Shown here: positions 1 through 32,000 of the stretch, in pieces | Position numbering within the stretch: the stretch's first letter is position 1 | Layout: each line of letters starts with the position of its first letter | Source: Promethearchaeota archaeon | Lineage (GTDB): Archaea > Asgardarchaeota > Lokiarchaeia > Sigyniarchaeales > Promethearchaeaceae | Assembly (NCBI GenBank): GCA_016933055.1 | Contig: JAFGBS010000004.1 | Location: 90,001 to 122,000 of the forward strand | Direction of reading: 5' to 3' | DNA length: 32,000 nt | The notes under the pieces: generated by a model | Databases searched by the model: none | What the model was told of the DNA's origin: nothing | The model's input: the letters and a program-made list of their open reading frames with translations, nothing else | Made by a program: the position numbers and the translations under genes

Positions 1-63
1 TTCTCCAAATAACTTTACAATTCCGTCTTTTGATTCTATACCCCTCATTCTAAAATCTTTCAT
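1..63 (-). CDS. N-terminus of a gene running off the window edge (MKDFRMRGIESKDGIVKLFGE...), possibly a second V4R-like protein
   Basis: ATG at 63 with GGAG 8 nt upstream, open frame to position 1, 17 nt downstream of the V4R-like gene; only 21 codons visible so product is a guess. Confidence 0.45.
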   Translation of the reverse strand, partial: MKDFRMRGIESKDGIVKLFGE

Positions 64-80
64 ATTTTTCTACTCCATCT

Positions 81-602
81 CTAACTGATAAATTCAAATT
101 CAAAAACACATGGCTTTTGGGATTCCATCGAAATATCCGTCAATTTAGGAAACACCTCTGCGCCAGCAAATGCTAGAGATCCTAAAAAAATGCCACTATA
201 TAAATTAGAAATGAGAGTAGCATCTTGTTTGGATTGTACCTCTTGCACGATGGAATTGAATACGGAAATCTTCACACTAGTATTCTCAATATAACTCATT
301 TCAAATTTCCCATAACCCATATTCATCAAGTTCACTAACAATTCCTGAAAAAGTTGCTTTTTGGACTTTATTTTTCGGTTTTCTTGGATATTTTTACACA
401 ATGCTTTTCCTATAGTTTTTCCCGTCCAAATTAAAATATCTTCTGATCCACTCCCTATTAGATCTCCTAGTTGAACCAAATCATAAGGACGCATTATCAC
501 TAAAGCGAAATCCGTGTCTTTCAAGTAAATATGGGATTTATCAGAATCTAAAGAAATATTTTTAAGATTTTTTGAAGCCAATCGTCTAAACATTTGAACC
601 AT
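81..602 (-). CDS. V4R / TRAPP(Bet3)-like domain protein
   Basis: Pattern ILIWTGKTIGK ... LMNMGYGKF ... LYSGIFLGSL ... PCVFEFEF fits the V4R/Bet3-like fold; recognised by eye. Confidence 0.65.
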   Translation of the reverse strand: MVQMFRRLASKNLKNISLDSDKSHIYLKDTDFALVIMRPYDLVQLGDLIGSGSEDILIWTGKTIGKALCKNIQENRKIKSKKQLFQELLVNLMNMGYGKFEMSYIENTSVKISVFNSIVQEVQSKQDATLISNLYSGIFLGSLAFAGAEVFPKLTDISMESQKPCVFEFEFIS

Positions 603-718
603 CTGTGCGTTTTGTTATATGTACATTATTTCTGTTTTTTAATTTATCCTTGATCACGCAAGTTTAAAAAACACAAACCATTCATTTCTATGACTAGGAA
701 GATTAGGAATCTTCTTGA

Positions 719-1012
719 AACTCTTCTTTGAATGAGTGGAGCCGTACCTATAGCGGTAAGCAATCTGAGATATTTGGACGTTCAAATACGATCCGTTACT
801 ATCGTCGATGAGTAGTGAACTTAGAACGGCAAGTAGCCCAAAGCTCTTCTTGTAGGAGGGGGGTAATTGGGGTTGCACCAATCCGATCAGGCCCGGGAGG
901 GAGCAATCGTAAGTGCACTATTTTGTGCGACTAATGATTTGCTATGAGACCAGTACCAGTATTGGATTTGGACTGAAAAATATCGAGGATTGGGTCACTT
1001 TGTTAAGGAGTT
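719..1012 (+). ncRNA. ffs: Signal recognition particle (7S) RNA; ends approximate
   Basis: Helix 8 CGAU-CAGGCCC-GGGA-GGGAGCA-AUCG (SRP54-binding loop, GNRA tetraloop); helix 6 CCCAA..CUCUUCUU-GUAG-GAGGGGGG..UUGGG; UGCAC/GUGCA stem; helix 5 pairings UUAG/CUAA and CGAUCC/GGAUUG; terminal pairings AGUG/CACU and AACUCUU/AGGAGUU. Confidence 0.88.
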
Positions 1013-1578
1013 AGAGGGATAAAGGGAAATAAGAATTCAAGCATATTATAAAAAGCGGTTACTACTCCTCTACCCTGGTTAGCAATCGTAGGAATTAATT
1101 TGAATTTAAGAAATTTAGATAATTGAAAATGGGAGATAATTTGCTCCTCTGATACAATACTTGGTAAATCTCTTTTATTTAAACAAACAACAATTGGGAT
1201 TTGATAAAAATTTTCTCCATAATATAGAAAAAGCTCATTCCATGACCGTGTATTATCTAAGAGAAATGCATATTGAGAATCTGCAACAAAAATAATACCA
1301 TCTAAATTCGTTACTGTGGCAGGTCTTGTACTAGCATAAAAGTCTTGACCCGTGGCAGAATACAATAAGATTTTTAGTTTCCAATCATTTCCCGTGATTG
1401 TGATACTCCCAAAATCAAAAACTAAAGTTCTTCCGGTAGTAGTTTCGATGGATCGTAAATTTTGTTCTTGTCCATAATAATTCATTAGATATTTCAAGGA
1501 GGTTGTTTTACCGGACATCGCGGGTCCAAAATATACAATCTTTATTTGGATTATCTTTGTACTTGAGTATATTATCAT
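1003..1578 (-). CDS. MglA-like small GTPase (likely start ATG 1578)
   Basis: P-loop GPAMSGKTT, switch I TTGRTLVFDF, G3 SATGQ, G4 NKRD, G5-like TIANQGRGV; GGGG SD-like element upstream of ATG 1578. Confidence 0.9.
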   Translation of the reverse strand: MIIYSSTKIIQIKIVYFGPAMSGKTTSLKYLMNYYGQEQNLRSIETTTGRTLVFDFGSITITGNDWKLKILLYSATGQDFYASTRPATVTNLDGIIFVADSQYAFLLDNTRSWNELFLYYGENFYQIPIVVCLNKRDLPSIVSEEQIISHFQLSKFLKFKLIPTIANQGRGVVTAFYNMLEFLFPFIPLTP

Positions 1579-1582
1579 TTTT

Positions 1583-2512
1583 TTATCCCCACAAGCTTTC
1601 AATTAAGTCCTCTTTATATTTCATGGGTTCTGTCTCAATTTCTCCTGTAAAAATTTCGCCCCACTCCGCTTTAATAAATTGAGTCAATCGACTAAAGGAG
1701 GCATTAGAATAGGATACTGTATCTAAAATTGTCTGATCACTCAGTTCCGTCTTCACATTTAACGAATTCAAAATCGATATTTTATTTAATATAGAAAATA
1801 CTCTTCGAGCAGCATTATAAAATTCCAGAATTTGGATCTTGAAAATATTTCGTTTTAGATTCTGCTCTTCAAAGCTAAAATCTAATAGTTCCTCCCGTAA
1901 TTCTTTAGAAAAATTTTTGAGTAGAGACAATCTTTGTTCAAAAATTCGGCGCATTTTCGTAATCGAATTATCAACAAATGTAATTGCTTTAGAATATATC
2001 AATTTTTCAAATTTTAGGTTTGAATTTTTAAATTTACTACCCACCATATTAACAACAATTTCATCATTAGAATTTTCAATTAACAAGAAGTTTTGGATCT
2101 TCTTCTGTACCATCTGTATTATGAAACTTAATCTTGCATTAAATCCGTCCTTATTGACTTTGGATTCATCTGACATAATATGATAACATAGAATCCAAGA
2201 TTTGAAGGAATTAAACAAGTGTAAAGCCTTGTGAAGAGCATCATTAGGGCACACAACTATATACCGGTTGGTATCATAATTAATTTCTTCCTCTTGTAAT
2301 AGCATATCCAATTCATTATTGGAAATAAAATCAGTATAAAAGATCAATTTCGTTCGAAAACTCATAATATCCGCTAAACTGTTAGCAAAAAATTCAACAT
2401 CCTCTTTGTCCGTTCCCGCAATTAGAACGGGGAGGCGATCTAGAAGACATCTCAACACAATAGAGAATTTCTCCTCTCCAATGTCAAATACTGCGTCATC
2501 AATCGATTTCAT
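1583..2512 (-). CDS. Hypothetical protein, possible cDENN/dDENN-like fold
   Basis: 309-aa ORF tightly packed between roadblock and GTPase genes; LRCLLDRLPVLIAGTDKEDVEFFANSLADIMSF resembles the start of the cDENN domain; product is inference. Confidence 0.5.
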   Translation of the reverse strand: MKSIDDAVFDIGEEKFSIVLRCLLDRLPVLIAGTDKEDVEFFANSLADIMSFRTKLIFYTDFISNNELDMLLQEEEINYDTNRYIVVCPNDALHKALHLFNSFKSWILCYHIMSDESKVNKDGFNARLSFIIQMVQKKIQNFLLIENSNDEIVVNMVGSKFKNSNLKFEKLIYSKAITFVDNSITKMRRIFEQRLSLLKNFSKELREELLDFSFEEQNLKRNIFKIQILEFYNAARRVFSILNKISILNSLNVKTELSDQTILDTVSYSNASFSRLTQFIKAEWGEIFTGEIETEPMKYKEDLIESLWG

Positions 2513-2522
2513 ACAATTTAAC

Positions 2523-3566
2523 CTACTTCAACATGATACCGTTAATTATGTGTTTTAATTCAAAGGAATTAACGGGATTTTCAATTACTTGAGCCTCTTT
2601 TACGATTTTGTTCAATACAATTAAAAATCTAGGGAGTATAAGGCGTAACAATCCCAATTTTTGTCTTCCCTTTTTGACCGTAAGGGTAAAAATCCCATCC
2701 CCAAGTGGCACTGTAAATTGATAGTAACTCATACATTCCAATAATATAGAGGAAATTTTCATTTTTTTTAATAACCAAGCACACCGGTTTGCCGTAGAGT
2801 ACAACGCATAAGACATTGCTGCTTCATGTTCAAAATCCAACTCAGAAAAATTCCCCTCATTCAAGTAAGTAGAGACAATAAACCCTCCTGAAACGGTCAA
2901 ACTTGCTCGCGTCATATCAAGAACTGTTGAAGTGAGTTTTTGGTATGCTTGATCCATTTTAGCAAGGGTATTCTCTGAAAAACAGAAAGAGGTTGTGTTT
3001 ATCCGAAGAGTTTCTTTTGTATCTTCTTTAATACTGAAGGATTCTAGGAGATGGGCAATTTGTTTATCATCATATCGTCGTAAAGGGGGTTTGAATGATT
3101 CTCCCGTAAGTATCAATGATTTTTTTATCTCTCGTAAACTTTCCCGGGTTTGTAAGAAAACCCCTCCGAGATTGACTTTTGGTGCAGCTGTAATCGCAAT
3201 AAAAAATTCTTCATTTTTATTATCTATGTCTTGTCGAATCAAGATGCGATCAATAGGATCATCCATGGAATTTTTTAAAGGAGCGAGAAGGATTTTAGAG
3301 GATTTACCTTCGAGTAATATGTATTTTAATTCATCAGGATGAAGATGTAATCCTAAATTATAAATCGCAGAACTGGCAGAAGAAATATTGAAGATCTCGT
3401 CTCTTGATAACCATACTCCGGATGATTGGATGGGATTACCATCCCGTTGGGTTAACACTGCATTTTCTACACCGTTAACTTCTTTTATTTTTTCCAAACT
3501 TATTTTTATCTGATCCGCTGGCATGTATAATCCTTTGAATGAATCTAATAGGTTCTTCCACAGCAT
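2523..3566 (-). CDS. Tandem roadblock/LC7 (MglB-like) domain protein
   Basis: Domain 1 GVENAVLTQRDGNPIQS...ISSASSAIYNLG...YILLEGKSSKILL...NLGGVFLQTR; domain 2 TRASLTVSGGFIVS...EAAMSYALYSTA...SILLEC...KLGLLRLIL. Confidence 0.85.
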   Translation of the reverse strand: MLWKNLLDSFKGLYMPADQIKISLEKIKEVNGVENAVLTQRDGNPIQSSGVWLSRDEIFNISSASSAIYNLGLHLHPDELKYILLEGKSSKILLAPLKNSMDDPIDRILIRQDIDNKNEEFFIAITAAPKVNLGGVFLQTRESLREIKKSLILTGESFKPPLRRYDDKQIAHLLESFSIKEDTKETLRINTTSFCFSENTLAKMDQAYQKLTSTVLDMTRASLTVSGGFIVSTYLNEGNFSELDFEHEAAMSYALYSTANRCAWLLKKMKISSILLECMSYYQFTVPLGDGIFTLTVKKGRQKLGLLRLILPRFLIVLNKIVKEAQVIENPVNSFELKHIINGIMLK

Positions 3567-3645
3567 TATTTAAACTTGTAAAAAAAAGAGTCGGCGCAAG
3601 CATAAAGCTTAAATGGGAGAAATAGTGACTTAAAGCGAATCAAAT

Positions 3646-3660
3646 GAAAAAATTTATAAT
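3646..3660 (+). promoter_or_regulatory. Putative BRE + TATA box of the 16S rRNA transcript
   Basis: GAAAAAA-TTTATAAT about 180 nt upstream of the processing stem. Confidence 0.5.
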
Positions 3661-3840
3661 TAAGCTGAGACTCTAAATTATTACCTTTGAATCTATATCA
3701 GTAGATGAAAGGGTTATTACCAACAAACTCAAGACGCATATGTACGGCGTTTAGACCGGATTTAAGCATGAGCTAAATATGAAGGTACTTGTAATATATG
3801 CGCGATATCGTATGTGGTTCCCACTAGGGAACCGAGAAAT

Positions 3841-3877
3841 GCTTACTCTACATCCTTAAATGGTTGTGATCCCGTAA
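3841..3877 (+). other. 5' arm of 16S processing stem with bulge-helix-bulge motif
   Basis: GCTTACTCTA-CATC-CTTA-AAT-GGTTGTGATCCCGTAA pairs with 5475-5513. Confidence 0.9.
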
Positions 3878-3938
3878 TTTCTTTAAATTACAACAAAAAT
3901 GTGACCATTACTCAATAGAAAATGGATCTGGAAGATTA

Positions 3939-5431
<1,493 letters not shown>

Positions 5432-5474
5432 TTATTTTACTACGGAAGAGGGAACACCATCCCTCTTCCTCCTT

Positions 5475-5513
5475 TTATGGGATCACAACTTAAGAATGAT
5501 GTATAGAGTAAGC
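5475..5513 (+). other. 3' arm of 16S processing stem with bulge-helix-bulge motif
   Basis: TTATGGGATCACAACT-TAAG-AAT-GATG-TA-TAGAGTAAGC complementary to 3841-3877; preceded by hairpin GGAAGAGGG/CCCTCTTCC (5444-5469). Confidence 0.9.
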
Positions 5514-5530
5514 ACTTTTTTTCTTTTTAT
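5514..5530 (+). terminator. Oligo-T terminator of the 16S transcript
   Basis: T-rich run immediately after the processing stem. Confidence 0.6.
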
Positions 5531-5634
5531 GATCGGGATATTATCTTGATATATTGCACATAACAACACGATTGATATACATAATTTCCCACTATATCTA
5601 AAAGCACTTCCTATGTACTTATCGCTCCCTGTGG

Positions 5635-6480
5635 TTGATTCTTATGCAAACATTTGAATGGATAAATAATATTTCGGATAATCAAACCTTCAGAATAATT
5701 CCTTATATCGATATCGTAAAAGAGTCCTTTGTGAATCCCATCTGCATTTTAGGAATGCCGGGAATAGCTGATATCGGAAAATTTGCTGTTGATCAATTAA
5801 TAGGCATCTTAAATGCCTCTCGTGTGTGTGACATTATTTTTTATGACTATCCGGCAGGCGCTATTATTGATAATAGCATTTTGTCCATTCCCAAGGCAGA
5901 AGTACTAGCATACCGAGATAAACATAAAATCCGTGATGTGATTTTGGTTACTGCAGATGCACAAGCGATGACTCCTAAGGGGATATATGAGATTTCAGAT
6001 TTGATCACCATTTTATTACATCGATTAGGTGTAAAGGAAATTATTTCGTTAGGTGCGCTTCCAGGACGAAATAACGATCCCATGAATATCTATATCACCA
6101 AAACGGAGGATTTTGATATAAAGGAGTTTTCTCTTAATTCACAATGTCAAAAAATCTCCAAAGCGGTATTAATTGGAGCAAATGGTTTGATTCCCTCCCT
6201 TGCTTACTCACGATTTGCTATAGATGGTACTGTATTTCTGACAGAAACTGATAAAAAACCTAGTATTAGTGAAGGTATTACGGATTTAAAAGCTTCCATC
6301 CAATTGTTAGAATTTGTCGCTAATCATTATAAACTTCCAATAGAAGCGGTATTTTCCAACAAAAAAGTGTCCGATCTTTCTAAAGACTTAGAAGAAAAAC
6401 GTAAAAAACTCGAAAAAGAACTCGAATCATATAAACCCATGGAAGGAAAAGTGGAGCAAGATAAAACATTGTATATTTAA
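5635..6480 (+). CDS. PAC2-family proteasome assembly chaperone (likely start ATG 5644)
   Basis: ILGMPGIADIGKFAVDQLI, DVILVTADAQ, EIISLGAL, IGANGLIP motifs; acidic C-terminal coiled coil ending TLYI. Confidence 0.85.
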   Translation: MILMQTFEWINNISDNQTFRIIPYIDIVKESFVNPICILGMPGIADIGKFAVDQLIGILNASRVCDIIFYDYPAGAIIDNSILSIPKAEVLAYRDKHKIRDVILVTADAQAMTPKGIYEISDLITILLHRLGVKEIISLGALPGRNNDPMNIYITKTEDFDIKEFSLNSQCQKISKAVLIGANGLIPSLAYSRFAIDGTVFLTETDKKPSISEGITDLKASIQLLEFVANHYKLPIEAVFSNKKVSDLSKDLEEKRKKLEKELESYKPMEGKVEQDKTLYI

Positions 6481-6521
6481 TATAAAATAAGACTTAGAAA
6501 GAATCCATCGTATAAGTCCCT

Positions 6522-7727
6522 ATGGACAAAGAGATATTTGGGAATCCCTATATTCGGGAAGGCTCTAAAGGAATTATTTTGGATCACGTATCCTTAAATT
6601 CTCTCATTAAAGAACACCCTACTCCTTTTTTCATTGTGATGACTAGGAAAATACAAGATAACATTAACCGCTTACGAAAAGTAGCTAACACGGTATTTGA
6701 AAATATCCATATTTCTTATTCAGTCAAAGCAAATTACATAGATATAGTATTGAGTGAGATTGATAAACTCAATATCTCGTTCGAATTAATTTCTTTATAC
6801 GAATATGATATTTTAAAAAGAAATTCTTTGAATACGGATAATCTAATTGTAGGTGGACCCTACTTGCCGAATCCTTTAATTGAAAGAGTAATGCAAGAAA
6901 AGAATCCCACTTTTGTACTGTATAATCAAGATCAAATTCATCGAGTTAACCACCTAGCGAAAATTTATCAAATTCAACCTGATGTGCTCCTTCGATTTAT
7001 TGCCCCTAAATCCAATGGTCATTTAGGACTCCCTTATAAAAGATCCACCTTAGATCGATTGCAAAAAACGATTCAATCATGTACGGAGTTGAATTACGTA
7101 GGCATTCATTCCCACTATGGGACCCAAATTAATACTCTAGAAACTTATCGTAAAAATGTCCGGTACATTTGCGAAATTGCGCTAAAATTAGAAGAAATGC
7201 ATCTTATTGATGCGAAAATTTTTGATATAGGGGGCGGATTACCGAATGCGGGGTCATTAAAGGAAGACCAACTAATTACAATATTTAAAGCTATGAAAAA
7301 TGAGTTTAATGCATATGGATATCCTAACCCAAGAATCTATATGGAACCTGGTAGGTATATCGTTGAAGATGCTGGTTTATTTGTCATGGAAATCATCGAT
7401 GTGTCGGAAGAAGGAGGATCATTTTTTGTCAATGCTGGGAACTATATTTTACCTCGATTCGCTCGGAATTCACTGCGTTTTTATAACACGAATCAACCAT
7501 TATCCCATTATAATCATCGAACAACCATCTATGGGATTGTTCCCTCAGAAGAAGATATTCTGGTAAAAAATTACAATTTTTCTTCTAATAATAAAATTGG
7601 AGACCCTATTCTGGTATTGAATTGTGGAGCCTACGCACTTACGTTCTCTAATCGGTTTCCCTATCGATTACCCCCTATAATAACTATATGTGATTCCCAC
7701 TATGAGATGCATCAAATAAATACCTAA
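6522..7727 (+). CDS. Group IV PLP-dependent decarboxylase, diaminopimelate decarboxylase-like (divergent)
   Basis: TPFF, YSVKAN (PLP Lys), HSHYGTQI, DIGGG, EPGRY, CGAY motifs; usual GPxCExxD reads GIVPSEED. Confidence 0.8.
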   Translation: MDKEIFGNPYIREGSKGIILDHVSLNSLIKEHPTPFFIVMTRKIQDNINRLRKVANTVFENIHISYSVKANYIDIVLSEIDKLNISFELISLYEYDILKRNSLNTDNLIVGGPYLPNPLIERVMQEKNPTFVLYNQDQIHRVNHLAKIYQIQPDVLLRFIAPKSNGHLGLPYKRSTLDRLQKTIQSCTELNYVGIHSHYGTQINTLETYRKNVRYICEIALKLEEMHLIDAKIFDIGGGLPNAGSLKEDQLITIFKAMKNEFNAYGYPNPRIYMEPGRYIVEDAGLFVMEIIDVSEEGGSFFVNAGNYILPRFARNSLRFYNTNQPLSHYNHRTTIYGIVPSEEDILVKNYNFSSNNKIGDPILVLNCGAYALTFSNRFPYRLPPIITICDSHYEMHQINT

Positions 7728-7735
7728 AAAACTCA

Positions 7736-8524
7736 ATGTATATACTAGATATCTTAGTGAGAATAGAGGATGATATAACAATGGGTGAACTTGCAATACG
7801 ATGCCGAATTTGTGATGTGATTAAAGGAAGATACCTATCCCAGGAAAAAGCAATAGAATCAATATTTGGAAAATTAACCCGAGTTCGGGTAGTCGCAAAT
7901 GTGATTGATATAATTCAAGAGGATATTCAAAACAATGAAAACTTACTAAAATATTCATCAGATGCAACTAAAATTTCTTTTTTAATTGATGATGGAACAT
8001 CTCAAATATGGATTACTGTCCAAAAGTGGAGTACAGGGATTTTATCCCGAATCAAGAAAGGAGATATTATTCAATTAATTGGTAAAGTAAAATTCCACTC
8101 CCATAGTAGCAACGAAATTATTCCTATACATTTCAAGAAATTAGGGAATCCAAATCATGAACTGTATCATGAATTAGAACTTATTTTTCACTTGAAAAAA
8201 TTTGGGAAAACTAAGATCCGTCCATCCTCAACTCCTAATCAAACAACCCAAGAAACGCCCCAAATAACCTCCTCTTCTATAAAAGATACCAATTTCGATT
8301 TATCTGAATTTAATATTGACTTAGAAGAAAATTCCAATCAAGATGAGTTAAAAGAGGAAATTCTCAGAATTCTCCAACAATCTGATAAAGGTGATGGTGT
8401 GGATGTGACTTGTCTGTATGATCATCTGCCAGTAAAAGATGCAGTGGTTGATGAGCTTTTAGATAGGCTTGTGTATTCTTCATTGATCCAACGAATGGGA
8501 AATAATCGGTATAAACTGATATAA
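7736..8524 (+). CDS. Replication protein A 32-kDa-like subunit (OB fold, linker, winged helix)
   Basis: RVRVVANV...FLIDDGTSQI...GDIIQLIGKV OB fold; S/T/Q/P-rich linker; C-terminal wH (EILRILQQSDKGDGVD...LLDRLVYSSLIQRMGNNRYKL). Confidence 0.8.
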   Translation: MYILDILVRIEDDITMGELAIRCRICDVIKGRYLSQEKAIESIFGKLTRVRVVANVIDIIQEDIQNNENLLKYSSDATKISFLIDDGTSQIWITVQKWSTGILSRIKKGDIIQLIGKVKFHSHSSNEIIPIHFKKLGNPNHELYHELELIFHLKKFGKTKIRPSSTPNQTTQETPQITSSSIKDTNFDLSEFNIDLEENSNQDELKEEILRILQQSDKGDGVDVTCLYDHLPVKDAVVDELLDRLVYSSLIQRMGNNRYKLI

Positions 8525-8601
8525 AATTGTTAATTTTTTTCCACAGAACTTTAAACTTATCCCGAATTAAATTTTTGTAATAAAACAATGAGAGTCTATC
8601 T

Positions 8602-9018
8602 ATGGACGAAAAAGATTATTATAAATTATTAGATGTGGGAATAGAACAGATCCCAGAGGATGTGAAGACTACGGAACGTTGGGAAATCCCCACAGTTGAT
8701 ATTGAATATGAAGGAAAAACCACTATTATAAAGAATTGGAGAAAAATAATCGAGCAAATACACAGAGATGAAAAACATTTATTCAAACAGATTTGCAAAG
8801 AATTAGGGGCTGCGGGTGATATCCAACACTCCTCGGGTCGCGCTGTTTTAAAGAGTATCATTAAAAAATCTTCATTAAATAAACAAATCGCTAACTATTG
8901 TAAAGAATATGTGATTTGTAGTACTTGTGGGAAACCAGATACAGATATTATTAAAGATGGTAGAAATCATGTTCTTAAATGCCAAGCATGCGGAACCAGA
9001 CGAATCATCAAATTATAG
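8602..9018 (+). CDS. eif2b: Translation initiation factor 2 beta subunit (aIF2beta)
   Basis: RWEIP...EGKTTIIKNW...KELGAAG...YVICSTCGKPDT...LKCQACG zinc ribbon. Confidence 0.95.
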   Translation: MDEKDYYKLLDVGIEQIPEDVKTTERWEIPTVDIEYEGKTTIIKNWRKIIEQIHRDEKHLFKQICKELGAAGDIQHSSGRAVLKSIIKKSSLNKQIANYCKEYVICSTCGKPDTDIIKDGRNHVLKCQACGTRRIIKL

Positions 9019-9023
9019 GAACA

Positions 9024-9308
9024 ATGAGAGTGTATTATAAAAAGCACAAAAAGCAACAATATGAGGTAATTGCGGTTTGTGATGAGGATGTGTTGGGAAA
9101 ATCCATCGGAAGTCAAAAGATCAATGAGTTCTTTTACAAAGGAGAATTAATAGACATACAAACTGCTGTGCAAGTCTTGAAAACAGCTCAAAATTTTAAC
9201 ATTGCTGGGAAACATATCATCAATGCGTGTATTGAGCATAGAATAATTTCTGAATATGCCGTCATCACAATCAATAGTATTCCTATTGCAATGAAATTTC
9301 TCTTATAG
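9024..9308 (+). CDS. DUF424 family protein (start ATG 9024)
   Basis: VIAVCDEDVLGK...FFYKGE...NIAGKHII...IP motif pattern; usual neighbour of aIF2beta and NMD3. Confidence 0.85.
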   Translation: MRVYYKKHKKQQYEVIAVCDEDVLGKSIGSQKINEFFYKGELIDIQTAVQVLKTAQNFNIAGKHIINACIEHRIISEYAVITINSIPIAMKFLL

Positions 9309-9322
9309 GAAGGATAACAAAC

Positions 9323-10240
9323 TTGAAATATTTTTGCCCCGTGTGTGGTGCGACAATCTCCCCCGACGAACTAGATTTTTATAAAACCCATTTTGTATGC
9401 AAAAGGTGTCATCTAGTCAAATCCAATGAACTTTCTCCAAAAAAACAATATACACTCTATTTATGCTCAATGTGTTTAGCCTACATATTTGATAAGATGC
9501 CAAAAAATGCCCAATGGAAATTTATTGAGACTCAAGATCTAAATGAAGCAATATCTCAAATTTTAAAACGGGAATTAACGGATATATGGCAAGAAGAGTA
9601 TGATACTAAATATGATATCACTTTTCCCATAATAAATGAAATTCCATCTAAAATTACTGTTCATGTGACAAATCCCCATAAGAATGCTGAAACAAATGAA
9701 ATTACTCTATTAATCAAAAGTTCTGTATGTAAAAATTGTAATAAAATGCTGAGCCGAAGATTTGATGCGGTTATTCAACTCCGAACTATTAAACTTAAAT
9801 CAGAGAAGCCAGAAACGATATTAGAGCCTTTACTTACCGAGATTATTGATTTTACGGAAGCAATACAATCCAAGAATCCCGATCAGTTTATTTCCGACAT
9901 CGATACATTTTCTCATGGGTTCGATCTGAAATTGAGTAACAAAGCGATGATGAATGCTATTACATCGTATCTACTCCATAAGTACCCCTTCATTGTAAAA
10001 ACATCAAAAAAATTGATGGGAAAAAATCCAACTACAGGTGGGAATCTGTATCGTTCATATGTGTTATTGCGTTATCTTCCATTCAGAACTAATACTCAAA
10101 TCCGGATTAAGAATAACTATTATAGCATCCAAAAAATCCATTCTAATCAAATTACCCTAGAAAATATAATCGATCACAAACAACAAACTCGCAAATTCGA
10201 TTATTTTGAAAAAAAATTAATTGAGCGAACCGAGGTCTAA
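9323..10240 (+). CDS. nmd3: NMD3-family ribosome maturation factor
   Basis: CPVCG/CKRC/CSMC/CKNC zinc motifs, FDAVIQLR, GFDLKL, SKKLMG...RSYVLLR. Confidence 0.9.
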   Translation: MKYFCPVCGATISPDELDFYKTHFVCKRCHLVKSNELSPKKQYTLYLCSMCLAYIFDKMPKNAQWKFIETQDLNEAISQILKRELTDIWQEEYDTKYDITFPIINEIPSKITVHVTNPHKNAETNEITLLIKSSVCKNCNKMLSRRFDAVIQLRTIKLKSEKPETILEPLLTEIIDFTEAIQSKNPDQFISDIDTFSHGFDLKLSNKAMMNAITSYLLHKYPFIVKTSKKLMGKNPTTGGNLYRSYVLLRYLPFRTNTQIRIKNNYYSIQKIHSNQITLENIIDHKQQTRKFDYFEKKLIERTEV

Positions 10241-10247
10241 CAGCGAT

Positions 10248-11051
10248 ATGACAAGGAATCAAGAAAGAAAAATTAATGAATTGGACGAAATGGTCGATAA
10301 GCAGCGAATTAAAGAAAAAAATAGTGAAGACAAGGATGCCTATCAACGGGTTTTTGACGCACGTACAATTTCTACCTTAAGGAAATTACTTAATACTGGG
10401 GTCATATCCAAATTAGTGGGGATTATATCACAAGGAAAAGAAGCTAATGTATATTTCGCCTATGGTGCTCAACAAGAGTCGTTGGCAATAAAAATCTATA
10501 AAATCGACATCCAAAGCGCCAGATGGATGAAAAATTACATAAAAGGGGATCCAAGGTTCAAAAAAATCGGATCAAATCCGGATCAAATCATATTTATGTG
10601 GTGCCAAAAGGAATTTCGGAACCTAAAACAGATCGATAATGCAGATTTACCGTGTCCGATACCACTTCATTTTAAAAATAATGTGTTGGTAATGACTTTC
10701 ATCGGTAACGCAGATGGGACCCCCGCTAGAAAACTGAAAGAATGTGTATCTTTATTTCAGAACCCTGCAAAAGAATTAGAGACTTCTCTAGATTATATTG
10801 ATAGATTGTATAGAACCGCACATCTAGTCCATGCTGATTTAAGTGAGTTTAATATTTTATATCATGAGTCAAAACAAATTCTTATAGATGTATCTCAAGC
10901 TGTTTCAATAGCACACCCTAAAGCAAAACAATATTTAGCTCGAGATATTAGGAATATTATCAATTTTTACTCACGTATGGATGTTCCCATTCCTGATCCA
11001 ATGGAAATATATACAAATATCATAGAAAAAGGCCATAAAAGTGATGAATAA
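10248..11051 (+). CDS. rio1: RIO1-family serine kinase (ATG 10248; track start TTG 10221)
   Basis: ISQGKEANVY, AIKIYK, YIKGDPRF, KEFRNL, LVHADLSEFNIL, IDVSQAV. Confidence 0.95.
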   Translation: MTRNQERKINELDEMVDKQRIKEKNSEDKDAYQRVFDARTISTLRKLLNTGVISKLVGIISQGKEANVYFAYGAQQESLAIKIYKIDIQSARWMKNYIKGDPRFKKIGSNPDQIIFMWCQKEFRNLKQIDNADLPCPIPLHFKNNVLVMTFIGNADGTPARKLKECVSLFQNPAKELETSLDYIDRLYRTAHLVHADLSEFNILYHESKQILIDVSQAVSIAHPKAKQYLARDIRNIINFYSRMDVPIPDPMEIYTNIIEKGHKSDE

Positions 11052-11670
11052 AGATCGTGTTGCTGTATTGATCGGAAAAAATGGTATTACCAAGAAAAAA
11101 ATTCAATTTTTGACTAATACACAGATTGAAGTCGATAGTACAACGGGAGAATATTCCATCATCCCTGTAGAAGATCAAGAGGACGACACTCCCGAAATGC
11201 AAAATATATTAGATCAACTTGATATAACTCCTGAATCATTGAATATCTATAAAGAATCCCCTAATTTTGGAATGTGGACTGCGAAAAAAATCATCGAAGC
11301 TATTAATATGGGATTCAAACCTGAAAAAGCATTTAAACTGATTAATCAAGACTGTATTTTCGAAATCATTTCTCTTGAGGATATTTTAGGAAATTCTCAG
11401 AAAACAATTAAACGCATCAAGGGAAGACTCATTGGGGAAAAAGGAATCATGCGGAAATCGATCGAAAAATATACAAACGCTCATATCTCAGTATATCAAA
11501 ACCAAATTGGTTTTATTGCTGATTTTGATTCTTTGAAAATCGCCCAAAAAGCAGTGGATATGATCATAGAAGGACTTCCGCATAAAACAGTCTTAGCATT
11601 TTTACAAAAACGATATCGAGAGAAAAAAGAAAAAGAGTTCCATGAAACCTGGAAACCCACGTTTGATTAA
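11041..11670 (+). CDS. dim2: KH-domain pre-rRNA processing protein Dim2/Pno1
   Basis: Two KH GxxG loops (LIGKNG, RLIGEKG); directly follows rio1 as in the conserved archaeal cluster. Confidence 0.9.
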   Translation: MMNKDRVAVLIGKNGITKKKIQFLTNTQIEVDSTTGEYSIIPVEDQEDDTPEMQNILDQLDITPESLNIYKESPNFGMWTAKKIIEAINMGFKPEKAFKLINQDCIFEIISLEDILGNSQKTIKRIKGRLIGEKGIMRKSIEKYTNAHISVYQNQIGFIADFDSLKIAQKAVDMIIEGLPHKTVLAFLQKRYREKKEKEFHETWKPTFD

Positions 11671-12821
11671 ACGAAACTTTCTTCAGTATTTTTCTTTTTT
11701 CTTGATTGACTTTCCATTTCTGGTAAAGAAAACAACTCGTCTGAAAGTTTTGGTTTAGGTTGTGGTAAATTCCTGATAATCGGAGATGAAGGATACCGTG
11801 TGTGATTTATTGATGACCCTAAAACTTGAGGTGATTTTATTCCCGTAATTAATAGCATAACACGGATGTAATTATGGATTTTCGAATCTACTCGTGCCCC
11901 CCATATCACCATTGCATTTTTATCCATTTTGGTGGAAATATATTCTGATACCTTGTTTGCCTCCGTTAAAGTCATATCATTTCCTCCAGTAACATGGATT
12001 AATGCACCTTTCGCTCCACTTATGTCGATTTCTAACAATGGGGAACTAAGGGCATCTTGAATCGCTTCTTCTACCCTATTTCCTTTTTCAGTATGGGATT
12101 CTCCAATTCCGATAAATGCAACTCCTCCTGTAGACAGAATCGTTCGGACATCTGCATAATCAAGATTAATCAGAGAAGGTAAACTAACTGTTTCCGTGAT
12201 TCCCTTCACCATAGTGGCTAAAACCTCATCCGCTAATGAAAAAGCTTCAATTATAGGTAAATCCGGCGCAATTTCTAGTAATTTATTGTTATCTAATACT
12301 ACTACCGTGTCTGTAAATCTCCGTAAATTCTTTAGTCCTTCTTGTGCTTTGGGTAATCGACCCATCTCTGTTTTAAAAGGTAATGTAACGACTCCTACCA
12401 CCATTGCACCGTTCAATTTAGCGATTTCAGCAACTATAGGAGAGCTACCTGTACCAGTTCCACCTCCAAGTCCGCATGTGATAAACACCAAATCTGCATC
12501 ATTTAGAATCGTATCCAATTCATTTCGTGATTCTTCTGCCGCCGCACGTCCTATTTCAGGTTGACCTCCTGCGCCTAATCCCCTTGTAAGGGTTTTTCCA
12601 ATTAAAATGCGTTTATCACTGAGTTTAGAATCTAAATGTTGCTGATCTGTGTTAATAGAGATACATATAGCTCCTAAAATTCCTATTCGCATCAGTCTAT
12701 CTACAGTATTATTTCCGGCACCTCCCGCACCTACTATTACAATCTTAGCCTGTCCTATTGTTCCCCTATTTTCAGGGGGTTTTTGGACATGCTTACGTGC
12801 ATTACGTATCAGCGATTCCAT
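11667..12821 (-). CDS. ftsZ: Cell division protein FtsZ
   Basis: GAGGAGNN, GLGAG, tubulin signature GGGTGTG, T7 loop NLDYAD, WGA motif. Confidence 0.97.
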   Translation of the reverse strand: MESLIRNARKHVQKPPENRGTIGQAKIVIVGAGGAGNNTVDRLMRIGILGAICISINTDQQHLDSKLSDKRILIGKTLTRGLGAGGQPEIGRAAAEESRNELDTILNDADLVFITCGLGGGTGTGSSPIVAEIAKLNGAMVVGVVTLPFKTEMGRLPKAQEGLKNLRRFTDTVVVLDNNKLLEIAPDLPIIEAFSLADEVLATMVKGITETVSLPSLINLDYADVRTILSTGGVAFIGIGESHTEKGNRVEEAIQDALSSPLLEIDISGAKGALIHVTGGNDMTLTEANKVSEYISTKMDKNAMVIWGARVDSKIHNYIRVMLLITGIKSPQVLGSSINHTRYPSSPIIRNLPQPKPKLSDELFSLPEMESQSRKKKNTEESFV

Positions 12822-13029
12822 AATTCATCAACTCACGGTTTAGGAGACTTTGTTTGGGAGAATTAATATATAATTATAATATCTGAATGATACTGAACCA
12901 TGCCTAAGAGGAAAATTTTAAACTAAATCCTAAATACAATTACCAATCTCAAATAAGATTCATTTAACAAAACAATTCTTGCAAATTCAATAGAATTAAA
13001 ATATTTGAGTCGGATTTATAATCCAAAAT

Positions 13030-13113
13030 GCAGAGATTGCCGAGTATGGTCAAAGGCGCTGGACTTAGAATCCAGTCTTTAGTAGTTCGGGGGTTCAAAT
13101 CCCTCTCTCTGCA
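13030..13113 (+). tRNA. tRNA-Leu(TAG), long variable arm, no encoded CCA
   Basis: Acceptor GCAGAGA/TCTCTGC+A, anticodon arm CTGGA-CTTAGAA-TCCAG, GGTTCAAATCC T arm. Confidence 0.97.
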
Positions 13114-13567
13114 CTTTTGTTCTACTTAACACTTCATAGTTTAAATCGTAAAAAGTAGGACCCCAAGTAAATTTCGACAAGAGAAATTCAGCTTGATTTT
13201 CATGGCCAATTATAAAAAGGGCTGCAGCTAAAGCTTCTACTGATGACAATTTTTCCCATCTTCCATAATTAACGCTATTAGCAGCAAGCAATTTAGGTAA
13301 TTTTCTACCAGTGTGGAAATCTTTAAACACCTTTTCAACTAGTTTCCAGGAACAATCAATAGCTACTAGCCCATAAGTTTCAATTTGTGATTTATCTTCT
13401 ATACTTAGGATTTTTGGGGAAAACGGATCTAAAATTATCGCCTTTTTTGGTAAAAATTTGAGTTTAGGTACCAGCTTAACTAAATTGAACTTTCTTAGTT
13501 TTAAACTGGTACACTTTTTGGGATCACACTGCCCATAGTGAACTACAAATAATTTTGGATCTATCAT
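13079..13567 (-). CDS. tsr3: 16S rRNA aminocarboxypropyltransferase Tsr3 (likely start ATG 13567)
   Basis: QCDPKKCTSLKL, LDPFS, DCSW, RKLPKLLAANSVNYG, LSSVEALAAAL, FTWGPTF. Confidence 0.95.
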   Translation of the reverse strand: MIDPKLFVVHYGQCDPKKCTSLKLRKFNLVKLVPKLKFLPKKAIILDPFSPKILSIEDKSQIETYGLVAIDCSWKLVEKVFKDFHTGRKLPKLLAANSVNYGRWEKLSSVEALAAALFIIGHENQAEFLLSKFTWGPTFYDLNYEVLSRTKVQREGFEPPNY

Positions 13568-14562
13568 GAAAATTTCGCTGTACATAAGGAATTTATACTC
13601 TTAATAAATAATTCCGTTGTTTGTTCTGATCCAACTACTTTTTGTATGGAATGAACAATGTTTCGGATCTCTCCTAAAACGGGAATCGCACCATATGTTA
13701 AAGGAAATAAAGCGATAAACGTGATATCTTGGACGGCTGTGGCACCAGTACTTGTATCGGTGAATTGGAATTTACTCGAAGGACAAGCAATTATGCCATA
13801 ATAACTATCCCTATTTTTCGCCGAAAGACAAACATAAGACAACAAAGATCCCATTTTTAGTGAACCAGCTTCTTCCACCATTTTCTGGAAAGCCACATTG
13901 GTATTTGCACTAAAGGCTTCTACAGAAATTGGTAAATTTACAAGATTTTTATTTCTATGGTCAAATGTTAATCCGCTGGGAGCTACCAGACTATAGACTG
14001 CTAATACGGGATTTTTGACACTATCAAGAATATCATTAATCAAAATGATTTTATTTCTATCCTGTGGTTGACTGTTACCATAAGTTGTAAGCGATACTTC
14101 ACTACCCATTCCAAATAAATAGATCGCACTACGTACACTATTGCTAAATATCTCCATGTTTTGAGTCACATTTCTTGTACCGAAATAATTATCGATCTCT
14201 CGTCGTAAATGATAAATACAGGACCCAATGGTATCCGCATTCAATGGCCATTCTTTATTGTAATCATGCACAATTGTTAGCAGAGTCTGGCTTATTCGAA
14301 TGGTTATTAAACAAATTTTTTCAAAAAAGGAAAATGTAATGATCTGATTTTCCATTTGTAAATCACTCCAATTTTCATCACTCGATGAAAACGCAGCTGC
14401 AGATACGGATGTGATTGTGTTCGGATCAAGTTCCAAATCAGTATTTCTCCCAATACGTGCAATAGATAAACCACTTTCATCCGATAGAAGGACCATTAAC
14501 GTTGCATCCGAAGATCTCAAAATACTCGATAAATGTTTTACTAGCGATTCCCGTACACTCAT
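13564..14562 (-). CDS. Roadblock/LC7-like protein, probably two domains
   Basis: VLLSDESGLSIA...ITSVSAAAFSSS and YSLVAPSGLTFD...VEAFSANTNVAF patterns; GAGGTG SD; ATGA overlap with tsr3. Confidence 0.65.
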   Translation of the reverse strand: MSVRESLVKHLSSILRSSDATLMVLLSDESGLSIARIGRNTDLELDPNTITSVSAAAFSSSDENWSDLQMENQIITFSFFEKICLITIRISQTLLTIVHDYNKEWPLNADTIGSCIYHLRREIDNYFGTRNVTQNMEIFSNSVRSAIYLFGMGSEVSLTTYGNSQPQDRNKIILINDILDSVKNPVLAVYSLVAPSGLTFDHRNKNLVNLPISVEAFSANTNVAFQKMVEEAGSLKMGSLLSYVCLSAKNRDSYYGIIACPSSKFQFTDTSTGATAVQDITFIALFPLTYGAIPVLGEIRNIVHSIQKVVGSEQTTELFIKSINSLCTAKFS

Positions 14563-14647
14563 AAGACCACCTCAATCAATAATATAAGAAAGAGAAATTC
14601 AAACATTAAAGTTTATTTGTATCCAGTTAAAAAGAAAGAAGAGGAAC

Positions 14648-16273
14648 TTAATCCTCTAAATCATCTTGCGGCGATTGGGGCATCTTTGGCCCCCCCCCCT
14701 CTTTAGAGGCAGAAATTACCTCATCAATTCGCAAGATCATCATACTCATTTCTGTAGCGGATTTTATGGCTTGTTGCAACACTCTTGTTGGTTCACATAC
14801 TCCATTCGCAAAAGCATCATAAATCTCTTTAGTGTCTAAATTTATCCCATAAAATTGTCCCGAAGACTGTTCATGTTTGGAGTGAAGTTTTGCTAGAATC
14901 TCCATTGGTTCCATACCCGCATTTTCTGCCAGAATGAGTGGAATAGATTCAATACTCTTTGAAAATGCTTCAACTGCTATAGATTCTCGAGTATTAATGG
15001 ATTTGGCTAACTTCATCAATCGTTTAGAAACTTCCATTTCCACTGCCCCTGCCCCTGGAACTACATAATTATCTTCTAATGCAATTTTTATTACACTTAA
15101 AGCATTTTTAAGAGCTCGTTCTGCGTCTTCTGCTATATGACGTGTTCCTCCTCTAATTAAAATACTGGTAGATTTCGGATTATCGCAGTTTTCAACAAAA
15201 ATCATTTTATCTTTTCCAATTTGCTTTTCTTCTACACTCCCCGCCTGACCCAAATCGGATGAAGTCATCGTTTTGATGTCCGTAATTATTTTACCATCAG
15301 TTGCTTTCATCAACTTCTGTAAATCAGATCTCTTAATTCTTCGTATAGCCATTATCCCGTTATTACTTAGATAGTATTGAGCAATATCATCTATTCCTTT
15401 CTGACAAAACACAACGTTTGCTCCAGAATCTATGATAAATTGAATCAGATTATGAAGGATGTCATCTTCTTGTTGTTTGAATGCTTTAATTTGACTGGGA
15501 TCGACAATCCGAACATCTGCATCGAATTCTGTTTTTGTAATTTCCAAAGAGTGGTCAATCAGTGCAATTTTTGCATCCTTGACGGACTTAGGCATGGACT
15601 CGTTAACAACTTCTTTATCTACAATCAATCCGTCAATAAAAGAAGAATTTGCTAAGCTCTCTCCTTCTTTTTTCATTATTTGAATTAGATCTAGATCCAC
15701 TAAATTTTTTTCTCCTCTTTTCTCTACCACTCGCAAGCAAGCTTTGGTTGCAATATCCGCCATCTTTTCTGCATTCCCAAAAGTGGATTTAGTAGATAAT
15801 GCAGTTTTTGCCACTTTCTTTAACTCTTTTTCATCCATGGAAATTTGATGAGAAATTTCACTAAGAATTTGAGAACAATGAAGAGATGCTTTATGATATC
15901 CGCTTAATATTACATTAGGATGCACTTTTTGGTCTAATAATTCTTTACCATACTTTAGTAGTTCACCAAGCATTATTATTGCTTTTGTAACCCCATCTCC
16001 TATGTTTTTATTCATGAGTTTTGCTAATTGGGTTATTATCTTCGCTGCTGGGTGTTCAACTTCAATCTCATCGAGAATCGAGAAAGAATCATTGGTGACA
16101 GTTACGTCCCCGATGGAATCTACTAACATTTTGGATAACCCTTTGGGACCAAGAGTTGTTTTGATTGCTTCTGAAATCGAACGAATAGCTGAAATGTTTT
16201 CAGATAGTGCGGTTTCTCTTGATTCCACAGAGGTCCCTTCTTTTAAGATAATTGGAATTCCGTAAAATGCCAT
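14648..16273 (-). CDS. Thermosome (group II chaperonin) subunit with degenerate ATPase motifs (start ATG 16273)
   Basis: TTLGPKG, IEVEHPAAK, GDGV, KKEG, VFCQKGIDD, ILIRGG, IPLILAENAG, LRIDEVI; GGTGA SD. Confidence 0.95.
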   Translation of the reverse strand: MAFYGIPIILKEGTSVESRETALSENISAIRSISEAIKTTLGPKGLSKMLVDSIGDVTVTNDSFSILDEIEVEHPAAKIITQLAKLMNKNIGDGVTKAIIMLGELLKYGKELLDQKVHPNVILSGYHKASLHCSQILSEISHQISMDEKELKKVAKTALSTKSTFGNAEKMADIATKACLRVVEKRGEKNLVDLDLIQIMKKEGESLANSSFIDGLIVDKEVVNESMPKSVKDAKIALIDHSLEITKTEFDADVRIVDPSQIKAFKQQEDDILHNLIQFIIDSGANVVFCQKGIDDIAQYYLSNNGIMAIRRIKRSDLQKLMKATDGKIITDIKTMTSSDLGQAGSVEEKQIGKDKMIFVENCDNPKSTSILIRGGTRHIAEDAERALKNALSVIKIALEDNYVVPGAGAVEMEVSKRLMKLAKSINTRESIAVEAFSKSIESIPLILAENAGMEPMEILAKLHSKHEQSSGQFYGINLDTKEIYDAFANGVCEPTRVLQQAIKSATEMSMMILRIDEVISASKEGGGPKMPQSPQDDLED

Positions 16274-16388
16274 TTTTTTCACCTTGTTGGTTATAATTAA
16301 AGGAAACGGAAATGAGATAAAAAATTTTCTTTTTAAACACGTCTAAGTCAAACTAAAGAAAAAGTTCGGTTTATATAGTTTCTGTTTA

Positions 16389-17807
16389 ATGTCAGAGAGT
16401 GCATCTATGATATCATATGATCAATTCTATCTTATGGTAATGATTTGCTTTTTCTTCTTATTAATTGGAATTAACTTAATGGATTTGGTACATTCGATTC
16501 GAAAAATTTTAAATAGAAATCACTTACATCATTGGTGGATTTGGTTTATATTCACCAAATTATTACCCTGTCTGCTGGTCTTCTTACCATTTTTCACGTC
16601 TTGGATCACGATTTCAACTCTAATATTCATCTCCATAACATGCATTTTACCAGTAGGAGTAAAAATACAACTAAACCGTAAGAAAATTCTTCTTCCTAAA
16701 TCTAAGCAAACCAAAAGGGGTAAAAGGATCTATATCGGAACACTGCAATCCCGAATTATCCCCAAACGATTTTACTTGTCAGAAACAGATTTAAAACGAC
16801 ACGTATTTATAACGGGACTTACCGGGATGGGTAAATCTAATTTCGTGAAGCATTTACTTTATCAGTTAACAAAACGATATTCTTCGGTTTCCTTTCTTTT
16901 AATCGAATTTAAAGGGGAATACAAAGAAATACAAAAACGAATACCACATATAACAATTCTACGACCGGGGGAAAACCTGAAAATTAATATATTCAATCCT
17001 ATTGATGAAGACCCAAAAATATATGCTGAGAAGTTAATGAATTTATTTACAGAATGTCAAATAATAACTTTTCAAGAGGAATATTCTGCTCAAATGGAAA
17101 AAATTTTCGTTGAATTGTTGTATGCCGTATGCTCTGACCCAAAAAGGAGGAGTTGGGAGGGATTCGACTATTATATTCAACAGTATATGAAACAACAAAA
17201 TACAAAATATTATAATCTCCATAACACCCTTTCGGGTATTGAGAATCGCATTCGCAGATTAAAGAACGGCCCCCTCAGAATGATATTTGGAAAGGAACAC
17301 GATTTCAATCTTAGCAAAATCATCCAAAATAACGTAATCATTGACTTAAGCAGTATAATTCAAAAAGGTGGAACTAAAAATGACGCAGTTTTTTTTTCAA
17401 ACATTATTTTTAATCACGTGTGGTTGTTTAATCTAAAAAAAGGACCAAGTACTGAGATTAACCATTTTACTCTAATTGAAGATTCTCAAATCTTACTCTC
17501 TCAAAAAATTGCAAAATATCTAACAACTACCACCTATCTAGAAGATTTTGCTTTGCTTTTACGAGGAACAGGAGAGTGTTTAATCACTATCAACACCCGA
17601 CCCACCATAAGTGAGGATGTCATGGCAAACGCCGGAGTTATAGTATCATTCCAATTAAGTTATGATCAAAATATTATGGGAAGACTCCTATCATTAAATG
17701 AAAATAAGTACTTCTATCTGACATTGTTGGATATCGGAGAGTGTTTAATTAAAACCAATTCAATTAAAACTCCATTAATGGTGAAAATTCCTCTGATTAA
17801 GAATTAA
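16389..17807 (+). CDS. Membrane-anchored HerA/FtsK/VirB4-like (DUF87) P-loop ATPase
   Basis: About 3 N-terminal hydrophobic helices; RHVFITGLTGMGKS Walker A; IEFKGEY; INIFNP; FTLIEDSQ Walker B-like; LRGTG; GECLIK. Confidence 0.75.
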   Translation: MSESASMISYDQFYLMVMICFFFLLIGINLMDLVHSIRKILNRNHLHHWWIWFIFTKLLPCLLVFLPFFTSWITISTLIFISITCILPVGVKIQLNRKKILLPKSKQTKRGKRIYIGTLQSRIIPKRFYLSETDLKRHVFITGLTGMGKSNFVKHLLYQLTKRYSSVSFLLIEFKGEYKEIQKRIPHITILRPGENLKINIFNPIDEDPKIYAEKLMNLFTECQIITFQEEYSAQMEKIFVELLYAVCSDPKRRSWEGFDYYIQQYMKQQNTKYYNLHNTLSGIENRIRRLKNGPLRMIFGKEHDFNLSKIIQNNVIIDLSSIIQKGGTKNDAVFFSNIIFNHVWLFNLKKGPSTEINHFTLIEDSQILLSQKIAKYLTTTTYLEDFALLLRGTGECLITINTRPTISEDVMANAGVIVSFQLSYDQNIMGRLLSLNENKYFYLTLLDIGECLIKTNSIKTPLMVKIPLIKN

Positions 17808-17846
17808 CAAAGAATAGCTTTTTATGGGAGTATCAAAGTTTTTATT

Positions 17847-19058
17847 GTGATGTTAGTAGGTATAATCGGTAAACCTTCCTCAGGAAAAAGCACATTTTTA
17901 AATGCTGCTTGTTTAACGGACGCTAAGGTGGGTGATTATCCTTTTACTACGATCGATCCCAACATCGGTACAGGTTATGTAGTTACACGATGTGTCTGCG
18001 AAGAATTAAACGTGATAGATAATCCAATAAATTCGCTCTGTATCGATCATAATCGCTATATCCCGATTAAATTATTGGATGTTGCGGGATTAGTTCCAGA
18101 TGCGCATCTTGGTAAAGGATTAGGAAATAAATTTTTAAGCGAACTTAGTAGAGCTGACGTTTTATTACACATTTTAGATATTTCAGGTGAATTAGACTTA
18201 GAGGGTAATAAATGTGAAAACGGTTCACATGACCCTTATGAGGATATTGAATTTTTAGAACGAGAGATAAATTTATGGTTTAAAGATATATTACTAAGAA
18301 CCGATTGGCGGAAGTTTGCTAATAAAGTAGCAATGGAAAAAACCAATCTAGCGGAGGCACTATATGAACGATTATCTGGTTTGTCCATTCAAAAAAAGCA
18401 CATAATTAAAGCACTCGAACAATCAAAATTAAATATGGAGCACCCCGATAGGTGGACTGAAATCGATATAGAACATTTTTCGAAAATCCTACGGATAATT
18501 TCTAAACCGATTGTAATTATAGCAAATAAAATTGACAAAAAAAATTCTGCTGTTAATTTCCAAAAAATTAAAAACAAAATCACTAGTCCAATTATCCCTT
18601 GTTCGTCCTTGGCGGAATTTTACCTTAGAAAATTATCAGAGAAAAATCTAATATCCTATAGACCAGGAGCATCCTCTTTCAAAATTATTGATGAACAGAA
18701 AATAAGCTCTAATGACCAATCTATCTTGAATGATATCCTCACCAAAATCTTACATCTGTATGGAAGTACTGGTATTCAGGATGCATTAAATACGGCAGTA
18801 TTCGATGTTTTAGATAATATTGTGGTGTATCCCGTCCACGATGAAAAGAAATTCATGGATCATGATGGAAATATATTACCTGATGCGTATTTAGTCCCTA
18901 AAAATATGAATTTGAAAGAATTCATTCAAACGAAGATCCACTCGGATCTTGCGAAGAACTTCATCTATGCTTTAGATGCACGAACCAAATTACGTTTGGG
19001 AGAGAATCATGAACTTAAGAATAACGATATTATCAAGGTAGTTTCTGCAACGCGTTAA
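17847..19058 (+). CDS. ychF: Archaeal YchF/Obg-family translation-associated GTPase with TGS domain
   Basis: GKPSSGKS, YPFTTIDPN, DVAGLVP, GLGNKFL, ANKID, IHSDLAKNF. Confidence 0.92.
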   Translation: MMLVGIIGKPSSGKSTFLNAACLTDAKVGDYPFTTIDPNIGTGYVVTRCVCEELNVIDNPINSLCIDHNRYIPIKLLDVAGLVPDAHLGKGLGNKFLSELSRADVLLHILDISGELDLEGNKCENGSHDPYEDIEFLEREINLWFKDILLRTDWRKFANKVAMEKTNLAEALYERLSGLSIQKKHIIKALEQSKLNMEHPDRWTEIDIEHFSKILRIISKPIVIIANKIDKKNSAVNFQKIKNKITSPIIPCSSLAEFYLRKLSEKNLISYRPGASSFKIIDEQKISSNDQSILNDILTKILHLYGSTGIQDALNTAVFDVLDNIVVYPVHDEKKFMDHDGNILPDAYLVPKNMNLKEFIQTKIHSDLAKNFIYALDARTKLRLGENHELKNNDIIKVVSATR

Positions 19059-19180
19059 TCGGATTCTCCCCGACTGGATAATATTATATATAATACAATA
19101 ATCCCGATTAAAGCTACTCCGAGTAATTGCAAAAGCAGCTTATATCCACTTAAATCCCAGCCCGGAACTTGTAAAAACAT
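19055..19180 (-). CDS. 41-aa single-pass membrane protein, not in ORF track (MFLQVPGWDLSGYKLLLQLLGVALIGIIVLYIILSSRGESD)
   Basis: Translated by hand; GTGAGGT SD 4 nt before ATG; one clean hydrophobic segment of about 20 aa; stop shares TTAA with ychF stop, as at the dim2/ftsZ junction. Confidence 0.7.
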   Translation of the reverse strand: MFLQVPGWDLSGYKLLLQLLGVALIGIIVLYIILSSRGESD

Positions 19181-19258
19181 TAAAACCTCACTTATGATTC
19201 GGTATTGTGACTTCTTAAAAAGTATTTTGGTTTATATACTTCATTTTAGAGAAATGGT

Positions 19259-20854
19259 ATGAAAACGTCTCATACTGAAGTCAAGGTAGTTTTAATCCAA
19301 CCTATAACTCTTTTCACCAAGTCTTTTAATTTTAAAAACACAGTAATTACTCACCTACTCAAGATTGCCACCTGCTTGAAAAATCGATTAAACAGATATC
19401 CTGTAAAAATTGAAGTTGTTAACTTAATAGATGAAGAAGTTTATCGACCAACCTCTATCAATGAATATCCTCGCCATATACGAAGTTTAAAAACGTTTTT
19501 TGATAGATATAATAATGAAGAGAACCTCATCTTTGGGATATCTTGTTTCTCATCAAATTTTTATATTTCTACCTTAGCGTTAGCGAAATTATTACGAAAA
19601 GATTATCCAAAATCTCTTATTTGTGTTGGAGGTTATCAAGTAAATTATTTCCCAGAGGAATTCGTTTTTCCGAAACAAATTGAAAGTGAATCCATTCCTT
19701 TGAAATTATTTGATTACATTTTTTTAGGAGAAGCAGATTATGTTTTTGCTGAGGTCATAAAGCGAAATATTGATAGAGGAGATATTACATCTCAGAGTAC
19801 AGAGGAATGCAAAATCGTCCAGTGCGGTTTAGTGGATAACATAGAACAATTACCGTTTATCGATTATTCCTTGTTAAAAATCCCTCACTCTCCGTTTCTA
19901 TTTGTACCTATTTATTTTTCTTTGGGATGTCCTTTTAATTGCAAATTTTGTGGCGATTTTCGAAACATCTATAAACCAAAGAAAAGATGGCGCTTTACTA
20001 GTCCAACAGACGGATTCTCTCGTTTGAAACATTTGATAAAATATTATTCTGATAAAGATATCCAGATACAAATTTTCGATCCGTTATGGACATATCCAGA
20101 ATGGAGATTAAAATTTTATAATCTTTTACTAAAGGAAAATATCGCTCAGGACTTTTGGGCAGAAATAAGAATCGATCAATTCTCTTTAAAGGAATTGGAT
20201 TATCTAAAAAATTTGAATTTTACTCTTGCATTCGGTTTAGAGTCTGGTGATCCTCAAATGTTACGCATAATGAATAAAACTTCACATCCAAAAAAGTACT
20301 TATCAAGGTTTGAAATTCTTACATCTGAGCTAAATTCTGCTGAAATATATGTGATTTGTAATATATTACTTGGTCATCCTGGAGAGACAGCCAATTCCCT
20401 CTGTAAAACTTCGGAATATATTGAGAGAATTAGTAAAAATCTTTCTAATTTCTTGCCGAGTGTTTCGAAATATATGCTAATCCCCGGGAGTGATATTTAT
20501 AACGAACAACAATATTATCAAGATACCTTTCAGACGAGGTTTTATTATCCTCATTATTGGACAATCCCAAAAAACTCTCAAATCTTATCTGGAATGGTGG
20601 ATCCATCTAAAAACCTTACTTACATGGATATTATTCGATTTATGTCTATATTCATTCCCGATTTGGAAAAAAAAAGCATTAATACCTTACAGCGATTAAA
20701 AAATCGGTATTTTATTTTCCAAAGATATCTTAATAAGATGATTTTTGGCTCACGAAATTATTGGAAAAAAGAAGCAGTAACTGAATATAATACATTCGGC
20801 GCTGAAATGAATCCATTAATTGAAACAAAACATTTTTGGAGAGATGTGTTTTAA
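19259..20854 (+). CDS. Cobalamin-binding radical SAM enzyme (class B methyltransferase-like)
   Basis: N-terminal B12-binding region (GISCFSS, VGGYQ, LGEAD), SLGCPFNCKFC CxxxCxxC, FGLESGD, LGHPGET; TTTATATA box at 19231-19238. Confidence 0.88.
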   Translation: MKTSHTEVKVVLIQPITLFTKSFNFKNTVITHLLKIATCLKNRLNRYPVKIEVVNLIDEEVYRPTSINEYPRHIRSLKTFFDRYNNEENLIFGISCFSSNFYISTLALAKLLRKDYPKSLICVGGYQVNYFPEEFVFPKQIESESIPLKLFDYIFLGEADYVFAEVIKRNIDRGDITSQSTEECKIVQCGLVDNIEQLPFIDYSLLKIPHSPFLFVPIYFSLGCPFNCKFCGDFRNIYKPKKRWRFTSPTDGFSRLKHLIKYYSDKDIQIQIFDPLWTYPEWRLKFYNLLLKENIAQDFWAEIRIDQFSLKELDYLKNLNFTLAFGLESGDPQMLRIMNKTSHPKKYLSRFEILTSELNSAEIYVICNILLGHPGETANSLCKTSEYIERISKNLSNFLPSVSKYMLIPGSDIYNEQQYYQDTFQTRFYYPHYWTIPKNSQILSGMVDPSKNLTYMDIIRFMSIFIPDLEKKSINTLQRLKNRYFIFQRYLNKMIFGSRNYWKKEAVTEYNTFGAEMNPLIETKHFWRDVF

Positions 20855-20864
20855 TTTTGAAGGG

Positions 20865-20879
20865 TTTTAAATATATAAA
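20865..20879 (+). promoter_or_regulatory. TATA-like box upstream of small peptide ORF
   Basis: TTTTAAATATATAAA 10 nt after the radical SAM stop. Confidence 0.5.
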
Positions 20880-20935
20880 TAGACATTCAAATTGCTGACA
20901 AACTCCTTCAGCATAAAAAAGCCAAAGTGATTCAA

Positions 20936-21046
20936 TTGGATAAAAAGAAACTATGTGCTACTATGTCTTTGCTTCTAGGGTTATCATATGGTTTATCTCT
21001 GGCTGCAACCGGAATTAGTATCCCAATGCCAGGGTTTGGTCCATAA
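20936..21046 (+). CDS. 36-aa peptide, not in ORF track (MDKKKLCATMSLLLGLSYGLSLAATGISIPMPGFGP); alternative starts GTG 20927 or ATG 20963
   Basis: Translated by hand; frame open from 20879 to TAA 21044-21046; GTGAT SD-like before TTG; upstream TATA and downstream hairpin plus T-tract. Confidence 0.55.
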   Translation: MDKKKLCATMSLLLGLSYGLSLAATGISIPMPGFGP

Positions 21047-21047
21047 A

Positions 21048-21088
21048 AAATGTAAATTGATAATTACATTTGTTCCCTTTTTTTTATT
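21048..21088 (+). terminator. Hairpin plus oligo-T terminator between small peptide gene and convergent tRNA-Ala
   Basis: AAATGTAA/TTACATTT 8-bp stem followed by CCCTTTTTTTTATTT. Confidence 0.6.
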
Positions 21089-21104
21089 TAAAATTAACAA
21101 AAAA

Positions 21105-21177
21105 TGGACGTAAGGGGACTTGAACCCCTGACTTCTTGAGTGCAAGTCAAGCTATCTTCCAACTGATATATACGCCC
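21105..21177 (-). tRNA. tRNA-Ala(TGC)
   Basis: Acceptor GGGCGTA/TACGTCC+A with G3:U70 Ala identity pair; CTTGA-CTTGCAC-TCAAG anticodon arm. Confidence 0.97.
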
Positions 21178-21278
21178 TTGCTTGTTTCTTTTCAATCTTT
21201 GGTTGATTTTAATTTTTTTGGATTTCCTTTTGATGATAAATAACAGAAAACAACAAATAATCGAATATATTAACATTA

Positions 21279-21938
21279 ATGAGTAAATTGAACTTTCAGC
21301 ATAGAACCTTTGTCTCACTCTTGTCTAGTGGATTGGATAGCCCTATTGCAACATATTTGATGCTCAAAAAGGGATTTGATGGGATTTTATTATCTTTTAA
21401 GGTTTCTAACCAAAATGACACCCGTTTTAATGCTAAGATACGAAAAATTGCACATCATCTTAAACAGATAACTAATAAAAAACTAGTACTTTATATTATA
21501 AACCATAAAGAAACCTTAGAGAAATTTGTGGAGCAAGGAAAACGGAAATTAACTTGTCTTTTCTGCAAATCTTTTATGTTATACTCAGCGTCCGTATTAG
21601 CACAAAATTTAAACGCAGAATTTATTGTTACTGGGGATATTTTGGGAGAACAAGCAAGCCAAACACTTACAAACATTTCCGCTGTTCAGAATATAGTAAA
21701 CGATATACCAGTAATTCGTCCCCTTGTAGGGTTTGAAAAAAAAGATGTATTGAAATTATCTCACACGTTGGGATTTTATGAATTATCTACTTTACCCGAT
21801 ATTCAATGCACTTTTAATCCCTTGTATCCGGAAACCCAGGCAGATATAGAAGAGATCCGAAATTCCATTCAAAATATGAATTTCTCATCTAATTCTCAAA
21901 TTAAATTAAAAAATGCTCAAATGATAATTGTTGAGTAA
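21279..21938 (+). CDS. ThiI-like tRNA sulfurtransferase, PP-loop catalytic domain only (no THUMP)
   Basis: LLSSGLDSPIA, TCLFCK, IVTGDILGEQASQTL, IRPLVG, distal Cys (DIQC); only 219 aa. Confidence 0.8.
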   Translation: MSKLNFQHRTFVSLLSSGLDSPIATYLMLKKGFDGILLSFKVSNQNDTRFNAKIRKIAHHLKQITNKKLVLYIINHKETLEKFVEQGKRKLTCLFCKSFMLYSASVLAQNLNAEFIVTGDILGEQASQTLTNISAVQNIVNDIPVIRPLVGFEKKDVLKLSHTLGFYELSTLPDIQCTFNPLYPETQADIEEIRNSIQNMNFSSNSQIKLKNAQMIIVE

Positions 21939-22341
21939 CTTTTTCCTTAAAATTTTCATCTCTTTCTACTATTTCAATGGATTGAGGATTCTTCTTTGTC
22001 AATTCCGCCACAATTCCTTGTGCTATAAGATGTTTACAGTAATATTTCCTATTTTTTAAAATCCCCTGAAGATAAAAATCCATACAACTGCAATATTTTT
22101 TGGGATACAATAAGTAATCTCTATCTGTTCCTAACTTCATCCACACAATCCGACTTGAGGGTATGAACGTAACTTTTACAATCTCCCCCATTATTTCCTT
22201 TACCTTGGAAATCTGTTCTATAGAAAAGAGTTTTGAAAGACGGTCAATGCTTTCGATAGTTAAAATCCCTTTTTGGGCAATATTTTTTAAAATATCCTCG
22301 AATTCTTTATCGATTTCGTCATTAATGGTTTTCGTTGGCAC
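21901..22341 (-). CDS. SWIM zinc-finger protein
   Basis: YCSCMDFY...YCKHL (CxC..CxH). Confidence 0.8.
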   Translation of the reverse strand: MPTKTINDEIDKEFEDILKNIAQKGILTIESIDRLSKLFSIEQISKVKEIMGEIVKVTFIPSSRIVWMKLGTDRDYLLYPKKYCSCMDFYLQGILKNRKYYCKHLIAQGIVAELTKKNPQSIEIVERDENFKEKVTQQLSFEHFLI

Positions 22342-22383
22342 CTTACAAAAATAATAAAATTAATGTCTTATATGTATTAACAA

Positions 22384-22458
22384 TGCTTCCGCCGGGATTT
22401 GAACCCGGGTGACGAGGGTGAAAGCCTCGCATGCTTGACCGAACTACATTACGGAAGC
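22384..22458 (-). tRNA. tRNA-Glu(TTC)
   Basis: Acceptor GCTTCCG/CGGAAGC+A; CGAGG-CTTTCAC-CCTCG; GGTTCAAATCC. Confidence 0.97.
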
Positions 22459-22514
22459 GAGAATATAGGGACTAATTTGGAATCAGATTTAAATTTTTCC
22501 CAAATCACCAATCT

Positions 22515-23813
22515 ATGAGGATACAATTGCACAAACCTTTTGATGTCGGATATTTTACTCCTAGATTTTTTCCCGCTATTGCTGGGGGTGAATTTTATAT
22601 ATTAAATCTTGCAAGGCAGATGCTAGAACATAAAGATAACCCTTTAATTTATTGCTCAACAAGTATTGATTTTAAAGGAATTCGTACCCCAAAAGGTTTA
22701 CATATCTCTTCTGAACATCCTAATTACTATTCTTATATGAAAATTCCTCTTAAACGTCTAAATCCAGAATATTCAACACGTAGTTCCACGCTAAAACACA
22801 TATTTAATCATTTAGAAATTCCATATAATCCGATTTTTGCAAACTTATTGAAAATTGGACCCAATCATTCTCAATTCTTTTCTGAAATCATGAATTTAAA
22901 CAAAAAGGAGCTCAAGAAACATCACATCATCCATTCTACCTATCTTCCCTATGCGACGATCTTATTTGCTTATATTTATTCTCGTATCCTTGGAGTCCCC
23001 TCCATATGCACACCATTCTTCCACATTTACAATCCTAGATATCAAGAACAGACTTATATTTCCCTTCTTAGGCTCTTTGAAAAAATCATTGCTTGTACCC
23101 ATACTGAGAAAAAATTTTTAGTGGATAATGGCCTTACTCCTCAGAGGATCGAAGTAATACCAATGGGTGTTGATCCCGAGCTATATAAAACACGAATTCT
23201 TACCCATTCGGGCAAAGTAAAGAGTTTCTCTAAATTTTACAACCTTTCTCATCCATTTGTTTTATTTTGTGGGCATAAAAATTATGAAAAAGGGGCAATA
23301 AGCGTCCTACAAGCTGCACTCATTGCTAAGAAAGATATTGGGGATTTGATTTATGTATTTATAGGTCCTAGTACTCCAGCATTTGATATTGAATTAAAAA
23401 AAGCTAGACGCCAAGGTCTTAAAGTATTAAATCTCACCCCTGATAATCTTTCTGGTTATTATGATTGGAGAAAGATTTCTGCATTTCAAGAATGCGAATT
23501 TTATATTATGCCAAGTCGCTCGGATGCTTATGGAATAGCTTATTTAGAAGCATGGGCTTCCAAAAAATCAGTCATAGGTGCTGACAACCCCGTCATGCGT
23601 GAAGTCATTAGACATGAGAAAGATGGTATTTTGGTAGAATTTGATAACATTTCTCAAATAGCTGAAAATATTGTTTTTTTATGTAATAATCCTGACATAA
23701 CCGAGGAAATGGGCTTTTTAGGATATTCAAAAATTAATCGGAGTAATAACTGGGATTATATTTATCGATGTACCATGGATGTATATAAGCAACTTGTCAA
23801 ATTTGATGCATAA
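22515..23813 (+). CDS. Glycosyltransferase family 4 (GT-B)
   Basis: FFPAIAGGE, VIPMGVD, GHKNYEKG, PSRSDAYGIAYLEAWA. Confidence 0.9.
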   Translation: MRIQLHKPFDVGYFTPRFFPAIAGGEFYILNLARQMLEHKDNPLIYCSTSIDFKGIRTPKGLHISSEHPNYYSYMKIPLKRLNPEYSTRSSTLKHIFNHLEIPYNPIFANLLKIGPNHSQFFSEIMNLNKKELKKHHIIHSTYLPYATILFAYIYSRILGVPSICTPFFHIYNPRYQEQTYISLLRLFEKIIACTHTEKKFLVDNGLTPQRIEVIPMGVDPELYKTRILTHSGKVKSFSKFYNLSHPFVLFCGHKNYEKGAISVLQAALIAKKDIGDLIYVFIGPSTPAFDIELKKARRQGLKVLNLTPDNLSGYYDWRKISAFQECEFYIMPSRSDAYGIAYLEAWASKKSVIGADNPVMREVIRHEKDGILVEFDNISQIAENIVFLCNNPDITEEMGFLGYSKINRSNNWDYIYRCTMDVYKQLVKFDA

Positions 23814-23821
23814 TGAAAATG

Positions 23822-23894
23822 CGGGCCGGGCACGACTCGAACGTGCGACCACCCGGTTAACAGCCGAGCACTCTACCAACTAAGCTACCGACCC
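23822..23894 (-). tRNA. tRNA-Asn(GTT)
   Basis: Acceptor GGGTCGG/CCGGCCC+G; CTCGG-CTGTTAA-CCGGG; GTTCGAGT. Confidence 0.97.
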
Positions 23895-23979
23895 AAGGAT
23901 CTATTGAGTTTATTATTGCTCAATTTAAAATTTTTTCGATATAAAGAAATTATATTCAGGTAATGAAATAATTTAAAAA

Positions 23980-24058
23980 TGGTAGCGGGGGTTAGATTTG
24001 AACTAACGATCTCAGGGTTATGAGCCCTGCAGCCTAAACCAAGCTAGCCCACCCCGCT
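23980..24058 (-). tRNA. Initiator tRNA-Met(CAT), CCA encoded
   Basis: A1:U72 pair, G11:C24, three G:C pairs in anticodon stem CAGGG-CTCATAA-CCCTG, ends ACCA. Confidence 0.97.
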
Positions 24059-24258
24059 TAGCTAGTAATTACAGAAATAAAAACCCCTAATTAATCGAAA
24101 AGGATCCTTCTGAAATATCGCTACAAAAAATGTGAATTGCACAATAATTAAAAATTTTTGTAATTTCTACTCGGAATCGAAAAGGAACACATCAAAATCT
24201 TAATATGGAAATTTTACCGTGTATACTCAATTCCACGAGTTTTTGGTATGTGTATCCT

Positions 24259-26355
24259 ATGGCTTTATTTGACACTCTAATTAACATTTTAACTAACCCC
24301 TTCTTTATTGGTTCTGCTATCTTTTGGTTGGTTTGTTATATTCTAATTAAGCTTTTAGGAAAAAAACGAAAATACGTGAATTTTTTCTTTCCTTTTCTTG
24401 TAATGTTTAAAACTAAGTGGCTTAATCATATACTGAAAAAAATTGCCAGAGCATGTCCTAAATTATGGAGATGGATTTGGAATATTGGCATTTTTGTTTC
24501 TTTCGGTTTTACCATTTTTGGTCTATATTTCTTTACCTCTAATCTTATTGATTTGATCCTCGATCCTAGTATTGAAAATGCTATAGCTCCCTTGATTCCC
24601 GGAGTAACCATAGATTTGCCTATGTTTACCTATTTAATTTTACCAATTTTATTTGTAATAACTATTCACGAATTTTCTCATGCAATGGCAGCAGAAGCGG
24701 ATAACATCAGTATAAAATCTACGGGTATATTTGGAGCTGGAGTATTTTTTATTGTGGGATTTGGGGCTTTCGTAGAGATCGATGAATATGCTACTCGCTC
24801 CAAAAAAGTATCCCCATGGACTCGTTTAAGGATTGCGGGGGCGGGAACTTTTTCTAACGCGATACAAACAGGGATCGCCTTGATCTTAATGCTAAGTTTT
24901 GTACCAATTATTAGTATTGGATACGGTCCAGAAGTAATCCAAATTGATACGGTATTACCTGCTAGTGAAGGAGGTTATAATTATGGAAACTTATTCGAGG
25001 GAGATGTTATCTTAAGCATTAATGATACCCAATTAGATCTTCAAAATAATATAGATTTGAATACTATTTTAAACAATAATACCGATCTTCAATGTTCTAT
25101 TGGTGATCAACTGGATGTTCGTATAATGGATCGACGAGGAGATATCTCATACAGAAATGTTACTCTGGGTCATCATTTCTTCATAGGTTTCCAATATCAG
25201 TTCGTAACGAATTCAGAAATCGAAATTACAGAAGTATATACTAAATTCCAAGGTGGTAATAATTTTAATTTATTGAATGCTTCAATGCGATTTAATTCCA
25301 TTAACGGAACTCCATTCAATAAAGCATTGGGTTTATCACCAGAACAATACTTACACAATTTACAATCCCCTGGACAAGTAAATTTAACTGAAATCTCAGG
25401 TGTAAATATATCCATAAATGTGGATTATATCCCCTTAGTATTCGGTGCGTTTGAATTCCGTTCGTTTTTTACAGGTTTATTTTTTGAAGAACGAGAAGAT
25501 TCAGTAATTGTCACCCGAGTTCTAAAAAATTCTACAGAATCGGGAATAAATGAAGGACTTATCGAGAAAGGAGACATCATTACCAGTGTAGAAGGTACAG
25601 ATATCAACCTAACTGGAAAGACGTTTGAAGAGTTTTTACTCAATGACGTGGGTTTAGTGGTCTTAAATCCGACCCGTGTTGCTTTTGGGATTCAACGCGG
25701 AACAAGTTTTTTATACAAACAAATTTTGTTCATCCCAATACCAAAATCATATGTATTTATCGGCATTCAATCATCCCCATATTGGATACCTAAAAATAGT
25801 TTTACTCGCTTCTTAGGAGGAAATTTCCCCATATGGTTAGAAAGAGAAATTTTTTATTTTTATATGGTTGCATTCAGTGTTACGCTGTTTAATATGCTTC
25901 CCCTTCCAATATTTGATGGAAATCGAATTTTAAGAGAAATAGTTCACTGGATTATCGGTACCAAATTAGGTAAACCTAAACAAAAGAAGATCAAAATCTT
26001 TTTTGATCCCGAAGAATCCGATTATCAATTAATGGAATATAATATCACTAAGATCATTGATGTTGAAATGGACTTAACTAGTAATCCATTTCCTGATCTT
26101 GTAGATTCAATAAAATATATACCCATAGATAGCATCCAAGATGGATATATTGATACCATCAAAATTGATCTAAAAGCTGGAAGATTACCTGATGTCGGAA
26201 CTCCATTAATCGTCGCTATAGAGATTATTGAGGACGAAAAGGCAAAACTGAAAAATGGAATTATTTTGGGCGTGGGCTTGGTAACGACTTGTTTAATTCT
26301 AGCCAACTTCATTTTATCATATATTTTACTAGGGAATATCACATTTTGGATTTAA
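24259..26355 (+). CDS. Site-2 protease (M50) intramembrane metalloprotease with about 3 PDZ-like domains (likely start ATG 24259; track start 24205)
   Basis: HEFSH zinc motif, GAFVE, RIAGAG, NMLPLPIFDG; three GD(V/I)I.S(I/V)(N/E)-type repeats, the second divergent. Confidence 0.9.
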   Translation: MALFDTLINILTNPFFIGSAIFWLVCYILIKLLGKKRKYVNFFFPFLVMFKTKWLNHILKKIARACPKLWRWIWNIGIFVSFGFTIFGLYFFTSNLIDLILDPSIENAIAPLIPGVTIDLPMFTYLILPILFVITIHEFSHAMAAEADNISIKSTGIFGAGVFFIVGFGAFVEIDEYATRSKKVSPWTRLRIAGAGTFSNAIQTGIALILMLSFVPIISIGYGPEVIQIDTVLPASEGGYNYGNLFEGDVILSINDTQLDLQNNIDLNTILNNNTDLQCSIGDQLDVRIMDRRGDISYRNVTLGHHFFIGFQYQFVTNSEIEITEVYTKFQGGNNFNLLNASMRFNSINGTPFNKALGLSPEQYLHNLQSPGQVNLTEISGVNISINVDYIPLVFGAFEFRSFFTGLFFEEREDSVIVTRVLKNSTESGINEGLIEKGDIITSVEGTDINLTGKTFEEFLLNDVGLVVLNPTRVAFGIQRGTSFLYKQILFIPIPKSYVFIGIQSSPYWIPKNSFTRFLGGNFPIWLEREIFYFYMVAFSVTLFNMLPLPIFDGNRILREIVHWIIGTKLGKPKQKKIKIFFDPEESDYQLMEYNITKIIDVEMDLTSNPFPDLVDSIKYIPIDSIQDGYIDTIKIDLKAGRLPDVGTPLIVAIEIIEDEKAKLKNGIILGVGLVTTCLILANFILSYILLGNITFWI

Positions 26356-26364
26356 GAGTTAGCT

Positions 26365-27327
26365 ATGCAATCTTCCAAGAAATGCTCCAAATGCGGAAAA
26401 AATTCGGTTTATTTTCAAAAATCCTCAGGTATTTCCCTATGTAATGCATGTTTCATTGCTTATTTTGAACGAAAATTTCAAAAAACTGTATCAAAATATA
26501 TTCCATTGCACCCAACGGATGTAGTTTGTGTTGCACTATCTGGTGGGAAAGATTCTATAGCTCTTCTTTATAATCTTTATTTACGGTGTCAAAAAACGAA
26601 CGGTTCTAAAATATTTGCAATCACTGTGGATGAGGGAATTTCAACTAATTTCAAGCGAAATCAACAAGCAATTGTGGATTTTTTTAACGAAACATCTATT
26701 GATATCGAATTAATCCAAGTTTCCTATAAAAATTTTTTTGGCCGAACCATGGACGAAATCGTCAAAGAAATGTATTTAAAACAAATGAATATAAATGCGT
26801 GCACCGTATGTGCGAGCATCCGAAGACGAATTCTAAATGAAGTTGCGAAATCAAATAGAGCTACAAAGATAGCAATTGGACATAACTTAGATGATTTAGC
26901 TCAAACGTTCTTGATGAATATTTTACGTAATGACCTATTAAAAATTGAGAATATACCACCACACGGTTCTACAGAAATCTCTGCAACTTATATACCCCGT
27001 ATAAAACCGTTATTTCTTCATACCGAAAATGAAATTCAAAAATATTGTATTGCAAAAAATTTACCATTCTACTCCCATACTTGTGAATATGCTATAGAAT
27101 TTCCCATTTTACGTCGAAAGGTAAAATTCTTCCTTGATACCCTCGATGAGAGAAGTTATGAGTTTAAATACAATCTAATAAAACTTCATTTACAACTCAA
27201 TGAAAAACCCATAAAATCAAAATCCATAGTTAAATCCAATCTATGCAGTAAATGTTTGTACCCTACAGGGCTCAATAGAACAGTATGCACCTATTGTGAA
27301 TTAAAATCATCTTTTGGACTAGACTAA
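26365..27327 (+). CDS. TtuA/Ncs6 (TIGR00269-like) tRNA 2-thiolation enzyme
   Basis: N- and C-terminal CxxC..CxxC zinc fingers, SGGKDS, ACTVCASIRR, GHNLDD, RIKPL, CEYA. Confidence 0.92.
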   Translation: MQSSKKCSKCGKNSVYFQKSSGISLCNACFIAYFERKFQKTVSKYIPLHPTDVVCVALSGGKDSIALLYNLYLRCQKTNGSKIFAITVDEGISTNFKRNQQAIVDFFNETSIDIELIQVSYKNFFGRTMDEIVKEMYLKQMNINACTVCASIRRRILNEVAKSNRATKIAIGHNLDDLAQTFLMNILRNDLLKIENIPPHGSTEISATYIPRIKPLFLHTENEIQKYCIAKNLPFYSHTCEYAIEFPILRRKVKFFLDTLDERSYEFKYNLIKLHLQLNEKPIKSKSIVKSNLCSKCLYPTGLNRTVCTYCELKSSFGLD

Positions 27328-27625
27328 ATATAAAAAAATCGATCTTAAAACATAGAATTCAACACATTAGGCAATCTTATTTAGATTTGTCCACGGATTT
27401 TACAATCCTGGAAAATACATACCATAATGCTTAGTTATGGGATACCTCCATAAGCATGATACGAATCAAGATCGTTAAAAAAAAACTAATTTCTTCTATT
27501 CACATTTAGAAGTCTATAGGGGGATTTAAGGAACGTATACAACAAATAGAGAGATCTGGTCAAAATCAACGATCTGCAGATTTCTTAATGTCAATTATAT
27601 AAAAAAAAAGAGTAATCGAGAATTC

Positions 27626-28168
27626 TCAATCTTCCGCCATAATTGGATATTCGTTTTTGTCCAAGGTTAATGCTTTTTTACAAACTGGACAAGAAGATTT
27701 CATCTTAATCCATTCCCTGAAATGGTCGCTGTGTCCTTTAGCTTCACAAATGGGACACTGCAATTCCGAATCAAATATCTCAATAGGTTTGCCACAAACT
27801 GCACAACGTAATCTCGACATTATATGGATTTTTAAAATAAATTTATTCGCGTCAAGTATTGCATCCATAGTATTATCGTTATTAGGAATAATTTGTTTCA
27901 TGTCTTTACGGTCTGCTTGATAACAGATTACAACTCCCTCGGTGGTATTTTCCTTGTTACCTACCCATATCACATCTCCTTGAGAAAATACACGTCCTTC
28001 ACGTAGGAGCTGGATTTTAAGCAAGTTTGACTCCATCACATAAGTTTGAATTACTTTTGTAAATTTTAATCCTTGGACATTACTAGTGATAGTCTGAATA
28101 ACCGCTCGAGGACTTTTCAACAATGCTGCTTTGATGGGTATATCCAGTTGTTTACCTTTTTTAGCCAT
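27626..28168 (-). CDS. RING-finger (E3 ligase-like) protein with uncharacterised N-terminal domain (likely start ATG 28168)
   Basis: CAVC-x12-CPIC-x4-H-x2-H-x3-W-x6-CPVC. Confidence 0.8.
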   Translation of the reverse strand: MAKKGKQLDIPIKAALLKSPRAVIQTITSNVQGLKFTKVIQTYVMESNLLKIQLLREGRVFSQGDVIWVGNKENTTEGVVICYQADRKDMKQIIPNNDNTMDAILDANKFILKIHIMSRLRCAVCGKPIEIFDSELQCPICEAKGHSDHFREWIKMKSSCPVCKKALTLDKNEYPIMAED

Positions 28169-28268
28169 TTTAATCCTCAATATACATTTTCTAAGTTTAT
28201 GTAATTACATTGAAAATATTGTGCTAAATTAATTGTGATTTAGTGGAACGTATAGTATTATTTTAGAC

Positions 28269-28393
28269 AAACTTGGACATCCCCATCGATATCCGTTGTC
28301 TGCACCATCCTACGCGCGAGGGGGGAAATGGAAAGGTACATAGCAATTGCTAATAGGACATCTGATAAACTACATCTATATTTGTCCAAGTTT
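28269..28393. repeat. 125-bp element bounded by 11-bp perfect inverted repeat (AAACTTGGACA / TGTCCAAGTTT)
   Basis: Repeat read directly; internal CCCCATCG/CGAGGGG pairing and TAGCAATTGCTA palindrome. Confidence 0.6.
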
Positions 28394-28434
28394 TGCTTGA
28401 CATTGTTTTACGGTTGCACGATCTCCAAAAATTC

Positions 28435-29139
28435 TTAATCTTCAGTATCAACATTCGGTTCAAAACCATGTTTTCCTATTAAAGGTACAAAAACAACACT
28501 TGAAACAACTTTTTCGGATATTTTTCCTTCCGATTTGGTCAAGATCAGCAATTTTTGAGACCATCTTTGTCTTCCAATAGGAATACATAAAATTCCCCCA
28601 TCAATGAGTTGCTCAATTAAAGGATCTGGTATTCGGGGTCCTGCAGCAGTAACTAATATTTTATCAAAAGGAGCTACATCAGGATAACCCAATGTCCCAT
28701 CCCCCCATATTACTGTCACCATCTCTTCTAACTGTACTTTTTTAAGATTAGAACGTGCAAAATCAGCTAATTCCTTAATTCGTTCTATACTGTACACATG
28801 TCCAGATTTATTATTCCGAGAAACAATGTACGCAATTAATGCTGCGTGATATCCCGATCCCGTCCCGATTTCCAGCACCTTGTCTCCTGGTTCCAATTTT
28901 AATAACTCACACATCATTGCATTCATATGTGGGGCGGATATTGTCTGTCCGTTTGATGTTGGAAGGGGTCTATCATCATATGCCCGTGATTGTTGTGCAG
29001 GTGGAACAAATAGCTCCCTAGGTATATTCAGAAATGCTTTCTTTACGGGTTGAGAGTGAACATAACCCAATCGTTCCAAGTGGCTGACCAATTTTTTGCG
29101 TAATTCATCATAATTCGACAATCTAATCCCTCTGCTCAT
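28435..29139 (-). CDS. pcm: Protein-L-isoaspartate O-methyltransferase
   Basis: IPRELFVP, GQTISAPHM, VLEIGTGSGYHAA, GDGTLG, APFDKILVTAA, EQLIDGG, FVPLIG. Confidence 0.97.
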   Translation of the reverse strand: MSRGIRLSNYDELRKKLVSHLERLGYVHSQPVKKAFLNIPRELFVPPAQQSRAYDDRPLPTSNGQTISAPHMNAMMCELLKLEPGDKVLEIGTGSGYHAALIAYIVSRNNKSGHVYSIERIKELADFARSNLKKVQLEEMVTVIWGDGTLGYPDVAPFDKILVTAAGPRIPDPLIEQLIDGGILCIPIGRQRWSQKLLILTKSEGKISEKVVSSVVFVPLIGKHGFEPNVDTED

Positions 29140-30098
29140 TGCGTAGAAAGAAAATTAGAATATCCTCTACCATGTAGAAATGATATTACCTTATTTAAGG
29201 TAGGCATCCCGGTTCTAGCCCCCAATTGGGTCATCTTCATCGCAGCGCATGCATTAGCAAAAATCAAGCTCTTCTGAAGTGTCCATTTTTTTATGATATA
29301 TGCAAAGGTAAATCCCCCACAGAAAGTATCACCAGCACCCGTTGCATCTACCGCTTGAACCTTAAAAGCAGGGGATTCAAATGTATCTTCTTTAGTTAAT
29401 CCGATAGCACCTTTATCACCAAGAGTGATAACTACACATGATATACCCATATTAATGAATTCTTTAGCCGCTTCTATGGGTGAATTCTTTTTTGTAAGTG
29501 CCATTGCTCCCATTTTATTGGGTAGTAACACATCAACAAAATTTAAGAAAGGTTTTAACGCTTTTAAACCACGGATTGCGATTTGACTTTCTAAATCAAG
29601 AGAAATTACTAAACCTTCCTCTTTTGCTAGTTTCATAGCTTCTAAAGTCACATCAGGGTGGATACAAGTCGTGTGGAGAACTTTTGGGCTCTTGAACATA
29701 TCGATATTTAGATCTTCGGGTGATAATTTAGTCGATTGCATGTACGGGCTCTGAATAATAGTTTTTTCACCTGTATCTTTGATAACGAAAATAAAATTTA
29801 CGGCGCTTTTTTTTTCTTTTTGCATCGTGAGGTAATTTGTATTTACTCCCTCATTTTTCATATCCCTAATTAAAAACTCACCTGCATCATCATCTCCAAC
29901 AGCCCCTATAAATGCAGAAGGAACTCCCAAACGGGAAGTAGAAACAACATAATTTGCTGTAACTCCTCCACCGAAATATTCTTCATATATGGAATCAATT
30001 TTTTCATCGGGCTTAGGAAACCAGGGGATGATAGAAACCCAATCTTTCACGATCTCTCCTAAACCCAATATGAGTATTTTATTATTCAAAAATATCAC
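29136..30098 (-). CDS. PfkB/ribokinase-family carbohydrate kinase
   Basis: GGGVTAN, GAVGDDDAG, PNKMGA, VITLGDKG, DATGAGDTF; ATGA overlap with pcm. Confidence 0.93.
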   Translation of the reverse strand: MIFLNNKILILGLGEIVKDWVSIIPWFPKPDEKIDSIYEEYFGGGVTANYVVSTSRLGVPSAFIGAVGDDDAGEFLIRDMKNEGVNTNYLTMQKEKKSAVNFIFVIKDTGEKTIIQSPYMQSTKLSPEDLNIDMFKSPKVLHTTCIHPDVTLEAMKLAKEEGLVISLDLESQIAIRGLKALKPFLNFVDVLLPNKMGAMALTKKNSPIEAAKEFINMGISCVVITLGDKGAIGLTKEDTFESPAFKVQAVDATGAGDTFCGGFTFAYIIKKWTLQKSLIFANACAAMKMTQLGARTGMPTLNKVISFLHGRGYSNFLSTQ

Positions 30099-30160
30099 AT
30101 CTTAACTTGAGTGATATTAATGTATTTCAAAAGTTAGAAAAATATATGGATAGAATTGAT

Positions 30161-32000
30161 CTATTTTTCAATCTGATTTACTAATCGATCCAATTCTTCA
30201 TCCAAGTCTGCAATTTTAAATTGATCCACTTTCATCTCAAAAGAAGCATCTTGGGAATATTTACTTGGAGTTACAGTGCCAATCACCACTAAGTCAATCA
30301 TGTAGAGATTATCAATAATTTCTTTCTCAAAATCTGGATAGTCTTGATCTTGCCTTTTCACATGGATAGTTAATGCATCTTGATGAATCAAATTCTCTGC
30401 GTCTTCTCCAAAAAACGTTAAGGGTATTGTTCCAGTGTTATCTTCCAAAATAGAGGAAAGTATCATCCTATGTTCTGACTTTATGGGCCCTTCTTCACAA
30501 GTACAATTCGTTTTCTCAAATGAGATATTTTTCAAACATTTTGCGCAGGCTTCATAAGTGAAAATACGATTCACCTTGGAAATATGACCTTTTACTTCAT
30601 ATTTACCTTCTTTATCAATAGTAGCAATTGGTTGATAAGATCCTGAAAATTGTAAAGGTTTTGAAGATTGACTCGGTGAATAAAAATCCGATACTATATG
30701 CGGCTCGGTTAAAGTAAAATCAACATTTCTTTCTAATGCTGAATAAGTTCCGAATGACGCTGTGGTAGCTCCCATTCTACTCTTTTTAATTCTAGCACGT
30801 GTAACTCTAATTGATTCTCCCTCACTAAGGTCTGCAAATTCTTCAGCTTGATCTTCCCAAAATGAGAGTTGAATTGCTCCTGTATTATCACTGACATGAA
30901 TAGAAAACACTTTTAGACTTTTACCCTCAGATGTTGTAATGGTCTTTAAAGGATCGGGGATTTGGGTTATCTGTCCTTCAAAAGAATACATTCCCTCTTT
31001 TTCTAATAGTTCTTCAATTGGTTTTATAGAATTAATAAACGAGGAATGATCCTTATTTTCTATAGATAATAGGGAGGATGGACGAAACACGAGTTCTGAT
31101 CGGTCTTTATCTTGATAATATGGCTGCACACTTAAATTTTCCAGCTTAATTTTATTCCCAATATCCGTATTTTCTAATTTTTCAGTATCTTTTCCCCAGA
31201 ACACAATAAAAATGGATCCTGTATGGTCTTGAAGAAGTATTCTTTGTACTTTTCCCTCCTCTCCTCCTTCGCGTGCAAATTTACGGACATCACTTTTCAT
31301 TCCTATCTCTCCAATAACTGATGCGCGATTAAATGAAGAATCAATATCTCCTATAGGAACTATTTCAAGAGGTTTAGCTTGTTTCTTAACAGACAATTTC
31401 GATCCATTTTTAAAGGTCAATTCCAGTTTTTCAGGATCATTATATTGAGGTTTCGCTATGAGGTTTTGTATTAACACAGTAGCCCCTTCTTGAACATTCT
31501 CCAAAATTTCTGTATCATTTTCCCAAAAAACTACGGGAATACTTCCCGAATCATCTTGAATAATTATTCTTTGAACATTTAAATCCTCATTAGTTGCTTT
31601 TTTTTTTACTGTACGTTTTTCAAATATTCGATCAATAACTCCCTCAACTGTAACCATATTTTTATTGATAGATGTATTAGGTGTGATCTCAGAAATTTTA
31701 ACTTTAAATTGTGAATGATCTAGGACAGGATATTCTGAAGGATCAACATCTAATGGTGAAATTTCAACATCTCCTCGTAAACCTACATGAATTTCTAAAT
31801 TTTGATCTCGATTACGTCTAATTTGTCCATTTAAAACTCGAACCAAAGAATTGATCTTAAAAGAATCATCTAGAATTCGATTTGCCCGTTCATCCCATAA
31901 TAGTACTTTTATTTGTTTTTTTGAATCATATATCCAAAACGAGCTAAATTGACCTTGTTCTCCACTTTTTCTTTTAAAGGTTCGAATATCAGAAAAATCT
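30161..32000 (-). CDS. Replication protein A large subunit-like (multiple OB folds plus C-terminal Zn-OB); 5' end lies beyond the window
   Basis: Frame stays open from 31846 to the window edge (DFSDIRTFKRKSGEQGQF...VLLWDE); at least five OB repeats (D.SG.I..vFW); CAKC...CTC zinc site. Confidence 0.9.
   Translation of the reverse strand, partial: DFSDIRTFKRKSGEQGQFSSFWIYDSKKQIKVLLWDERANRILDDSFKINSLVRVLNGQIRRNRDQNLEIHVGLRGDVEISPLDVDPSEYPVLDHSQFKVKISEITPNTSINKNMVTVEGVIDRIFEKRTVKKKATNEDLNVQRIIIQDDSGSIPVVFWENDTEILENVQEGATVLIQNLIAKPQYNDPEKLELTFKNGSKLSVKKQAKPLEIVPIGDIDSSFNRASVIGEIGMKSDVRKFAREGGEEGKVQRILLQDHTGSIFIVFWGKDTEKLENTDIGNKIKLENLSVQPYYQDKDRSELVFRPSSLLSIENKDHSSFINSIKPIEELLEKEGMYSFEGQITQIPDPLKTITTSEGKSLKVFSIHVSDNTGAIQLSFWEDQAEEFADLSEGESIRVTRARIKKSRMGATTASFGTYSALERNVDFTLTEPHIVSDFYSPSQSSKPLQFSGSYQPIATIDKEGKYEVKGHISKVNRIFTYEACAKCLKNISFEKTNCTCEEGPIKSEHRMILSSILEDNTGTIPLTFFGEDAENLIHQDALTIHVKRQDQDYPDFEKEIIDNLYMIDLVVIGTVTPSKYSQDASFEMKVDQFKIADLDEELDRLVNQIEK

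Follow-up and report, generated by a model that had tools for sequence, protein, structure and literature searches.

The window, a 32,000-nt stretch of contig JAFGBS010000004.1 from a Lokiarchaeia-like genome, carries a three-gene operon that is conserved across Asgard archaea and encodes a protein of two fused MglB-like roadblock domains, a predicted DENN-like protein and an MglA-type small GTPase. Eukaryotes rely on DENN and roadblock/longin proteins to regulate the Rab, Rag and Arf GTPases that act in membrane traffic and nutrient sensing. Here, in an archaeal operon, a DENN-fold protein and a roadblock pair are encoded together with a GTPase whose chemistry is of the bacterial (MglA) type, a compact system that could serve for testing how such regulators operated before eukaryotes. 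An operon of Roadblock, small GTPase and DENN genes, and its likeness to FLCN/Ragulator, were predicted by Liu et al. (bioRxiv 10.1101/2020.10.19.343400; Nature 2021), so the operon itself is already known and the window carries one more copy of it. We add three points: the GTPase is of MglA type and not 'Rab-like', the roadblock protein carries its two domains in tandem fusion, and gene 1 has its probable start at position 3524. Since the operon is a published prediction, the value of this work lies in confirming it, in assigning the GTPase and the roadblock fusion more sharply, and in the clear biochemical tests that follow. The features discussed are listed below, with positions counted from the first nucleotide of the window.

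2523–3524, minus strand: tandem-roadblock protein (gene 1), 333 aa; an alternative ATG at 3566 would give 347 aa
1583–2512, minus strand: DENN-like protein (gene 2), 309 aa
1003–1578, minus strand: MglA-type small GTPase (gene 3), 191 aa from the ATG at 1578, or 199 aa if begun at a TTG at 1602
3574–3567, minus strand: TATA-like box TTTAAATA, read from the sequence

The open reading frame list places the three genes on the minus strand at 3566..2523 (347 aa), 2512..1583 (309 aa) and 1602..1003 (199 aa). The preliminary description had reported gaps of 10 and 4 nt between three co-oriented genes, and re-reading both from the letters gave the same values: 10 nt between genes 1 and 2 (2513–2522, TAG gttaaattgt ATG) and 4 nt between the DENN-like and GTPase genes (1579–1582, TAA aaaa ATG). 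For gene 1 we probably have to look past the longest frame, as the database entry and nearly all listed relatives are 333–335 aa long, which favours the ATG at 3524 and a product of 333 aa. The sequence TTTAAATA directly adjoins the ATG at 3566 and so lies upstream of the probable start at 3524; it is a possible promoter for the operon, divergent from the 16S rRNA gene. No terminator-like site was found within positions 600–4000.

An absence of conserved linkage in related genomes had been named in the preliminary description among the grounds for giving up the proposal; instead, the order roadblock (Robl2), DENN-like, GTPase recurred in all 19 loci examined, which come from at least nine families of the phylum. 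Genes 1 and 2 overlap by 4 nt in nine of the 16 distant loci, and together with the constant gene order this argues that the arrangement is not due to chance. Across the phylum the DENN-like gene was present in 163 of the 301 genomes searched, mostly with one reported match per genome, and the genome studied here has one DENN-like gene and one Robl2 orthologue. The full set of three is carried by about 160 genomes. About half of the sampled genomes yielded no copy of the module, a point of difference from the operon as described by Liu et al. A broader profile did not find the DENN-like gene in the sampled genomes of families f6, f7 and f10, of which those of f7 and f10 were both 95% complete. 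Within the genome studied here, an HMM search for distant DENN-like paralogues turned up nothing but noise, in the form of the C-terminal part of an ABC ATPase plus a single unrelated ORF.

The genomic neighbours give no clue to the output of the operon. Robl2, the DENN-like gene and the GTPase are the only gene families common to all 19 loci, and no conserved neighbours beyond them were found across these loci. In one large family the adjacent genes are housekeeping genes (a GPN-type ATPase, an HD protein and CTP synthase). A T2SSE ATPase lies within ~6 kb of the operon in only six of the 19 loci, and so, unlike the MglA-MglB systems of Thermus thermophilus and Myxococcus xanthus, the Asgard operon has no conserved association with motility genes. 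The second roadblock-like gene of the window, at 13564–14562, has no BLASTP similarity to gene 1.

From the letters of the window the three products had been read as a tandem roadblock protein, a DENN-like protein and an MglA-like GTPase that keeps the catalytic Arg (TGRT) and Gln (TGQ) of MglA, and all of these identities held up. The GTPase has a P-loop (GPAMSGKT), switch I (TTGRT, with Arg50), switch II (SATGQ, with Gln78) and an NKRD motif, and a phmmer search of the PDB returned Thermus MglA (3t12_A, E 3.3e-25) and M. xanthus MglA (E 5e-25), with Arf as the next best family at E 1.2e-5. Arg50 and Gln78 align with Arg53 and Gln82 of Thermus MglA (the PDB chain is offset by 2 residues), and both residues, the P-loop and the NKxD motif are invariant among 19 orthologues. 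Replacement of the Asp in the G3 motif DxxG by Thr or Ser (TxxGQ) is a defining feature of MglA, and all 19 sequences have S or T at this G3 position ([ST]-x-T-G-Q), which aligns with the Thr of LYTVPGQ in Thermus. The nearest relatives outside Asgard archaea are bacterial MglA proteins, at 34–43% identity, and in a phylogenetic tree a branch with 98/97 support unites the operon GTPases with bacterial MglA and separates them from 16 further small GTPases encoded in the same genome. The operon GTPase thus belongs in the MglA clade and shares with MglA of T. thermophilus and M. xanthus its P-loop, switch I Arg, switch II Gln and Ser/Thr-x-x-Gly-Gln motif. Liu et al. (bioRxiv 10.1101/2020.10.19.343400) called the GTPase 'Rab-like' and distinct from the Rag family, and the roadblock protein LAMTOR1-like; against the first label stand the MglA clade and the intrinsic Arg and Gln found here, and the roadblock protein is resolved in this work as a fusion of two roadblock domains.

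In the gene 1 product, Pfam Robl_LC7 (PF03259) matches the N-terminal domain at E 1e-7, with a score of 32 bits where the cut-off is 23, and the AF2 model (pLDDT 72.9, pTM 0.73) has two alpha-beta-beta-alpha-beta-beta-beta-alpha units, domain 1 at about residues 2–140 and domain 2 at about 181–313, joined by a low-confidence linker (141–180). Using VIA-align, residues 181–313 superpose on Thermus MglB (3t1r_A) with Z 17.1 and an rmsd of 1.7 Å over 129 residues, and residues 2–137 on a Thorarchaeota roadblock protein (7f8m_A) with Z 11.9 and an rmsd of 1.9 Å over 113 residues. Gene 1 therefore encodes two MglB-like roadblock domains in one chain. As in MglA-MglB, the roadblock partner is in the same operon as the GTPase and its C-terminal domain superposes on MglB; unlike MglB, the two domains are joined and have diverged from each other, a DENN-like gene stands between the roadblock and GTPase genes, and the host is an archaeon. 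We found no invariant Arg in the beta1-beta2 region of the roadblock protein among the 19 orthologues that could correspond to the arginine finger of longin GAPs, which sets these domains apart from FLCN-FNIP, GATOR1 and C9orf72-SMCR8. Across the orthologues, DG in the N-terminal hairpin (Q-x-D-G-x-P) is preceded by R, K, Q or V, and R27 is kept among close relatives only.

The middle protein is assigned by fold alone. By profile, the gene 2 product had no meaningful match in Pfam, NCBIfam or PDB sequences (no DENN protein among them), and the DENN, Folliculin and AVL9 Pfam profiles did not match any of 19 family members at E ≤ 1. Its AF2 model (pLDDT 80.6, pTM 0.80) has an alpha/beta, cDENN-like part at about residues 1–160 followed by an all-helical, dDENN-like part at about 163–285. 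When the model was searched exhaustively with VIA-align against 48,161 PDB representatives, the six best were all DENN structures, with Z from 10.1 to 13.0: DENND10 (8p0v_M, Z 13.0), FLCN (3v42_B, Z 12.1, rmsd 3.5 Å over 187 residues), a further DENN structure (6nzd_H) listed third, DENND1A (6ekk_A, Z 10.5), C9orf72 (7o2w_A, Z 10.2) and SMCR8 (6lt0_B, Z 10.1). These alignments cover model residues 1–296, that is, both the alpha/beta and the helical parts. Only this exhaustive search set the DENN structures apart from the rest; Foldseek (PDB, AFDB Swiss-Prot and Atlas) gave weak, mixed matches in which P-loop ATPases appear alongside DENND11 and AVL9, and AFDB clusters included UDENN, AVL9 and DENND6 entries at E 1e-3 to 1e-4. 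A cDENN+dDENN-like fold for the gene 2 product is thus supported by the model. A longin/uDENN domain is absent from the 309-aa chain, in which the alpha/beta domain begins directly, and family members are of similar size (270–345 aa; n = 76, the 19 locus proteins and relatives). Roadblock domains are instead encoded by the preceding gene. The gene 2 product is also devoid of nucleotide-binding motifs.

The cDENN+dDENN-like fold is what the middle protein has in common with the eukaryotic longin-DENN modules (FLCN-FNIP, C9orf72-SMCR8, the DENND1 Rab GEFs and DENND10), and here too the DENN part is coupled, in this case genetically, to roadblock/longin-type domains and a small GTPase. Unlike the eukaryotic modules, the Asgard DENN part has no fused longin domain and no sequence-level similarity, and its predicted client is MglA-type as opposed to Rag, Rab or Arf.

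With these three identities we favour, with fair but far from full confidence, a self-contained switch made of the GTPase, an MglB-type roadblock GAP and a DENN-like regulator. An MglB dimer is published to bind one MglA and act as its GAP. By analogy, the fused roadblock pair would fold as an intramolecular pseudo-dimer in place of the MglB homodimer, bind one GTP-loaded GTPase across its switch regions and speed hydrolysis by bringing Arg50 and Gln78 of the GTPase itself into position, a GAP action of MglB type in which no arginine finger is supplied. The DENN-like protein would act on the operon GTPase, either as an exchange factor in the manner of DENN GEFs or as one half, the DENN part, of a split roadblock/longin-DENN platform resembling FLCN-FNIP, and jointly the three proteins would work as a self-contained nucleotide switch. 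The GAP and GEF roles are those we infer for the operon proteins, as the preliminary description also did, and a polarity or membrane-site signal is our likeliest guess for the cellular output. A complex prediction with Robl2, the GTPase, the DENN-like protein as partner and GTP, run without controls, scored 0.01 against a mark of 0.32 and is taken neither for nor against this model.

It is possible, though we think it the less probable course, that the same parts play other roles, with the tandem roadblock responsible for both GAP action and exchange and the DENN-like protein, not a GEF, reading or sequestering the GTPase-roadblock pair in the role of effector, localisation adaptor or inhibitor, much as RomR does toward MglB or as DENN scaffolds do in FLCN-FNIP and C9orf72-SMCR8. 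The two best DENN structural matches are DENND10 and FLCN, ahead of the Rab GEF DENND1A, and exchange catalysis is not known for the DENN part of either protein. According to Dinet et al. 2026, M. xanthus MglB by itself behaves as a GAP and as a GEF, and RomRX acts as an effector, not a GEF. A separate exchange factor is therefore not required. The strict co-occurrence of the genes and their frequent 4-nt overlap fit any stoichiometric partner and do not separate a scaffold from a GEF.

We consider it improbable that the middle protein is unrelated to DENN and is instead a degenerate PilT/VirB11/FlaI-class pseudo-ATPase that has lost its Walker A motif, its likeness to cDENN being one of shared P-loop-like topology only. 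The topology of cDENN is that of a minimal P-loop NTPase domain (Zhang et al. 2012), as would suit such an origin, and the top Foldseek PDB match of the gene 2 model is VirB11 (2pt7_B, E 1.8e-3), with PilT and CpaF also listed and T2SSE, CpaF and KaiC among the Atlas fold matches. Superposition on the C-terminal domains of PilT/VirB11/GspE/FlaI ATPases extends over the alpha/beta core and some of the helical region (Z 8.7–9.5); the best non-DENN matches by VIA-align, GspE 2oap and FlaI 4ihq, reach Z 9.5 and Z 8.7, respectively. There is also a weak profile match at the Walker A position, where hhalign places residues 14–58 onto the Walker A region of the neighbouring T2SSE ATPase family (probability 11%, E 0.0027); the neighbouring T2SSE ATPase ranked second among the 243 Walker-A ORFs of the genome. 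Unlike these ATPases, however, the gene 2 product has no Walker A, with GTDKED where G-x-x-G-K-T would stand, and every ATPase scores at or below Z 9.5, under all six DENN structures, whose alignments extend over both parts of the model. An independent, profile-based study (Liu et al.) also named the family DENN.

The DENN and ATPase readings may both be true if cDENN itself derives from such an ATPase. This leads to a more speculative and rather doubtful proposal, that the operon keeps an ancestral, unfused form of the eukaryotic longin-DENN module, with a roadblock pair and a separate DENN protein jointly regulating an MglA-type GTPase, and that its cDENN came from a PilT/VirB11-class secretion ATPase minus its Walker A; if true, DENN GEFs and FLCN-type complexes would trace back to an archaeal MglAB-like polarity switch. 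For work with these proteins, the operon is also present in a complete 4.4-Mb genome from the same family, assembled as a single contig, which suggests that cultured relatives may be usable.

The three-gene operon of the preliminary description, read there as possibly encoding a GTPase together with its GAP and its exchange factor, is real and well conserved, and its three gene products were recognized correctly. The window (G000:C6:90001-122000, G000:C6 being the contig handle) comes from a 3.76-Mb genome that is 91% complete. The DNA is archaeal and carries a complete archaeal 16S rRNA at 3939-5429 (+), from which the operon diverges at a separation of about 370-410 nt. The three genes are as follows.

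3566..2523, minus strand: tandem-roadblock ORF, 347 aa in the ORF listing
2512..1583, minus strand: DENN-like ORF, 309 aa in the ORF listing
1602..1003, minus strand: GTPase ORF, 199 aa from a TTG or 191 aa from the ATG at 1578

The spacers of 10 and 4 nt claimed previously were both read in the sequence. For the first gene, the ATG at 3524 is the most likely start (333 aa), since the protein entry of its own genome and nearly all listed relatives have 333-335 aa; the upstream ATG is directly adjoined by a TATA-like TTTAAATA (3574-3567). The linkage also holds in related genomes, as tandem roadblock, DENN-like protein and MglA-type GTPase follow one another in 19/19 loci (its own genome, two metagenome contigs and 16 genomes of other families). 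These are the only gene families common to all 19, the neighbours being lineage-specific and mostly housekeeping, and genes 1 and 2 share a 4-nt overlap in 9 of the 16 distant loci. Across the phylum, the alignment of close DENN-like relatives (A1) matched 163/301 genomes, including 66 of the 90 high-quality ones, mostly with one reported match per genome. Presence was full in some families (74/76, 57/69, 15/19) and empty in others (0/28, 0/21, 0/11), and a broader profile (A4) still found no DENN-like gene in sampled genomes of three of the empty families. The DENN-like gene and the orthologous tandem roadblock each occur once in the genome itself, which gave 38 small-GTPase hits.

Pfam gave only generic Arf, Ras and Roc matches for the GTPase (1003-1578). 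Against PDB sequences the top match was Thermus MglA (3t12_A, E 3.3e-25), with M. xanthus MglA at E about 5e-25 and Arf as the next family at E 1.2e-5. The TTGRT and ATGQ motifs align onto Arg53 and Gln82 of MglA in the PDB sequence alignment, confirming the catalytic residues recognized earlier. The P-loop GxAMSGK, G49-R50-T51, T76-G77-Q78 and NKxD are invariant across the 19 orthologues, and in all of them the usual G3 Asp is replaced by Ser or Thr. When prokaryotes were scanned with one genome for each species, Asgard orthologues ranked first (Promethearchaeia, Hodarchaeota, Thorarchaeota), followed by bacterial MglA, at 34-43% identity. In a maximum-likelihood tree, midpoint rooted and with several outgroup rows on long branches, a 98/97 branch united the operon GTPases with 16 bacterial MglA and two paralogues from the same genome, leaving 16 other small GTPases of that genome outside. 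Because of the PDB matches, the conserved Arg and Gln, the relative scan and the tree, we classify the GTPase by sequence as MglA-type. A Rab-like identity was dropped, as sequence matches and tree put the protein with MglA.

The predicted tandem roadblock was borne out in gene 1 (2523-3524) by a Pfam Robl_LC7 match to its N-terminal domain (residues 24-99 of the 347-aa reading) and by an AF2 model, built from a 30-row alignment, with two roadblock units joined by a low-confidence linker (pLDDT 72.9, pTM 0.73). In an exhaustive PDB comparison, residues 181-313 matched Thermus MglB (Z 17.1, rmsd 1.7 Å over 129 residues) as well as Asgard roadblocks and LAMTOR subunits, and residues 2-137 matched a Thorarchaeota roadblock (Z 11.9). 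Conservation is higher in the N-terminal than in the C-terminal domain (motif GVEN..L.Q.DG.P....G.W), the former carrying an insert of ~20 residues specific to the lineage of its own order. A 332-aa gene at 13564-14562 (-) had no BLASTP similarity to this protein.

The middle protein (1583-2512) had no sequence-family match in Pfam, NCBIfam or PDB sequences. Its relatives, 28 of them close, are all about 300 aa and annotated hypothetical, and 77 clusters at 50% identity were matched among 1.8 billion representatives. The AF2 model (pLDDT 80.6, pTM 0.80) begins with an alpha/beta domain and continues into a helical one. Foldseek matches in the PDB were weak and mostly to P-loop ATPases (best VirB11, E 1.8e-3). 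The top six structures in an exhaustive VIA-align search were all DENN structures, as the earlier DENN-like assignment had anticipated: DENND10 (Z 13.0), FLCN (12.1 and 12.0), DENND1A (10.5), C9orf72 (10.2) and SMCR8 (10.1), with alignments spanning model residues 1-296 and with GspE (9.5) and FlaI (8.7) below them. UDENN, AVL9 and DENND6 entries were among the AFDB cluster matches. The protein lacks a longin domain and a Walker A motif, with GTDKED after strand 1. The cDENN domain has a minimal P-loop NTPase topology without nucleotide-binding residues and dDENN is all-helical (Zhang et al. 2012), which explains the ATPase fold matches.

With component identities, catalytic residue conservation and tight linkage established computationally, a mechanism can be proposed. 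An MglB dimer engages a single MglA and stimulates hydrolysis via MglA's own Arg and Gln. The fused roadblock pair could be the single-chain equivalent of that dimer, and the invariance of R50 and Q78 would fit a GAP that supplies no finger; no invariant Arg was seen in the roadblock hairpin, the site of the longin GAP finger, in the orthologue alignment. For the DENN-like protein two roles are proposed, as exchange factor or as the DENN part of a split platform resembling FLCN. GAP as well as GEF behaviour is now reported for MglB, and an effector role for RomRX (Dinet et al. 2026), so the DENN-like protein might instead be a scaffold or an effector. The module of Liu et al. (bioRxiv 10.1101/2020.10.19.343400), who place the GTPase outside the Rag family and propose that the module is a GEF analogous to FLCN, is this operon, already published as a prediction. 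The cultured Lokiarchaeon MK-D1 has a small MglA-like set among its GTPases, and its GTPase genes as a rule lie outside roadblock-containing operons (Tran et al. 2024); the operon described here departs from that pattern. We found no published experiment on the roadblock-DENN-MglA module in the literature, and the operon is a good target for biochemistry.

Several features adjoin the operon (L004 is the handle of its locus).

687-1001, plus strand: archaeal SRP RNA match
81-602, minus strand: first of two paralogous ~170-aa genes after the operon
G000:C6 89566-90063 (L004 13566-14063), minus strand: second paralogue
L004 9255-13231, just outside the window on its upstream side, plus strand: T2SSE-family ATPase (700 aa), small pilin-like protein and 479-aa membrane protein

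The SRP RNA match is full length (RF01857 model positions 1-317, E 1.9e-12), but was missed by the default Rfam run because its 57.6 bits fall below the gathering score of 96.5. It runs convergent to the operon in the ~400-nt stretch separating the GTPase stop (1003-1005) from the next minus-strand gene, and stands between the operon and the ~170-aa pair. The paralogues match each other (E 1e-8) and had no Pfam or PDB sequence match. Among the relatives examined, only the two closest (L001, L002) have the pair after the operon, and the 16 distant loci do not. As a lead only, language-model features score them as V4R/TRAPP(Bet3)-like (0.94).

The T2SSE ATPase cluster, which is convergent to the operon region, is of interest because type IV pili are under MglA control in Myxococcus. 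A homologue of the ATPase is present no more than about 6 kb from the operon in 6/19 loci from four families (also L001, L002, L037, L043 and L045), too patchy an association for a functional call. The closest P-loop proteins to the DENN-like alpha/beta domain are PilT/VirB11/GspE/FlaI-class ATPases. By hhalign, DENN-like residues 14-58 matched the helix, strand 1, Walker A and helix region of the neighbouring ATPase family weakly (probability 11%, E 0.0027), with the P-loop residues replaced in the DENN-like family. This agrees with the fold matches to VirB11, GspE, FlaI and CpaF, and in a post hoc ranking against the DENN-like profile the neighbouring ATPase was 2nd of 243 Walker-A ORFs in its genome. 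cDENN may have arisen from a secretion-type ATPase that became inactive, although the match is too weak to claim this.

Among relatives of the same order (loci L006-L033), many contigs stop right beside the roadblock gene, upstream of the DENN-like gene by 1.4-2.3 kb, as would be expected if the rRNA gene were also there and broke assemblies.

Follow-up and report, generated by a model that had tools for sequence, protein, structure and literature searches.

A longin-less protein with a predicted DENN fold in a conserved roadblock-GTPase operon of Asgard archaea

The middle gene in a tight run of three genes from a Lokiarchaeon (Asgard archaeon) is predicted to encode a DENN-fold protein that comprises cDENN and dDENN without a longin domain. 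A 347-aa gene lies upstream and the gene of a 191-aa GTPase downstream (Table 1; the window is the whole 32,000-nt stretch of DNA that was analysed). The strict order of roadblock, DENN, and GTPase genes supports a shared function. The longin-less DENN protein probably belongs, as the third component, to a conserved small-GTPase switch of Asgard archaea, in which it would act as a non-catalytic accessory regulator of the GTPase or of the roadblock-GTPase complex.

Table 1. Features of the window, with positions counted from its first nucleotide
Feature	Position	Strand	Remarks
Putative 173-aa gene product downstream of the GTPase	81-602	minus	V4R-like by eye; Pfam only DUF2507, E 0.068
Putative MglA-family small GTPase	1003..1578	minus	191 aa from ATG at 1578; 4 nt past the DENN stop
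Predicted stand-alone DENN-fold protein	1583..2512	minus	309 aa, ATG start, one terminal stop
Predicted tandem roadblock protein	2523..3566	minus	347 aa; 10 nt between its end and the DENN start
Archaeal 16S rRNA gene	3939-5429	plus	oriented away from the operon; distance to the roadblock start about 370 nt
332-aa protein with N-terminal LAMTOR3/MP1-like roadblock	13564-14562	minus	MAPKK1_Int E 4.5e-5; C-terminal part unassigned
Ordinary neighbours: RPA32-like OB protein, aIF2-beta, NMD3, RIO kinase, KH/Pno1-like, FtsZ, RPA70-like	7736-11670, 11667-12821, 30161-31999	plus, minus, minus	

A conserved gene with a predicted DENN fold

The DENN gene had 28 homologues at 33-84% identity, of which the named ones belong to Promethearchaeota/Lokiarchaeota, as well as 77 cluster representatives, and was matched in 162 of the 301 genomes of the Asgard phylum by single-sequence search, mostly in one copy. 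It is thus a genuine, conserved gene, and a chance open reading frame is ruled out. The family profile matched 170 of the 301 genomes, the additional matches being mostly weak, and orthologues are 269-306 aa long. Hydropathy analysis of the 309-aa protein found no transmembrane segment. Scans for sigma-70 promoters and terminators stayed at chance level; sigma-70 models do not fit archaea.

The AlphaFold2 model, built on a 54-sequence alignment (pLDDT 87, pTM 0.84), has an alpha/beta cDENN core at about residues 13-160, with strands at 29-33, 54-58, 84-88, 106-111, 142-147, and 152-157, a helical half from residue 167 onwards that includes dDENN (residues 167-290), and a C-terminal helix (residues 296-308). 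The N-terminal motif and the strand pair quoted in the sequence-only reading were located at residues 20-52 and at residues 141-148 and 150-155, respectively, and the layout described there agrees with the model, in which beta/alpha alternation extends to residue 138 and is followed by the strand pair (142-147/152-157) and an all-helical part (167-308).

A search with the model against 48,161 PDB representatives returned DENN proteins in all of the six best places (Z 12.3-9.6, 186-208 residues aligned). DENND10 ranked highest (Z 12.3, rmsd 4.2, 186 residues aligned, model residues 5-289), followed by two folliculin structures (Z 11.8 and 11.7, rmsd 3.7, 187 residues aligned, model residues 1-286), DENND1A (Z 10.2), SMCR8 (Z 10.0), and C9orf72 (Z 9.6); DENND1B reached Z 10.4 in a second comparison. 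The matched span covers model residues ~1-296, and the matched ranges of the partners are confined to cDENN and dDENN (C9orf72 199-468, SMCR8 708-913), for which limits of 199-464 and 701-916, respectively, have been published (PMC8336837). Whole-model alignments reach residues 283-296 and thereby cross the helical dDENN that follows cDENN in C9orf72 (to 468) and SMCR8 (to 913). In every structural match the start of cDENN pairs with model residues 1-5, so that no space remains for a longin domain. The protein accordingly has the cDENN alpha/beta sandwich with its minimal P-loop-like topology, as judged by the model and its structural matches, and lacks an N-terminal uDENN/longin in the same chain, so that it is not a tripartite DENN module. 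About 190 of the 309 residues align to DENN structures, at 7-14% identity, and the ~100 unaligned residues lie for the most part in helices of greater length and in the conserved C-terminal helix.

Remote homology searches gave further links to DENN families. The Atlas feature search returned one cluster with a C9orf72-like annotation on 12% of its members (0.95) and one with Folliculin_C on 22% (0.91), followed by SPA, Avl9, and DENND11. Folliculin_C of Pfam weakly matched three of the 54 family members (best E 4.8e-4). The query itself stayed below all curated cut-offs and matched none of the Pfam families DENN, Folliculin_C, C9orf72-like, or Avl9, and its own genome had no Pfam DENN-type match above cut-off. 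Apart from weak ATPases, an unnamed Thorarchaeota cluster (TM 0.81) was all that the Atlas shape search found. Sequence searches of Pfam, NCBIfam, and PDB with the query or the profile yielded nothing beyond chance-level matches (Csx1_CARF, RimJ, ferritin).

The model, the structural matches, the Atlas features, and the profile link described below thus bear out what had been judged by eye in the sequence-only reading, namely a cDENN and dDENN without uDENN/longin. That reading had set beforehand a DENN match across about residues 15-290 as its test, and the DENND10 and folliculin alignments span this range. Of the comparisons it had named, the structural ones with DENND1B, folliculin, and C9orf72 gave matches; Foldseek against PDB listed folliculin at rank 36 and found nothing at E<=0.001, and Pfam had no match for the query.

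Some of these searches also touched ATPases. If the protein were an inactivated P-loop ATPase (secretion ATPase/AAA+) and no DENN homologue, it would resemble DENN through a common P-loop-like core; the top Foldseek rows were indeed AAA+, PilT, and VirB11 proteins (best E 1.9e-3, TM about 0.28, not significant), the secretion ATPases GspE and FlaI followed directly below, and tied with, the weakest DENN matches in the structure search (Z 9.5 and 9.1), and T2SSE proteins appeared in the Atlas shape search at TM under 0.4. Such matches are to be expected because cDENN itself has the minimal topology of a P-loop NTPase, though none of the nucleotide-binding residues (PMC3521125). All six top structural matches are DENN proteins, the feature search, the weak Pfam matches, and the profile link all indicate DENN families and not ATPases, and the Walker A pattern that marks P-loop ATPases occurs in none of 54 and none of 44 family members. 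The reading as a dead ATPase is largely refuted and very improbable.

A Trp-Gly motif closes the conserved C-terminal helix (residues 296-309, window positions 1586-1627), outside the region that can be aligned to most DENN structures. W308 is invariant in the family alignment A4 (44 sequences), and the helix is a candidate binding motif.

Neighbouring genes: a tandem roadblock and an MglA-type GTPase

The predicted model of the 347-aa neighbour contains two Roadblock/MglB-like domains at about residues 16-155 and 194-330, and Pfam Robl_LC7 matched the protein with E 1e-7. Domain 2 resembles MglB (3t1r, Z 16.1, rmsd 2.0) and domain 1 a Thorarchaeota roadblock (7f8m, Z 12.3), and the two halves are related to each other as an internal repeat (hhalign E 5e-5). 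Longin-type proteins such as Mon1-Ccz1, whose fold is related, scored lower (Z about 11) than MglB and roadblock proteins (16.1-12.3), and by its model the neighbour reads as two MglB-like roadblocks and not as a longin.

The GTPase profile matched MglA with E 1.5e-42 and its best Rab with E 2e-13. R50, T51 (Arg53/Thr54 of MglA), and Q78 are invariant, R50 aligns with the catalytic Arg53 of MglA, and the protein has the switch I Arg-Thr and the G3 xxGQ without Asp that characterize MglA. From these sequence features the operon GTPase is assigned as MglA-type and not 'Rab-like'. In bacteria, MglB binds MglA 2:1 as an indirect GAP, and catalysis uses Arg53 of MglA itself with none from MglB (PMC11016934; PMC8336837). 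Since an MglB dimer acts on one MglA without giving a catalytic residue, the tandem roadblock would be its natural single-chain counterpart.

Distribution and gene order

Strong DENN matches were found in 10 of the 30 families sampled and not in the remaining ones searched. These ten families are the ten that hold the operon GTPase at E<=1e-45, bar one borderline GTPase match. Depositor labels (Hermod-, Hod-, and Thorarchaeota on L073, L078, L081, L084, L085, L103, and L129) were unsuitable for defining the family range because at least L081 shares coordinates with genome G049, which is placed in the same taxonomic order as the window. In all 50 loci chosen by the DENN gene and in 75 of the 80 loci chosen by the GTPase, the genes were arranged as tandem roadblock, DENN, GTPase; these counts include related genomes and are hence not independent. 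The median gap between the roadblock and DENN genes is 13 nt. The operon occurs in the cultured strains P. syntrophicum MK-D1 (DSAG12_00673-00675; roadblock QEE14853.1, DENN QEE14854.1 (DSAG12_00674), GTPase QEE14855.1) and Ca. L. ossiferum (DENN UYP46417.1), and in Ca. Harpocratesius and Thorarchaeota.

The five exceptions among the 80 GTPase-chosen loci were two contig ends and three roadblock-GTPase pairs without DENN. Six further such pairs were found (L140-L144 and L148, L143 being the same stretch as L119), which brings the two-gene loci to nine, including L072, L080, and L119; some genomes hold both a two-gene locus and the full three-gene operon. DENN is thus not obligatory for such switches. 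Conversely, genome G138 carries the DENN gene alone (L145:3454-4350), upstream of a pyruvate formate lyase-like gene, and its roadblock and GTPase genes are adjacent on another contig. The two-gene loci and this lone DENN gene identify the roadblock-GTPase pair as the core and DENN as an added component, and the roadblock protein, occurring beside the GTPase without DENN, is best read as the GTPase's own MglB-like regulator. Five genomes without detectable DENN also had no detectable tandem roadblock. In the two-gene loci of family f14, a class-III aminotransferase gene comes next after the tandem roadblock and MglA-type GTPase genes.

Many Loki loci stop 1.5-2.5 kb upstream of the DENN gene. 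In the window the operon is flanked on this side by the 16S rRNA gene, and no 23S rRNA gene was found within the window. Loci ending in this way may explain genomes in which the operon was not detected. On the other side, the 173-aa gene had no counterpart beside the operon in 49 other loci and is therefore not a conserved part of it. The 332-aa roadblock-like protein encoded elsewhere in the window, between thermosome and Tsr3-like/FtsZ genes, was not matched by the DENN profile.

Comparison with known systems

An operon of this make-up is already known, as it was predicted in print in 2020. Liu et al. 2020 (10.1101/2020.10.19.343400) describe a predicted operon 'conserved in most Asgard archaea' with a LAMTOR1-like Roadblock, a Rab-like GTPase, and DENN, for which a GEF function was proposed. 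Judged by composition and breadth, the DENN gene of the window belongs to this operon: the three components are the same, their genes are adjacent, co-oriented, and conserved across Asgard lineages, and the proposed role is likewise regulation of a GTPase. In contrast to the labels given there, the GTPase studied here is assigned to the MglA family, the roadblock protein appears to be a tandem of MglB-like domains, and DENN lacks longin. The breadth also differs from that statement, with strong matches unevenly distributed across the phylum (10 of the 30 families). In the later literature, DENN domains are named among the features of Asgard archaea and prokaryotic DENN folds are considered common; two structure-based surveys of Asgard archaea make no mention of DENN, and our literature searches found no experimental study of the roadblock-DENN-GTPase operon and nothing for the MK-D1 accessions.

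The predicted cDENN and dDENN fold is shared with the C-terminal domain of folliculin (PF16692), DENND10, DENND1A/B, C9orf72, and SMCR8, whereas the N-terminal longin of eukaryotic DENN modules, which in FLCN and SMCR8 bears the GAP arginine (PMC8336837), is missing from the Lokiarchaeon protein. The MglA-family GTPase with its intrinsic arginine and the MglB-like roadblock pair recall the bacterial MglA/MglB polarity switch of Myxococcus and Thermus; unlike there, a single chain contains both roadblocks, and a DENN gene separates the roadblock gene from the GTPase gene.

Longer Asgard FLCN-like proteins with longin and DENN (PMC12290439; Liu et al. 2020) are picked up by the profile of the stand-alone DENN family at their residues 155-280. 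A comparison of the two profiles (95%, E 2.5e-8, 55 columns) shows that both groups have in common the helix-strand-helix with which cDENN begins. The longer proteins differ from it in their length of 326-397 aa with an N-terminal part of 150-210 residues, a probable longin by weak Pfam matches. They show weak matches to Folliculin, DENN, C9orf72-like, or Folliculin_C, one of their clusters bears the name Hodarchaeales, and no roadblock or GTPase gene was found within about 1.5 kb of their genes. A 356-aa protein with a probable longin and DENN start (L056:1174-2244, minus strand) has a 4Fe-4S dicluster domain at its C-terminus (Fer4_9 E 6e-8) and, judging by these domain matches, may represent a redox-linked DENN architecture.

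Proposed mechanism and alternative readings

By analogy to bacterial MglA/MglB, the tandem roadblock would form a single-chain MglB dimer that binds one GTPase and acts as an indirect GAP by positioning R50 of the GTPase. The DENN protein, if it behaves like its eukaryotic relatives, would dock on the GTPase or on the roadblock-GTPase complex as a non-catalytic regulator, and would most likely promote or gate nucleotide exchange, or position the switch in the cell. The computed basis of this scheme consists of the predicted fold, the missing longin, the strict order of the genes in the operon, and an MglA-type GTPase that brings its own catalytic arginine. A complex prediction of roadblock, GTPase, and DENN proteins, run without controls, scored 0.00 and was counted neither for nor against contact.

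It is plausible that the roadblock neighbour supplies the missing uDENN module. According to Zhang et al. 2012, longin derived from MglB-like roadblocks, of which it is a circularly permuted relative, and was later fused with DENN and dDENN (PMC3521125), so that the idea of a split DENN has a basis. The gene order fits as well, the roadblock gene lying immediately upstream as in the N-to-C order of tripartite DENN, and in the longer Asgard proteins a probable longin precedes a related DENN start. The strict form of this idea, a constitutive DENN-roadblock pair in which one roadblock domain replaces uDENN/longin and two chains constitute a tripartite DENN GEF for the operon GTPase, is nevertheless unlikely. 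The two MglB-like roadblocks of the neighbour seem to pair with each other in the model, the roadblock profile did not match the longer Asgard DENN proteins, and no roadblock-DENN fusion was seen among proteins of 649-2000 aa, which counts as weak evidence. In addition, the roadblock gene adjoins the GTPase gene in the nine loci without DENN, and its primary partner thus looks like the GTPase. The operon might instead keep a pre-fusion state of DENN, with a free cDENN and dDENN completing a roadblock (proto-longin) platform on the MglA-type GTPase and acting as GEF, a possibility that we entertain tentatively. A DENN protein that is co-expressed and yet works downstream or sideways, as an effector of MglA in its GTP-bound form or by regulating other small GTPases, would have many candidate partners, given 54 domain matches to the GTPase profile in the window's genome. 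One genome retains DENN away from the roadblock-GTPase pair, and in Myxococcus both GAP and GEF activity are already provided by the MglA/MglB pair. The near-invariant position of DENN between both genes across ten families, however, favours the operon GTPase as its partner, and we consider an effector or sideways role quite doubtful.

Implications

In eukaryotes, DENN proteins such as folliculin, C9orf72, and DENND1 have a central role in regulating membrane traffic. That the operon exists was known before; what can be added to the literature is its biochemistry, together with corrected labels for the GTPase (MglA-type), the roadblock protein (tandem), and DENN (no longin). The three MK-D1 genes (QEE14853.1-QEE14855.1) can be cloned, and the two-gene roadblock-GTPase operons provide a natural control for the contribution of DENN to the switch, of which we regard DENN as a probable accessory regulator. 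If the pre-fusion reading were true, which could be tested in two cultured Asgard strains, the operon would contain a working prokaryotic DENN regulator, in keeping with the fusion that Zhang et al. 2012 proposed. With a longin-less DENN retained alongside an MglB-like platform and an MglA-type GTPase, the operon offers a natural test of the way in which the tripartite module originated, and the finding bears on the origin of eukaryotic GTPase regulators.

What the first reader, a model, noticed from the sequence alone, without database searches (positions are those of the whole stretch)
14648..16273. Group II chaperonin subunit with three degenerate ATPase motifs
Checked at nucleotide level: GDGTTT reads GDGVTK, TNDG reads TNDS, and the catalytic Asp of ERxLxDAL (GroEL D398, Mm-Cpn D386) is Asn (ERALKNAL). 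The rest of the protein is intact. Established: eukaryotic CCT has subunits with unequal ATP use, such as CCT8 with an altered GDGT motif. Inference: an ATPase-impaired subunit of a hetero-oligomeric ring, i.e. CCT-like division of labour in an Asgard archaeon.
Basis: partly seen in the sequence, partly recalled or inferred. Interest (0 to 1): 0.65.

Follow-up and report, generated by a model that had tools for sequence, protein, structure and literature searches.

The report
Hydrolysis-dead third thermosome subunit in Asgards
This Lokiarchaeial (Asgard) genome has two normal copies of the archaeal protein-folding cage subunit and a third, intact copy kept by selection that has lost a key ATP-splitting residue; the same copy occurs in the cultured Asgard archaea, so a eukaryote-like unequal use of ATP among subunits can be tested there, although it arose independently of the eukaryotic chaperonin.

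Summary
Window 14648-16273 (-) encodes a full-length 541-aa group II chaperonin.

**Changed:** TNDG reads TNDS, GDGTTT reads GDGVTK, and the catalytic Asp is Asn (N390). GMDKM reads GLSKM, the QD before the P-loop reads MN, and GGGA reads GAGA.

**Kept:** the Mg-binding Asp (D93), the first catalytic Asp (D62) and the sensing-loop Lys (K162).

**Context:**
- The genome's two other paralogues are canonical.
- The gene is one positional orthologue in 13 of 14 species of its family. These include Promethearchaeum syntrophicum MK-D1, Lokiarchaeum ossiferum and Harpocratesius.
- All 54 protein clusters read have Asn at the catalytic position. The exact TNDS and GDGVTK forms are confined to a sub-clade.
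- In the sister family the same gene slot holds a canonical copy, so the loss dates to the family stem.
- Selection is purifying (dN/dS 0.10-0.15).
- The equatorial ATPase domain has become the fastest-evolving domain.

**Reading:** a subunit that binds nucleotide but hydrolyses poorly or not at all, in a hetero-oligomeric thermosome. Co-assembly is untested.

**Relation to CCT:** analogy, not ancestry. The sampled CCT subunits group with a canonical paralogue. Other Asgard families evolved similar dead copies independently.

This scan had already noted ATPase-dead thermosome paralogues in other genomes. I found no paper describing them.

The parts
14648..16273 (-). Gene for the third ('slot C') thermosome paralogue, 541 aa plus stop
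   Evidence: ORF. Pfam PF00118 1.3e-166. NCBIfam thermosome_beta 656 bits. AlphaFold2 model with Foldseek TM 0.88-0.93 to thermosome subunits.
16279..16284 (-). Shine-Dalgarno-like AGGTGA, 5 nt before the ATG; A/T-rich TATA-like stretches lie further upstream
   Evidence: Read directly from the sequence. Function as an expression signal is inferred.
15104..15109 (-). Codons K389-N390. N390 replaces the second catalytic Asp (Mm-cpn D386 / GroEL D398); the preceding residue is Lys.
   Evidence: AAA AAT. This column is Asp in 63 of 63 canonical sequences and Asn in all 54 clusters of the deviant clade. Across 219 sequences, K or R precedes the catalytic position in 35 of 36 with Asn and in 7 of about 180 with Asp.
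15983..16000 (-). P-loop G92-D93-G94-V95-T96-K97 (canonical GDGTTT/S). G-D-G is kept; the first Thr is lost.
   Evidence: G92, D93 and G94 are invariant in alignment A1.
16085..16096 (-). T60-N61-D62-S63 (canonical TNDG). The first catalytic Asp, D62, is kept; Gly is replaced by Ser.
   Evidence: The position after Asp varies within the clade (S/C/T/A/G).
16127..16141 (-). G45-L46-S47-K48-M49 (canonical GMDKM). The conserved Asp is lost.
16010..16015 (-). M87-N88, replacing the conserved Q-D four residues before the P-loop
15044..15055 (-). G407-A408-G409-A410 (canonical GGGA, the GGG nucleotide loop)
15788..15790 (-). K162, the nucleotide-sensing-loop Lys, retained
   Evidence: Invariant in alignment A1 and in every member of the deviant clade.
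13564..14562 (-). Downstream neighbour: roadblock/MP1(LAMTOR3)-like protein. Used as a synteny marker, not shown to be functionally linked.
   Evidence: Pfam MAPKK1_Int 4.5e-5, just below the curated cut-off. It lies next to the slot-C thermosome gene in both families of the order.
13079..13585 (-). Tsr3-type ribosome-biogenesis gene, synteny marker
   Evidence: Pfam Ribo_biogen_C 2.8e-37. Conserved neighbour.
16389..17807 (+). Divergently transcribed HerA/DUF87-like P-loop ATPase with a hydrophobic N-terminal part, synteny marker
   Evidence: Pfam DUF87 5.6e-13. Conserved neighbour.
17847..19058 (+). YchF/Obg-like GTPase, synteny marker
   Evidence: Pfam YGR210-like_G4 and MMR_HSR1. Conserved next to the HerA-like gene in both families.

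Best explanation
The gene encodes a structurally complete thermosome (group II chaperonin) subunit. It is the third of three paralogues in a genome of the Lokiarchaeial family that also holds Promethearchaeum syntrophicum and Lokiarchaeum ossiferum.

On the stem of that family, the orthologue in this gene slot lost the second catalytic Asp (now Asn, preceded by Lys) and several other pocket residues. It kept the G-D-G of the P-loop with the Mg-binding Asp, the first catalytic Asp and the sensing-loop Lys.

The most likely reading is that the subunit still binds nucleotide, which is needed for ring assembly and allostery, but hydrolyses ATP very slowly or not at all. It would then sit in mixed rings with the two canonical, ATP-hydrolysing paralogues. 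There it would contribute its comparatively well-kept apical (client-binding and lid) domain and act as a non-firing position in the ring. This is functionally analogous to CCT8 and CCT6 in eukaryotic TRiC, but arose independently.

Shown here: the gene, the fold, the substitutions, their conservation, orthology, purifying selection, the domain-specific acceleration and the independent origin. Inferred: impaired hydrolysis, retained nucleotide binding and co-assembly.
For: 1. The family and fold are intact.
2. The catalytic Asp is Asn in all 23 C1 and 31 C2 clusters and in 13 of 14 species of the family. The two other paralogues of the same genomes are canonical.
3. Positional orthology: the same flanking genes (roadblock-like, tsr3, HerA-like ATPase, YchF-like GTPase) surround the deviant gene in family f1 and a canonical-motif gene in sister family f2. 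The tree puts both in one order-specific clade (96-97 SH-aLRT). An AU test does not reject their monophyly (p 0.247).
4. Selection is purifying: dN/dS is 0.10-0.15 at unsaturated dS within one genus, against 0.04-0.06 for paralogue A of the same genomes.
5. The usual domain pattern is reversed. For paralogue A between families, the equatorial domain is 74% identical and the apical 69%. For slot C it is 44-48% against 55%.
6. Of 128 columns conserved at 95% or more in canonical sequences, 10 changed in both sub-clades. None of these lies among the 30 conserved apical columns.
7. G92, D93, G94 and K162 are invariant and D62 nearly so.
8. Literature:
   - Changing this Asp to Ala is the standard way to make hydrolysis-deficient CCT subunits, which still assemble (PMC5413064).
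   - Mm-cpn D386A is used to trap the ATP-bound pre-hydrolysis state (PDB titles 3j02 and 3izh).
   - Nucleotide binding through the P-loop is needed for ring assembly (bioRxiv 10.1101/2021.02.24.432666).
   - CCT8 stays ADP-bound and barely takes part in the cycle (PMC6765261).
Against: - No biochemical data exist. Asn could in principle still help to position the attacking water, and the conserved Lys389 could compensate.
- With a strict motif list fixed in advance (LGPxG, ITxDG, GDGTT, GGG, catalytic Asp, sensing-loop Lys), the enrichment of shared changes is not significant (3 of 10; Fisher p 0.15). The strong enrichment (9 of 10; p 4.5e-6) used windows that I drew after seeing the sites.
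- Nothing tested here shows that the subunit joins the other two rather than forming its own ring.
- In T. acidophilum, mutations in the P-loop and Mg-Asp often blocked hetero-assembly (PMC5983026), so pocket changes can affect assembly.
- Later drift of the P-loop Thr positions within the clade could mean that even nucleotide binding is weakly constrained.
Confidence: 0.6

Rival explanations
1. The subunit has left the general thermosome. It forms its own homo-oligomeric, ATP-independent or ATP-binding-only particle that serves as a holdase or a dedicated chaperone for particular clients.
For: - It has distinct C-terminal tails: acidic in C1, short and basic in C2. Both lack the Gly/Met-rich tail of paralogues A and B.
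- The stem branch is long.
- Earlier scan notes describe ATPase-dead paralogues tied to specific gene clusters in other genomes (unchecked here).
- The gene sits in a conserved five-gene neighbourhood.
Against: - The neighbourhood predates the loss. It surrounds a canonical copy in the sister family, so it does not mark a new dedicated function.
- FtsZ adjacency is limited to the C1 sub-clade.
- Ring-forming elements, the stem loop and the lid are conserved.
- No genome was seen with this copy alone. That is expected in any case, so it is weak evidence.
Confidence: 0.2
2. The protein is still a competent ATPase. The substitutions retune affinity or cooperativity, for example through Lys389 and Lys97, without abolishing hydrolysis.
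For: - The Mg-binding Asp, the first catalytic Asp, the second P-loop Thr/Ser and the sensing-loop Lys are kept.
- Active crenarchaeal beta subunits naturally carry DGTKT in the P-loop (alignment), so the P-loop tolerates Lys.
- Purifying selection continues.
Against: - The Asp at this position is 100% conserved in the canonical sequences sampled. It is the residue mutated to obtain hydrolysis-deficient chaperonins (PMC5413064; PDB titles).
- The equatorial domain evolves faster than the apical one only in this lineage.
- Pocket positions drift within the clade, which fits relaxed catalytic constraint.
Confidence: 0.15
3. The gene is a decaying, functionless duplicate.
For: It has several substitutions at otherwise invariant sites, and its dN/dS is two to three times that of paralogue A.
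Against: - The frame is intact in more than 54 clusters that have diverged to about 43% identity, with 88 invariant columns in alignment A1.
- dN/dS is 0.10-0.15.
- It has a good ribosome-binding site.
- The model is confident and complete.
Confidence: 0.02

Closest known systems
Canonical archaeal thermosome subunits (T. acidophilum alpha/beta 1a6d, Thermococcus KS-1 1q3s, M. maripaludis Mm-cpn 3ruq, Sulfolobus/Acidianus beta 4xcd/3j1e)
   Same: Same family, length and three-domain fold with a built-in lid. Identity is 45-49%, E 1e-144 to 1e-155, TM 0.84-0.93. It keeps LGPxG, G-D-G, the first catalytic Asp and the sensing-loop Lys.
   Different: The second catalytic Asp is Asn. The first P-loop Thr, the Asp of GMDKM, the Q-D before the P-loop and one Gly of GGG are changed. 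There is no Gly/Met-rich C-terminal tail. It scores below the TIGR02339 thermosome_arch cut-off (622.6 against 671.1).
Engineered hydrolysis-deficient chaperonins: Mm-cpn D386A, the CtCCT 'HYD' Asp-to-Ala subunits, GroEL D398A (the last from my own knowledge)
   Same: The same residue is hit. Those mutants still fold, assemble and bind ATP, but hydrolyse poorly (PMC5413064; PDB titles 3izh and 3j02).
   Different: Here the change is natural, Asp to Asn rather than Ala. It is fixed across a whole family, is accompanied by a basic residue at position -1, and is followed by further remodelling of the pocket.
CCT8 (and CCT6) of eukaryotic TRiC/CCT
   Same: These are subunits of a hetero-oligomeric group II ring that contribute little or nothing to ATP turnover. 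CCT8 stays ADP-bound, and the ATPase-deficient CCT8 variant leaves complex activity unchanged (PMC6765261, PMC5413064). GDGTT-to-AAAAA is tolerated in Cct6p (PMC3268035).
   Different: They are not orthologous. All NCBIfam CCT models score below their cut-offs, and the CCT representatives group with Asgard paralogue A. All eight CCT subunits keep the catalytic Asp (PMC5413064), whereas this protein does not. Membership of a mixed ring is unproven here.
Three-paralogue thermosomes of other archaea (Sulfolobus alpha/beta/gamma; Haloferax CCT1-3) - from my own knowledge plus PDB titles 4xcd/4xcg
   Same: There are three paralogous subunits in one genome. Hetero-oligomers of variable composition and recurrent lineage-specific duplication are known for those systems.
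   Different: I found no report, and did not test here, that any of those subunits has lost the catalytic Asp.
ATP-site-degenerate third or extra thermosome paralogues in other Asgard families (found here: L256, L257, L269, L081, second half of the Jord/Freyarchaeial fused gene)
   Same: The same kind of loss, often with the same [K/R]-N at the catalytic position.
   Different: Their origin is separate. They fall outside the order-specific clade, and a single clade of all Asn-bearing copies is rejected (log-likelihood difference 138.8, AU p 9.5e-17). They are much more diverged, with end branches above 1.1.
Chaperonin-like BBS6/10/12 of vertebrates and variant GroEL2/3 of Chlamydiae
   Same: These are diverged chaperonin paralogues living beside a canonical chaperonin (PMC2846930; the NCBIfam 'variant chaperonin GroEL2/3' models appear). 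That their ATP sites are degenerate is from my own knowledge.
   Different: They belong to different lineages, and GroEL2/3 to group I. They are far more diverged and have no sequence affinity beyond the superfamily.

Membership tests
Group II chaperonin / thermosome (Pfam PF00118; NCBIfam NF041083, NF041082, TIGR02339) | Full-length match to the family profile above the curated cut-off | tested here: met
   PF00118 scores 555.6 bits (cut-off 34.3), profile positions 1-489 of 490. NF041083 thermosome_beta scores 656 (cut-off 400) and NF041082 scores 638 (cut-off 450). The older TIGR02339 model is missed, at 622.6 against 671.1.
Group II chaperonin / thermosome | Equatorial, intermediate and apical domain fold with a helical-protrusion lid | tested here: met
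   AlphaFold2 mean pLDDT 84.5, pTM 0.81. Foldseek TM 0.88-0.93 and rmsd 1.7-2.1 A to 1q3s, 1q2v and 3ruq.
Group II chaperonin / thermosome | Complete ATP-hydrolysis site: Mg-binding Asp in GDGTT, two catalytic Asp residues (TNDG and helix-11 Asp), sensing-loop Lys | tested here: not met
   D93, D62 and K162 are present. The helix-11 Asp is Asn390, and the first P-loop Thr is Val. This is a structural member of the family, but not a canonical catalytic one.
Group II chaperonin / thermosome | Assembly into double rings of 8 or 9 subunits | not testable with these tools
   No multimer prediction or experimental data were available.
Eukaryotic CCT/TRiC subunit (any of CCT1-8) | Orthology to one of the eight CCT subunit families | tested here: not met
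   All eight TIGR CCT models score far below their cut-offs; the best is CCT alpha at 432 against 800. In the tree, CCT1/4/5 representatives form their own clade (97) that joins Asgard paralogue A (92), not the deviant clade. CCT2, 3, 6, 7 and 8 were not in the tree.
Eukaryotic CCT/TRiC-like division of labour (functional analogy, not a family) | A hetero-oligomeric ring in which some positions do not hydrolyse ATP | not testable with these tools
   The evidence is indirect only: two canonical paralogues co-occur in every genome, and the catalytic Asp is lost in the third.
Slot-C thermosome orthologue group of the order (families f1 and f2) | The same flanking genes and one clade in the tree | tested here: met
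   The block roadblock-like / tsr3 / thermosome / HerA-like ATPase / YchF-like GTPase is present in the window, L163, L083, L164, MK-D1, L. ossiferum, Harpocratesius and three f2 genomes. The order-specific clade has support 96-97. Monophyly of the f1 and f2 slot-C genes is not rejected (AU p 0.247) but is not recovered in the free tree.

The most novel reading that the evidence does not exclude
Asgard archaea have evolved, at least four or five times independently, a third thermosome subunit that keeps the nucleotide-binding G-D-G/Lys core but replaces the catalytic Asp by Asn next to a basic residue ([K/R]-N). If this recurrent signature marks a selected, nucleotide-locked, non-firing ring position, then built-in ATPase asymmetry is a repeatable outcome of chaperonin paralogy in the closest archaeal relatives of eukaryotes. 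In that case the asymmetry would be neither neutral decay nor a eukaryotic invention. The MK-D1 and L. ossiferum cultures would offer a natural three-subunit model of how CCT-type division of labour evolves.
Probability: 0.3. Interest if true: 0.7.

Novelty: new variant of a known kind. Interest (0 to 1): 0.5.

Why it matters
Why the eukaryotic chaperonin CCT has eight different subunits with unequal ATP use is an open question. Archaeal thermosomes are usually treated as rings of equivalent ATPases.

Here a natural, family-wide loss of the catalytic Asp in one of three subunits has three useful properties:
- It can be dated to a single branch, because the sister family keeps a canonical copy in the same gene slot.
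- It occurs in the only cultured Lokiarchaeial Asgard archaea.
- Similar losses recur in other Asgard families.

This makes the evolution and mechanics of ATPase asymmetry in group II chaperonins directly testable in a simple three-subunit system.

It does not change the view of where CCT came from. The sampled CCT subunits group with the canonical paralogue, so the resemblance is convergent.

Tried and rejected
- **Neighbourhoods of metagenomic orthologues:** I used the search for related loci and the fetch from genomes instead.
- **Spatial clustering of the changed sites:** this could not be measured, because model coordinates are not exposed to the script box. I used sequence-defined domains.
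- **Enrichment in ATP motifs:** with a motif list fixed in advance the enrichment is not significant (p 0.15). Only windows drawn after seeing the sites give p 4.5e-6. I report both.
- **Link to FtsZ (11667-12821), by analogy with CCT and tubulin:** rejected. The adjacency exists only in the C1 sub-clade, not in MK-D1, L. ossiferum, Harpocratesius or family f2.
- **Shift to a basic protein, as an earlier scan note reported for another genome:** not seen here. The core pI is 5.0-6.5, overlapping paralogue B.
- **Pseudogene:** rejected.
- **One ancient Asgard-wide dead paralogue:** rejected by the AU test. The group was named after I had seen the tree.
- **dN/dS for the window's own sub-clade:** dS is saturated, so only the C2 genus-level values are reliable.
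- **Full CCT1-8 phylogeny:** not possible. Only CCT1, 4, 5 and 7 sequences came to hand, by chance, and CCT7 was dropped from the tree for a gene-model insertion.
- **Literature:** nine searches found no paper on ATP-site loss in Asgard or other archaeal thermosomes. The library lacks most subscription journals.

Full report
**1. What is there**

The minus-strand ORF 14648..16273 encodes 541 aa.
- The Met at 16273 is the start shared by orthologues. AGGTGA lies 5 nt upstream.
- The protein matches Pfam Cpn60_TCP1 end to end (1.3e-166) and NCBIfam thermosome_beta and thermosome_alpha above their cut-offs. All eight CCT models fall far below theirs.
- The closest solved relatives are archaeal thermosomes at 45-49% identity.
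- An AlphaFold2 model (pLDDT 84.5) superposes on closed thermosome subunits with TM 0.88-0.93, lid included.

**2. The substitutions**

I compared the protein with 63 canonical Asgard and Bathyarchaeia sequences, which have 128 columns conserved at 95% or more.
- Further changes appear at M46L, D47S, Q87M, D88N, M159L, E383D and G408A.
- Retained and invariant in the clade are G92-D93-G94 (P-loop with the Mg-binding Asp) and K162 (sensing loop). D62, the first catalytic Asp, is kept in nearly all members.
- N390 lies in model helix 378-400. By the chain offsets it corresponds to Mm-cpn D386, the 'key hydrolytic residue' of PMC6765261.

**3. Paralogues and taxonomy**

- The genome (3.76 Mb, 91% complete) has three PF00118 genes. 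The two on contig 17 are canonical at every motif.
- Close homologues are named Promethearchaeota or Lokiarchaeota.
- Exact look-ups show that the same gene in other genera of the family is annotated as an ordinary thermosome subunit. This holds for Promethearchaeum syntrophicum MK-D1 (QEE14849.1), Ca. Lokiarchaeum ossiferum (UYP46412.1) and Ca. Harpocratesius repetitus (MCF2138988.1).

**4. Conservation**

- Two sub-clades exist.
  - C1 is the window type: GP.GL[SN]KM / TND[SCT] / GDG[VIL]TK / ..KN.. / GAGA. It has 23 clusters at 55-77% identity.
  - C2 is the MK-D1 type: GPKGLNKM / T[GSN]DGAK / GDG[ASVT]SS / ..KNGL. It is about 529 aa with no tail and has 31 clusters.
- All 54 clusters have Asn at the catalytic position. 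Thirteen of 14 species representatives of the family carry the gene; the exception is 76% complete.
- NG86 dN/dS within one genus is 0.10-0.15 (dS 0.2-0.5), against 0.04-0.06 for paralogue A of the same genomes. For the window's own sub-clade dS is saturated.

**5. Origin**

- C1 and C2 genes share the same neighbours: a roadblock/MP1-like gene, tsr3, a HerA-like ATPase and a YchF-like GTPase.
- In the sister family of the same order, that same slot holds a paralogue with fully canonical motifs.
- In IQ-TREE (LG+C20) trees the deviant clade is monophyletic (97-98). It lies in an order-specific clade (96-97) with paralogue B and the canonical f2 slot-C genes.
- Monophyly of the f1 and f2 slot-C genes is not rejected (AU p 0.247).
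- The ATP-site loss therefore happened on the stem of one family, in a pre-existing third paralogue.
- Domain identities show where the change fell. For paralogue A between the families, the equatorial domain is the best conserved (74% against 69% apical). For slot C the order is reversed (44-48% against 55%).

**6. Relation to CCT**

- A search made for another purpose returned eukaryotic CCT1, 4, 5 and 7 sequences. They are canonical at all these motifs.
- In a tree, CCT1/4/5 form a clade (97) that joins the canonical Asgard paralogue A (92). The deviant clade stays apart (97).
- All eight CCT subunits keep the catalytic Asp (PMC5413064).
- The resemblance to CCT8, which is ADP-bound and dispensable for ATPase (PMC6765261, PMC5413064), and to CCT6 (PMC3268035) is therefore functional analogy at most. 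This protein is more degenerate than either.

**7. Wider pattern**

- Third or extra paralogues in other Asgard families are also ATP-site degenerate. Examples are L256 (SNYG, KNGL), L257 (TSSG, RNGL), L269, and Jord/Freyarchaeial copies (RNSM, RNVL).
- They do not group with the window's clade. One clade of all Asn-bearing copies is rejected (AU p 9.5e-17).
- Across 219 sequences, Asn at the catalytic position is preceded by K or R in 35 of 36 cases. Asp is preceded by K or R in 7 of about 180.
- Earlier notes of this scan report ATPase-dead thermosome paralogues in other genomes. I did not check those loci.

**8. Mechanism**

- Shown: an intact gene kept by selection, lacking one catalytic carboxylate, in an equatorial domain that is evolving fast.
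- Inferred: the subunit keeps nucleotide binding, which is needed for ring assembly in TRiC subunits (bioRxiv 10.1101/2021.02.24.432666), but has lost most hydrolysis. It would act as a non-firing subunit in mixed rings with paralogues A and B.
- The rivals are a separate particle or a still-active enzyme. They cannot be excluded without biochemistry.

**9. Limits**

- Only four CCT families were sampled, and three entered the tree.
- Enrichment of the changes in ATP motifs depends on how the motifs are delimited.
- The paper library lacks most subscription journals, so the lack of a prior description is provisional.

Noticed in passing
L243:6522-9767 (+) = G038:C1, about 3110521-3113766: A single 1081-aa ORF made of two tandem group II chaperonin units, whose second unit has Asn at the catalytic position (ERVFRNVL). 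The fusion is conserved at 65-88% identity in 12 clusters named Freyarchaeota, Jordarchaeia or Jordarchaeum. That genome has 7 PF00118 matches, i.e. six genes.
   Followed up: partly
L075-L077 (G083:C16, G147:C4, G138:C166): In the sister family, where slot C is canonical, paralogue B is the deviant one. It shows KGGL for RGG[TS], GGGAIY, GM[SN]KM, and EIAVKSAI (Asp to Ser) in one genome. Each family thus has one odd subunit out of three, but a different one.
   Followed up: partly
L060 (G152:C44:20376-21899) and L283 (G162:C398): A fourth, very divergent chaperonin-like gene (25% identity to the window protein) lacks the helix-11 catalytic Asp (HESLETAI, KRGLLKLI); L060 also lacks the first (TQKG), while L283 keeps it (SSDG). 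It occurs in two genomes of the family and was not found in the window's genome. It resembles an earlier scan note on another genome.
   Followed up: partly
window 13079-19058: A five-gene block is conserved across both families of the order: roadblock/MP1-like, tsr3, thermosome slot C, HerA/DUF87-like ATPase with a hydrophobic N-terminus, and YchF-like GTPase. tsr3 is locally inverted in some genomes.
   Followed up: partly
window 11667-12821 (-): An FtsZ gene lies just beyond tsr3. It is 88% identical in L163 and is present in all C1-type loci, but absent from the block in MK-D1, L. ossiferum, Harpocratesius and family f2.
   Followed up: yes
L048/L051/L053/L055 against L044/L037/L041/L045 (genus g57): Synonymous divergence of the slot-C gene within this genus (dS 0.2-0.5) is clearly lower than that of paralogue A in the same genomes (dS 0.7-0.9). 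This is unexplained; possible causes are codon-usage constraint, recent exchange, or the crude estimator.
   Followed up: no
tree: CCT1/4/5 representatives join the canonical Asgard paralogue-A clade (support 92), which also contains copies from families f16 and f19 (Jord/Freyarchaeia). Sampling is too thin to draw a conclusion about the origin of CCT.
   Followed up: no
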